DNA of 64,000 nucleotides from Podarcis liolepis (taxonomy: Eukaryota), in the NCBI GenBank assembly GCA_965112155.1, contig OZ218101.1; one strand, written 5' to 3'. Under the pieces are notes generated by a model, which was not told the origin of the DNA, did not search any database, and was given only the letters and a program-made list of their open reading frames with translations. Positions 1 through 64,000 of the stretch are shown here, piece by piece; position 1 is the first letter of the stretch; each line of letters starts with the position of its first letter. Made by a program: the position numbers and the translations under genes.

Positions 1-218
1 GTGAACCGCCCTGAGATCTATAGATGAAGGGCTGTATACAAATTTAATAAATAATAAGAATAAAATGCCAGCGGGTGTGAGTAGGTTTATAAAATATGGC
101 CCATACAGGGGATCAAGGTGTTTGGGCTTTTAATGTTTACATCAGCAACTCAGGTTTTTGGGACTCCTCATTTACAGTTACAAAAAACAAGAAAAGAAAG
201 AAAAACAAAAATATTTAC

Positions 219-269
219 CTGGTAATCTCTTAAACCCACCAGTATGATATCTGATGTATTTATCCAAAC
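219..269 (-). CDS. EIF1AX: eIF1A coding exon 4 (VWINTSDIILVGLRDYQ); gene continues beyond left edge
   Basis: 51-nt exon bounded by ttttag/gtaaat on minus strand; peptide matches vertebrate eIF1A. Confidence 0.96.
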
Positions 270-837
270 CTAAAATTCAAACAAATAATTAAGGAAAACC
301 TACAAGAGTCTTCCTCATTAACAATCTAACAACAGTATCATTGGATTTTTTCAACTTCAAAATAATTTTTTAAAAAAGTTGCCCACTGCTCCCAAGCCTC
401 CACCAGCTGCCAGAAAGAAGGGGGAAGGCCGCTAGCAAAGTGACACGGCTCCCCCCCCCGAAGAGCAGCCCAGGATGCACAGCCCACCCACTGCTCCCAA
501 GCCTCTTCTGGAGCCAGCTTGGGGAGGGAGTGCCGGGAGAATTTAAGGCCCACCTAGTTCAGGGCGGTAGTGCCAGGAGGCGGGCAGCACCCATAAATAA
601 GTCTTGAATTTTAAACGTGCGGCTTATTTGCAGGTGCGACTTATATTTGGGCCAGTACGGTAAATAGGAGAATCAAAAACGGAAATTATTTAGGAAGGCA
701 AGGAATGAGAAGAATCCAACAAATATGCTAATAGAAAAATGAACCTTTCACATCAAGAACAATGATGGATTAAGAAAGAACTTCTAGGTTTTGTCTCAAG
801 AAAGCCAATTTAAACATTGATGAGAGCAACTGCAGTA

Positions 838-1050
838 CAGGTGACTCTCAACTTACACTGAAATTATGTTCTGGGGATAGCGCGTATAGCCAAAACCACA
901 TATAGTCAAAACACATTGGGTTCAATAGCAGGTGGGATTCCCAAAGTCTTTTCCCCCAGACACCTGCCCCTTTCCATTAAAAACGATCCCCCCCCAAGCA
1001 TATAAAGCCGAATCGCAGAAGTTAAATGTGCGTAAGTTGCGAGTTACCTG
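838..1050. mobile_element. Tc1/mariner (Tigger-like) MITE
   Basis: TA flanks; TIRs CAGGTGACTCTCAACTTAC / GTAAGTTGCGAGTTACCTG. Confidence 0.8.
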
Positions 1051-1726
1051 TACAGAAGCTGATGAATTAAGGAGTGGGTGGAAGTAAGAGTTTAGTATGC
1101 TGGAAAACAGATCCATAGGATAGCATGGCCGGGAGGTGGGGAGGGAATAATATGGAGGGAATGTAATGGTATTTAGAAACTCCATCCTGGACTTAAAGTA
1201 GGAGAACAAGTTTGGAGTCACAAACTGGGAACATTATGAGGGAAAGCAAGGGAGCAATCTGTGAAAATTCACACCAGATCTCCAAAACCTTCTTGAAGAT
1301 GGCAAAAACTTTAGCTGTAAAGAGCAGGAAAGGGGGAAAAAATTGAAGAGCAACAAGACATTCTGAGTGACAGTCAAATGGAGGAAGCTGCAGTGAAATT
1401 GTTTAGTAAAGAAAAAAGTAGGGCAGATCTGTTAAAATTAAGTGCGGCTTTAATATTTTTCTGTACACACTCAACAGACCAGGATTAAGAGGACAAATAG
1501 TGGTGGTATCAATCATGTTCTGACAGACCTGACAGAAGGCAAGGAGAGTAGAGCAATAGTATCCAAACTAATGATGTCAAGACCCATATTCTGTCAGCAA
1601 ACTAGTGTAACATGTTATAGAGGAATCACTACAAATATTTGTTGTTTACTCTGAAATTCATTAGTTAACTTCAATCACAGAGTCCATTCTAGCAAGTCTT
1701 TGGAAACATTGGTTGAAAATACGTAC

Positions 1727-1830
1727 CTTTTTTCTTAACTTTCCTCTGATGTGACATAACCTCTTTACACCATCAAAACATAATGCCTCCAGTCTGCCAT
1801 TTCCCAACATTTTGATAACCTGGGCATACT
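1727..1830 (-). CDS. EIF1AX: eIF1A coding exon 3 ([35 protein letters not shown])
   Basis: 104-nt exon, tttcag/gtacgt boundaries, OB-fold eIF1A sequence. Confidence 0.97.
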
Positions 1831-1879
1831 CTGAAAGACATGAAACGGCAGCTGAACCTTGACAGTTGTATGCATAACC

Positions 1880-2403
1880 AAAAGAGGGAGCAAGCTTGTT
1901 TTCTCCTGCTCTGGAGGGTAGGACTCGAACACCAGTGGCTTCAAGTTACAGTGGTACCTTGGGTTACAAACACTTCAGGTTACAGACGCTTCAGGTTACA
2001 GACTCTGCTAACCCAGAAATAGTACCTCGGGTTAAGAACTTTGCTTCAGGATGAGAACAGAAATCATGCTCTGGCAGTGCAGCAGCAGCAGGAGGCCCCA
2101 TTAGCTAAAGTGGTACCTCAGGTTAAGAACAGTTTCAGGTTAAGAACAGACCTCCAGAACGAATTAAGTTCTTAACCAGAGGTACCACTGTACAGGAAAG
2201 GAGATTCTGACTGAACATTCGAAAAAACTTTCTAACAGCTGTTCAGCAGTGGAACAGACTCCCATGAGAGGTCATGCACCCTTGGAGGTTTTTAAGCAGA
2301 GGTCATCTGTCATGGAAGCTTTAGCTGAGATTCCTGCATTGCAGGGCATTGGACTAGATGACCCTTGGGTCCCTTCCAACTCTAAGAGTCTATGACTCTA
2401 TGA
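1880..2403 (+). mobile_element. CR1 LINE 3' fragment interrupted by a MITE
   Basis: CR1-type 3' region ending ggactagatgaccc...ggtcccttccaactct and (ATTCTATG)-like repeats; boundaries approximate. Confidence 0.8.
1949..2190 (+). mobile_element. Tc1/mariner MITE family A, copy 1 (nested in CR1)
   Basis: TA TSD; TIR CAGTGGTACCT.GGGTTA; highly similar copies at 38844, 50390, 57786. Confidence 0.9.
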
Positions 2404-3219
2404 AAACTTATGTGCTATTTAATAAACCAGAAGCAAAATGTCAGATTTTTCCCAGCAGCTTGAGTTTAAAATGTCTCAACAAAAAAATGAATCCAGCCTC
2501 CAAAAATATATGACTACATTCAGTACTACCAGTACCCTTGTATCATAAAACTCCTAAGTGGTCAACATAAAATAAAATATACATTAAAAATTTTGATCAA
2601 TCAGTTAAAAAAATTAAGGTGTTTTTCAAAAAGTAAATATGGCTAATGGAACTAGAAATCCTTTCCACAAACTATTCCCCTAGTTCACCATGCTTGTGTG
2701 CTAATTATTTGGTTACATTTCCTGAATTCTTTCACAAAACGTTAAAAGAGAAATCTTGTTTATCAGATTTTCACTCATTTCAATCTTCTTAAATTTTCCA
2801 CAAGGCTAATTTAAGCACCATCTGGCATTTAAAACTAAAGCAAATATCTCTGGAGACACCCAGATTTGTACAAAAATATTATATTTTTCTAAACCCTTCT
2901 CCACCCCCTTCCACCTCTCCTTATATCCTGTATCACACGTTTCAATCTGTTCTTTCAGCTTTGCTCATTGTTTCTTTTAATTTTGCATATAAGCTGTTTT
3001 CTTTTGGGGAGGAGAACATGCAAAGGTAAGAACATGTATCTTTGTACTTCTTGTTTGAATTAAACATGCAAGTTCTGTGTTTTCTCCCTTTCCCAATTAA
3101 AGAGAGCTACAAATATGCCTCCTCCAAAAGTTTCATGTCCAGAAAACCACGGCAATCCAATGACATTAACCATAAAATGTTACTGCATTCATAGGGGATA
3201 ACAAAACTGTGTGCCTCAC

Positions 3220-3303
3220 CTTGTCCATCTTCTTTGAACACCAGTTCTCTTTTTTCTGATTCATTCTCATTCTTACCTCGTCTTCTGTTTTTACCTCCCT
3301 TAC
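3220..3303 (-). CDS. EIF1AX: eIF1A coding exon 2 ([28 protein letters not shown])
   Basis: 84-nt exon, tttag/gtgagg boundaries; peptide visible in ORF 3107..3394. Confidence 0.97.
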
Positions 3304-4092
3304 CTAAATTGCAAGAAACAATGGAGAACCACAATTTGAAATCCTGCATGAAAAATTGTGTTGAATAAATTAGTGGCATATCAGGCCTCCCCAAAAGCTT
3401 CTTTTTTTTTTAATAAGAGAATTTGATTTTTTTCTGAAATAGCAGATTTTCATCTAACCCACTCTATGTTCCTTGCTCTAAGGCAGTTAATTTTTAAGAC
3501 TTGGAAGGCGCTCTCAGTGCTACAACTAATAGTAATGGCTCCTATGAGCTAATTCAGTAAAATTCAGATACAAAGTATACAAATTCTCCAATAAAGGTAC
3601 AAAATATACACAACTACTTGTGTTTTGTTTCCAGTAAACATCTACAGTTTCCCTTCCTCAAACGCATATATTGTAGTTAGCTAACAGAATTAGCTATACT
3701 AATACAATTTTCTAGTTTAGTAAGTTCTAAGAGGAAAAGTAGTACGTTAATCATCCAAATTTAGTGCATATTCAAGTATATTACACCAGAAACTTAAATA
3801 ACCGTGGAAACCAAAGGCAGGTTTATACCAGGCAGAATACACATCATCTACAACACTAACACCATGTAGAAAATATGGATTAACACCTAATTATAAAGCC
3901 ATTAATAATAAATCACAGAACAAACACATAATCTCCCCACATTTTCAGTGTGTGTAGTAGCTACTAATGAATATCAAATTAGTAATTTAATGGAATTTAT
4001 AGTGCAAAAATAATTTGTCCTCTTCCAAAGGCAATGGATGTAACTATTTTGCACATATATCTATGTGTATGTAAGTAAACAGTGATGTAGAA

Positions 4093-4227
4093 CAGGCATA
4101 GGCAAACTCCGGCCCTCCAGATGTTTGGGACTACAATTCCCATCATCCCTGACCACTAGTCCTGTTAGCTAGGGATGATAGGAATTGTAGTCCCAAAATC
4201 TGGAAGGCCAGAGTTTGCCTATGCCTG
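4093..4227. mobile_element. Palindromic hAT MITE in EIF1AX intron 1
   Basis: 8-bp TSD atgtagaa/acgtagaa; TIR CAGGCATAGGCAAACT; almost fully self-complementary. Confidence 0.88.
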
Positions 4228-5079
4228 ACGTAGAACTTCTTGCACTGAAAAGACTTGTATAACACTTTGGAAAACATTCATGCTGACAGTTTATCCTGAA
4301 CTGTAGGAGAATGTATACGTTGAAGTTCAAGATCAAAACTCAAATTCATCAGCTGTTTAGACTGCAAATCTGAAGGCCGATGTTACCTTGATCTCTGTTA
4401 ATGATTCTGGGAATCATATTTAGCTGGAAATTGAGGTAAAAATACTTTTAACTGGATGTGTATAGTTAGCTGTTTAACAATTTCCATCCAGAAGGCTTGA
4501 CCAGGCAACAACCAAACAGGATGTGACAGCCACTAAACACTTAACCATTTCAAATAAGCAGTTGTTCAGCAAGGAAGCTGGGTCTAAGAGAAACACCAAG
4601 CACTCTTTATTTTCCATTCTGTCTTTTTGAAGAGTATATTTTTGTCCATCTGAGTACAGAAAAACAAAAAAAGGCCAACAGGACCTAAGAAGAATCAAGT
4701 GACCAATGTCTTTCAGGGGCTCTGATGCCCCAGGAAAACAAACATAAACCAAATAATCAAAACCAACCCAATAATCATAAGACACAGCAAATGAAAGGTA
4801 AGCAAAGGTGAGGAAACAGGCCTAAAGTGTGTGTGTGAGAGGTGTCACAGTCTTAAATCACCAATTCCCGCACAGGTCCCACCCACCCAGATGGCCTAAA
4901 AAGGCTGTGTGATCCTACACACACGTGTAGTATTGAATATACGCAATAAATACAGGACGGTTCTCTTCCAAGACACACACTTGGGAGTGAGCCCACTGAA
5001 CTAGGCGGGCCTTAAATCCGAATATAAGTACTCTGGTGGGGGAGACTGTAAGGTTGCGAGGGGAGAAAGAAGGGAAGAG

Positions 5080-5840
5080 GAAAAAAGACGCGAGAAGGAA
5101 GGGTGGCCACTAGACCCTCGCCTCTCTTCCGAAAGAGGAAGGCGAGGGCCAGGCCCAGGGGCGCCGAAGGCAGCGCCTTATCCCGGGGCGGGACTGAGCC
5201 TCGAAGGGGAGAGGGGCGGCCAGAGGCGCCGCGTGGAGGCGGAGGTCTGGCCAGGCCTCACCTTTATTCTTCGGCATGGCGGCGGCGGCGGCGTCAGGTG
5301 CTGCTTAGCGGGCGCAGCGTCGGCAGAGGCGGGAAGGAAGGAAGCGCGAGCGGGGTCGCCCTCCGCCTTCTTTGAGCTCCTGGCTGAGGTAAGCAGAAGA
5401 CCGTGCGAGGCGGTGACGCGCGTCTCGCGACAGCGGGAGAAGGGAGGCGAGAGTGCCGCGCGGGCTCCGCCGAATCCCTGCGAGAGAAGGAAGACGAGGG
5501 AGAAGCAAGCGTCGTCTCTTCTCCGTCGGCCCCAGAATGCACTTCGCTCGCGCAAGTTCCGCCAACCGCTCGCGGCCGTCTCTCTAGCGCTCCCTTTTGG
5601 TGGGAGGAACAAGCTGACGGACTAATGTTGTTTTGCTGCACGGCGGGGGCGGTTCATTCCCTCGCTGCGTGATTACGGACAGGGAAGTCCCGTGCGTCAT
5701 TGGCGCGTGAGGAACGGTGCCTGCTCATTGGCCAAAGGCCACCCTGGCCGCCAACGCAGCCCTCTCTTTCCGCAGCAGCTGGCAAGCATTCAGAGGCAGC
5801 CTCTGCCTCCTCAGGGGAGGGCGCCCCGGCCTAGTCGCTT
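5080..5840. promoter_or_regulatory. CpG-island promoter of EIF1AX
   Basis: High GC and CpG density around exon 1; minus-strand pyrimidine tract CTTCCTTCCTTCCC (5331-5344) as TCT/TOP-like start; ATTGG (CCAAT) boxes near 5700 and 5730. Confidence 0.85.
5262..5277 (-). CDS. EIF1AX: eIF1A coding exon 1 (MPKNK + G)
   Basis: gccgccATGCCGAAGAATAAAG|gtgagg with strong Kozak context inside CpG island. Confidence 0.95.
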
Positions 5841-6043
5841 AAGGAACATCTTTCTCTCTTTAATTAATGGCTGTACTTCTTTTCAGTTTTTCTGAGGCTC
5901 CTGTGCCATATTGATCCGGCCCCGCGTCACTCACCAGCCATGACTTTTTAAGATTAAAGAGAAATGTAGTGGGGCTTAAATCAGTGAAGAAGGGGTTTAA
6001 TTTTAAGTGATGTACAATTCTATGATTCTGTTATGATTTATTT

Positions 6044-6121
6044 GAGATTTCTGCATTGCAGGGGGTTGGACTAGATGACCCTCAGGGTCCCTTCCAACTC
6101 TACAGTTCTAGGATTCTATGA
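6044..6121 (+). mobile_element. CR1/CR1-SINE 3' tail
   Basis: ctgcattgcagggggttggactagatgaccctcagggtcccttccaactctac...attctatga. Confidence 0.75.
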
Positions 6122-6437
6122 AACAATAGGATGAGAGAAAAAGCCAAAAAGCCAAATACATAATGGCTGGAAGAAACTTGTTAAGTCCTATAATCAGATG
6201 GTAAATCATTTTTACCATCTGAATATAGGACTTTACTGCCTTGAGTCAAAGCTAATCCAATTAAGCACCAATTGGTTTTGGTTTATTAGCTCCACATCTG
6301 TGCCCACAGGTGTTTCTAAGATCAATTTGCCAAAGGGGTTTAATCTTAATTAATCTTGCATACTGAGTAGGGGTACTTTAATCTTGTCTTCCACTATGCT
6401 CCCAATAAGGATCAGGGCCCTATGCTAGAAATTAGTA

Positions 6438-6796
6438 AAAAAGGTAAAAAAAACCCTGACAGTTAAGTCCAGGCTCAGATGACTCTGGGGTTGCGGTGCT
6501 CATCTCACTTTACAGGCTGAGGGAGCTGGCATTTGTCCGCAGACAGTTTTTCTGGGTCATGTGGCCAGCATGACTAAGCTGCTTCTGGCGCAACAGAACA
6601 CAAACCAGAGCAGCGCACAGAAACGCCGTTTACCTTCCTACCTATTTATCTACTTGCACTTTTTAGCGTGCTTTCAAACTGCTAGTTTGGCAAGAGCTGG
6701 GACCGAGCAACGGGAGCTCACCCCATCGTGGGGATTCAAACCTCCGACCTGATCGGCAAGCTCAAGAGGCTCAGTGGTTAGACCACAGCACCTACA
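6438..6796 (-). mobile_element. Sauria SINE
   Basis: 11-bp TSD agaaattagta (6427-6437, 6797-6807); tRNA-like head, typical core gggtcatgtggccagcatgact, degenerate ACCTTT-type tail. Confidence 0.88.
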
Positions 6797-6900
6797 AGAA
6801 ATTAGTATAAAGGGGGAAATATCCCATTCACTTCAATGGGAGCTTCCACCTGCCTGCTAGTGTGCCATTGCAGATAGGGATCCAGCAGTGGCAAATGATA

Positions 6901-7231
6901 CAGTGGTGCCTCGCAAGACGAAATTAATTCGTTCCGCGAGTTTTGTCGTCTTGCAAAGCACGGTGTCGGGAAAGTTTTGGAAAATCTTCAAAAATCACCA
7001 AAGTCTTTAAAAACCTCAAAAAAGGCTACCACACTGCGTTCTATGAGTTGCTCCTCAAAGTCAAGTCGCAACTGTATTAACGGTGTTAAGAAAAAGGAAA
7101 CAAACTTGCAAGACGTTTCCGTCTTGCGAAGCAAGCCCATAGGGAAAATCGTCTTGCGAAGCAGCTCAAAAAACCCTTTCGTCTAGCGAGTTTTTTGTCT
7201 TGCGAGGCATTCGTCTTGCGAGGTACCACTG
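6901..7231. mobile_element. Tc1/mariner MITE family B
   Basis: TA TSD; TIRs CAGTGGTGCCTCGCAAGACGAA / TTCGTCTTGCGAGGTACCACTG; internal CGTCTTGCGA repeats. Confidence 0.88.
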
Positions 7232-9354
7232 TACTCCACTGTGCCCTGAAGGACACAGATACAGAGCAAATATACCGTATTCACTCAAGTCTAATGCACC
7301 ATCATATCTTATGTGTACCTTAATTTTCGCAACGTAATTTGGCCAAAAAAGGTGAACATTAAATGCAAGTAAATACAGTAAAATCTGGTCCTAACTCTAT
7401 CTTCTGTGCTCTATTAAATGCAATTATATTTCTTCAACCTCAGGGCAGCTTTCCTTCTCCCCCCCCCCACTTTGCCTGACAATTGGAGTGTACAGAAGAA
7501 AGCTTGCTCTCTTATTTTTTAACTTGATTGATCCTAATAAATGTATTGTCCCAACTCTGGATTTTGACCTTTCTTTTAGATATAATGCTAATTTGTGGAC
7601 AGTGAGAAAAATAAATGTAGCTCTGACAGCCTAGATCAGTCATTTTCAAATTCAATTACTCTTGTCCAGCTGATTTGTTGGACAAATGTTTATAGACTGT
7701 GGGGTTTTTCATCAGACCTTGAAAAAGAGAAGTTACGGTATATTTTAGAGAACTTTCATCTTGCCCAATGAATCTTGTGTATAAGAAAAGATTTAAGGAC
7801 CTTTTCTAAAGCCATTCTGTACACAGTACTAGGTCTATAGGGCAATGATTAGGTCCAATATACAACTGAGAACATAGTCTACATCAGAGGTGAGATCCCT
7901 GTGACCTTTCACATATCATTGGGCTCCAGTTCCCATCATCCCCAGCCAACATGGCAAAATGTCAAGAAAGATGAGAATCCTGGTTGGCATCCTGGAGACT
8001 ATGGAAGTGTGCGCCTTTGGGGATAAAGTCAAACCATTGCGAGAGTTGCAGCACCTACTGTGGCTGTAGAGACCAATACGGAGAAGACATGTTTTTATTG
8101 CAGATGGGGCAAATGAAGGAGTCCAGTTGTGCTGATGCAGGTGTACTATGGTGTTTCTTCTACTCTAGAAACATCTGGAGGCACCACATTAACCTCCCCT
8201 GCTCTAAATAGAATATACTGAACTCATCTTGTAGTTGCAGATCACAGAGGCAGATTGCTATGGACTGGCAAACTGCCTTTCTGGGAAGCTTATCCACTGT
8301 TATCTTATTGAAGATCTGATAAGTTCAAAGAACTCCTGTTCTCTAGCTCAGAATTTGAAAGCCACAGTTCTAAATTATAGCTTCATCAGTTTGCAGCAGC
8401 AAAGAGATCAGCAGTCGACTGGTTTGTCAAGGCAAGGGCATCAGAAATCCAGTGTCACTGTAGAGGCCTAATTTAGCACACCAGTGTTAACAGTATGGAG
8501 TGTGCAACCCCACACCCCAGTTTTCCTGTGGATGGGACTCCACGCAGCTATGAATACACTTATCAACAACTGAATTGTGTGGTGTTTATGTTTTTTTCTT
8601 GGTATGTTCCATGCCAGAATATGCAGCACAGGGAGGGAGGTTGTATGGGAGAATACATACCAATTAAGTTAAACATTTGACTTCTTAAAAACTGGCATTT
8701 TGGAAGACAAAGGTTATTTAAACAAGTATATAAAACTTACCAGCAAATGAAAACCCTGTGAATCTTTAGGTGGGTCAGGATCATTTATACTTGCTGATCA
8801 GATGAATGGATCTCCCATTTGCTCATGGAATTTTATTCTCCCTCCAGGTTTTCATTTGGCAGTAGGGCCCATGAGCTGGAGCTTCCCTAAATCTTCTAAT
8901 TGCTCCTTTGCAAGTGGGTCTCCCTGACAGTCCAACCAAGTTCCACTGGGATTGGCTGCAGTAGGGAGTTTCTAGTTGGTTACACAAAGCTTTGGTGCAA
9001 GAAGCAGCCTGCTCCAGAGGTCAGCATAATCATATGCAGTTTCTGAAGAGGGGTAGGAGAAACTAGGTCATGCTGGACTTTGGACGTGAAGGCCATGCAA
9101 GTCTATAACACAACTTCTGCCTGCTCTAGAAATTCTTCATTTACTACAGGAGTCTAAAAAGGTTAGTTTGGCATGTTTGCCAACTATTATTTGTGGGCAC
9201 CTCTGCTACTTATTCAGGCATGCACAATAGGCTTCAGAGCACAGAGGAGACTCTATTCCATACAACATAATGTGAACAAGCTAAGAATCACACAACTAAT
9301 GAATAATACTTGTTTTGTAATGAGAGAAGTGGCAGATTACTTGAAACGCACACA

Positions 9355-12300
9355 TTAATATATCTTTGAAAGTTTATTTGCTGTATAAATTCAATTTCTT
9401 TTGAAGACTACAAAACCTGCCCTTTGAGAAGGATACAAGCAATTGTATCTCTCTTTCAAGGCTCATCTGTGGTTATATCTGGAACATTTCCAATTACACA
9501 TATACAGTATTTTTTGAAAACATACATAGCTCTCAATAAAACCATCAGAAGTTATCAGTCCTTTAGTCTCCTTATCAGCACTTCAGTTCTATGATGCTAA
9601 CAAAAGCATCCAACAGATGCTATTTTAATTTTCTACTCTAAAGGTACAATACAGCCAGGTCCTTTTGTTGTACCTTAGACTTGCATGCCATGCTGAAGAA
9701 GTCAATATAAAGAATGATTGTACATAACTGTAGAAAAATATTTTCTGATATTAAAAAAAAATCTCTTATGTAGATTCCCCCTCCCTTCACTAAAACTGTT
9801 AAAATAATTACATCCCTCATGAGTGCACTTTCCCTAGGTCAGAAGTATAAAGATAAAGCTAATCATATACATCACTTTCATGAGTTAAAAGCCATTCATT
9901 ACTGCTTACCAAGGATTCACATGCCTCTGAACAAAAGCCTTCCTTTCCATTACCAGAAAAGCAATGCTTCAGTTCATCTACTACATTTACTACAACAAAA
10001 CTACATACAATTATTTCCTTATGCCCTGATTCTGTATTTAAAAATCAATTTTAAATACTTTGCTTGCTTGGTCTTGACAGACAGCTAATCTAACAAGAAT
10101 GATTGTAAGAAATCTCAGTTTTCTCCTGCTCGGATATTGAGAACATAACTACTAATTTGTTTTGTTTTGCTGGACATCCAACTGCAGTTCTCAAGCCCTT
10201 TCTTTCTTTCCATATCATACTTGTAGGGAAAAGAAAATACAGTAAAGAGTACTTTTGAGATGTCATAAAACCAGTACAGTGCGTATTTGAGGAAAATCCT
10301 GTGGTTTGACATCTGGTCACAGGGTGGCTTGTTGGGCCTTGGAAAGCTGCTTCATATTACCAGAGCTATAAATTAAGCTGACAAATTATTGCCACCTCTC
10401 TATCGCGTAGCAATAAATTCAGAATATCCAGTTTATATATTGAGAGTAATGAAAATGTAACTTCCTTACATTCATATGAGTGTCTTAAGGGTCCTGACAT
10501 TTTAAAGTGGTTTCAAAGGTGCCAATTCTGAATCTAAGTAGGCATATTTATTTCTCTTACCACAGTTATGAATACACAGGGAATATTAACTTTGTGGAAG
10601 GGAAAATGTGAGCAAGACCAGTGAAAGGGTTTTTCAGCACCATGTTCTAAACAACTGAGCTATGCAGGTGATCATCACTGAAAGGATTAAAGGACTGAGT
10701 TGGGCTATTTTATTGTGAATTATTTTTTTCAAACTTACCCTCCAAAAATCTTGGGTAAGTCAACAGTCCTAAACACTCTAAATGAGTTTGCCTTTTGTCA
10801 TCCATCACAGAATCTATTTTAAAGCAACTAGTTTGACAATTCAATCAAATTTAGTAAACGCATGATTTCTTGAATATTTGGGGGGCTTCAGTGATAACTG
10901 CATTGTTGATGCCAATATTTTAAGCCACAGACAGAAAGCAAAAGCAGTAGACTGGTGGTTCCTCTCAGATATAAAAAGTAACATGATTTTGCAGTTATAT
11001 TTTACAGTAGTTGCAAATTTTATCCTTTGGTTTAAAATCTTTTAAGAAATCAGCCTACTAAGAAATAGCGCTAAAGGGAACAGGTTTGTGAGCACTAGAG
11101 GAACTGTAAAATTACTTGGTGTTAAATAGTTTCTAGCATATAACTGAGCTGGGGTGAGCATATCCATGTGTAAAATAAAGCCAACCAAATCAATGGTTTC
11201 TTAAATTTAAATATGTTTCCGTTAGTTGAGGGACTTCTCTAAAGAAAATGAAAATGAGCCTCCCTGATCACTGCCTGAAGTATTCAGAAAAAGCCAAAAT
11301 TGAAGCAGTAAAACTTATCTTCTGAATCATGTGCACCTATACATCTTTTTTGCAGAATCCTGATTCTCCTGTGAGTATGAGACAGTCAGTGCAACACTGA
11401 AACCATTTCCCATTCCCATATTAATGCATTACTACACAGCAAAGAAAAGCTGGATGTAGACAGTAAAAAAATTCTGGATTTGGATATGGATGTGTCTTGT
11501 TTGAAACAAGCCAACGTTATTGCTGTAGAGTGTTGTCCAGAAAGCTAACTTGTTATAAAGCAGAGTTTAGGTAGAGGAAGGAGTGCTTGTATAAGAAAAA
11601 GTGTGTAACTAGGGACTAACTAATTGCTGCCCCTACACAAGGCGCGAGGATTGTGATCCGGCAGGTGGCACCCGCTAATAGAGGAAGAGGGGAGGTATAT
11701 TTTCTGGACTCCCCATCCTGCCTATGGCCCTCAGTGCCTCTGAAAATTAGTTCTGGAGAGGAGGAGGACCAGGGAATCAACAAATAATCCCCATTGTTCT
11801 TCCTTCATTAGTGGAAAAGTTCTGCTGTAGCAGCAATGCTAGGATGAACAACTGAATTTTACTCTAGGGAGACATAGTAACGAACACTAGCCTAAAGTAG
11901 TTCACATTTTTCTAGGGTCAGGTGAGTTTTCACTCAAGAGTAACATTTTCAGATTTACAGGGCAATTCTGTTGCATATTTACTCAGAAATAAATCCTATT
12001 GTGTTGATCAGGGCTTACTTTCTAGTAAGTGGGGTTGCAGCCTGAGTGGCCCTGGATGAGAAGCTGGATGTTGCAAAGCCCAAGCGAACAATGCAAAACT
12101 GGATATACTTGAATCCAACTGTGCAAAGTTATTTTGTAAACATAACATTAAGGGAATGATTTAAATTAAGACGCGCCTCTTTCTCAAGAGCAAAGCTACC
12201 AAAGCAGAATGATGACTTATGAATAGATCTAACGCAAATGCAAAAAGACAAGCATCTTTAAAGTATCTGATAAAAAAAACCTCAATGACAAAGCAATCCC

Positions 12301-15147
12301 TGCAAGAGGTCTTCCTTTGCACGAGACTAAAATGGTTTCCTACAGGTTCGTGAAATGTGTTAACTAATTTGAGATCACAGGTAGAAAGAAAGTTATTGCA
12401 GTTCAGTTTCCCAAGGCAACTGTTCGTTAATGCCAAGGAGAACAATATTGATATCTCTTACGTTGCTATTGAATTATTTTAAAATGATTTGCCAAAATAC
12501 TGGATTTTAGCCAATAGCTGCAAGCATTTTTAGCATCCTTATCAAATTTAAGATATGATAGCTATCTTACAACTTACGCTAGCCCATCTATGACAAGACT
12601 GAATAAGCTTGACCATGGAAATGATACGCTTCCTTCCTTTGGGTTGATTTAAGTTATTTGTGGGAAACAGGGAGAATTTTTTTAAAAAAATGCTGAGTTT
12701 TTTTAGCTTGTCTCTTCACAAGTCCAGAGACACAAATGGAATGTCTGATTAAACAGTTATGAATTGCGTCGTAAGTGCTTCAGAGGTATTATTGTGCTGA
12801 TCAACTAGTAGCTGAGGACTACTCTAGTTAAGAATGAAATACACGAAGGACCACAGAGCTAAAATAGCAGCCTATTGAAAATATCTGATTAAAAATAGAG
12901 TAAAAGAAGCATAAGATGCTTGGGTCCAGTATTGCCTTTCCACTTAAAAAGGGGTCTGAGAAACAGCAGAGGCTTACACAGGAGGACAGGGAGATTTCTG
13001 CCAATTCTCCCTGCAGCCCCCCAGCACCAATTCCTATGCTGATACTCTGAATCCACAATATCAGATCAATACTTCAGAGACAATATTCAGGAAACCCAAC
13101 TAGAAAAGGTAGCTGGCTCATTCTTCGCACAGAACACTCCAAATCACATGAATGAAGAACAAGGGATGTTGACTGCCCAGATATTTTAGTTCTACCACAT
13201 CTATATGAAATGTCATTGAGTAACAATTGTCTCTTTAACTATGAGATTGAGGACAGAGGGGATGAGAAATTTTGGATTTGTTGCTGCGAGGAAGATTGCT
13301 GGCAACTTGTCTAATTAGTAAAAAGATTTCCAAACATAACAGAAGAAAACTGGATTTCAAAATACAACAAATAAAGAGATAGTAAATTAAAGGCCTCTGG
13401 GTGGCTAGATTAGCAGCTTCTAAGCACAGGCTTGATTTGCAGACTAGTCTGATGTGGAAGGAAAGAAAAAGCATGCTTTCGAAATACTATTTATAAATAA
13501 AAAATAAAATAACCTGAAACAACAAAACCAAAGGAACTGCATGAGTTTGTAAGGCAAGGCATGATGCAAAGCACTAGAAGTTACTACAAGAGGAAGACTA
13601 AGAATACTATATGGGGCTGAGTGACCTTAGAAAAGGTAAGCATTTGTAAGACCCAAGAAAACTACTACTCGCTGCCTATCTTGCTGCTATTTTGTTTAAC
13701 ACACTGAATTAGGACTAAATTGTTTTCAAAACTCAGAAACATTGCTATTAAATAAAAAAAAATCTTTGGCAGAACTCTGGGATGATCCGTCAAAATTATG
13801 CTGTACTTCAACATATCAAACTTTTTAGTAAATACAACTTCAATGTTTCCCAGAAAACAAGTACTCCAAGACAATTCAAACAAGCTGGAAACACAGACCT
13901 TTCCCCACTTTCTTATTAAAATAATAAAAACAAAAGTCCAGGCCACACTGTGGTCTTCAGGCTTAGTCATTAGTTATGTGTGGTTAGGATTGTAGCCTTA
14001 GCTGGCCAGCTGATTGACTAGCAATGACCAAAAGTCCAATGCTAATAGCAGAGCCACTAGGAAAGGCTGAAGACACTGGGCACATCCCCATTCAACTCAA
14101 ATGCCATTCTGCTTTGGATTGCAAGCTGAAAATAGCTTAAGTTCAGCCAACCTCCTAACTGCAATTTCCTGACTTTTTTTTCCTTTTGCTGGCATGCTCA
14201 TTAATAGATAATGCACTGCTTTAGCTTTAAATGTTCCATTTCCCACCCTATTTCAGTTTAGCTCTGTGAAAGAGTTATCCCTACTCTTGAAGCAGCAAAG
14301 TTTTGGGTTTTAGATGACCAATTACAACTAAACACAACAAAACTGGTTAAACTATTTTGCCATGGCGTCCAATGTCCACAAAAAGGACATGCACACTGGA
14401 GATACACAGTTGCTTTTTCATGTCAGTACAGATTCAATTCCACATGTCTGATGGTGAGAAACCTAATGTGCCATTAAATCCGTCAACAGCTCTGGATTCC
14501 CATGACTTCTAACCATATGTCTGTGGAGAGACATACACAAAACACATTCACAGAATTACATTCAATAGCTGTTTAACAGTCAAGCTGCTTTAGAGATGTT
14601 AACCATATTGATTAACCATTTAATCAAACGTAATTGTCAAATTCAATTAGTCTAAATAGAAGGCATGTAAAAGGAAACAGTACAGAAATGTACTGCTTAT
14701 GAAAAGTTTACAAAAACATATAAAATGCTGGATGGCACAAATAATACAGTGCTAATATAAACATACTGTTTAAGCTAAGTGCTTAACATAATCTGTCCAT
14801 CCATACATGTAACAAAGAATATTTTAAAGGGAGTAAAAATATTCCCTATAAAAATAATGCTATATGGGGAGAGAGTGCTTCATTCAGTGTATTTAATGTG
14901 ACGGGTGTATGGAATTCTACCATCTCCATGAATAGTTCATTTCCCATTGATTCCACTTTATATTCCATCTGAAGGGCAATATTTTGCCACTGATAGTTTA
15001 AAGCAAGAACAGATGAAAGCAGGAGCAGCAGCATAATAGGTACCAGCTGGAACAGTGTGCTTGCAGGTATCTTGGATATGTGCTACCTGTTGCCATGATT
15101 TGTGCTATCATCGTATTATGGTACCACATTTTTCAACTAAGGTCACT
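9355..15147 (-). other. RPS6KA3: Putative long RPS6KA3 3'UTR (~5.8 kb)
   Basis: AT-rich, nearly free of young TEs unlike the flanks, ends at AATAAA followed by a GU-rich tract; mammalian RSK2 also has a multi-kb 3'UTR; end point inferred. Confidence 0.6.
9373..9378 (-). terminator. Candidate distal polyadenylation signal AATAAA of RPS6KA3
   Basis: tttatt on + strand; downstream on minus strand ttaatgtgtgcgtttc (GU-rich element). Confidence 0.55.
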
Positions 15148-15270
<123 letters not shown>

Positions 15271-16020
15271 CTAAAAATAAAAAGGTTGAAAAAATAATTG
15301 TAATGTGATTCAAAATCAATAAAAGTGATTAGGGGCTATTTTTAGTTTAAACAAGCAGCACATTGTAATGTGCAAGTTGACCCACTCTTCACAAATCCAA
15401 CTTTTTTTTAACACTGAAGCGTCGTTTGCACAGCTCTAGATTTATTTTGTGTCATTTTGGTTCACATTGCCCACAGTGTCTGGGGATATAGTGACTTGAG
15501 TTTTCTTTCCCCCGCTACCAATTCCTTTTCCTTTGTGTCTTTTAGATCATAAGCCTAGGGAGAAGGACTCTCTAATCACTCCATGTTCCATATTCTATTG
15601 TGCATTTTTACATTTTGATCCTGCAGGCCAGAGCTGGTGACAAATAGAATAATACAAACTAGGTACATTTTTACATTGTTACTGAATCCACAGACATCTA
15701 TAACTGAATTGTGATTTAAGCTATAGAGAAGGGAGTCCCTGTTTAACAGTGTAACGGTTTGTTTCCCCAGTGATGAAAGTACTATTACAGAATTTCAGCA
15801 AATCAGTGCTGCAAGTGGTATGTAGCTTCAGAAAATCTAGCAGGCACAAACAACAAAACGGAAGTAGAAACTGCAGTTTAATGGGGCGAGGGGTAGGAAT
15901 AGTAATGGGACACTCTATGGAATGGAAGTGCAGCCAGTGACAGGGTACTTGGGGAAATGGAAGGATATGCAGGCAGATTGCAAATTTAAAGGGGGGGGGG
16001 AGATGAAAAAAACACAGTTA

Positions 16021-16179
<159 letters not shown>

Positions 16180-17230
16180 CTATTAATAATATAACAGAAC
16201 TAATTAGGCATGTGTTTTAAGGCTTAAAATATGCAACAAATCTAAGATTTTGAATCTCAAAAAACTACATACACTCAGATAAAAATGTTTCAGATTATTC
16301 ATTTCTCATATTTCCAAATATATTTTCAAATGCTATAGGGATAAAGGTCTGTTATCAAGAAAGAGGAGCAGGAATACAGAGAGACTTCTTAAAAACATCT
16401 GGAGGATATTAATTTAAATAAATCACCATTCAGCAACATACTAGAGTTCCAATGGTGGTTTGTTTGTTTAAGTTGTCCATCACATTTTAAAGACATAGTC
16501 TGCAACTTCTATCACTGGAAGGAAATGCATATTCATTTATAATTTATAAGATTGTAAGATTAGTGACACGCCCCCCAAATATCCTAAGCATGGTCTGTAA
16601 CTGAGTGGGTGGCAGGGCTGAGAGCATCTTCTGTTTTCAGCAAGCTTTGTCCCTTTTTTCTTAGCTCCTCCTCTCCCCCACCTTCTGCATCTGCAGATAA
16701 GGCATCAGTCTACTGCCTCATATCTTTACCTCCATCCTCATTAAGTTCTATTCAGCTGAAGACAATTCCTGTGAAAAGCCCACATTTTCCTAATCTTGGA
16801 AGAGTGCTTCCCCAGTTCTTGCAGCTGTGTACTTCCAAGTGTGTGCATTTACTTCCAAATAAGTGACTTAAAGGGAGGAAACAAATTGTGTCTTCTGACC
16901 TCAGTCTCATGTACCATCACATATCATTCCAGAAGAATGCTAGACTCTCAACAGTGGCTTTCAAGGGGTTGCAGGAGTCAAGAAAGTGCTGTTTCAGGAG
17001 CAGAGTTCTGTTGATCTCTCTCTAGATCTAATGCAAGGGATGCCCATTTGCCTCGTTTCTTTTATCATGGACTTAATTTTACTTAAATGCTCAACTTTGA
17101 TTATCTACAGTGATGTAGTCTTATAATCACCTAGTTGGTTAAACAATAAATTGTTGACTATTTCAGATGTCGCCATGAAATGTTATACAAAAACACATCT
17201 AACATACAACGGATAGAACATATATGCTAC

Positions 17231-17348
17231 CTTTGCTGTATCTGAAACAGTATTCCAGTATCCACCACTGAGAGAGAACTTTCCACTGCCTATTCGTGCC
17301 AAAATTTCTTCTGGAGTATCATCAGGACCATTTGCAAATGGAGTGTAG
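17231..17348 (-). CDS. RPS6KA3: RSK2 exon 20 ([15 protein letters not shown]...VSDTAK)
   Basis: 118 nt, ttttag/gtagca. Confidence 0.97.
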
Positions 17349-18027
17349 CTAAAAATAATAATAACAATCACAAAGATTTTGAGTTCCTTGTTAACTTCCA
17401 GCCACTACAAGTTGCAACGACACTAAAATAGTAATGCATATTCATATTATGGGGAAATTCATGTTAGGAAGTAGCTTGTCATCTTTACTGAATTCAGCAG
17501 ACTTAGGAAAGTCAGCAGAGGTGCTTTTCGGTAGTGGCACCCACCTGTGGAACGCCCTCCCATCATCATATGTCAAGGGGATAAGTAACTATACAACCTT
17601 TAGAATACATCTGAAGGCAGCCCTGTAACGTTTAATGTTTTATTATGTTTTTGTATACACTGGAAGCCACCGAGAGTGACTGGAGCAACCCAGTCAGATG
17701 GACAGGGCAGAAATAAAAAAGTTACAAATTTTATACAGAAAATACTGAAACCTATTCAGTATTGCTATTAGCCCTGCAGCTTCATCTCTCATCACCACTA
17801 TCTGCCTCATGAATGAATGACTGGGGAGAAGGAACAAGAAGGAACAGCAGAACAACGGGGCAAGGGGACATGAGCAGATCTCAAGGTAACAGAGTAGGAC
17901 AGAGTATATACACAGGCAATACCTTGTGGACACAAGAGAATATCAACTTAGTTTTGAAATTCTGAGATGAAAAGCTACAAGAACCTCTAATCCGCTTTTA
18001 CAAATTAATGTAACAATTTCCAATTTA

Positions 18028-18120
<93 letters not shown>

Positions 18121-18775
18121 CTATGGAAAGCAATGTTTTCATTAGTTTCTGAAGAAAAAGCCAATTCCTTTGGTTATGAAAAATGGGTGGAATCCAATGC
18201 AGCACAAGCAGGCATCCACTCATCAACAGTTTTTCTTCTACCCCTCTTCTTTCCCCACAGTCTCCTGCACACATCCAACATCTGCTCCAGAGGGTGGGTG
18301 ACCCTCCAGAGCAGATTTATTATTACCTAAAATGTGCAAATACTGAAGGAGTGAGCATCTTCTATTATATATTTAAGAAAAAATGTGTGAGTTATTTAAA
18401 AAAGTCACTCCACTGAAGCAAGCACACAGGGTGAAGACAATTCCACTGTACGGCCACCACAGGACTGTTTCAAAAAGAAATATGAAACAGGAAAATTCTG
18501 TTCAAGTAAAATAAGAACCCTCAAAAAACTACATGAGTATAGAAGTACACTGAAAGGGGGAGGAACTATATTGTTTCTGCTTAATAACTATGAGGTAAAC
18601 AAAGCATTAAATCATTTGTGCACCACTTGATGTATCAACAGTCCAAAACTCTTAAAAAGAGGGGGCAGGAATGCCTTATGTTCTACCTCTAGCTCTGAAA
18701 AGCACTGTGGCTTGGCCAGCCCAATATATAGGGCCAAAACGGAAGCCCAGGACACATGTAACTTTACCCAAGTTA

Positions 18776-19006
<231 letters not shown>

Positions 19007-19434
19007 CTAAACCAACCAAACAAACATGGCTATTGTTTCTATTAAAAGCATGGAATTCTTATTTTGTATGTCCTTCCACATTTAAAAAGAATATAATGTA
19101 TCCAATATCAACATCCCTTTACTGCAAAATAAATTAATTGAGCATAGTCTATCATTTTGGGTCATATCTATATATTCATGAGCATTCATTCTTACGAGTT
19201 AATTATCCATAAGGTACTTGTATGCTTGCCCTTATTCACCATATCTACTGAAAAGTTATGAACTGGCTCTTGGGTTCCTATTTACACAAACTAACAAACT
19301 ATTGCAAACTAGTTTGTTAATGCTTACAGATCAGATGGGAGAATTTAAAATAAAATGAAAGCTTTAAGAGCTGTAACAGTGGAATAACTTATCTACTGTA
19401 TTAACTAGGTAGTGCATTTTAAATATATCCCTCA

Positions 19435-19629
<195 letters not shown>

Positions 19630-19824
19630 TTAAGTGCTCAGTTGTGCACAGAGTTGTATTCAACATTAGTCATACTCCGAGTACACCCACTGAAATCGAA
19701 AGGCATAACAGTCTTCATTCCACTAACCCAGCAAGTGCATTTGCAGACTCCTAATGAAAGATTAAATACTGTACATGTCAAAAGCATAATATTTATGCCT
19801 GAATTGCAATAAAGCTGCTAATCA

Positions 19825-19923
<99 letters not shown>

Positions 19924-20277
19924 CTAAAAGAGCAAACATATTTGAACCAATAACTATATATTAACTCAGTTTTCCCAATGTCAATATTGTTTCATACCTA
20001 CAACCACTGTTTTAAGTCTCTCAGAGGATTTGAAACAGCATTTTTGTGTGAAGAGCCACCCTTCTTCAAACCAGTTTTCCTTCTAAGCTCATAACACTTT
20101 CATTAATTGGGTGTTTGCAGATTTCTGCTTTTCCAGTTCCTCAATCTCCTTTAGCTGCCGAAGCCACCTCACTACAAGCCTATAACAGTCTCCCTTCATC
20201 TTAACCTATAGCCCTCAAAGTGCTTCTCAGCCTTCGTTACCCAATTACCTCAGTGCACTGAGAATGTGCTAACATTA

Positions 20278-20427
<150 letters not shown>

Positions 20428-21516
20428 CTACCAAAATAACATAATCAATTAATGCATTCTTTACAAATATCCAATTTAGATCTTTATATTTTAGAACAAA
20501 TCTTTATCAGTAATGAATTGTTTGTACAACTAATAATATTGAACTTTTGAAAGGAAGCATTTTCCACTCTGATTTTCACATCTTCTCCAACCTAAATAAT
20601 ATGTTCAAACACACTGAATAGTGTGGAAAGACACAAACGGCTGGTTTTCATATTACCCCTTGGTTCAGCATATAGTTCATTTGCTCCTTCCTTTACATGT
20701 GTGGGGCAAGAAGCAAGGAAGCTGCAATCAAAACTAGGAACTATGCTTAATCGCTTCCAAACAAGCTGGAATATAGAAGCTAACTTTAAACCATTGCTAC
20801 ATAGTCTGGCTTCTATGGAAGCCATTAAACAGTTTTCCACTGTAGCCTCTGCACACAACACTAATTCATGGTTTTAGGCAACCTTCACAAACCTGGTCCC
20901 CTCCATTTGTTTTGAACTACAGTATCTAGAGGACACCAGCTTGCCAAAGGCTTGTTTAAGGTTATGTGCCCCAAAGCATTATTAACTGATAATTTTTATT
21001 TTCTGAATAAAATGTCTCAAATTGGACATAACGAAAAGGCGAATAAAATGTTTAATAACACATGCAAAGTAGAACTGGTCTGTTATGAGCACATAAGTAG
21101 TGAAAGCTATTCAAATTAAACTGATAGAGCCAAAAACAAGGACAGAATATGAGAGAGAAAAAGCAGTCTACTTGTTTACTTTGCATGTGGAAATAACTTC
21201 AAGACATTAAGTAGCTTGAGCTCTTGAGATACAGCAAGCTACAGATAACAAAAACAAAAAGAGATTAATGTCACAGAAATATTTCCATGGCCTTCTGCAC
21301 AGCAAGGACTTTTTTCCTCATGCAAACCAGTAATATAATCAGCTTGAGGAAGAAATGCATCCACTTCCAAATATCATTTTCTGCATGTGGAAATACTTGA
21401 TTATCTATCCTTTGGGCACAGCTTGTGCATACATATTGTGCAAGCAATATCTGATCTCCTTGCAGGCCCATAAATACCAGCCAATGCGAATAGTTAACTT
21501 CATAATGACCATTCAC

Positions 21517-21641
21517 CTGAACAATCGAGTGCCCAACAGACGTCTGCATTGCTTGACTTTCATCATCGGTTGCAATAGCTACAAAACTGAAGCCCCGAAA
21601 AAGTTGGTGAGCATTAGCACTAGGTGGAATACCAGGTGAAT
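21517..21641 (-). CDS. RPS6KA3: RSK2 exon 14 (DSPGIPPSANAHQLFRGFSFVAIATDDESQAMQTSVGHSIVQ; hydrophobic motif)
   Basis: 125 nt, ccccag/gtgaat. Confidence 0.96.
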
Positions 21642-22233
21642 CTGGGGAAAAAATATTTTATTTTATTTAAGATATTCCTCTTCTAGAAATATTTCACAAA
21701 AATGCCTAAGGCAGTTTGCACAAAAAGCTGCATTTCAAATTATGATCAGAACAAAACAACAATATGACAGGCAACAAAGATCAGAATATTTTAAAAAGCG
21801 GCGTACCATTTTAGTCAAAGACATGATGGAACAACCCAGTCATCATATCGTGCTGGAAGGTAACAGCGAGGGATAGGCCTCTCTATCTAAAAACTGAGTC
21901 CCAGGAGCCCAGGAATGGTAACTGAAAAGGCCATCTTCCCTATCCCAACCAAATGCAACACCGATTTTGGTAGAACATGAAGGACACAAGATCTTGGCAA
22001 GAAAGACCTGCTGCATACTCAAGTCAGATTAAAAGGACACCTATGTGTCAGATAACACAAAACCAAGGAAGTAACACAAAATTGAGGTTGTTTGCCTGTT
22101 TCTCATGTATAGCAACTGTGTGACTGATTTATTTCATCTGTATACCCTCATAAAAGTTAAAAATGATGCACGTGATTAAGATTAAAACTGTAACTTTCCC
22201 AAACCACCTGAGAAAACGGTATATATATCTTAC

Positions 22234-22336
22234 CTTTTGGAGTTTTTGCTGTAAATTCGGGATCAAAATAAAATGTGTCTTCAGGTCTACCAGTTGCTGG
22301 TTTAAATGGTGGATTAATTTCTCTTCTGTACAATTT
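22234..22336 (-). CDS. RPS6KA3: RSK2 exon 13 ([13 protein letters not shown]...FTAKTPK)
   Basis: 103 nt, tcttag/gtaaga. Confidence 0.97.
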
Positions 22337-22381
22337 CTAAGACAAATGCATTTAACACGTTAGAAAGCTGTAACACAATTA

Positions 22382-22501
<120 letters not shown>

Positions 22502-22589
22502 TCAGCAATGAACATAACAGCAGATATATTAGGGATTTGTTTAGCTTTATGTTGAAGTATGTAGTAGATAACTTAATTAAATTCTTTAC

Positions 22590-22678
22590 CTAATCTGTTT
22601 GCAGGGTTTCTCTTGAAAAGCATTCGGAGAAGACTCTGAGCTTCTGGACTTAAAAACTGAGGCATTCCAAGTTTGGCT
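22590..22678 (-). CDS. RPS6KA3: RSK2 exon 11 ([30 protein letters not shown])
   Basis: 89 nt, gtacag/gtaaag. Confidence 0.97.
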
Positions 22679-22785
22679 CTGTACAATAAAAACACATTAA
22701 CCGTATACAAAGTTTATAGTGGAAATGCCACGTTCATTTGTTTTAAACTCAACACTTGGTGAACAGCAAATGCTGCACAAGCAGG

Positions 22786-22843
22786 CATCCCCTTCTGCAA
22801 TGGGACATTCCCCTTCTGAAATGGGACATTCCCCTTCTGCAAT
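22786..22843. repeat. 21-bp minisatellite, about 3 copies
   Basis: Unit close to cattccccttctgcaatggga. Confidence 0.75.
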
Positions 22844-23474
22844 ATTGCATCCCCCTTTCCTCCCCTCTCCCTGAAGCCTTCCCTGTGCCTCCAAATTCTG
22901 CTCCAGAGGGTTGGAGGATCCTCAAAAGTACACCAGGTGAAAAGTGGGGGTGGGCGACAGGGGAAAGGAAACAAGGGGAAGTCTGTTGCACAACTGGGTG
23001 GAAACTACTAGCTGTCATTCCTGCCTGAAAATAAAGTAGGTGAAAACACACAAAAAGGCCCAAATGTTGCTTCCACACAAAAATTCCTATTCCAACTGTG
23101 CGATCCTGGAACTTCAGAAACTAAATATAATGGAAAATTATGGAAAGGAAACACAAATATTGTATTTCATTGCCATCTATGGTCTCTCTTAATTTAATTT
23201 TTCACATGCATTGGTAGGATTGTGTATATCCAGCAGCCTAAAAATCTCTCTCTTTTTTTAGCATGATAGCAATGCCAGTAAAGCCAAAGGAGGAATTAGT
23301 AAGAGAACAGAACGCCTAAGATCAGTCCTCAGTACTCATGCTTCTGCTAACTTTCACATGTACTTTCCACTCTTCATTTCAGTAACTGGAATTCATAAAC
23401 AGAGAAGGAACACTAAGAGTGAACACTATGAACTACAGCAATGCTTTAATAGGCCACACTCAATGTAAAAGGTT

Positions 23475-23602
23475 CCCCTTCATGGATCACTGCCTTGCCG
23501 TGGCGAAGGGGCTTGAAGAACTCAGAGAAGCTATGAACTACGCCGAGCAGGGCACCCAAGATGAACAGGTCATAGTGGAGAGTTTTGACCAAACGTGATC
23601 TA
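23475..23602 (+). ncRNA. Predicted HDV-like self-cleaving ribozyme at the BovB 5' end
   Basis: Manual fold: P1 CCCCTTC/GAAGGGG, P2 TGGATCAC/GTGATCTA, P3 GCC/GGC, L3 TTGCCGT, P4 AGAACTC/GAGTTTT, J4/2 CAAA; activity untested. Confidence 0.65.
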
Positions 23603-23653
23603 CCTGGAGTAGGAACCGGCAAGCCACTCCAGTATCCCTGCCAAGAAAACTCC

Positions 23654-26600
23654 ATGGACAAAGACAACAGGCATATAAAAGTTATGACACTGGAAGATGA
23701 GCCCCTCAGGTCGGAAGGTGTCCAACATGCTACTGGGGAAGAGCGGAGGACAAGTACAAGTAGATCCAGAGCTGATGAAGCGGCTGGGCCAAAGCCGAAA
23801 GGACGCTCAGTTGTGGATATGCATGGAAGCGAAAGGAAAGTCCAATGCTGTAAAGAAAAATATTGCATAGGAACCTGGAATGTAAGAACCATGAACCTGG
23901 GTAAGTTGGATGTGGTCAAAAATGAGATGGCAAGAATAAATATTGACATCCTGGGCATCAGTGAGCTAAAATGGACGGGAATGGGCGAATTCAGTTCGGA
24001 TGACTATCATATCTACTACTGTGGGCAAGAAACCCGTAAGAGAAATGGAGTGGCCCTCATAGTCAACAAAAGAGTGGCGAAAGCTGTACTGGGATGCAGT
24101 CTCAAAAATGATAGAATGATCTCGATACGAATCCAAGGCAGACCTTTTAACATCACAGTAATCCAAGTTTATGCACCAACTACTAGTGCTGAAGAAACTG
24201 AAATTGACCAGTTCTATGAAGACTTACAAGACCTTATCGAAGTGACACCAAAGAAGGATGTTCTGCTCATTATAGGGGATTGGAATGCTAAAGTAGGGAA
24301 TCAAGAGATAAAAGGAACAACTGGCAAGTTTGGCCTTGGAGATCAAAACGAAGCAGGGCAAAGGCTAATAGAGTTCTGTCAAGAGAACAAGCTGGTCATC
24401 ACAAACACGCTTTTCCAACAACACAAGAGACGACTCTACACATGGACATCCCCAGATGGGCAACATCGAAATCAGATTGATTATATTCTCTGCAGCCAAA
24501 GATGGAGAAGCTCTATACAGTCAGCAAAAACAAGACCTGGAGCTGACTGTGGCTCAGATCATCAGCTTCTTATAGCAAAATTCAAGCTTAAACTGAAGAA
24601 AGTAGGAAAAACCACTGGACAGGTAAGATACAATCTAAACCAAATCCCTTATGAATACACAGTGGAAGTGAGGAACAGGTTTAAGGATTTAGATTTGCTG
24701 GACAGAGTGCCTGAAGAACTATGGATGGAGGCTCGCAACATTATACAGGAGGCAGCAACTAAAACCATCCCAATGAAAAAGAAATGCAAGAAAGCAAAGT
24801 GGCTGTCCAACGAGGCCTTACAAATAGCGGGGGAGAGAAGGCAAGCAAAATGCGAGGGAGATAGTGAAAGATACAGGAAACTGAATGCAGATTTCCAAAG
24901 AACAGCAAGGAGAGACAAGAAGGCCTTCTTAAACGAGCAATGCAAAGAAATAGAGGAAAGCAACAGAATGGGAAGAACCAGAGATCTGTTCAAGAAAATC
25001 GGAAATATGAAAGGAACATTTCGTACAAAGATTACCATAATAAAGGACAAAAGTGGTAAAGATCTAACTGAAGCAGAAGACATCAAGAAGAGGTGGCAAG
25101 AATACACAGAGGAATTATACCAGAAAGATATGGATGTCTCGTACACCCCAGGTAGTGTGGTTGCTGACCTTGAGCCAGACATCCTGGAGAGTGAAGTCAA
25201 ATGGGCCTTAGAAAGCACTGCAAATAACAAGGCCAGTGGAAGTGATGGTATTCCAGCTGAACTGTTTAAAATTTTAAAAGATGATGCTGTTAAGGTGCTA
25301 CACTCAATATGCCAGCAAGTTTGGAAAACTCAGCAGTGGCCAGAGGATTGGAGAAGATCAGTCTACATTCCAATCCCAAAGAAAGGCAGTGCCAAAGAAT
25401 GCTCCAACTACCGCACAATTTCACTCATTTCACATGCTAGCAAGGTTATGCTTAAAATTCTACAAGGAAGGCTCAAGCAGTATGTGGACCGAGAACTCCC
25501 AGAAGTGCAAGCTGGATTTAGAAGAGGCAGAGGAACCAGAGACCAAATTGCAAACATGCGCTGGATTATGGAGAAAGCTAGAGAGTTCCAGAAAGACATC
25601 TACTTCTGCTTCATTGACTATGCAAAAGCCTTTGACTGTGTTGACCACAGCAAACTATGGCAAGTTCTTAAAGAAATGGGAGTGCCTGATCACCTCATCT
25701 GTCTCCTGCGAAATCTCTATGTGGGACAAGAAGCTACAGTTAGAACTGGATATGGAACAACTGATTGGTTCCAAATTGGGAAAGGAGTACGGCAAGGCTG
25801 TATATTGTCTCCCTGCTTATTTAACTTATATGCAGAATTCATCATGCGAAAGGCTGGGCTGGATGAATCCCAAGCCGGAATTAAGATTGCCGGAAGAAAT
25901 ATCAACAACCTCAGATATGCAGATGACACAACCTTGATGGCAGAAAGTGAAGAGGAATTAAAGAACCTTTTAATGAGGGTGAAAGAGGAGAGCGCAAAAT
26001 ATGGTCTGAAGCTCAACATCAAAAAAACGAAGATCATGGCCACTGGGCCCATCACCTCCTGGCAAATAGATGGGGAAGAAATGGAGGCAGTGAGAGATTT
26101 TACTTTCTTGGGCTCCATGATCAGTGCAGATGGTGACAGCAGTCACGAAATTAAAAGACGCCTGCTTCTTGGGAGAAAGGCGATGGCAAACCTAGACAAC
26201 ATCTTAAAAAGCAGAGACATCACCTTGCCAACAAAGGTCCGTATAGTAAAAGCCATGGTTTTCCCAGTAGTGATGTATGGAAGTGAGAGCTGGACCATAA
26301 AGAAGGCTGATCGCCGAAGAATTGATGCTTTTGAATTATGGTGCTGGAGGAGACTCTTGAGAGTCCCATGGACTGCAAGAAGATCAAACCTCTCCATTCT
26401 GAAGGAAATCAGCCCTGAGTGCTCACTGGAAGGACAGATCGTGAAGCTGAGGCTCCAATACTTTGGCCACCTCATGAGAAGAGAAGACTCCCTGGAAAAG
26501 ACCCTGATGTTGGGAAAGATGGAGGGCACAAGGAGAAGGGGACGACAGAGAATGAGATGGTTGGATGGTGTTCTTGAAGCTACTAGCATGAGCTTGATCA

Positions 26601-26686
26601 AACTGCGGGAGGCAGTGGAGGACAGAAGTGCCTGGCGTGCTCTGGTCCATGGGGTCACGAAGCGTCGGACACGACTAAACGACTAA
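23654..26686 (+). CDS. BovB ORF: APE endonuclease + reverse transcriptase (1010 aa from first in-frame ATG; frame open from TTG at 23585)
   Basis: Endonuclease motifs GTWNVRT, LGISE, GDWNAK, IDYIL, SDH; RT motifs QAGFR, FIDYAKAFD, GVRQGCILSP, YADD; no stops or frameshifts. Confidence 0.96.
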   Translation: MDKDNRHIKVMTLEDEPLRSEGVQHATGEERRTSTSRSRADEAAGPKPKGRSVVDMHGSERKVQCCKEKYCIGTWNVRTMNLGKLDVVKNEMARINIDILGISELKWTGMGEFSSDDYHIYYCGQETRKRNGVALIVNKRVAKAVLGCSLKNDRMISIRIQGRPFNITVIQVYAPTTSAEETEIDQFYEDLQDLIEVTPKKDVLLIIGDWNAKVGNQEIKGTTGKFGLGDQNEAGQRLIEFCQENKLVITNTLFQQHKRRLYTWTSPDGQHRNQIDYILCSQRWRSSIQSAKTRPGADCGSDHQLLIAKFKLKLKKVGKTTGQVRYNLNQIPYEYTVEVRNRFKDLDLLDRVPEELWMEARNIIQEAATKTIPMKKKCKKAKWLSNEALQIAGERRQAKCEGDSERYRKLNADFQRTARRDKKAFLNEQCKEIEESNRMGRTRDLFKKIGNMKGTFRTKITIIKDKSGKDLTEAEDIKKRWQEYTEELYQKDMDVSYTPGSVVADLEPDILESEVKWALESTANNKASGSDGIPAELFKILKDDAVKVLHSICQQVWKTQQWPEDWRRSVYIPIPKKGSAKECSNYRTISLISHASKVMLKILQGRLKQYVDRELPEVQAGFRRGRGTRDQIANMRWIMEKAREFQKDIYFCFIDYAKAFDCVDHSKLWQVLKEMGVPDHLICLLRNLYVGQEATVRTGYGTTDWFQIGKGVRQGCILSPCLFNLYAEFIMRKAGLDESQAGIKIAGRNINNLRYADDTTLMAESEEELKNLLMRVKEESAKYGLKLNIKKTKIMATGPITSWQIDGEEMEAVRDFTFLGSMISADGDSSHEIKRRLLLGRKAMANLDNILKSRDITLPTKVRIVKAMVFPVVMYGSESWTIKKADRRRIDAFELWCWRRLLRVPWTARRSNLSILKEISPECSLEGQIVKLRLQYFGHLMRREDSLEKTLMLGKMEGTRRRGRQRMRWLDGVLEATSMSLIKLREAVEDRSAWRALVHGVTKRRTRLND

Positions 26687-28156
26687 ACAACAACAAATGT
26701 AAAAGGTACTATGATGGAATACATTCTTGTTTAATCCGTTGATCCTGTTCCCTGAAACCAGTGAGGTAAACTGCCTGGATCACTGCAAACCAACTGGGAA
26801 AGGCTAACTGGTTCTTCTGTAACTAAATGAGAATCATTTCCTGGAACAGTTTCTGCAGGAATTCCATTGGTTTGCATCTAGCAAAGAGACACTGATTAAT
26901 TTTAGCTCAGCTAACTAGAAACACACAATGTCCTTGGAATGTTATGATTAACCACTTCGCGTTACAGCAGATTCTTCTGAAAATATTTGATTCATAACCG
27001 GTTACTGTTGAGCAAAACACAACCCTGCTCCAACCAGAAACTTTCTAGATTATACAGCTGCATGAATGAGAGCCATCTTGTTTCTTTTTTCACAGTTATA
27101 TACAAAAACATGCCTTGATAATTTAGGACAAAATAGACACAGAAAATCTGTCTTTGATTCAGGCTGATCATGGCTAAAGAAACCAAAGTTATAAACTGTG
27201 GAATAAAATGATAATATCAGTAGAGGGGGAACAGACAGACTAAATATGAAATACAATCACAAGTTTATAAATTATAAAAAACAGACCCCTTATGGAGAAT
27301 TAAGTCTAGCGCCATGCAAAAGTACTGGGTGGTATTCAACCACATTTTACTCACTGTAGACCCATAGAAATTAACAAACATGACTAATTTAGGCCCACTA
27401 ATTTCATTGAGTCTACTCTGAGTAAAACAAAGCTGAATACTATCCTCTGCCTTTACCACAGGAGTGGTAGCTAAGACATAGAGTATGAGAGTGTATATAC
27501 ATAGCAAAGACCAAAAGACATTCAAGTTGCTTCAGAAGTATAACAATAGTAGATATAGATCTATTATATGACAAAGTCTGATATATTGATATATGACTAC
27601 AGCCAACCTAGGCTATAGGTATATTCCACAGTATCAAATTTTGTATCCAGATTAAAAAATAAAAAATGCATTAAGTATACCAGAGGTATACTGTAGCTGG
27701 ATAATAATCTACAATGCAAGCCTTAATTTCACCCACTTGTCAGGAGTGTTAGAATTAAATCAGTATGCAAGGATAAGGATAGGTTTCAGAAACAGGAGAG
27801 GCAGGAGAAGGACAAATGGTTTATAACAGTAGTAATGAAAAGGGAACGTTAAGACATTTTTCCACTAGAATTTTCAGGATGGTGAAAATAATAACAGATC
27901 AAGGAGAATATAATTTGGCAACTTTTAAAGGAGATAATGGGACTGCAAATACATTATTATGTATTAGAGAAGTACTGGACTAAGTGTCCGTACAGCTTTT
28001 GATAGGAAGGACAGTAGAGTGGAAAAGGACATTAGCAGGATGCATTATGGAGTCAGGATATAAAATGAGGGAATAGTAGAAATTAGAGATTGCAGCATGG
28101 AGGGCATCCCCAGTAGAATACCTGATGAGATATACGTATAATAAGAGTGTACTCAC

Positions 28157-28227
28157 TTGAGAATCAGTGTCATGGTTTCTTTTCTGTCTTTCCCTTGGAA
28201 AGGTAGAGTACCAGTGAGCATTTCAAA
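28157..28227 (-). CDS. RPS6KA3: RSK2 exon 10 ([23 protein letters not shown])
   Basis: 71 nt, atacag/gtgagt. Confidence 0.96.
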
Positions 28228-28702
28228 CTGTATAAAGTAAAACTTCCATCAATCATATTAAAAGACCAGGTAATTTCTTTTCAACATCACATTTGATTGT
28301 TGTAACCCACCCTGGGACCTTAGAGTGAAAGGTGGGAAATAAATAATAAGAGCAACAACCACCTCCCTCTCTTTGACAAAACTAGTAGAACCTTGTTTAT
28401 AAAACAAATTGTGCATACCAACCAATAACTCTGCATAATAATGTTCTGCAGCATAACTTTTTACATTTTCAGGAGTTTAACACATCTACCTTTGATGCAG
28501 TCAGTGCATGTTAACCTAATTCAGATGCTAGTATCTAGTTGTACATTTCTACATCTAATGTGCGTTTGAAGCTAAAAATAAAAAGGCTGCTATTTTGAAT
28601 AAAGCACACTTTTCATTTTGTCTGCTTGTAAGAAAATATTGCTGTTGTCTTAAATCTGAGCAAACGCAAACTTTGTATGTGATTTATGAAAAAATATCCA
28701 CT

Positions 28703-28842
28703 CTCTTGATAGCTCAGTTGGTAGAGCATGAGACTCTTAATCTCCGGGTTGTGCGTTTGAGCCCCACGTTGAGCAAAATATTACTGCACTACAGGAAGTT
28801 GGGCTAAATGACCCTCATGGTCCCTTCCAACTCTACAATTCT
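28703..28842 (+). mobile_element. SINE with tRNA-Lys(CTT)-derived head and CR1 3' tail
   Basis: tagctcagttggtagagcatgagactcttaatctc...gagccccacgttg followed by ...ggtcccttccaactctacaattct. Confidence 0.82.
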
Positions 28843-29306
28843 CCAATATAAAAAAATGTGCTTGTGTTAACACCCACAGAGTTAAGTGTACATCAGTAGG
28901 TTATAACAAGTCTTTTATTCTGTAAGGGTCAATAAAAAGGCTGCTTACTACTCTATATTTCTTCTAATCATTAGGTGTATCTTAACTTATTTTGGGTTCT
29001 AAGTTTCTCAGAACCGATCTATTTAATCTAACTGAGAGCAAGACTCAGGAGCTTATGCTTCCTTTTAGTAGCCTTGCCTCCCATGCCACTTAACTAGGGT
29101 TAAGTAGCATGTTAGAACTAATATTAACTATGGTGTTCCTTAACCCAGAGTCTAAAATTGTGGCCCTTAAAACTGCATCAAAGTTAACTTTCAAATAAGA
29201 GTACAGAACATTTCTGTCAAACAAATTTATCTGTAATGTAATTAAGGAAGTATTATTGAATTGCATCCAACTAAGAAACAATGTAAAAGTCAGGGACAAC
29301 AGTGCA

Positions 29307-29695
29307 CAGTGGGTTCGCAACTTAAAATCACTTTACTTATGAAATTGCAACCTTACACGGGTAGGGTGGGGCAATAAATTGGAAAATGGAGAGCGGGGAA
29401 AACCTGCCGTTCCCCAATCTTCATTTATTTCCGCTACCCACCCACCCGCGCTCCCAGCAGGCTTTCCTGCTGTGCAAAGTGTTTTTAAAGCCCTCCACCT
29501 CACTTATTGGGCTCTCGGAAGGTGGTGGGAGGGCTCCAGGAGCATTCCTTTGGCTCTCCCATGAGCTTCCCAGAGCCTGGTAAGCAACCCCTCACAGGGG
29601 CTGGTTCTGAGGGTTCCTGACTTTGTGCAGTTTTGAATTTGCCTTTCCATGTAGACCCCCAGAACCGAACCCTCATGTAAGTGGTAGGCCCACTG
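29307..29695. mobile_element. Degenerate Tigger-like MITE
   Basis: Imperfect TIRs CAGTGGGTTCGCAACTTA / TAAGTGGTAGGCCCACTG followed by TA. Confidence 0.55.
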
Positions 29696-30763
29696 TATTG
29701 CAAAATATCATTTCAGTTTGCTATCACATATACGTATAGGGCAAAATTCACCTAACAAACCTGGCCCAAGGGCTTCTGTTGCACAAGTGGGCTTTCCCCT
29801 CCCCCTACGTGGCCCCACCTCCTGAAATTGGCTCGGGAAGGGGCGTTGGGAGAACCTCCAGAACAGCATGTGGGGAGAGGGGAAATTGTTCCATCTAGAA
29901 ACTGAGATGTTTGAAAGGAAGGATCATTCAACACAGCATGGTGTTGAATTCCACCCTTAAAAACAAAACCAAGTTGCTTAAAATACTGTACAAAAAATAA
30001 AACCTGCCCTCTGCTTTTTCAACTGGCTGATCTGCAAAGATTCCACTTAAGGAATGTATTTGTCCCTATGGACCCAGGTAGAAAGAATCTGTGGCTCACT
30101 TTTTTGAACTGCAAGTTGTACAAGGTGCCCAGGGAGGACAGATTCTTTTTTTAGTTACTCTAGGTGAATGACTTGCTGAAATTCTGATCTATTACTGTTT
30201 AAATGGCAAGTCTCAGGAAAAGTTAGTGATAAGATAGCTGAGTACTTTCTATCCTCAGTAATATTAAAACTTACAATAAAGTAAGAAGTATTTTTTGGTG
30301 AATCTATCTGTTATTCTTACTATGCAATTGTATCAACTTCTATATATAACTGGGGGGAAAAATCAAAGCTATTCTTTTGTAAATAATGTGTTGCATTTTA
30401 AACAATCCCAGTTTTGCTTTAAAACATTTGATAGGAAGCTTAAATTAAAATCATTTTGTAATATGTTGTGGTTTTTAAGATTTATATTATTTATAGTTTT
30501 GTCTGACCAGGGATTACTTCTCTTTGTTGTCTTGATTGCATTCAACTATAGATACTGGCAGAAATAATCCATCATAGTCTTATGGTATTTATTCCCCTAT
30601 GAAATACTGTAACCAAAATATTGTAGAACCCAGTGATGGCTTTGGAAATTTCAGACAAGAGTGACAGAAGCAGCTTGAGCTACTTGTCCTGGTTTTTAAT
30701 TTTTTGTGTTTGATGAAAAAAGGTTGTGGATAAGGAGCTGCACATCTTTTTCAGAATGAAATA

Positions 30764-30930
30764 CTGTATTTTCCCATCTATAAGATGCCCCCATGTATAA
30801 GACACCCCCTATTTTGGGGGACTCAGATCTAAGAAAATTGGGGGAAATGGCCCAGTGGATAAGACACCCCCTAATTTTTGACATTATTTTTTAGGGGGGG
30901 GGAACTAGTCTTATACATGGAAAAATACAG
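30764..30930. mobile_element. Short Tc1/mariner-type MITE
   Basis: TA TSD; TIRs CTGTATTTTCCCATCTATAAGA / TCTTATACATGGAAAAATACAG. Confidence 0.8.
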
Positions 30931-31092
30931 TAATACTACCACTGAAAGCATGAAGTTCTTCTCTTTCCTACTATCTTCTGGACTAGAAACTGCTACCTCT
31001 GAATTATTTACATTTAAAATGAATGAAATTTACCCCCAAGTAAATGAGCCAAGGATAGGGGATCAAGAGACTCTACCACCACTTTCAGTTCA

Positions 31093-31347
<255 letters not shown>

Positions 31348-31433
31348 TCATTTCCCCTCTCTAGTGCTGTTTATCACACTAAAAGAAAACTATCTACGAA
31401 TTATTTATGTAGTAGAAGTTTGTTTTTACTTAC

Positions 31434-31471
31434 CTGTCAATTTAATATGTCCTTCTTCATCAAGTAATATG
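31434..31471 (-). CDS. RPS6KA3: RSK2 exon 8 (NILLDEEGHIKLT)
   Basis: 38 nt, ttatag/gtaagt. Confidence 0.95.
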
Positions 31472-31618
31472 CTATAAAAAAAGATAAAGCTTGTTTGAAA
31501 CATGGTTATGTTGATTTTCTTTACAACAAATAATGACTGTCAGAGAGCATACTGGGAGGATTAAAAATCTTGAGAGAGAATATGGTATTTCTACCATATG
31601 CAAAATAAAAGGTTCTTA

Positions 31619-31726
<108 letters not shown>

Positions 31727-32144
31727 CTAGAAGAGAAATGCATAATACTTGTCTAAAGTTAATACAGAGCAAACAGTTTCTATGATTAGAAAAGACTGGA
31801 GAGTTCCCCCCCCCCAGTTTAAACTTAAATTGAAAACTAAAAATTATATAAGTGTTTATAGTTATGTATATAAACATGTTTATAAAAGTCACTTGCACTG
31901 TCAAGTAAGTGCATATTAATGCAACAGACTTTGAATTCTGATGGGTGCATTTCTATATCAGCTGTCTAAGGATAATTCAGCAGTATACTTGTGACATCTC
32001 TATTCCCCCACTCCCCACCCTCCAAAATGTTTAAGATTTAAGTGTGGAAAGCAAAGGGGAAGAAAGAAGAGACAGAAGAGAAGAGATATATGAACATAGA
32101 CCACGCAGTGTAAAGTAACTTAGATTCACTGGTACAATTAATTA

Positions 32145-32426
<282 letters not shown>

Positions 32427-34058
32427 TTATCATGCTGGATCATTAAAAAGTTTGTTCAAGAAAGTATTAAAATGCAATGCTGCACCCTAGCTATTACTAT
32501 GTTCTATGGTTTTTCAAACAACATTAAAATGAGCATCTTTGCTTATTATACATTATGGACAGAGCCACAGAAAGGTTTTAGATCTAGCTGTGGTATCTCT
32601 TGATGAAAGAAGAAGGGATGCAAATTTTTCCAGTTCTCTCTATTGCCCACAACTGACATGCCACCATCCACACTGATCTGGAGGAGTCCCCAACTTTCTG
32701 AAGCTGACACTGGTGGGGGGTGGCACTGGCCGCTGCAGGGGCACAAGGAAATCAGCAAGAAATACCTCCCTCCATCTTCCATTAGGGGACACCCTCCACT
32801 GGATTAAAAGCTCTTCCACGAGCACAAAGTTATCAGCTGTATTCTACTCTATACAGTGTGTATCATATTTGTAGCATACAGATCAAAACTAGCACGCAAA
32901 GCAATTTTTATCTTGGCCACAGCAACGTTAAGATTCTATGTATTTTATGCATTCAAAAAAGTTTTTAGAAGTTACGAGATATTTGACGCTTTAATGCAAA
33001 ACTGCCCTGTGTTTTGTATGTACTATGCAAGTGATAGGTATTGAAGAAAATAGACCCTGTGCACATTTTGTATGTGGAAGTGTAAGGATTCTGTCAAGTT
33101 GCTTTTGAGGTTATTTTTTTTAGGAGAAAATTACTTCTTCTGCTCACCCCACCCCTATGACCTCACATTGCCAAAGCACATGTTATCCAGACTTCTGAAA
33201 CTTTAAACTGCTGGACAGTGCCAAAATTATTATAGATCTGGCCACTTGTAACTTACATTCAGCAACAAGAAAGTTCCAGATCACTCACTGGAGAACAGCA
33301 TCAAAGCTTCCACCCCTTCCACCTCAATATTGAATATTTTTCTTTAACAGAAAAAGTAAAGAGTGGATTGCTTCTTAAAATTTAAAAGCCTCAGAGATAT
33401 GCAAAATGCAAAGCATCCCTTTAAAAACAGGACTGGGTAAATCTCAGGTAAATAAAACCTAAGTATGTTCTGTTCTGGCCAATGCTTAAAAAGAAAGTAT
33501 AGCTGACATATTCTATAAGAGAGTATTTCTTTTTCTTTCTTATATGAATTAACTAAATAGGTGAGAAAACTGCCAAAACAGTACTGAAATCAGTAAATTG
33601 TTCAAAAGCTGAAAATGAACCCTTAGGGAGGTAAATTAATTTAAACTAACAACACCATCGTATATTTTTATGAGGCCTTTCCATATTTATGCCACATTCA
33701 AGGTGGCTTACAACATGAAAATATTTACATAATTAAAAATATATTAAAATTTAACAATAGGGAAGTTAAAGGAATGTCAAAAATTACATTTGTTCAGAAA
33801 CTGATCTTTACTGATGATTAAGCTTCAAAATGTAGCATTTGTCTTTTTGTGATTTTCTGCAATGAATAGTATGGATGAAATCTCCTATACAATTAACTGC
33901 TTTAACAAATGCCAGTTATGCAAACTGACTTGTACAGGGGTACAAGATAGTAGGTTGGGTCTCAACAGAACTTGCTATATTTTATTTGAAGGTATCAGGA
34001 TTTTATAAATGGCAAATAAGTATGAAATATCATAGTTACCAGTAACTAGCAATATTTA

Positions 34059-34235
<177 letters not shown>

Positions 34236-34704
34236 CTATCGTTTTTCAGTTTTATATCCATTATATGTGGACGCAATGTCAAAGTTTTCAAGAACCATTT
34301 TCACTGTACAAAATATAATGAAAAATAAAGTTTTAAGAGTGCAATGTTATGCATCAAAAAGTGGCTTGTGCCAATGGAAAGGCACTTCCGTTGTGCGAGG
34401 AAGTATTACAAAATTCTCTCAAGTCCACATCCTGCTGGAGCCCCCATGCCCAGTTCCAGGTGGTCCCTCAACCTTTATGAGCGGATTGTGGGGCACAGAG
34501 GGGTGTAGTATGGGGGTGCCAGGAAGGCCCCATTGTGTTAGCAGAGTTATACTCTCACCTCTCTAGAACCAAATTTATAAATACAATTTTGGGATCTGAG
34601 TAGGAAAAACATTGGGCTTGCCTATGCTCATACCCCCTTGCTGCATAGACCCTGGCTTACCTAAGTCAACAATCATACCAAAGTACCACGGGGTTGAATA
34701 TATA

Positions 34705-35006
34705 CTGTATTTTTTGCTCTATAAGACGCACCAGACCATAAGACGCACCTAGTTTTTGGAAGAGGAAAACAGGGGGAGGGGGAATATTCTGAATCCCAGA
34801 AGCCAGGACCGCAAGCGGGATTGCTGTGCAGTGATCCCGCTTGCGGTCCTGGCTTATGGGATAGCCGCATGCAGGCTCTCCCAGGCAGGGGATGAAGGCT
34901 CCCTTGGGCAGCCCTTCTCCCTCCTGCATTCGCTCCATAAGACGCACACACATTTCCCCTTCCTTTTTAGGAGGGGAAAAGTGTGTCTTATAGAGCGAAA
35001 AATATG
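34705..35006. mobile_element. Short family D-related MITE with internal 22-bp hairpin
   Basis: TA flanks; TIR CTGTATTTTTTGCTCTATAAGACGCAC, similar to the 36658 element. Confidence 0.85.
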
Positions 35007-36179
35007 TACTGTAGGGTACTTTACTGTAGCTCTCAAGGACTTTCTTCTCAATTTCTAGCATATTTCCCAAAAAGGGTGATCACCATAACTTTATTCCAGT
35101 GTCTAAGTATTGATGGAAGGATTTGTAGTATATATTATTCAACAACTAGCAAATTCATCACCCTGACAATTTTCCATTGTCTGTCACTAAATACATACTA
35201 TGCAATAAAACAACTTGCAAAAAGAAATTAGGCATCTGTTGCATAAAGCAAGAGTACTGAATTTACATTATGAGTGTGAATTCTAAAACCGGAGCCAAGA
35301 AACTAAGTGCATTCAAATTCTATTTGCTCTATTTACAATTATTGTTTCTAAGCACTCATTCTAGCAAAACCATCAAGATGTGAACATAGTCCACATGAAG
35401 ATGCCTGTAAAACTGTTGCACCGGGAAAATATTCAGTGCCATACACCCTATGTTATGGTGGATATGTATTTTTAGCCTCCAAACGCAGGCTATATTCATG
35501 TATAGCCCAACCCTAAAATTAACATTATTACTAATAATTTATTACTTATTATTAAATTTGTATACCACCATACCTGCAGATCTCTGGACTGTTCACAACC
35601 ATAAAGTATCAGTGAACCAAACAGGTCTTATTTGCCAGCAAACATGCATAGCAAAATGTTTAGAAGCATTCATAATGTAAAAAAAAGTACAAGAAAAAGA
35701 GCTAATAAGCAAAACCCATGACAAATAGGTGATTGAAAAAGACACCACTGTGTGTAAATTTAGATGCAGAGTCATCTAAATTTAGGTGCAGATTCCAGGG
35801 AACAAAAGCAAGGTTGTCTAAATATGAGCAAGTATCAAGTGCATGAAAGTGCCTCAATGGGTTCCAACTTTTTCACATATGCAGTTACTTTTCAAAATCT
35901 CATTCTTGATGGGGCTATATAAATAATTATATATATATATTTTCCAGTTGGATTGTATTGCCCTGAATATATGAAGTGCTCTCATTTTTAAAGGGTACGG
36001 GGTTAAAGTTCTCCCAAGATTATGTAGAAGCTCAGCCATCAAGTCAACATTAGAAAATGCAATTGTTTGAATTCTTAGTTCCTGTAGTCCTTCATCGCAC
36101 AACTGCCAGATTCAGACAGACAGACAAAAGGATTTTTCTAGCACCTTCCTTTTACTATCAGCTCCTCCACCACATCTCA

Positions 36180-36503
<324 letters not shown>

Positions 36504-36774
36504 TTATCCTTGATTTTGAAAGCATCTATGCTACACAAACATACTTTTGTTAAATGAATGCAAACAATAAGGTAGGCATTATTCCACTTCTCACACAATT
36601 CCACTTCTCTACATACTTTTAAAAAGCTGCACGTGAATAAGACTCCGGCCCCAATTACCGTATTTTTCGCTCTATAACACGCACCTGACCATAACACGCA
36701 CATCATTTTTAGAGGAGGAAAACAAGGGAAAAAATATTCTGAATGAAACAGTGGACGTATCATTTTTGTGCTTC

Positions 36775-37347
36775 ATGCTGTGGCCACAGACATGTGATCT
36801 GATGGTGAATTTGGGGTGACCCAATGCAAAAATCCTGAGAATCCCTGTGGATCCATGCTTTGTAACCACGTTTTTGCACCATTGCAGCCCCAGGCAACAG
36901 TGGGTGCGTGATTTTTTTTGGGGGGGGGACAGGCTGTAGCCATGGACATGCTATGTGCTCTGATGGTGAATTTTGGCTGACCCAATGCAAAGATCCTGAG
37001 GATCCATGTGGATCCATGCTTTGTAACCACGTTTTTGCACCATTGCAGCCCCAGGCAACAGTGGGTGCGTGATTTTTTTTTGGGGGGGGACAGGCTGTAG
37101 CCATGGACATGCTATGTGCTCTGATGGTGAATTTTGGCTGACCCAATGCAAAGATCCTGAGGATCCATGTGGATCCATGCTTTGTAACCACGTTTTTGCA
37201 CCATTGCAGCCCCAGGCAACAATGGGTGTGTGATTTTGGGGGGGCAGGCTGTAGCCATGGACATGCTGTGTGCTCTGATGGTGAATTTGGGGTGACCCAA
37301 TGCAAAGATCCTGAGGATCCATGTGGATCCATGCTTTGTAACCACAT
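36775..37347. repeat. ~161-bp tandem repeat, about 3.6 copies
   Basis: Anchor gatccatgctttgtaaccac at 36850, 37011, 37172, 37326. Confidence 0.92.
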
Positions 37348-37784
37348 TTTAAGTGGGGAGGGAAGGAAAAACACAGAAGGCTAAGAATGCAGGAGAGGGC
37401 TATAACGTGAGGAAAGGAAGGCAAAAGTTTCCCCCCACCCACCCACCCAAGCCAGCCAGCGTGCGCTCTCTCTCTCTCTCTCTCCCTCCCACCAGCATGA
37501 CAGAAGAAAGCATTTTAACTGCATTAAGAACTATTTAGCAGCGAAACCTAAGCTTTGCCATCCCTTAAGAGGTATAGACACTGTAATCTTCCAGATCGCA
37601 TGAATTTACAGGCAAAACACTGTTTAAGGATTTCATCCTTTTAAATGGAAGAAAGCATATTTGAATGCTGTGTGTCTCCAAAAACAAAAAGTAGGAAGTC
37701 AAATCAGAATTTTAAGCCGAACCTGTAATCTCTCTTCCCTTCACAAACATTGTTCCCTCCGGAGCAGGGAGAGGATAGAACGAA

Positions 37785-37963
37785 GGACGCTCTGCTCTCC
37801 TCTCTACTTGCCTGGAGGGGAGGGGCTTTCCCTGCTCTTTGTTTGGACGCTCTGCTCTCCTCTCTACTTGCCTGGAGGGGAGGGGCTTTCCCTGCTCTTT
37901 GTTTGGACGCTCTGCTCTCCTCTCTACTTGCCTGGAGGGGAGGGGCTTTCCCTGCTCTTTGTT
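37785..37963. repeat. 60-bp perfect tandem repeat x3
   Basis: Consecutive 60-nt rows are identical (tctctacttgcctggaggggaggggctttccctgctctttgtt). Confidence 0.95.
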
Positions 37964-38843
37964 CCGTTTGAGCAAACACAGTAACGAAACAGAGCAGGGT
38001 GGGCAGTAAGACCCTGAGGCAGAATGCAGGAAAGAACAGCTTCCTGTCTCACGGAGCTCCCTTCTCCCTGAAGCGCGGTTTGATTTTTGCCTCATTTTTC
38101 GGCTCCAGGGAGCACACATTCGCTCCATAACACGCACAGACATTTCCCCTTCCTTTTTAGGAGCAAAAATCTGCGTGTTATAGAGCGAAAAATACGGTAT
38201 ATAAAAACAGGTGCACTTTCAGTATAATTTCACATTCCTAACTCACTAAGTATTTCACTTGCTACAGCAAGGCTACTAGACTAGAAGGAGGGTACACTTC
38301 CTACCAGTAACTTACAGAAACCAAGTGCAAGGAGCAGAGGAAATTGGATGCCAACGTCATAAATAAGATTGAACAGTCTTTTATCAAAGCAAATTCCTTG
38401 AAAGGGTAACAGCAGTGAATAACAGAGCAAGCCAAACCCTGGCCAGAGAGTTGCAGAGACACTGCTACATCTGCAGCCTCATTGCTCATGCTGGTCAGGG
38501 CAAAAGCACAGCCGCCTGGCTAGATATCATCAAGTGATGGCAGTGGAGATGGCTCAGGATCCAGGGAATCCCTATCAGTTCAGCCACTTGCCCTCCCTGG
38601 AACACTCCACTTACAGACATCTCACAGCTTACAGCAAGTCAGAAGTTTGTTGGGGGGTGAACAGGAAGCCCAGCATCAGTGAAGGTGTTGCGGGCTGAGG
38701 GAGAATCTCTGCCCAGCTCACCCCCCGTGGCAGGTCAGAGACTTAGACTGAGCCCTTAGTCAAGAGGAGTTTATTTAAAGACGGCCACTCAGACCTTTTT
38801 TGCATTTAAATGTTGAATGAAGAAAATGTGTTGTTGTAAAATA

Positions 38844-39069
38844 CAGTGGTACCTCGGGTTACAGAAGCTTCAGGTTACAGACTCCGCCAACCCAGATATA
38901 GTACCTCGGGTTAAGAACTTTACTTCAGGATGAGAACAGAAATTGTGCTCTGGCGGCGCGGCAGTAGCGGGAGGCCCCATTAGCTAAAGTGGTGCTTCAG
39001 GTTAAGAACAGTTTCAGGTTATGAAGGGACCTCTGGAATGAATTCATTTCTTAACCAGAGGTACCACTG
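38844..39069 (+). mobile_element. Tc1/mariner MITE family A, copy 2
   Basis: TA-CAGTGGTACCTCGGGTTA...AGGTACCACTG. Confidence 0.9.
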
Positions 39070-39099
39070 TGCTCATCTTTGGCCACAGAATTCTGTGAG

Positions 39100-39240
39100 T
39101 GGTAGTTAGCTCAGCTGGTTAGAGTGTGGTGCTGATAATGCCAAGGTCACAAGTTCAATCCCCATAGGGACTACCTGCATGTTCCTGCAGTTCAAGGGGC
39201 TGGACTAGATGACCCTTGGGGTCCCTTCAAACCCTACAAT
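39100..39240 (+). mobile_element. SINE with tRNA-Ile-derived head and CR1 3' tail
   Basis: gttagctcagctggttagagtgtggtgctgataatgccaaggtc...ttcaatcccc then ggactagatgacccttggggtccctt. Confidence 0.82.
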
Positions 39241-39947
39241 ACTTTTATACTACACAAAGCTCAGTAGAATATTTGCACAGTTGAGGGGAAAAATTATGTC
39301 AAGCGTCTAACTCTGAAAAAGAAAATCAACACCACATACTACCATGGCAATCCTAGAAATATGCCTTAGTTCAAGAAATGTAAGTTTCCTTCCAATTGTG
39401 TCGAAGTATTAAAATAGGCAACTAAAGCAAATTTCATTTTGCTCAGAGACCAATGCTTTTAGTTGCTTTAATGCTGATGGAAGTAGGTCAAGAATATATA
39501 GGTTTTCATCACTGACACATTGAAGACTGTCAAAATATGAACTTGATACAAAATATATGCATACTTTAATTCATCCTTGAAAAGATATAGGGTGAGGCTG
39601 GATTCTAGTGATATTCAGAGTAGACCAACCAGAATTATTTCAGTGGGTTTACTCTGAGAATGACTAAAACTGAATATCCCTCCACAGCATAAATATTAAG
39701 GTGATCTAGTGAAAAATATGTTTAATTTATACTGTTCACTGAAAAAATATGACAATAAGTATTCCTGCATGTATGAATGTGAGCTAGGGCAGCAAACTAG
39801 GAGACAATTAAGAAGATTAGAACAAAAGATTCAAGAGGTGGTATTACAGAAACAGAGCATCTATTTTCGGAATTCTGGTTAGTGCTGGCTCAGGCAAGCC
39901 ATCTGAGCACCATGACAGCTGGTATCAATTCCAGAGGTCCGTCTTAC

Positions 39948-40064
39948 CTTTCCAAAAGACCCCTGTCCTAGCACTTTAAGGAGTTCAAATTGTGAAGGGT
40001 CTGCTTTTTCATGTCCTTCCTTGACGTGATATGTTATTGCAATCTCTTTAATATTGCCTTCTTC
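39948..40064 (-). CDS. RPS6KA3: RSK2 exon 3 (EEGNIKE...LGQGSFGK; NTKD Gly-loop)
   Basis: 117 nt, tgcag/gtaaga. Confidence 0.97.
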
Positions 40065-41223
40065 CTGCAAAGAAAACAAGAATAAAGCTCTCATTTTTAT
40101 GTTTGGAATTCATGCCTGGAATATTCATCCTAGGCTGGTATTTAACTATTCACAGATGAAAGCAATTGTAATGGATAAAAGCCAACAAGGAAAAATATAT
40201 ATTCATTAAGTCCAATGTTGGTACCACTAGGAAAAACAAGGAATGTAGAATTTCCACAAAAGTTTGGTTTACTTCATGCTTAGGAAAACCACCAACTGAG
40301 GAATGAAAGATACCAAACTGCCAGATTTTTATAGAGTAGGGAAATACAAAATAACAGAAGGAAGCTTAGTTATGAACAGTTTCTTTTTTCCAAATTAAGA
40401 AAATAAAAAGCGGAAAATAGTCATCTGGCATATTCAGCTACCTAGTAAAAATACTAAGTTTAGGTCATTATCGTATGCCACTTTTAAAATGTTTCTTCAA
40501 CATTTTGCTTGTTTCTCAATATAGCATGTAGTCAGTACAGGAACAGCTCTAGTCACTCTTCAAAATCGCAGCTTCAGTTGTCTTGTCTAGGAGCTAATTC
40601 ACACTTTATAAAAAAAGGGGAGAAAGCAGGAGAAAAGTGACTCACTTCTGCTCCTAGTGTTGTTTGCTAAGGGGTGGGGAGGGGATTTATGGATGTCACC
40701 ACAGCAAGTATCTGCAAGTCCCACCATGGACATTTACAGGAAAAGCAGAAGTGTGAGCCTCTTGGGCTTCTTCCTTTCCTGATTGTGTATTATGTGCAAA
40801 CTGACTGGTGGTTCATGCATTGAAGAGGAAGGGCTTCCAAAACCATAATGGGTCTCTGCTCAACTCTCTCAAAGCGTTGCTCCTTGCCTCCATAAGCAGT
40901 ATTGATTTTATAGGATTATTTAATACACAAAGTAAAAAGAAAAGAATTAATTACATCAAATAGTTTGTTCTCAACAATTGGTCACTTTTATATCTAACCA
41001 TTCTTCCAAAGAGATCAGGCAGGGTAACATGCATTGAATTATCAGCTTTATCATTGCAATCTTTCTGTGAGGTAGGTGAGACTGAACCACTGTGACTTGC
41101 TTATTCCATTGAACCTCCTGGTTGAGTGGAGACTTGAACCTGGCCACAACTCACTATACATTTTATTGTTACACAGTAGGCAAAGCTCTTCCTATACATA
41201 AAAGGAGTTTTAGGATTGTATTA

Positions 41224-41465
41224 CAGTGGTACCTTGGGATGCAAACAGGATCCGTTCCAGAGCCCCATTTGCATCCTGAACAGAACGTAAGACGCGACTG
41301 TGCGTCGCATTTCGTCGCTTCCGCGCATGCTCGTGACGTCATTTTGACCATCTGCGCATGCGCGCGTGAAACCCGGAAGTAATGAGCTCCGTTACTTCCG
41401 GGTCGCTGCGGAGCGCAACCCGAAAATACTTATCCTGAAGTGTATTTATCCTAAGGTATGGCCTT
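41224..41465 (+). mobile_element. Tc1/mariner MITE family C (CpG-rich)
   Basis: TA-CAGTGGTACCTT left end; inverted homolog at 63788-64000; right end approximate. Confidence 0.8.
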
Positions 41466-41889
41466 ATAGTAAGCAACATGCAAGTTGCACAATGACCAAT
41501 AGTTAGAATGTCCAGCCATGCCTTGTTTTTACTTCAATCTAAGCAGGTAGGGAGAATTAAAAAGAGCCATGTGTTAGAAGCAACAGTCAGAAGTAGAAGA
41601 ACAGTAATAATTCAAGTAAATTGAACTAAAGGAAGGACAGGAGATGTAATAAAGGAGCAGGGAAGAAAGCAGCTATGTGTGTGGAAGAAAAATATATTTG
41701 CTGCTTCTGTGTTTCACAAGAGTGAAACTCAGTAATTGCAATCCTTTCAGCAGCTGGCTTTATTCTCCTTGCTGGCATGATGCAGAGTATACACATGGTG
41801 ACAACAGGGAAGTGAAATATTATTGCATAATTTCAGAGATAATAAATTACTGTATACAGCACTCTCAGGGATCATATGTATTGGATTGT

Positions 41890-42710
41890 GCCCTAAATAA
41901 ATCTATTGTGCGGCCAAATTTAGAAAGCCACATACAGTCGTGTTCTTGTAGCCCCATCTCAAAAAGAGCTAGAAAAGTACAGAAGAGGTCAAACAAGATG
42001 ACAAAGGCATTGGAGCACCTTCCCTACAAGTACAGCAGCAGCACCGACACTTTGGAACTCCCTGCCCATTGATATAACACAGGCCCCTTCACTGTAGTGT
42101 TTTTTTGGCGTGTGCTGAAGACATTCTTGTTTAGATAAGCCTACCCAGATGTTTAGAAAGTTTGCCTGATATTTGTTTTAGTCTACTTTATTGCCATTTT
42201 AGCATTCTGTATGTTTAAAACATTTTAGCATTCTGTATGTTGTACTTTTTATGTGTTATCTTTATTGTTTTATCATTTTTGTAAACCACTTTATGGTTTT
42301 TTTTATAATCTACAGATTCTATGAAATAAATAAGAAATAAAGTGTTCAGTGCATTTTAGTCAGGTTTTATAGAATTATGCATGATGCAGGAAAAGTAGGC
42401 ACATAATTTTTCTCCCTCACATTAGGGTGGTATTAAACTAAACTCACTGAAATTAAGATGGCTCAGGTCCCTTATTTTCAGTGGGTTTACTCTGAGTAAA
42501 ACTTAGCTGAATACTCTTTAGTATTTTTAGAATACTTCTGCATCATCCAGTGAGATTGATTGGTAGCAGATTCAGGGGACATAAAAAAGGGAGTTCTTAA
42601 TACAACACATTATTAATCTATGGTATTTCATCACCACAAGATGAAGTCATTGCTTAAGATAGATTTAAAATAATTAAGCAGATTTATGGAGGATAGAGTT
42701 AACAACAACA
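41890..42710 (+). mobile_element. Old CR1 ORF2/3' fragment with nested insertions
   Basis: Degenerate RT C-terminal peptide (KSIVRPNLE...KVQKRSNKMTKALEHLPY); boundaries approximate. Confidence 0.65.
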
Positions 42711-45700
42711 ACAATGTGGCTAACAGATGTCGTTATGTCCCACTCTTCCTCCAAAAGGAGTCCAGGGTGGCTAACAATGTTCAAACAAATAGAACCAACA
42801 TAAAACGAAAGCTAAATGGAACAGTTGTTGTGTACTTCTGAACACCACATGCTGAGGACAAATAGTGAGGTAAGGGGTATAGCCATGATGCCTTATTATG
42901 GGCTTCCCAGAAGAAATCAACTGACTACTGCAGCAAACAGAATGCTTAAAAGAAGATCTTTGGGGTAATCCAACTGGGCTTTTCTTGAGTTCTTAACCAG
43001 TACCAAACCATCTTCCCACACATGCACCAATCACAAGCATGGATATTTGTCATACTAGTGCCTGCAACCCTGCTCACTCCACTAACCAACCCTATTCCCA
43101 TTCCCCCCACAATAACCACTATAACCACTTCCCCTTCCTACTCCATGCAACTACTGAGCTCGCTTTTCACTTTCCCAGCTCCATCTCTGAAGCCACTTCT
43201 CTCTTCTAATCTGCAGCCCCCTTCGCACCTGTTTTCACCTGAACCCACAAGCCTGCTTCCCCTTTTTTGGGCAACCACCCCCCTTGCACACAAACCATCC
43301 CATGGTAGCCTCTTGCACCTATCTTGTCCCACACATTGCTACTAAATATCCTTTCCACCCAACTAGAAAGCCACCACCCACTCCTATTCTTCAGGTCCTT
43401 TCATGTCCCTGCTTTCATTTTCAACCCCATCCCCATGCCTCCTTTTCCATCGTTTTGCAAACCCTTTTGCTTAGTTGATATTCCTGCACTGCACGGGGTT
43501 AGAGACCAGGTGACCCTTGGGGTCCCTTCCCTTCCAACTCTACATTTCCATGATTCTCTCTTTCCCCCTTCCCCCCCTTCCCTTTTTCAACTCAGGCTTG
43601 CACACAGACCACCCCCACTTCTATGCCTCATCCTCTCTCCTAATCTGCACCCCACTTTGCACACACCCCATGATAACGTATGTTACTGAATCTTTAAAAT
43701 GAATAAACTCTTAAGAGCAAACCTATCAGTTAGCTTGTTCAGTTGGAGAATGTTAAATTAAGTTGATGAATGTTATATGTATATTGTATGACTGTAGGGT
43801 GTTTGCTTGTTAATAAAACATGTTCTAAATTATTATGTTAGATCTGGAACTTAATGTTGAAGAAAATACATGGTACCAGGAGTGAAATACACTGTGTGAA
43901 GGTACTATGGATTATCTGAGGGCTTTGTATATCTCTCACACAAATGAATCAGCTGAAGAGTAGAAGAAGTTTATGTATAGCAAGAAGCGAGGAACACCAA
44001 AAGGGAAAAAAGAGGCTATTTTAAACAAAGAACAGCACAGGTTTGAGTAAAGTAGGGATGGGAGTGTAAGTTTTTTAAGGAACTGTTATCACCTGTTGCT
44101 TGTTGCTCAGGGCTCCTTTGGGTAGAATAAAAAGAATTAAGAGAAATGTTATGCCTGAATTGCTTTCATAATTTTAAGGGACCCAAAATGACTCTCTTGC
44201 CCAGGATCCCCACAGGCCACCACTGCATATTGCCTCCCCACAACAACTTGGGACTCTTGATTTTGGAAAAAGACAATGTCTTTTGACCACTTTGATCACT
44301 ATCAGTCTCTTTAACAGAAGAGTTGAGTAATGGGGGTGTTGAATGGACATGCCTATAGGGACTGAAGCAACGTGTATCAGAGTAAATAGGGTAGAAGTTA
44401 GAGAGAGAAATATGGAGCACTCCTCCCCACAAATATTCTAACCAGAGCCATGAAATTTTACAGGCCTTTAAGTAGCCATTAATGACAGATGTGCTGCTTT
44501 CTATTCTCCTTCACTTTATCATAACATCTGAAGTTGAAAATAGATCTAAATGGATTTTCTGGCCCCTTTCCATCCCAGAATGTTACATATGTAAAGAGGT
44601 TCTTGGCATATCATGCTAAACTCTGTCAAGAATCTGCAAAGTGTTAAGTTCTTTTATGAATGTCAGAGAATAGATTTCACACATCTATCTGGTTTATAAA
44701 AAAACACCCTTGTATGAAACAACTGGTTTGGGAAAATTCTAATATTTTATAGGTAAAATTATTATTTGTTTTTAATTATGGTGAAAACTCAGACAAGTGT
44801 TTATGTCTTTGATTCAGCTGTAAAGAATGTATGATTTTATCTTTGTGCTTGTCTCTTTGATCCAGCACAGTAATCCATCAGTAGAATGGAGAGCTGAACA
44901 ATTTTGATTGATTCCCCTCCCACATTCCCAATATTTGTTCTAGGACAACATGGAAGGTAGGGTGGTGGTGGGGAGGGCTGCAGAGGAAAACTGACCAAAA
45001 TATCTCCCTCCCTATCCTTTATATCATTTTAATTGCATCTTGGTAGTGGCACCACTTTCTGGAATTCTTGGCACTGAAATATCTAACTGATTTGAAATGT
45101 CTATTTGATTTATTTCCTACCTGCTATCATGCATTTGACCAAAACATTATTATAATTTAGCCTGAATCCAATGTTGTCTGTGCATGGGAAGAACACAATA
45201 ACCACTTACACAACAACTTTCTTTCATCCCATTGCAGCCCCCCCCCCTCAAAATATGCTCTGGAGGGTTGGGGGTCTTGTGGTCCTCTACTAATCAAAAT
45301 AGCAATCTCCTATAACCACTTTCTGGGGTCTGCTCTTCATGAAGGACTGGAGCAACTTTAGAACAGTACCCTAGGTTGGTGAACAGTTCACCAGGACAAG
45401 TGGAAGATTCCTACTTTCAGTGAGAACACTTCAGCTTAACTTTAAGTCTGTTATGTAAGGAATGAACTTACATAAAAAGTAACCTTGTTCCATTGGCCCA
45501 CAGTAACACAGTACAGGTTACTGGGTAATATTGTGGTTTTAAGAAACACATTCTGGCATAAATTCATCCTGCACATAATTTCTTTTTCCTCTACTCCTGA
45601 AGTCAGGGAATTATCTAGAATTCATTTTTCTCAATGGGTTATGGAACAAAGGTTGAGTTCTCCTAAGATAAACAGGACTTACAAACTAGTTATGCTGCAA

Positions 45701-46520
45701 CCCGATACACAGTCACTGTGGCTTACATCTGAGTAAGTAAAGGGGAGGAGAAGGGCAGCACTAAAAAGAACAAGAACAAAGGAAGCAAAAGAGGCAGCAA
45801 AGTCTCAAAAAACCGTTGAAAGATCAATCTTTAGGAATAGTAATAGTGTTGGTGGAACAAAAATGTCCACTGCATTTCATATGATAACAACTTCCCTCAG
45901 GAGCACAAGATTACAGTTCTCATATCAAGGCAACACTTCTCTCTTTTTTTCTGAGTAGAGATGTATAACACTGCAATGCCTGGGAAGTACCACCTTCCTC
46001 TGATCATAGTTCACAAGAAGAAGAACTGAGGACTATGTTCCAAACTTAAAGTTTAAATTTAATGCAATACATTTTTTTTATTCTATTGCCACAAGCCAAA
46101 CATGTATTTATGCATATTATATTCCATACAAGTACCACAAAACTGATATAAAAAATGAAGTAACTCGGCAGCAGTCAATGAATACAGCCATTCTAACTAG
46201 AGGAGTCACTACTACTTCATCAGCTCTGCTGAGATGCCAGCTCCATCAGCCGTTTCTTTTCCTTCAACAGCCATATGGCAATAGTCATAGGCATTCTTTC
46301 AGGATGCAATTGGGGGCAGGGATACAAAGTAACAGCATAGGCTCAGCTGAGACCCCAGCAATTTTTGGTTCCTCCTCTCTATTCCAGCCAGCCATTGTAA
46401 GAACTTTGTAACTAGTGCTTGATTTTGATTTTGCCCTGAATATGTGCATGCATACTAGTTGGCTAAGCACCATAAGCTGAGACTGTCCAGGCAACATGTC
46501 AACACTCAGGTTTTACTTAC

Positions 46521-46577
46521 TGATTGTGGATTCATCTCTTCTTCTCCCATAGGTTCATCCATGATTTGTTGGCCATT
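46521..46577 (-). CDS. RPS6KA3: RSK2 exon 2 (NGQQIMDEPMGEEEMNPQS)
   Basis: 57 nt, tgcag/gtaagt. Confidence 0.95.
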
Positions 46578-46749
46578 CTGCAAAAAAAGAAAGGGGGTTC
46601 ATAAAGCAACTAAAGTAGAAACATTTCTCTACATCTTATTAAAAATAACAAAACAATGGGTTATATTCAACTAAGTCTTACCCAAAGTATAACAATTGAA
46701 ATTAATGAACCTAAGTTTGTCATGTCTATTAACAGCAATGAATCTACTC

Positions 46750-46995
46750 CATGGGTAGGCAAACTAAGGCCCGGGGGCCGGATCCAGTTCAATCGGCTTC
46801 TAAATCCGGCCTTCAGACGGTCCGGGAATCAGCGTATTTTTACATGAGTAGAATGTGTCCTTTTATTTAAAAAGCATCTCTGGGTTATTTGTGGGGCATA
46901 GGAATTCATATTTTTTTTCAAAATATAGTCCGGCCCCTCACAAGGTCTGAGGGACAGTGGACCGGCCCCCTGCTGAAAATGTTTGCTGACCCCTG
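46750..46995. mobile_element. hAT-Charlie MITE (OC1/OposCharlie-like)
   Basis: 8-bp TSD atctactc/gtctactc; 3' end ggtctgagggacagtggaccggccccctgctgaaaatgtttgctgacccctg. Confidence 0.8.
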
Positions 46996-48768
46996 GTCTA
47001 CTCTGAGTAGGACTAGCATTGGATAAAACTCAAAGTTATTTGCCAGTATCAATTACTATAAAAGATGGTTGCAACTACTGTCTTACTGGGCAGTGAAAGG
47101 GGGGGACTTTCCAGAAAGAAAATAAGGTGTACAATTCTAAGCCACTAACTATTTAGAGCACTTATGACTAGAAGCCCATAGATCTGCAAAAAGCAAGATG
47201 AAGACAACAACCCATCATACAAAACAAACATTTAAACTGGACCTTGACAGTGGCGAAGGTGATGCAGCTCTATTGAAAATTATTGTGTTTTAAATAATAT
47301 GTAAGTTCTATTACTGTGAAGTGAAGATAAAGAATAGAATTATAGGACTGCAATGCTTAATCCATTAGATATATCAATAAACCACTTTAAAAGTGGCCAT
47401 TTAGACAGCAAGTACTATATTAAGGGGACTTCCCCTCTTATGCAAGATAAAATGCCTCATAAGATATTTCCTCTCATATATATCACCTAAAAAAATCAAA
47501 TGATGTATGCTACTTGCTTCAGAACTTTTTTTTTTTTTTGGTCAATGTGTGAATTGAATCCATTAAAGCAATATCAGTCAATTTTTACTGTGCAACCCAC
47601 TGCATATCTATTTCATATCTTGGCTCTTGTATGGTTGGCTATCTTGTACTAAAAACACAGATATGAGTTGCTCTGGGACTGGAGAGTAGAAGGAAAACGC
47701 ACTTTGGCTTTTGTCATTGCCCAGAGGACCCAGGACCACTAAGAGACTGCCTCCCCTGCCTCCCAGGAGTAACATCAAGGCGATCGGAAGTCTAACCTGG
47801 CCCTAGTTCTCAGCCAGAGAAGCAGCAGCTGCAAGGGGCATGCCTGCCCCACTCCCTGCTTGAAAGAACACTGAGCCACAACTGCCTGCTGCCCTGGGAA
47901 TGCAAAAACAAGGGGAAAGAACACCCCGACTCCATTCAGCGGCCAAACGAACAAAATACACTAATTACTATTCAAGAAAGAACACCAGAAGAGAAGATCA
48001 ATCCAACCCAACCTGGATAAAACTGTTTGTGGCCTTCCCCTAGGCATCTGGTTGACCACCGCAAGAACAGACTGCTGGACTAGATGGGCCTCTGGCTCCT
48101 TTTAGTACCCTCTAGCAGTCTCACTATTTTGTTCCGGCCTTAAAGAACTGATATCTCTATATTTTCCAGTGTTCAAAACTCCCATTGTGGTAGGCACGTT
48201 TTGTAATAGGGAATTTCATTAGTGTGAGCAGTTTCTGAGCTCTGGGTGCAGTACTGCATCTAAGATTTCAGATTAAAACTGCAGAGCTGAAGGAAAGGAG
48301 GACCTTTTTCTGCCTCTCCACTTCCAGCTACTCTCTGAAGACTGGAGAAGAGACCCTCTTAAGAATATTAGAGGGGTGAGCAGGGGAAAATGTGAAAATG
48401 ATATATTTTAGCTGCAGTTCATTCATTTTCAGCTTTGTATTCTTGTTATAAAAAAGCATGCCTAGACATTCTGTTGTTGCACCCATAATCTAGGTTTAAG
48501 GTGCCATTTATCTCCTAGCTTTCATATCTCAGTGTCTAATACTGATATTTTCCCTTTATTCTCCTTTCCTTGTGTATCTTGCATTTGCCATTTGTAAGCC
48601 TGATGGCTAGACTTCTCTCTCTCTCTCTCTCTCTCTTTAAAGTCACTTTAGGAAACAATAATTGCCTGAAAATCAGTATAAACATACAGGAAATAAAATA
48701 GGTAAATAATTTGTGTACAATAGGATAACAGGTTGAGAGCAAGTTCCCCCAGCCTGCACACTCAAGGG

Positions 48769-49039
48769 CAGGGGTTGGCAACCTAAGGCCCATGGGCTGG
48801 GGGTCGTTTAACCAGCCCACGAGCCGCCCATGAACCAAGCTGCCTGCACAGTGAGTCCCCATGTGCTGTGCTAAGCTGGAACTGCATGGAAACTTGCGTC
48901 TGTGGTGCCAGAAATCGCATTTGCGCAGACATAGATGCCGGAAATCGCGGGCGGGTGCACTCCCACACGCGATCTGGCCCACAGAGGGATCTCTGCTGGA
49001 GTGAACCGGCCCAGGCGAGGTAAATCTTGCTGACCCCTG
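48769..49039. mobile_element. hAT MITE
   Basis: 8-bp TSD ctcaaggg/ctcaagga; TIRs CAGGGGTTGGCAA / TTGCTGACCCCTG. Confidence 0.85.
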
Positions 49040-50389
49040 CTCAAGGATCTAAGCAGCACTAAAGCAGCAGCCATGTTAGCTGGAGCACAGCATTTGTCTA
49101 CCAACCTCTCATCCAGACTTGGCTGCTCAAAGGAAGTTACTCTAAAACACTTCCTAGGATGACACTGCTTTAAAGCAAAATATCAAGATGGGTGTATTTC
49201 AGTGTGACTTGGCACTGGGAACTGCCAAAGATAAGAAGCACTGCATTTATCAACACCTTCCCAGAAACAAACAGAAGCCTCCGTATGACTCTCCTCTTTC
49301 TTCAGACCCTACTTACTAATTTCCACTTACTTAAACCAGGCAGTTATCCAACTTTCAATGTCAAAGATGGCAAAGCAGCCTTCGCCACCTGACGCAAAAC
49401 CAAGAGATGTAGATTTTAACAATTTCTTATCACTTTGTTGTCTGGGTAACCCAAAGAAACACACCAGGCTCTTACTCATCCTCGTGAATCCAAATCAAAA
49501 TACACTACGGACTACTAAAATACTGCTTTCCTCCAGCAAGAGTTCATTTTATATAAAAACATTTAAATGGATGTGAAGAAAATTTAGAGCACAATTCCTT
49601 ACACTTTTAATGTGTAACATCATTATCACATTAGGAACATTAGTATTCCAAGTAAAACTCGTGGAACACATATTTGCACTAACTTCTATATGATTCTACA
49701 TTACTTTTAGCAGCATATAATTGCCTTGCTCACAAGGGACACCCAGCAAGAATGAGCTGCATGTACCAGATCTCTAATCTGTCTTATGATTTGGCTAGTA
49801 AATCAGACTAGTGAAGGGCTGGTCGCGAAAGGTGATTCATTATAGCCAGTCATTTTCTCCAGCAGGATGAGTGTACTGAAATGACACATTGCCAAAGACT
49901 GTTTAGCCCTCTGGTGTGTTCATCACCACATATTAGTCTTACTCTAAAACAGATACAGATAGATGTATAACATGTTTACATCAGTAACAACTGAAAGATT
50001 GCAGTGGAGCTAAGTTGTAGAAGAAAGTAAGTAAAAAATAAGTCAATTTACAATGGTTTTCCATATTAGAAAATATTGTCTAGATGTTTCAATGCAAGAT
50101 AAATCACAAAATTCCAAGTATTACAGTTGCTAGTGTAATCTGGCATTTCAAATACCTGACTGCACAGTATGAAAACAATCAAATAATTGGAAAAATAATG
50201 CAAGTTACAATACAAAGAAGATTGCAAACTTATTTTATCTTGCAACCTTTCTGGTAAAAGATTTGAGTGTAAAAGCTATGCAGGTCAAAGGTCATTAACA
50301 GGAAAAATGATATTTTGTAGGTATATGTATCGTTTAGCATTTTTATGAATTTTGTACTAAGAGCAATGTACATATCACAGTAAATAATA

Positions 50390-50609
50390 CAGTGGTACCT
50401 CGGGTTAAGAACTTAATTCGTTCAGGAGGTCCATTCTTAACCTGAAACTGTTCTTAACCTGAATCACCACTTTAGCTAATGGGGCCTCCTGCTGCGCCGC
50501 CGGAGCACGATTTCTGTTCTCATCCTGAAGCAAAGTTCTTAACCCGAGGTACTATTTCTGGGTTAGCGGAGTCTGTAACCTGAAGCGTCTGTAACCTAAG
50601 GTACCACTG
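50390..50609 (-). mobile_element. Tc1/mariner MITE family A, copy 3 (inverted)
   Basis: TA TSD both sides; reverse complement of copies 1 and 2. Confidence 0.9.
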
Positions 50610-52304
50610 TACTGTCTTTACAATGATCATGTTCAGACACAACTACAGGTAATCAATTAGCCTATGCATGAGCCACGTGAAAGTGCATGCAAACTGAGCT
50701 CTCCTGCTTCGCTCCTCCCTTCCTCTGTCAGGGAAACAAACCATGGAGTGGCAGGCTTAGCAATACTCCAAACCAGTGCTTGTGGGTTGTTTCTCTCAAA
50801 ACAGACCACAATTCTGAAGCCAAGTTTTTTTCTTGGTTGCCCACTTCCCAATCATGCTTGGGGGGGGGGGGTAAGCAAGCTATGAGTGCTGGTTCAGACA
50901 TAATGCAAAGCCAGTAGTTTCCCTGAAGCTTCAAAACAGTAGAGCTCAGCATACTCACACTTCAATGTGGCTTGCGCACAGGTTAATTTGGCTAACTGCA
51001 GTTAAGAGTGCAGAAATGATATATCACTACAATGAGCCAGATATTTTTGGAAAACGCTGAAGACAGCTATTAGTAAGGGCTTCATTTTTTTCTATTTGCA
51101 GCCTAATTATATTCATATTTACTCAGAAGTAGTCATGTTAATTTCAACAGAACTTACTCCTAGGTGAATATGCTTAGGGCTGAATCCCTAAGTTATATTT
51201 TTGTTTCTCTCAAACTGCTTACTGCTCCATATTTTTCGCTCCATATTTATTTCTTAAAACTGAAGATGAAGAGGATGATGTAAACAACCTGTATACTTCA
51301 CTCAGGCACAGCAATGGTTACAGTTAATGTTTTTTAAATTTTTTCTTTCACTGATTTGTACATCTTACTTTTTACAGCTGTGTTCTCAAAAATTAATAAA
51401 CATATTTTTTCAATTGCTCCTTGTAGGTTTAAATGCTGTTTTTTAGGTAATTCATAAGCAAATCATTGGATTAACTGGTAATGCACATTCTAGTGTGTTT
51501 TCAATTCTATAACCTTCAAGCAAGAAACTGAAATCTCTCACAATGCCGCCCTGCAAATATAGCATCTTGTTCGTTTACATTTCCGGCATTTTACAGGAAC
51601 ATATACATGTTTGTTTAAAATGTCAGTTTAAAAGTTGCAACACAGCTCTGTACACATTCTTCTTTGCTACCGTATTTGCTTCAGCTGGGAGGGCATAGTA
51701 TCTCCACAAGGTTGTTGCAAGGATATTGGTGGTGAGAATAGCAGCTTGCCACAACCCATGACAGTACAATAGGAAAGTGTGCCAGGGATGAAAAGTATGA
51801 ACAGTTTAAAGGCACCTAGAACAGATTCCAAGCCTCATTTGATAGCAGACAATTGTCTGCATAGGTTATGGTACCCCCAGCCCTCTATTAATATGACCAG
51901 CGCTTTCCCTACTGACAGTCTCAATAAAAGGCAAAGAAGCAATTTTTCAGAAAGGGGCTTATTCTCACTTCAAACCATTAAATACTACAATTTGCCTTCT
52001 TAAAACATTTTGATATAAGCAAATACTATAGCCATGATTAAATACTTACATGATGAAAACACTTAAAATATAATTAGGAGGTTTTAAAATAAAGTAATGC
52101 ACACTTTCCCCATCTCTCCAGCCAGCCATCTACACACAATGTGCTTTTGTCCTGTATTCCACTAAGCAAAATGAATTTGAGTTACTGTTATAATCTTTTT
52201 TCCCTTCCCTAACATCCATTTTTGATGAGAGTCATGCATTTGGGACAAAAAAAAAAGTAACCTCACCTATCTGAGGTCTGAACTGGCTGTGACTGACAAG
52301 GAAT

Positions 52305-52775
52305 GAGACCAAAATGATCAGGAGGAGGATGGAGCCACTTCCTTATGTGGAAAGGTTGCGGTTTTTAGTTTAGAGAAAAGCCAAGTAAGAGGCAGCATGA
52401 TCAAAGTGTATAAATCTATGCATGCTATGGAAAAAGTGGATAGAAAAAAGTTTCTCTCATAACACTAGAATTTGGGGATATTCAGTGAAGCTGAATGTTG
52501 GAAGATTCAGCACAGACAAACGAAAGTACCTTCTTCCTTCAATGAATAATTATACTATGGATTTCACTCCCACAAGAGGTAGCGATGGCCACCATCTTGG
52601 ATGGCTGTAAAACAAATTCCTGGTGAATAAGGCTATGTTCTACCTCGGCTGTCAGAGATAGTATGTTTCTGGGTATCAGTTAGTGGAAACCACAGACATC
52701 TGGTTGGGTACTGAGAGAACAGGATGTGGACAAATGGGTCACTGGCCTGATTCAGTGGGCTGTTCTCGTGTTCAT
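52305..52775 (+). mobile_element. Old CR1 ORF2 end plus 3'UTR
   Basis: Degenerate ORF2 C-terminal peptides (e.g. KLNVGRFSTDKRKY) and CR1-type tail; boundaries approximate. Confidence 0.7.
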
Positions 52776-53236
52776 AACCAACTCTAGTTGCAGCTCAGAC
52801 TGGAGTTTTGAGAATTAATTAATTTCACTTAACCAAATGAAACTGGTTATATTTAATTCTTTATGCAAAGAAAGCCAGAGGCTTTTGGGTCAAAATCATG
52901 TCTTAAACAAGCATTGTTCCTAATTACCAAGGTCTATCACTACGAGCATTCCCAAGCAATATTATTATTTATTCATTAATTTAAATCACACTACTGTCTT
53001 GAAAGAATAGGGTGGGAAGAAACACTTTTAATTATTTCACATCAAAAGTACTTTTTTGAAAGATGCACTCTTCCACATGGGATCTACCTAGAAGTTTCTT
53101 CCATGGAGCAGCATACCATATTATGTTTGAAACCCTTATAAGTGCATTGGTTCCATAGCGTATAACATCTCTACACCAAGGCTAGTCACAATCAGGAATA
53201 TGTGGAGCTGGCAAAGATAATCTGGATGAGCAGATA

Positions 53237-53428
53237 CTCCTGGTAGTGGGCAATTTTATCATTATAAACAAAAATAGCTAAGTTTCTGACCTGGCTGCAG
53301 ACCACATTGTGATCTGCCTGCCTGGTGTGAAGACTGCAAATGTCATTCATCATCTAGAGAGGCTGGTAGATGGTGCTGGGGAGAAGTCAGTGGTCATGCT
53401 GCATCCTGGCACCAATGGCATGGGCTAA
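53237..53428 (+). pseudogene. Decayed CR1 ORF1 SGNH/esterase fragment
   Basis: LLVVGNFIIINKNS*VSDLAADHIVICLPGVKTANVIHHLERLVDGAGEKSVVMLHPGTNG resembles CR1 ORF1 GDS, CLPGA and HVGTND blocks; in-frame stop. Confidence 0.7.
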
Positions 53429-55589
53429 TGTAGTCATGCTCCAACCCCTATCAGCCCCAGTTAGCATGGACAATGGCTAGGGATGTACTCCAGTAATTTC
53501 TGGAGGGTACCATGCTGGCTACCCTTGATATAGCTGGGAATGCCTCTGGCTAATTAAACGATCTATTTGGGGGGGGGGGGTTGTTACTATGCTATGCATT
53601 TATATGCTTTGGAAAGGAGGCCTGGGGGTGTGGAGGGGCACCAAAAAAGGTATCAAGGGCCACATGCAGTCCTTGAGCCACATGTTTGACTGCCCTGCTA
53701 TAAATAAGGGGGTATGGAAATGACAGAACTGCATAAAATTGTGCAAACTGTTCTTCACATAGTTCATAGTTAAATGCTTTAAAAGGGGAATTAGACAAAT
53801 TCATGGAAAGTAAGACCATCAACTAGCCATAATGACTTTATTCTATCTTCACTGTAGTAGTAGTCTCTGAAAACCAGCCAGTGACGATCATGAATAGAAA
53901 AATACTGTTGTACTCATGTCCTGCTGCTGGGATTTCCATAAGCATCTGGTGAGAAAAGAATGTTGGCCTGGACAGACATTTGGTCTGATCCAGTGGGGTT
54001 GCTTTTATGTTCTTAGATGCTGCACATAACAAGCACAACACGGATCATAAGCATCTTTCAAACATTATGCTTAACTCCTGGAATGATATTTAGACATACT
54101 ATCTGGTTGTTTCCATAGGGGAACTGATATAGTTCAATAGGCTGCAATGATACGTCATCCGTAGAAATACAGTTAAAATGCTTTATTGTAATTACACCTC
54201 TGAGGCAAATGTTTTTTTTAAAAAACAAACTCTTTATGGAACAAAGTGTTATAAACAGAAATACTGTTGCTCTACTTATCAGCCTAAGTCAAAAAGAACA
54301 GAATACTTCGGGATTTAACAAAGCTAGAAACAGGGTAATTTAATTATGCCAAATTATCACAACACCTTATTACTACCAATAAAAGGAACCACTTGATGAA
54401 ACAGCAAAGAGGTTTTCTCAGAACCATACCCTGAAAGCTACTACTACTTAAGCTAGATTATCTAAACTTGATCAAACCACAAGCATGTTGCTTCAACTAC
54501 ATAAAGTACATTGCTTCTTGGATCATGAGAACTTGGCGGGGGGGGGGGAATGGAGACGGATGACCACCAGTTCCTATATTGGTGTCTTGCTTTCAGCGGA
54601 AGCAGGATATGAGGACTTCCCCTTTTAAAAATGAGAAAAGAAAAAACTTGCTCTCATGTGCAAACTGTTCTTACTGCCTGGTTACAGACCTGTACATGGA
54701 GGAAGTTGAGCATCCGGTCAAAATGAGGGGGAAGGGAGGGAGGAAGAGACAGTAGCCGGGGAAAGTAACCGAACACCATCAAAAAGAACAAAAGCTGCCA
54801 AGTCATTCAACCCTTCAGTTTCTACAGCAGATCTGACAATCTGACAGTAACCCACTCCACAACCACCTAACCCAGATGTTCTTGGCTTCATAAAGGTGCT
54901 GTATCCTGGCTGCACCTTATGAAGTGGAAAGAGGAAAGATGATTACTGAGATATTCCGAAGCTTAACGCTATTTAACTCCTCCAGCAAATTTCAGAACAG
55001 TAGTAGCATTGGCTATAGATGGTAAAGTCCCTTTGCTCCCACCCTCTTTTGATTTTCTTAACCCTCTGGCCTTGCCTTGACCAGCAGTCAGGGGTCTCGC
55101 CCCCTCCACTTCCCCTGACTATCGTCCCTTGCAAACAAATGGAATAAGGAGGCTGTTCGAAATTAGCTTGAAAGCCATCAGCAGCATTAGCGGTATGGAT
55201 CAAGCATGTTTCTTCCCTAAGGTGAAAAAAAAACTATCACAAAACAGATCTGTTTCAGTAAAGAGGAGAGAAGAGAAGGGCATAGGCACCCCCTCACATA
55301 CTTTATCTCCCTCCTCCTCCCCAACAGGGAGATCCCACAAAATTCCTTTCAAAGGAAGGCAGAGGTAAACTGTGCCCTCTCCATTACGCCAGAGATCTCA
55401 ATGCCACTGCGTACAGAGATACCGTCCTGCCGCCAAAAGAAATTTATTTTTCCGAACCGGGGCGATCAAGACGGGAAGAGGGGTTTTGTGTGCCAGAAGA
55501 GTTGCCCACACCACTCTCTCCCCCGCCGCCAAGCAAGCCATTACTAATACGGATTTTAAATATCCTGTCGCTGAAAAGGGTGAGAGTCG

Positions 55590-56850
55590 GAAACGCGCCC
55601 CTTCGTGACTCGCTGCCCCCGAGAGCGGCGAGGGCGAGAGAGGGAAGCGGACTTGGCTAATCTGGAGTAAAGGAGCGAAGGGGGTGAGGCGAGAGAGGAG
55701 CGACAGAGCAGGCGGCCGCGAAGAGCCCCCAGACGGGCAAGGGGGCTGCCCTGCCTCGCATGGGGCACTTGGAAGAAAGAGGAAGCGGCCGCCGGTCTCC
55801 AAGCCGGGGCGGAAGCAGAGCGACAAAACGTTCCCCTTTCCCCAGGACGGGCTTTTAATTCTCCCCCCGCCTCCTGACGGGCCCGTCCTCGCCCTCCGGG
55901 GCTCAGCGGCGGCGACAGCAGGGGGTGCCCGCTCCCCGGCCGCTCAGGTCGCCTTACCTCGGCGCTGCTGCTGCTGCTCTCCGCCGCGCTCTCCACAGCC
56001 ATTTTCTGCCAGGGGTCCGCCAGCTGCGCTAACGGCATCTTCCCGCTTTAACTTCCGAGCTCCCCCCACCTGGAGCCGCCGCTGCCCAACAGTCTCTCGC
56101 TCAGGCTCCGGGTCAGGATTCCTCCTCCTGGCCAAGGCGAGGGCACTGCCGGGACACTCGCGCTCCCAACCCCCGCACTGGGGGCGGAGGACGAGGCAGA
56201 GCTGCCACGCGCGGGCGACGGAGAGAACTGGGCTCGGAAGAAGCCGCTGCCGGGCAGAGCCAACCTCCCGACGTCCGGCAGGGCTACTGCTACTACTGCC
56301 GCCGCCGCTACTCACTCCGCTTCCGCTCCCAACATGGCGGCCCCCAAGCCGTACCTGCCTGTCAAGCCGAAGCCTGGTGGCGTCATCCCCGAGGGCGGGA
56401 CTGGCCCAGCCAATGAGCGGCGAGGCCAGGTAGTAAAGGGACGGAGTCGCGGGCGCGCGGCCAGGCGATGGTTGCTCTGATCCCGTCGGGAGTGACTGGC
56501 TGGCGTGGGAGGGAGAGGCAGGCAGGCAGGCGGGGACTCCGGATACGTGACGAGGGGTTTGTTTTTTTTCCCTCCTTTTTTGTCACGGTCACTTGAGCGA
56601 AGGGCGGGAGGCGGCGGGTTTATCCTCCGCGCGGGCAGCCTGGCTTTCTCCGGCGCCGCGGATGCCGCCCGCGAGCGTCACACCCCTCGAGCTGTACAAA
56701 AGCTTATCGTGTGTAGAGAGGCGATTGTGCGGCGTTTTCCTTCTACCCCCGGATGAACCAATCCGGCATAATTGCTATAGTGCCACCCCCGTGGCTATGA
56801 CGGCAAAGTTTAGTAACCGTTCCGAGATAATCCGCGGGAAGCTGTTAGTT
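55590..56850. promoter_or_regulatory. CpG-island promoter/5'UTR of RPS6KA3
   Basis: High GC and CpG density around exon 1; CCAAT near 56410, GC boxes, YY1-type CAACATGGCGGC at 56330-56341. Confidence 0.85.
55958..56038 (-). CDS. RPS6KA3: RSK2 exon 1 (MPLAQLADPWQKMAVESAAESSSSSAE)
   Basis: Diagnostic RSK2 N-terminus; donor GAG|gtaagg. Confidence 0.96.
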
Positions 56851-57785
56851 TTGTACGTATTCAGTATGACTATTCTGGAGTTTATTTTTTATTTTATTTT
56901 TTAAAAAAAAAACCTCATAAAAGTTTTGGCTTAACAAAAAACCAAAACCCTGTTAACTCCGAACTAAAACTGGACTCTGCAACCCTGAACACATGTTAGA
57001 TTTTAGAAGCCTTACAGGATTTTTCTTATAAAAGCATGGCTAAAGAGTCAACAAGGAATCCCAAATACTTGCCTCCACCTTCACATCCTGGCATTCTTAA
57101 CTCATCCCTTGGGTTTCCGTCCAGTGTAGTTTATCCCTCTGATGAAATTTATATGACACACTATTCTACTTTGTTAATTTTAAAGAACCAGGTTTACGAT
57201 TCTGTAAATAATTGTTTTTGATTTGATTTTGCAGTTGCTGAAAAGATGAAGAATCAGCAGAACAATCCCATGCAGTTGGGTGGGACTTTGTAATCATATA
57301 TTTCAAACAACATGCCTTCCCTGCACCTAAAAAAGAAATATGGTCCTCCTAAATTATGTGTTTAATAAATATAGGTAGAATTATACTTATTATTGTATAA
57401 GCCTCTGTCTAATTACTTTCCACATTCTTGGGTTGAAAAAGAAAAATGGAAAAGGTTTTAAAATATATGTTTAAAAAGTATACTTCAGTGTGCATCCTTA
57501 GGACACTGTAGTTATCATTGTGTGATTCAATCATATACAGTACCAGCAAATTCATGTTGCACAACTATTGGAAATTGGGAGGTCTTCCACAACAAATCTA
57601 CTTTCCCCAAAGACCTGACTTTTAGCAACATAAAAAGTGGTGGGGAAATTTACTGGAAAGTGTGGGCTAACATTTGCTTTGATGCAACTGACATCCAACT
57701 TCCCTGCAAACTGATCAGGATCAATGTTCAGTAGACATCATCCAGAAGCAGCCTTAGAGTTGAAGAGATCCACAGAGGGGCAGTA

Positions 57786-58008
57786 CAATGGTACCTCGGG
57801 TTACATATGCTTCAGGTTACAGACTCCGCAAACCCAGAAATAGTACCTTGGGTTAAGAACTTTGCTTCAGGATGAGAACAGAAATTGTCGTGCTCTGGCG
57901 GCGCAGCAGGAGGCCCCATTAGCTAAAGTGGTGCTTCAGGTTAAGAACAGTTTCAGGTTAAGAACGGACCTCCAGAACGAATTAAGTAATTAACCCGATG
58001 TACCACTG
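57786..58008 (+). mobile_element. Tc1/mariner MITE family A, copy 4
   Basis: TA TSD; same internal sequence. Confidence 0.9.
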
Positions 58009-61000
58009 TATACAGGTCAACCCTCATCATTAAAACAAGATAGTCTTGGCTTCAATGCTGCCTATTCTAACGACTTTGAACATATTGAAACTTCTGAGTG
58101 AGCAATATGCTTAGGATTGCATCTCAATCCTCATTAACACTTAATTGGGAGGAACTTCTATTGAACACTGTAAGACTTCCTTCTGAGTAAGCATGCATAG
58201 GGTTGTGCTGTTAGGGTGCCACTATATCCGACAATGTCGTAGTCTGACTCAGGCAATGCTGAATACATTGGAAAGAGGAAAGACTTAAGACACAGAATGG
58301 AAGTTAGGAGCGAAGCCCTTCTAGCTGTGCTTTTCTCTCAAATACTCTTTTCGTTGTTGAGAACATAAGAAGAGCTTGCTGGAACAGGCTAATGACTCAT
58401 CTAATCCAGCATCCTCTTGTCACAGTGGCCAACCAGAGGCCTGTGTTGTTTGTTTTGCTGTTTTGATCACAGATAGGTTTACTTCCAATTGCAGAGTTCT
58501 ACTGAAACAAAAATAGTTTCCTGTCAAACACAAGTATGATGCATACTTTGAAGTTTCCCTAGTACTGTACCATCCTAACAAAAAGGTCTGCAGCCATTAT
58601 AACTATTTCTTCTCTTGAGCATGACCACCAAGGAGGAAGTTTAGTCTATTTGTTGATGGTTTTTAGGGTTCAGCGTTTTTTTCTGACATGCAAGAAAACA
58701 TGCAAAATACTGCCAGAGAATGGACACTTTGTTTGTTTGTTTGTTTGTTTGGCAATGCATAGTCTCTGTTCCTAGGAATGCATTGGGTCCAATGTGTGCC
58801 TTATAAAATAGAAAATGCAGTTATTACATATGGCACATCTTCTTCAAGACCAGTATTAAGCATTATATTTTTTGCCAATGAATTATTTCATTGAATACAT
58901 ATAATTAGTAGGAAACTGTTTATAAAATTCATAAGGTATGGGGGGTGTTAAAACACATATCTGTTGGTTTAAATCTGTTGACTTAATTGTGACTTGCATA
59001 CTGATTACAAACCTATTTATCTGGATCTGAGCTCAATTATAATCAACATTTATTTCCAAATAAATGACCAGGAGTGTTAAATTTTAGTATTTGTATCAGT
59101 AAACAGCAGGGCACACTACATCTATTTTTACTGCAGTTTTATTTCAATTGAACTCAAAGTGACCAAGAATTACAAATAAAACATGAGGCGTTTCTCTATA
59201 AGGAAAATGATAAAATCCACAGGTGGCTTAATACCTTTATAGTAACAACAAAAATAACACAAAATAGAAATAAAGTTTTGGAGTTCTCTAGAACTCTTCA
59301 CATTGCGGAGTGTTACACAAATCGTGTTTTTCCCTACCCTGTTTCTTCCTCCTGCTAACATCTATCCTGATTGAAAATTGTGGAGAAATCAAAAGCTCAC
59401 TCACTATCGTGTAATGTTTTGACTTTCCAAATGAAGATATTGCCCAATTGTGGATTTTGGAACCTTTGCAAAGTGCAAGAATGCTGGTTTGAGCAATTTG
59501 TGGTGGAGGAAAGGCAGGCTATATAGGAGGATGCTGTCTCAAGACATGACTGTACATGTTTTCTTTCATACTGTACATGAGTTACCTATGATAGTTGTTC
59601 ATTGCTGCTGAAACTGATGATAAATATGAGGATGGTGACAGGTAAGATCTCATTTGCAATCATCACGATCATTTTATCATGTGAGTGGCTTCCTATGTTC
59701 TTGGCTTCCTGGAGTGTAATTGACATCCACCAGGAATTTAGAATTCCTGCCAGTGTTCTGATGTAATCTTGAGAATGTGGATGTGGGCGGGATTGTTGCA
59801 GCCTCAAATGGGAGTTCTAACAAAGTACATTTGAATAAACAAGGACGCTGCACTCCTATTTTTGATTCTGAGGCAAAGTGCTGTGCTGGAAGAGGCCCAG
59901 GGTCACACTCCTAAATTGCTTAAGGCTTGAATCCTAAATACACTTGCTAGGGAGTAAGCACCACTGAAAACAGTGGAATTTACTTCTAAGTAAATGTGTT
60001 TAGGATTGCACTGTAAAGCTCCGTAGGAGACATGGCTTTCCTATGGTACAATCTTCCTGAGGGGGGAAAAGGTAGCCATATGTTTGTACCTATATGTATA
60101 AAAACTTAAACTAAGGGAAACTTTGCCCTTCTAAACAATATCTGATAGCATTATTATTTTATTACATTTATATTTTGCCCTCCCTCCTAGCAACTCAAGA
60201 CAGTGTACAGCTAGAGGGTCACTGGTTTTCCACCTCGTAGGTTGTTGGACTCCATTTCCTATCAACCTCAGCTGGCTTGGCCAGGGATGATGGGAGTTAT
60301 ATTCCAGCAGCATCTGAGGAGCCAGAGGTTCCCCATCCCTGGCATACAACAGTGTGATGGAGCAGCAAAAAAGTGTTGAAACCATCCACTGAGTAGTTGG
60401 TTGCAAGTTGAGGTGTTCTACCTTTTACATTTCACACGAGGGAATGACAAATTACACATTGCTATTTAACAGCTGCTTCCAGCGGTTTCATGTAGATGTT
60501 AAATAACACTGTGGACAATATGTTATTCTGCAGCACACCACACTACGATAGCTGGCGGACTGAGGTGATGCCACCCAACCCTATTCTCTATAACCAGTTC
60601 TGTAGGTAGGAGTGGAATCCCCCTAATTCACAAAAGCTGTCTAGGAGGATGCCATGATTCTTGGTACCAACAGCCTCTGAGAGATCAAGTAGAAACAGCA
60701 TCACAATCTCCCTTTCCTTCTTCTGATACAGGTCACCCCTCAGGGGAAACAAGATTGATCTGGTTCCAAAATGCAGCTTGAACTCAGATTGGAACAGGTC
60801 CAGCTAACCAATATTCTCCAGAAGCTCCTGTAACTGCACTGCCACCACCCTGGTGCATCTTGTCTAGGATGGAGCTATTTGTGACTGGGTGGTTGTTGTC
60901 AAGAACCCTCTATGTCAAGAGTGGGCTTCAGAAGTAGATGCAGGTTTAAGGGCAGCAGGCAGATTGGACTCTGGACCCACCCCAGGATTGAGAAGAGTGC

Positions 61001-63787
61001 CCAGAGAGTATGTGGCTGGGCAAACAGTTGCAAGCACTCTGTCCACATCTTCAGGGAAATTTACCCCTTAAAAACAGGTCAGATGGTGCTTGCACACGGC
61101 ATTTTGACCTGCTACAAGAGAGAAATTTGAGTAATGGTGAGGCAGAACACAGGAGGCAGAGGCACCAGAAATAAAAGAATAGAGTCCTCTTTCACCATTG
61201 TGTTACTGTGCTAGCATTAAGCTGCTACAAATTGGTGATGCAGGAAGAGTGAAACAGGCTGAGTTATATTTATTGACATGACATTCACCTGTGGTTAAAC
61301 TATAAGCAAATCGCATCCTGCCTGTGGTTCCAACATCCTGAGCAGTGATATGGAATACAATAAAATATAGCCTTGCATCAGGATATGCAGCATCAATACA
61401 TGCTTTTATTATTTGTTTTGTTCATGAGAAGAACACTGAATGCTTTTTTAGTACAGAGTTTGATTATCTTTGCAGAAAAGAGATCAGGAAACATTTGGAC
61501 TGAATGTGGGGGCTGCAAAGTGGTATCTGACCTTGCTTCCATGGTCAATTTGCACTATCTGAGCTTTCTGTTGCCTTGGCTATGCTTTTTGTCTCATTTT
61601 AGTTTTGGGTAGGAGAAACGTTAACTCTATGCATTTAGGGTCCACTGCTGTAGTGCACTCTCCACAGCTATTCATATTTACACTGGTGTACTACACTGGC
61701 TTTCTTCATAGCTGAAGGACCATCTCCTCGCATATGATCCTGTCTATCTATTAAAGTCAGACGCAGGGGCCTGTTTATGCATCCTGCTTCCACCTGAGCT
61801 ATGGCTGGTGAAAACATGTGAAAGAGCTCCAGGCAGATAGATTTGTGGCCTGGTCTCCTTCCACCAAACTTTCACCGTATACAATTAAGAATTGGTTTTT
61901 TTATCAAATCACCTAGTTTACTGTATCATTTTTTCTTTTCTTTAAGATACCGTACAATCTCTTTGATTTATATTATTCAGCTATCAGGAGTTGTATGCAT
62001 ATACTCTTTTATACAGAATAGCACCTGGACTACCATACATATGGAATCCAAATGATTTTGCTTAGAATTCACACATGAGTTAGCTTCCCTTTAAGAATAG
62101 CACTTGCTGAAATTTAAGTAGGTTGGATGGAAGATTAGGGACTGTTCACCTTTAGCCAACTCTCTCTCTCCCTGCCCTTGCTTTGAACTTCTTTATTTCT
62201 TTTTGCCTCTCGCAGTAGCTGGAGAATGTAACTTCCCAAACTCTGATGCATATTACATCCCCTAAATGAGAATCTTCCTAGTGATCTTCCTAACATCTGT
62301 TATTAGCTGCCAGTTTTAAATAAGATTGTTCCCCAGTATCTGATACAAACGTGTAAGGACTGCATGTTATAGCTGGCAAAATAAACCATTCTGGTCTCAT
62401 TTAAAAGGAAAATAATTACATTTGTCTTGATGGGTACTGGAGAATGTTTGGCACCTGAACAGTTTTTCTATTTGGAGAAAACAGAGGGGAAAGACTTGAG
62501 CATCTGAATGAAAAAAGGCTTGAAGAGACCCAGATATTTAAAACAAGAACGATAAGGAGTCATGGCATCTAATTTGTTTATTGCAGCACAAGTTTTTATG
62601 GACCACAGCCCACTTCGTTTTAAGCATGAAATGTTATCTTTGTTGTAAGATACACATGCATGCACACTCACATACCGAAAAATAAATGAAGACACTTGAG
62701 CCAAGAAGCCCTTCACTGCAGGCTTAAGGAAAATAATTCTGCAGACTTTGTAGGGAATAATCCTGAATTGGGACAAAATGATTCTTAAATTCTAATTAGC
62801 ATATTTAGCAATGCACCCAAAAGCCAAATAGGAAAAGGCAGATGTAGCTGGCCTGACCTTCTGCTGGACCATTCTGCCAATATTTAATTTCTTGCTACAA
62901 GATAGATATGCTAAACATACGTCATACACCTTATTAAAACAATTACACACAGCTGGATTTTCCTTTTGCCCTTAAATAATATTTGCAGTAAGAGGAACAA
63001 GCTTTCTGAGCATGACTACAAGTTATTGCTAGGGAATACTAGAATAGGCTTTAAACCATAAAAGCAAATGTCAAGCCAAATGTGATGTGCAACTCTCTCA
63101 CCTCATTCCATTTTCAGCTACACTGAACCTTTCTTCTTCTTAAGTATTTATTTCAGATTAATTTCCCCACTGAAACTGCTTTTCCCCATGTTATTCTAAA
63201 AACAGGACACAATAACTATTCTTGCTGCAAAAGAACCAATTACTGTGCCAGGGCAAGAGTGTTTAGCTCAGAGGTAATAATGTTCATGAAGCATTTGAGT
63301 CTTAATAAGTCTTTGTTATTATTAGAACTAGCACTAATGGCCCTAAATAATGCAAGTTGTTATGGGACTGCATTCTCTTAGAGAGCAGGTCAGCTCCGAC
63401 TGTCTTCATAGCTCTTTTATAATGCACTTGATGAACATTTCAGGGCATCTGTGCTGGTCACTGCCTCGAGCTGATAGACTGGGATTTGTATTGACTGTGT
63501 AGTAGGCTGAATTCTTATTATCAGTGTGGACAACTTTGTCATTGGTTCAAATCTGAGCCAACCACAAAGCTTACTGGATGATCATGGGCTGGTAACTTCA
63601 GCCTAACATTGCTCACAATATTTGCTGCCTAGCTGAGGTAAAGATGTGGCAGTATACAATATTGTAATATGAGATTTGTGAATGTGAATGGTACTTTCAT
63701 GGCTTTACCATACCGTACGCTTCTGACTTTAAAATACATATAGTTTAATATAGCATATGTATGAGAAATCTGGGAGCCTCTCAACTA

Positions 63788-64000
63788 CAATCATACCTTG
63801 GGTTAAGGTAGCTTCAGGATGAATATTTTCGGGTTGTGCTCCGTGGCGACCCGGAAGTAACGGAGCACGTTACTTCTGGGTTTCGCCGCTAGCGCATGCT
63901 CAAACGCTCAAAATGATGTCACGCGCATGCGCGGAAGCAGCGAAACGCAACCCGCGCATGCACAGCCGCGTCTTACGTTTACTTCAGGATGCAAACGGGG
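63788..64000 (-). mobile_element. MITE family C copy, truncated by window edge
   Basis: Reverse-complement similarity to 41224-41465. Confidence 0.8.

What the first reader, a model, noticed from the sequence alone, without database searches (positions are those of the whole stretch)
23475..23602. HDV-like self-cleaving ribozyme fold exactly at the 5' end of a full-length BovB LINE
Seen in sequence, in canonical HDV order: P1 CCCCTTC (23475-81), A, P2 TGGATCAC (23483-90), P3 GCC (23492-94), L3 TTGCCGT (23495-501), P3' GGC, P1' GAAGGGG (23505-11), then P1.1 as G23497-C23512 plus T.T. P4 is AGAACTC (23517-23)/GAGTTTT (23580-86) with an inner helix GCTATGA/TCATAGT. J4/2 contains CAAA (candidate catalytic C23590) and is followed by P2' GTGATCTA (23595-602). 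L3 keeps the U20, C24 and G25 equivalents. The predicted cut 5' of C23475 is 1 nt from the TSD end (23473). Established: HDV-like ribozymes process the 5' ends of R2, L1Tc and invertebrate RTE elements; L1Tc uses a C1-G first pair and CPEB3 a one-bp P1.1, as here. Inference: BovB cuts itself out of host read-through transcripts, needs no host-specific promoter and may use the fold to initiate translation, which could help explain its frequent horizontal transfer. I do not recall a characterised squamate BovB ribozyme but cannot verify novelty.
Basis: partly seen in the sequence, partly recalled or inferred. Interest (0 to 1): 0.9.

Follow-up and report, generated by a model that had tools for sequence, protein, structure and literature searches.

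The report
HDV-like ribozyme fold heading lizard BovB
The first 128 bases of an intact BovB jumping gene in a lacertid lizard have all the parts of a hepatitis-delta-type self-cutting RNA, inherited from the RTE group of elements where such ribozymes are already known, but cutting itself is still untested.

Summary
A lenient HDV descriptor hits only 23475 in both strands of the window and nothing in 100 dinucleotide shuffles, about 12.8 Mb.

The element is an intact 3.2-kb BovB with APE and RT domains. It is 96% identical to Podarcis proteins and 76-80% to Bos proteins.

Comparative support is good:
- A 59%-identical relative (L005) carries a compact 78-nt HDV-like ribozyme at the same place (Rfam RF02682, E=0.0026). 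Its P1, P2, P3 and P1.1 differ in sequence but stay paired.
- A distant RTE (L033/L030) has the canonical form with the same CAAAC J4/2.
- In two lizard DNA runs the best-supported listed 5' junctions of copies lie at 23473-23477.

Cleavage remains unproven. Two RNA-seq runs show no pile-up of starts at 23475, and some reads cross it. The first P1 pair is C-G rather than G.U, and P1.1 is a single reversed pair.

Ruminant-type BovB has lost the core through an 18-nt deletion and has a longer 5' UTR, which weakens the link to horizontal transfer.

HDV-like ribozymes in RTE elements are published, so this is a new member of a known kind.

A covarying pseudoknot (23604-23642) lies just downstream.

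The parts
23462..23473 (+). 5' target-site duplication AATGTAAAAGGT. T23474 lies between it and C+1.
   Evidence: same 12-mer at 26696-26707.
23475..23481 (+). P1 5' strand CCCCTTC. The predicted cleavage is 5' of C23475.
   Evidence: The Rfam RF02682 alignment starts here. The best-supported listed DNA loose ends lie at 23473-23477.
23483..23490 (+). P2 5' strand TGGATCAC.
   Evidence: Also predicted in the unconstrained MFE fold.
23492..23504 (+). P3 (GCC/GGC) enclosing L3 TTGCCGT. U20, C24 and G25 equivalents are T23495, C23499 and G23500.
23505..23512 (+). P1 3' strand GAAGGGG plus C23512, the P1.1 partner of G23497.
23513..23589 (+). P4 domain of 77 nt. Base helix AACTC 23519-23 / GAGTT 23580-84; distal helix 23530-36 / 23570-76.
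   Evidence: The domain varies in length among lineages (19 to 77 nt).
23590..23594 (+). J4/2 CAAAC. C23590 is the candidate catalytic cytosine.
   Evidence: Same CAAAC in the canonical L033/L030, where the HDV model aligns its C75 position to that C.
23595..23602 (+). P2 3' strand GTGATCTA. The family letter at 23601 is C.
23482..23598 (+). ORF1 of 38 codons in this copy. In most family copies it is a 12-codon uORF (TAA at 23518-20).
   Evidence: L005 has a 13-codon uORF at the same place.
23604..23642 (+). Conserved H-type pseudoknot: stem 1 23604-09 / 23627-32, stem 2 23618-21 / 23639-42. Its 3' end lies 12 nt before the ORF2 ATG.
   Evidence: Alignment A5: 100% of cells paired, 5 of 10 pairs changed on both sides, 0 of 500 shuffles reach it.
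23654..26686 (+). ORF2, 1010 codons, uninterrupted, with APE endonuclease and reverse transcriptase domains.
26696..26707 (+). 3' target-site duplication, after a short CAA-repeat tail.

Best explanation
The first 128 nt of this intact lacertid BovB (23475-23602) encode an HDV-like, nested double-pseudoknot self-cleaving ribozyme inherited from the RTE-clade ancestor.

Inferred mechanism: when the element is transcribed from outside, as part of a host or read-through transcript, P1 and P3 fold first. P2 and P1.1 then close the double pseudoknot. C23590 in J4/2 acts as general acid and the RNA is cut 5' of C23475. The cut leaves a 5'-OH RNA that starts at the element's first base, so new copies begin at C+1 and no internal promoter is needed.

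Shown: the fold, its homology with RTE ribozymes, covariation, and family 5' ends at the predicted site.

Inferred: catalysis, and any role in translation together with the short uORF and the downstream pseudoknot.
For: 1. All helices are present. The descriptor gives 1 hit in the window and 0 in 100 shuffles.
2. In a narrow Rfam scan the only match of 4227 families is an HDV ribozyme family. It starts at 23475 and aligns P1 and P3 as proposed (weak, 14.9 bits, E=1).
3. L005 (ORF2 59% identical) has a complete compact HDV-like ribozyme whose P3 lies 162 nt before the ORF2 ATG, the same distance as in the lizard (RF02682, 26.3 bits, E=0.0026).
4. Against L005, 5 of 7 P1 pairs, the first P3 pair and the P1.1 pair (G-C versus T-A) are changed on both sides yet stay paired. 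Against L033, all 7 P1 pairs differ and stay paired.
5. L3 keeps T-Y-N-N-C-G-T in all lineages, and J4/2 keeps C-N-A-A.
6. A P1-independent descriptor found about 13 sites in all loci plus the window. The 4 with a perfect P1 all lie on the sense strand just upstream of an RTE/BovB ORF2.
7. DNA contigs of two lizard organisms break into diverse flanks at 23473/74/75 (19, 27 and 38 contigs) and at 23474/75/77 (29, 30 and 21).
8. The family letter C at 23601 perfects P2. None of the 40 listed best-supported variants falls in 23475-23517.
9. The ORF1 reading frame is not conserved, so coding does not explain the conservation.
10. An internally deleted derivative keeps exactly the 5' 200 nt plus the 3' end.
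11. HDV-like ribozymes at RTE 5' ends are published (cited in PMC6765202, PMC5786205 and PMC3774820).
Against: - No experiment has been done.
- In two RNA-seq runs no pile-up of read starts at 23475 reached the tool's threshold. 42 and 68 reads run through the site into one foreign flank. The strand of those reads is unknown, and that copy has G at -1.
- The Rfam score is far below the gathering score (14.9 versus 44 bits), although the canonical L033 also fails it.
- The first P1 pair is C-G, not the usual G.U wobble. P1.1 is one pair with reversed polarity next to a T.T. The C21/C22 equivalents are T and G.
- A fully nested alternative fold (P2 plus GCCUUGC/GCAGGGC) has about the same predicted energy: -38.1 versus about -38 to -41 kcal/mol.
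- The z-score of the region is only -1.1.
- L009 has P2, P3, L3 and J4/2 but no nearby P1.
- Ruminant BovB does without the core.
Confidence: 0.6

Rival explanations
1. Conserved fold without cleavage. The HDV-type fold is kept as a structural 5' module, for example for protection of the 5' end, ribosome recruitment or ORF2-protein binding. The 5' end of the RNA is set by transcription initiation at an internal promoter, as in many LINEs.
For: - No start pile-up, and reads cross the site in RNA-seq.
- Core deviations from the canon: C1-G37 and a single reversed P1.1 pair.
- P2 pairing is still kept, with a T-A to C-G change, in ruminant BovB whose ribozyme core is deleted. At least that helix therefore has a use beyond catalysis.
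- A separate covarying pseudoknot lies next to it.
- A 5'-junction pile-up fits any fixed 5' end.
Against: - Two lineages keep a perfect 7-bp P1 that starts at the first base, the L3 U/C/G positions and a C-N-A-A strand. These are the parts needed for catalysis.
- L1Tc is active with a single-pair P1.1 (PMC3185411).
- RTE elements are described as lacking promoters of their own (PMC6765202).
Confidence: 0.25
2. The functional structure is the nested alternative, P2 extended by 23491-98 / 23547-54 plus inner hairpins. The HDV-like pairing is then a minor or non-functional conformer.
For: - It is the unconstrained MFE and centroid fold.
- GCCTTG and a G-rich partner persist in ruminant BovB.
- Predicted energies are equal within error.
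Against: - The z-score is only -1.09.
- It does not explain the perfect P1 in the lizard and L005, or the conserved L3 and J4/2 motifs.
- P1 and P3 are transcribed and can fold before the competing strand exists.
Confidence: 0.1
3. Chance resemblance in a GC-rich 5' UTR.
For: The descriptor was written after the fact, and the Rfam hit is only E=1.
Against: - 0 of 100 shuffles match.
- The same fold sits at the same place in L005 with different sequence.
- It coincides with the element's first base.
Confidence: 0.03

Closest known systems
HDV-like ribozymes at the 5' ends of RTE-clade non-LTR retrotransposons (Ruminski et al. 2011, as cited in PMC6765202, PMC5786205, PMC3774820)
   Same: - Same clade of element (APE+RT, 3.2 kb, tiny 3' UTR).
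- Same position at the very 5' end, same topology, and a cut site equal to the element's first base.
- The canonical example found here (L033/L030) shares P3-L3 architecture and the CAAAC J4/2.
   Different: - C1-G37 instead of G1.U37.
- L3 is UUGCCGU instead of UCCUCGU.
- P1.1 is one G-C pair of reversed polarity instead of two C-G pairs.
- P4 is a 77-nt domain and P2 is 8 bp.
- I found no paper naming BovB or a squamate host. The 2011 paper itself was not readable here.
L1Tc ribozyme (L1TcRz) of Trypanosoma cruzi (PMC3185411)
   Same: - 5'-terminal HDV-like ribozyme of an APE-type LINE flanked by TSDs.
- A single-pair P1.1.
- Cleavage at the element's first nucleotide.
- A G at -1 can extend P1 and disturb P1.1. 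The read-through lizard copy seen in RNA has G at -1.
   Different: Different LINE clade (Ingi/L1Tc) and a 77-nt compact form. It is proven active, whereas this one is not.
R2 ribozymes (PMC3774820, PMC13708176)
   Same: - HDV-like fold in the 5' UTR that processes a co-transcript.
- Compensatory changes in P1 between species.
- Conserved P1.1/P3/L3.
- A proposed role in translation, and a protein-binding pseudoknot nearby.
   Different: R2 is site-specific in rDNA with an RLE endonuclease. It often cuts upstream in the 28S sequence and has J1/2 loops of up to hundreds of nt.
CPEB3 ribozyme of mammals (Rfam RF00622; features from memory, not tested)
   Same: As I recall it: a 1-nt J1/2, 7-nt L3 of the form UU-N-N-CGU, and one P1.1 pair beside a U.U. 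This is the same layout as here.
   Different: It is a single-copy intronic ribozyme that is not part of a transposon. The Rfam CPEB3 model gave no match at E up to 10, so no specific kinship is shown.

Membership tests
HDV-like self-cleaving ribozyme | Nested double-pseudoknot order P1-P2-P3-L3-P3'-P1'-(P1.1)-P4-J4/2-P2' | tested here: met
HDV-like self-cleaving ribozyme | 7-bp P1 starting at the cleavage site, first pair usually a G.U wobble | tested here: inconclusive
   P1 is 7 perfect pairs, but the first pair is C23475-G23511. L005 also has C-G, whereas L033 has G.T. Whether C-G is tolerated needs an assay.
HDV-like self-cleaving ribozyme | 3-bp P3 closing a 7-8 nt L3 with U20, C24 and G25 | tested here: met
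   GCC/GGC with TTGCCGT. T, C and G stand at the right places in all 5 sequences compared.
HDV-like self-cleaving ribozyme | P1.1 of two C-G pairs between L3 and the bases after P1' | tested here: not met
   Only G23497-C23512, of reversed polarity, next to T.T. Single-pair P1.1 exists in the active L1TcRz, so this is a variant rather than an exclusion.
HDV-like self-cleaving ribozyme | Unpaired catalytic C followed by N-A-A in J4/2, just 5' of P2' | tested here: met
   C23590-AAA-C, identical to L033's CAAAC, which the HDV models align to the C75 strand.
HDV-like self-cleaving ribozyme | Helices supported by compensatory changes among relatives | tested here: met
   P1, P2, P3 and P1.1 across the lizard, L005, L009 and L033/L030. 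Only 3-4 independent lineages were available.
HDV-like self-cleaving ribozyme | Score above the curated threshold of an Rfam HDV-type model | tested here: not met
   RF02682 scores 14.9 bits against a gathering score of 44. L005 (26.3) and the canonical L033 (29.1 versus 50) also fall below it.
HDV-like self-cleaving ribozyme | Divalent-ion-dependent self-cleavage giving 5'-OH and 2',3'-cyclic phosphate ends | not testable with these tools
   RNA-seq gave no start pile-up at 23475. That library type is not suited to 5'-OH ends.
BovB / RTE-clade LINE | About 3.2 kb, one long ORF with APE and RT domains, very short 3' UTR with a simple-repeat tail, TSD, and close kinship to Bos BovB | tested here: met
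   96% to Podarcis, 92% to Zootoca, 76-80% to Bos proteins.

The most novel reading that the evidence does not exclude
Squamate BovB carries an active, non-canonical HDV-like ribozyme (C1-G37, one reversed P1.1 pair) that works as one unit with a short uORF and the conserved downstream pseudoknot. The ribozyme sets the 5' end and the pseudoknot drives cap-independent ORF2 translation or binds ORF2 protein. On this reading the module was lost in the ruminant lineage by an 18-nt microhomology deletion, together with the gain of a 5' UTR of at least 450 nt, which would be a switch from promoter-independent to promoter-driven expression. A further, weaker reading is that the mammalian CPEB3 ribozyme, which as I recall has the same unusual core layout, descends from such an RTE/BovB ribozyme.
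Probability: 0.3. Interest if true: 0.7.

Novelty: new member of a known kind. Interest (0 to 1): 0.55.

Why it matters
BovB is the textbook case of a LINE that moves between distant animals, and how it is expressed after arriving in a new genome is not understood. A self-cutting 5' end would let a new copy use any host transcript that runs through it.

The data also show that this is not universal. Ruminant-type BovB has deleted the ribozyme core and extended its 5' UTR. That gives a natural comparison between two expression strategies within one family.

The lizard core would also be a natural test of how much deviation the HDV fold tolerates at the G.U cleavage-site wobble and in P1.1.

The covarying pseudoknot before ORF2 is shared by all BovB-like lineages examined. 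It is also kept in an internally deleted non-autonomous derivative. It is a candidate cis element for translation or for recognition by the element's own protein.

Tried and rejected
The 5' ends of the best protein relatives (Podarcis, Varanus, Paragonimus, Rotaria and others) could therefore not be fetched.
- Viral contigs held no relative.
- Genome contigs gave only ruminant-type contaminants or 5'-truncated pieces.
- The strict descriptor found nothing in L001-L080. Relaxing J1/2 and dropping the P1 requirement was needed.
- MAFFT misaligned the ribozyme cores, so pairs were tabulated by coordinates in a script.
- The Rfam scan of 6 kb gave no HDV hit. Only the narrow scan did.
- L009's P1: the best upstream complement (GAGTCGC at 97, one mismatch, 96-nt J1/2) is no better than chance.
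- L008 and L007 contigs stop inside or after the ribozyme region, so they cannot be used for the core.
- No TSD was found for L005.
- RNA 5' ends: there was no pile-up at 23475, the strand convention of the library is unknown, and the coverage of one mate class falls off gradually toward 23475 while the other stays flat. This is suggestive only.
- A compact alternative P2' in the lizard (AGTGG 23574-78) was considered and rejected, because its J4/2 lacks C-N-A-A.
- Papers not held: Ruminski 2011, Webb 2009, Webb and Luptak 2011.
- Literature searches pairing ribozyme or HDV-like with BovB, Bov-B or RTE-BovB found no report.
- The fold of the ruminant region was cut one helix short and was not pursued.

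Full report
**The element.** The finding lies at the 5' end of a 3.2-kb insertion (23474/5-26695). It is flanked by the 12-nt duplication AATGTAAAAGGT (23462-73 and 26696-26707) and ends in a short CAA-repeat tail. It has one uninterrupted ORF of 1010 codons from ATG 23654, with Exo_endo_phos and RVT_1 domains. The best protein matches are Podarcis muralis (96%), Zootoca vivipara (92%), Varanus, Anolis and Bos BovB-type proteins (76-80%). It is therefore an intact BovB (RTE clade) in a lacertid lizard. No other BovB piece lies in the window.

**The observation.**
- P1, 7 Watson-Crick pairs.
- P2, 8 pairs with one G.T.
- P3, 3 pairs around a 7-nt L3, TTGCCGT.
- One P1.1 pair, G23497-C23512, beside a T.T.
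- A two-part P4.
- J4/2 GACCAAAC before P2'.

I wrote a lenient HDV descriptor and scanned both strands of the window. It gave one site, 23475. It gave no site in 100 dinucleotide-preserving shuffles, about 12.8 Mb. The descriptor was written after seeing the candidate, so this is an upper bound on surprise, but the margin is large.

A 6-kb Rfam scan gave no HDV hit. When only 23465-23615 was searched, the single match among 4227 families was an HDV ribozyme family (RF02682). It starts at 23475 and aligns P1 and P3 exactly as proposed, but weakly: 14.9 bits, E=1, against a gathering score of 44.

**Relatives.** I therefore used a metagenome scan with an alignment of 18 ORF2 homologues, plus scans of genome contigs and viral contigs that added little. 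Three kinds of 5' end were informative.

1. L033 and L030 are two copies of a distant RTE, 33% identical in ORF2.
- Both carry a canonical HDV-like ribozyme: GGGAACC / ACC-TCCTCGT-GGT / GGTTCCT, a two-pair P1.1, a short P4 and J4/2 CAAAC.
- L033 scores 29.1 bits on RF00094, E=0.015.
- The two copies stop being alike exactly at G1.
- This is the published kind: RTE families with 5' HDV-like ribozymes, cited in PMC6765202, PMC5786205 and PMC3774820.

2. L005 is 59% identical in ORF2 and shares the BovB 5' UTR motif. It has a complete compact 78-nt ribozyme at 643-720:
- P1 CTCTCAT/ATGAGAG.
- P2 ACGTGCA/TGCGCGT.
- P3 ACC/GGT.
- L3 TTTACGT.
- P1.1 T-A.
- A 7-bp P4.
- J4/2 CCAA.
- It scores 26.3 bits on RF02682, E=0.0026.
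- Its P3 lies 162 nt before the ORF2 ATG, the same distance as in the lizard.

3. L009 (50% identical) keeps an 8-bp P2, P3, L3 TTCTCGT, a 7-bp P4 and J4/2 CGAAC. It has no convincing P1 nearby.

**Covariation.** Tabulated by coordinates:
- Lizard versus L005: 5 of 7 P1 pairs, the first P3 pair and the P1.1 pair differ on both sides and remain paired.
- Lizard versus L033: all 7 P1 pairs differ and remain paired.
- P2 is different in every lineage and always paired.
- L3 keeps T-Y-N-N-C-G-T, and J4/2 keeps C-N-A-A.
- L3 and P1.1 form a graded series from the canonical form to the lizard form: CC/GG, then C-G plus T.T, then T-A plus T.T, then G-C plus T.T.

A descriptor that ignores P1 found about 13 sites in all loci plus the window. 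The four with a perfect P1 were exactly the sense-strand sites just upstream of an RTE/BovB ORF2. Only three or four independent lineages were available, so this is good but not deep covariation.

**The family in lizard genomes.** I laid Logan contigs of two DNA runs from two organisms, and raw reads of two RNA-seq runs, on 23200-24100.
- DNA contigs break into unrelated flanks at 23473, 23474 and 23475 (19, 27 and 38 contigs) in one organism, and at 23474, 23475 and 23477 (29, 30 and 21) in the other. Among the loose ends the tool listed (414 more were not shown), the junctions of family copies therefore cluster at the predicted cut, plus or minus 2.
- The family letter at 23601 is C in nearly all depth, which turns the G.T of P2 into G-C.
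It also makes TAA, so ORF1 is a 12-codon uORF in most copies.
- L005 has a 13-codon uORF at the same place. Coding for ORF1 therefore does not explain the conservation.
- None of the 40 listed best-supported variants lies in 23475-23517. 41 further rows were not shown.
- The summed depth of the first 200 nt is about twice that of 23800-24100.
- RNA reads show a junction from about 23674 to sequence that matches 26621-26647. This indicates an internally deleted non-autonomous derivative that keeps the ribozyme, the pseudoknot and the 3' end.

**RNA evidence is inconclusive.**
- No position near 23475 reached the tool's threshold for many molecules beginning there.
- 42 and 68 reads cross 23475 into one foreign flank ending in ...GGGAAG.
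- That copy has G at -1. This G could pair with C23512 and destroy the single P1.1 pair, an effect described for L1TcRz (PMC3185411). That is an inference.
- The strand of those reads is not known.
- One mate class has flat coverage up to the boundary. The other falls gradually over the last 150 nt, as expected for RNAs that end there. I do not count this as evidence.

**Energetics.** With P1 and P3 forced and the P2 strands kept free, the rest folds to -29.6 kcal/mol. P2 adds about -8.7, or -11.0 with the family C. The unconstrained nested optimum is -38.1, with z = -1.09. It uses P2 plus a helix 23491-98 / 23547-54 that competes with P3 and L3. The two folds are about equal. Co-transcriptional order favours P1 and P3.

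**Ruminant-type BovB.** Five contigs (L002, L004, L011, L017, L018; 75-80% identical in ORF2) differ as follows:
- They share at least 450 nt of 5' UTR.
- They lack 18 nt between two CTTG repeats. That block is the 3' half of L3, P3' and P1'.
- They have AGAAT where the lizard has CAAAC.
- They still keep a P2-like pair, GGACCAC/GTGGTCC, with a T-A to C-G change relative to the lizard.

The ribozyme is thus not a general property of BovB.

**A second conserved structure.** Between the ribozyme and the ORF2 ATG lies a motif shared by the lizard, ruminant-type copies, L005, L007, L008 and L009. It forms an H-type pseudoknot: stem 1 is 23604-09 / 23627-32 and stem 2 is 23618-21 / 23639-42. On alignment A5, 100% of cells are paired and 5 of 10 pairs show changes on both sides. 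No shuffle out of 500 reaches the observed score, and slid controls fall to 31-50% paired.

**Verdict.**
- The fold is real, conserved and homologous to the known RTE ribozymes (about 0.85).
- That it still cuts in this family is likely but unproven (about 0.6).
- The deviations from the canon are C1-G37, one reversed P1.1 pair and T/G at the C21/C22 positions.
- The main rival is a conserved fold without catalysis.

No paper in the held library links a ribozyme to BovB. The key 2011 paper could not be read, so prior mention cannot be excluded. I file it as a new member of a known kind. Another first-stage note reports the same topology on a second BovB copy in this genome (s1-847564); I did not check it.

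Noticed in passing
window 23604-23642: An H-type pseudoknot (23604-09/23627-32 and 23618-21/23639-42) lies just before the ORF2 ATG. It is conserved with compensatory changes in the lizard, ruminant-type BovB, L005, L007, L008 and L009. It is a candidate translation or protein-binding element.
   Followed up: yes
L002, L004, L011, L017, L018 (e.g. L018:1943-2397): Ruminant-type BovB has at least 450 nt of 5' UTR. It lacks 18 nt covering P3'/P1' (a deletion between CTTG repeats) and has AGAAT in place of CAAAC. It still keeps a P2-like pairing, GGACCAC/GTGGTCC.
   Followed up: partly
window 23674 joined to about 26618 (seen in RNA reads; match 26621-26647): An internally deleted, non-autonomous BovB derivative keeps the 5' 200 nt (ribozyme plus pseudoknot) and the last 80 nt or so. 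The summed DNA depth of the 5' 200 nt is about twice that of 23800-24100.
   Followed up: partly
window 23482-23598 (23518): The 38-codon ORF1 is private to this copy. The family-majority T at 23518 gives TAA and a 12-codon uORF. L005 has a 13-codon uORF over the same part of its ribozyme.
   Followed up: partly
L033:74-140 and L030:92-158: A canonical 67-nt HDV-like ribozyme sits at the 5' end of a distant RTE family. The two copies diverge exactly upstream of G1.
   Followed up: yes
L032:19-73: A type-P1 twister ribozyme-like match (RF03160, 41.5 bits, E=1e-5, below gathering) lies at the 5' end of another RTE-like element (32% identical ORF2). It may be a different ribozyme class doing the same job.
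   Followed up: no
L018:1112-1161 (inverted) and L018:1636-1685: Extra copies of the 44-50 nt pseudoknot motif lie upstream in a ruminant-type contig. They are probably BovB-derived SINEs (Bov-A type) that keep this 5' motif.
   Followed up: no
RNA reads at window 23475: Most read-through reads come from one other copy whose flank ends ...CTCTGGGAAG. Its G at -1 could pair with C23512 and undo the single P1.1 pair.
   Followed up: no
window 36792-37428; 37785-37964; 1963-2192, 38842-39071, 57784-58010, 50387-50614: Tandem repeats of 161 nt (4 copies) and 60 nt (3 copies), and a dispersed repeat family of about 230 nt (5 copies, one inverted). None is related to BovB.
   Followed up: no
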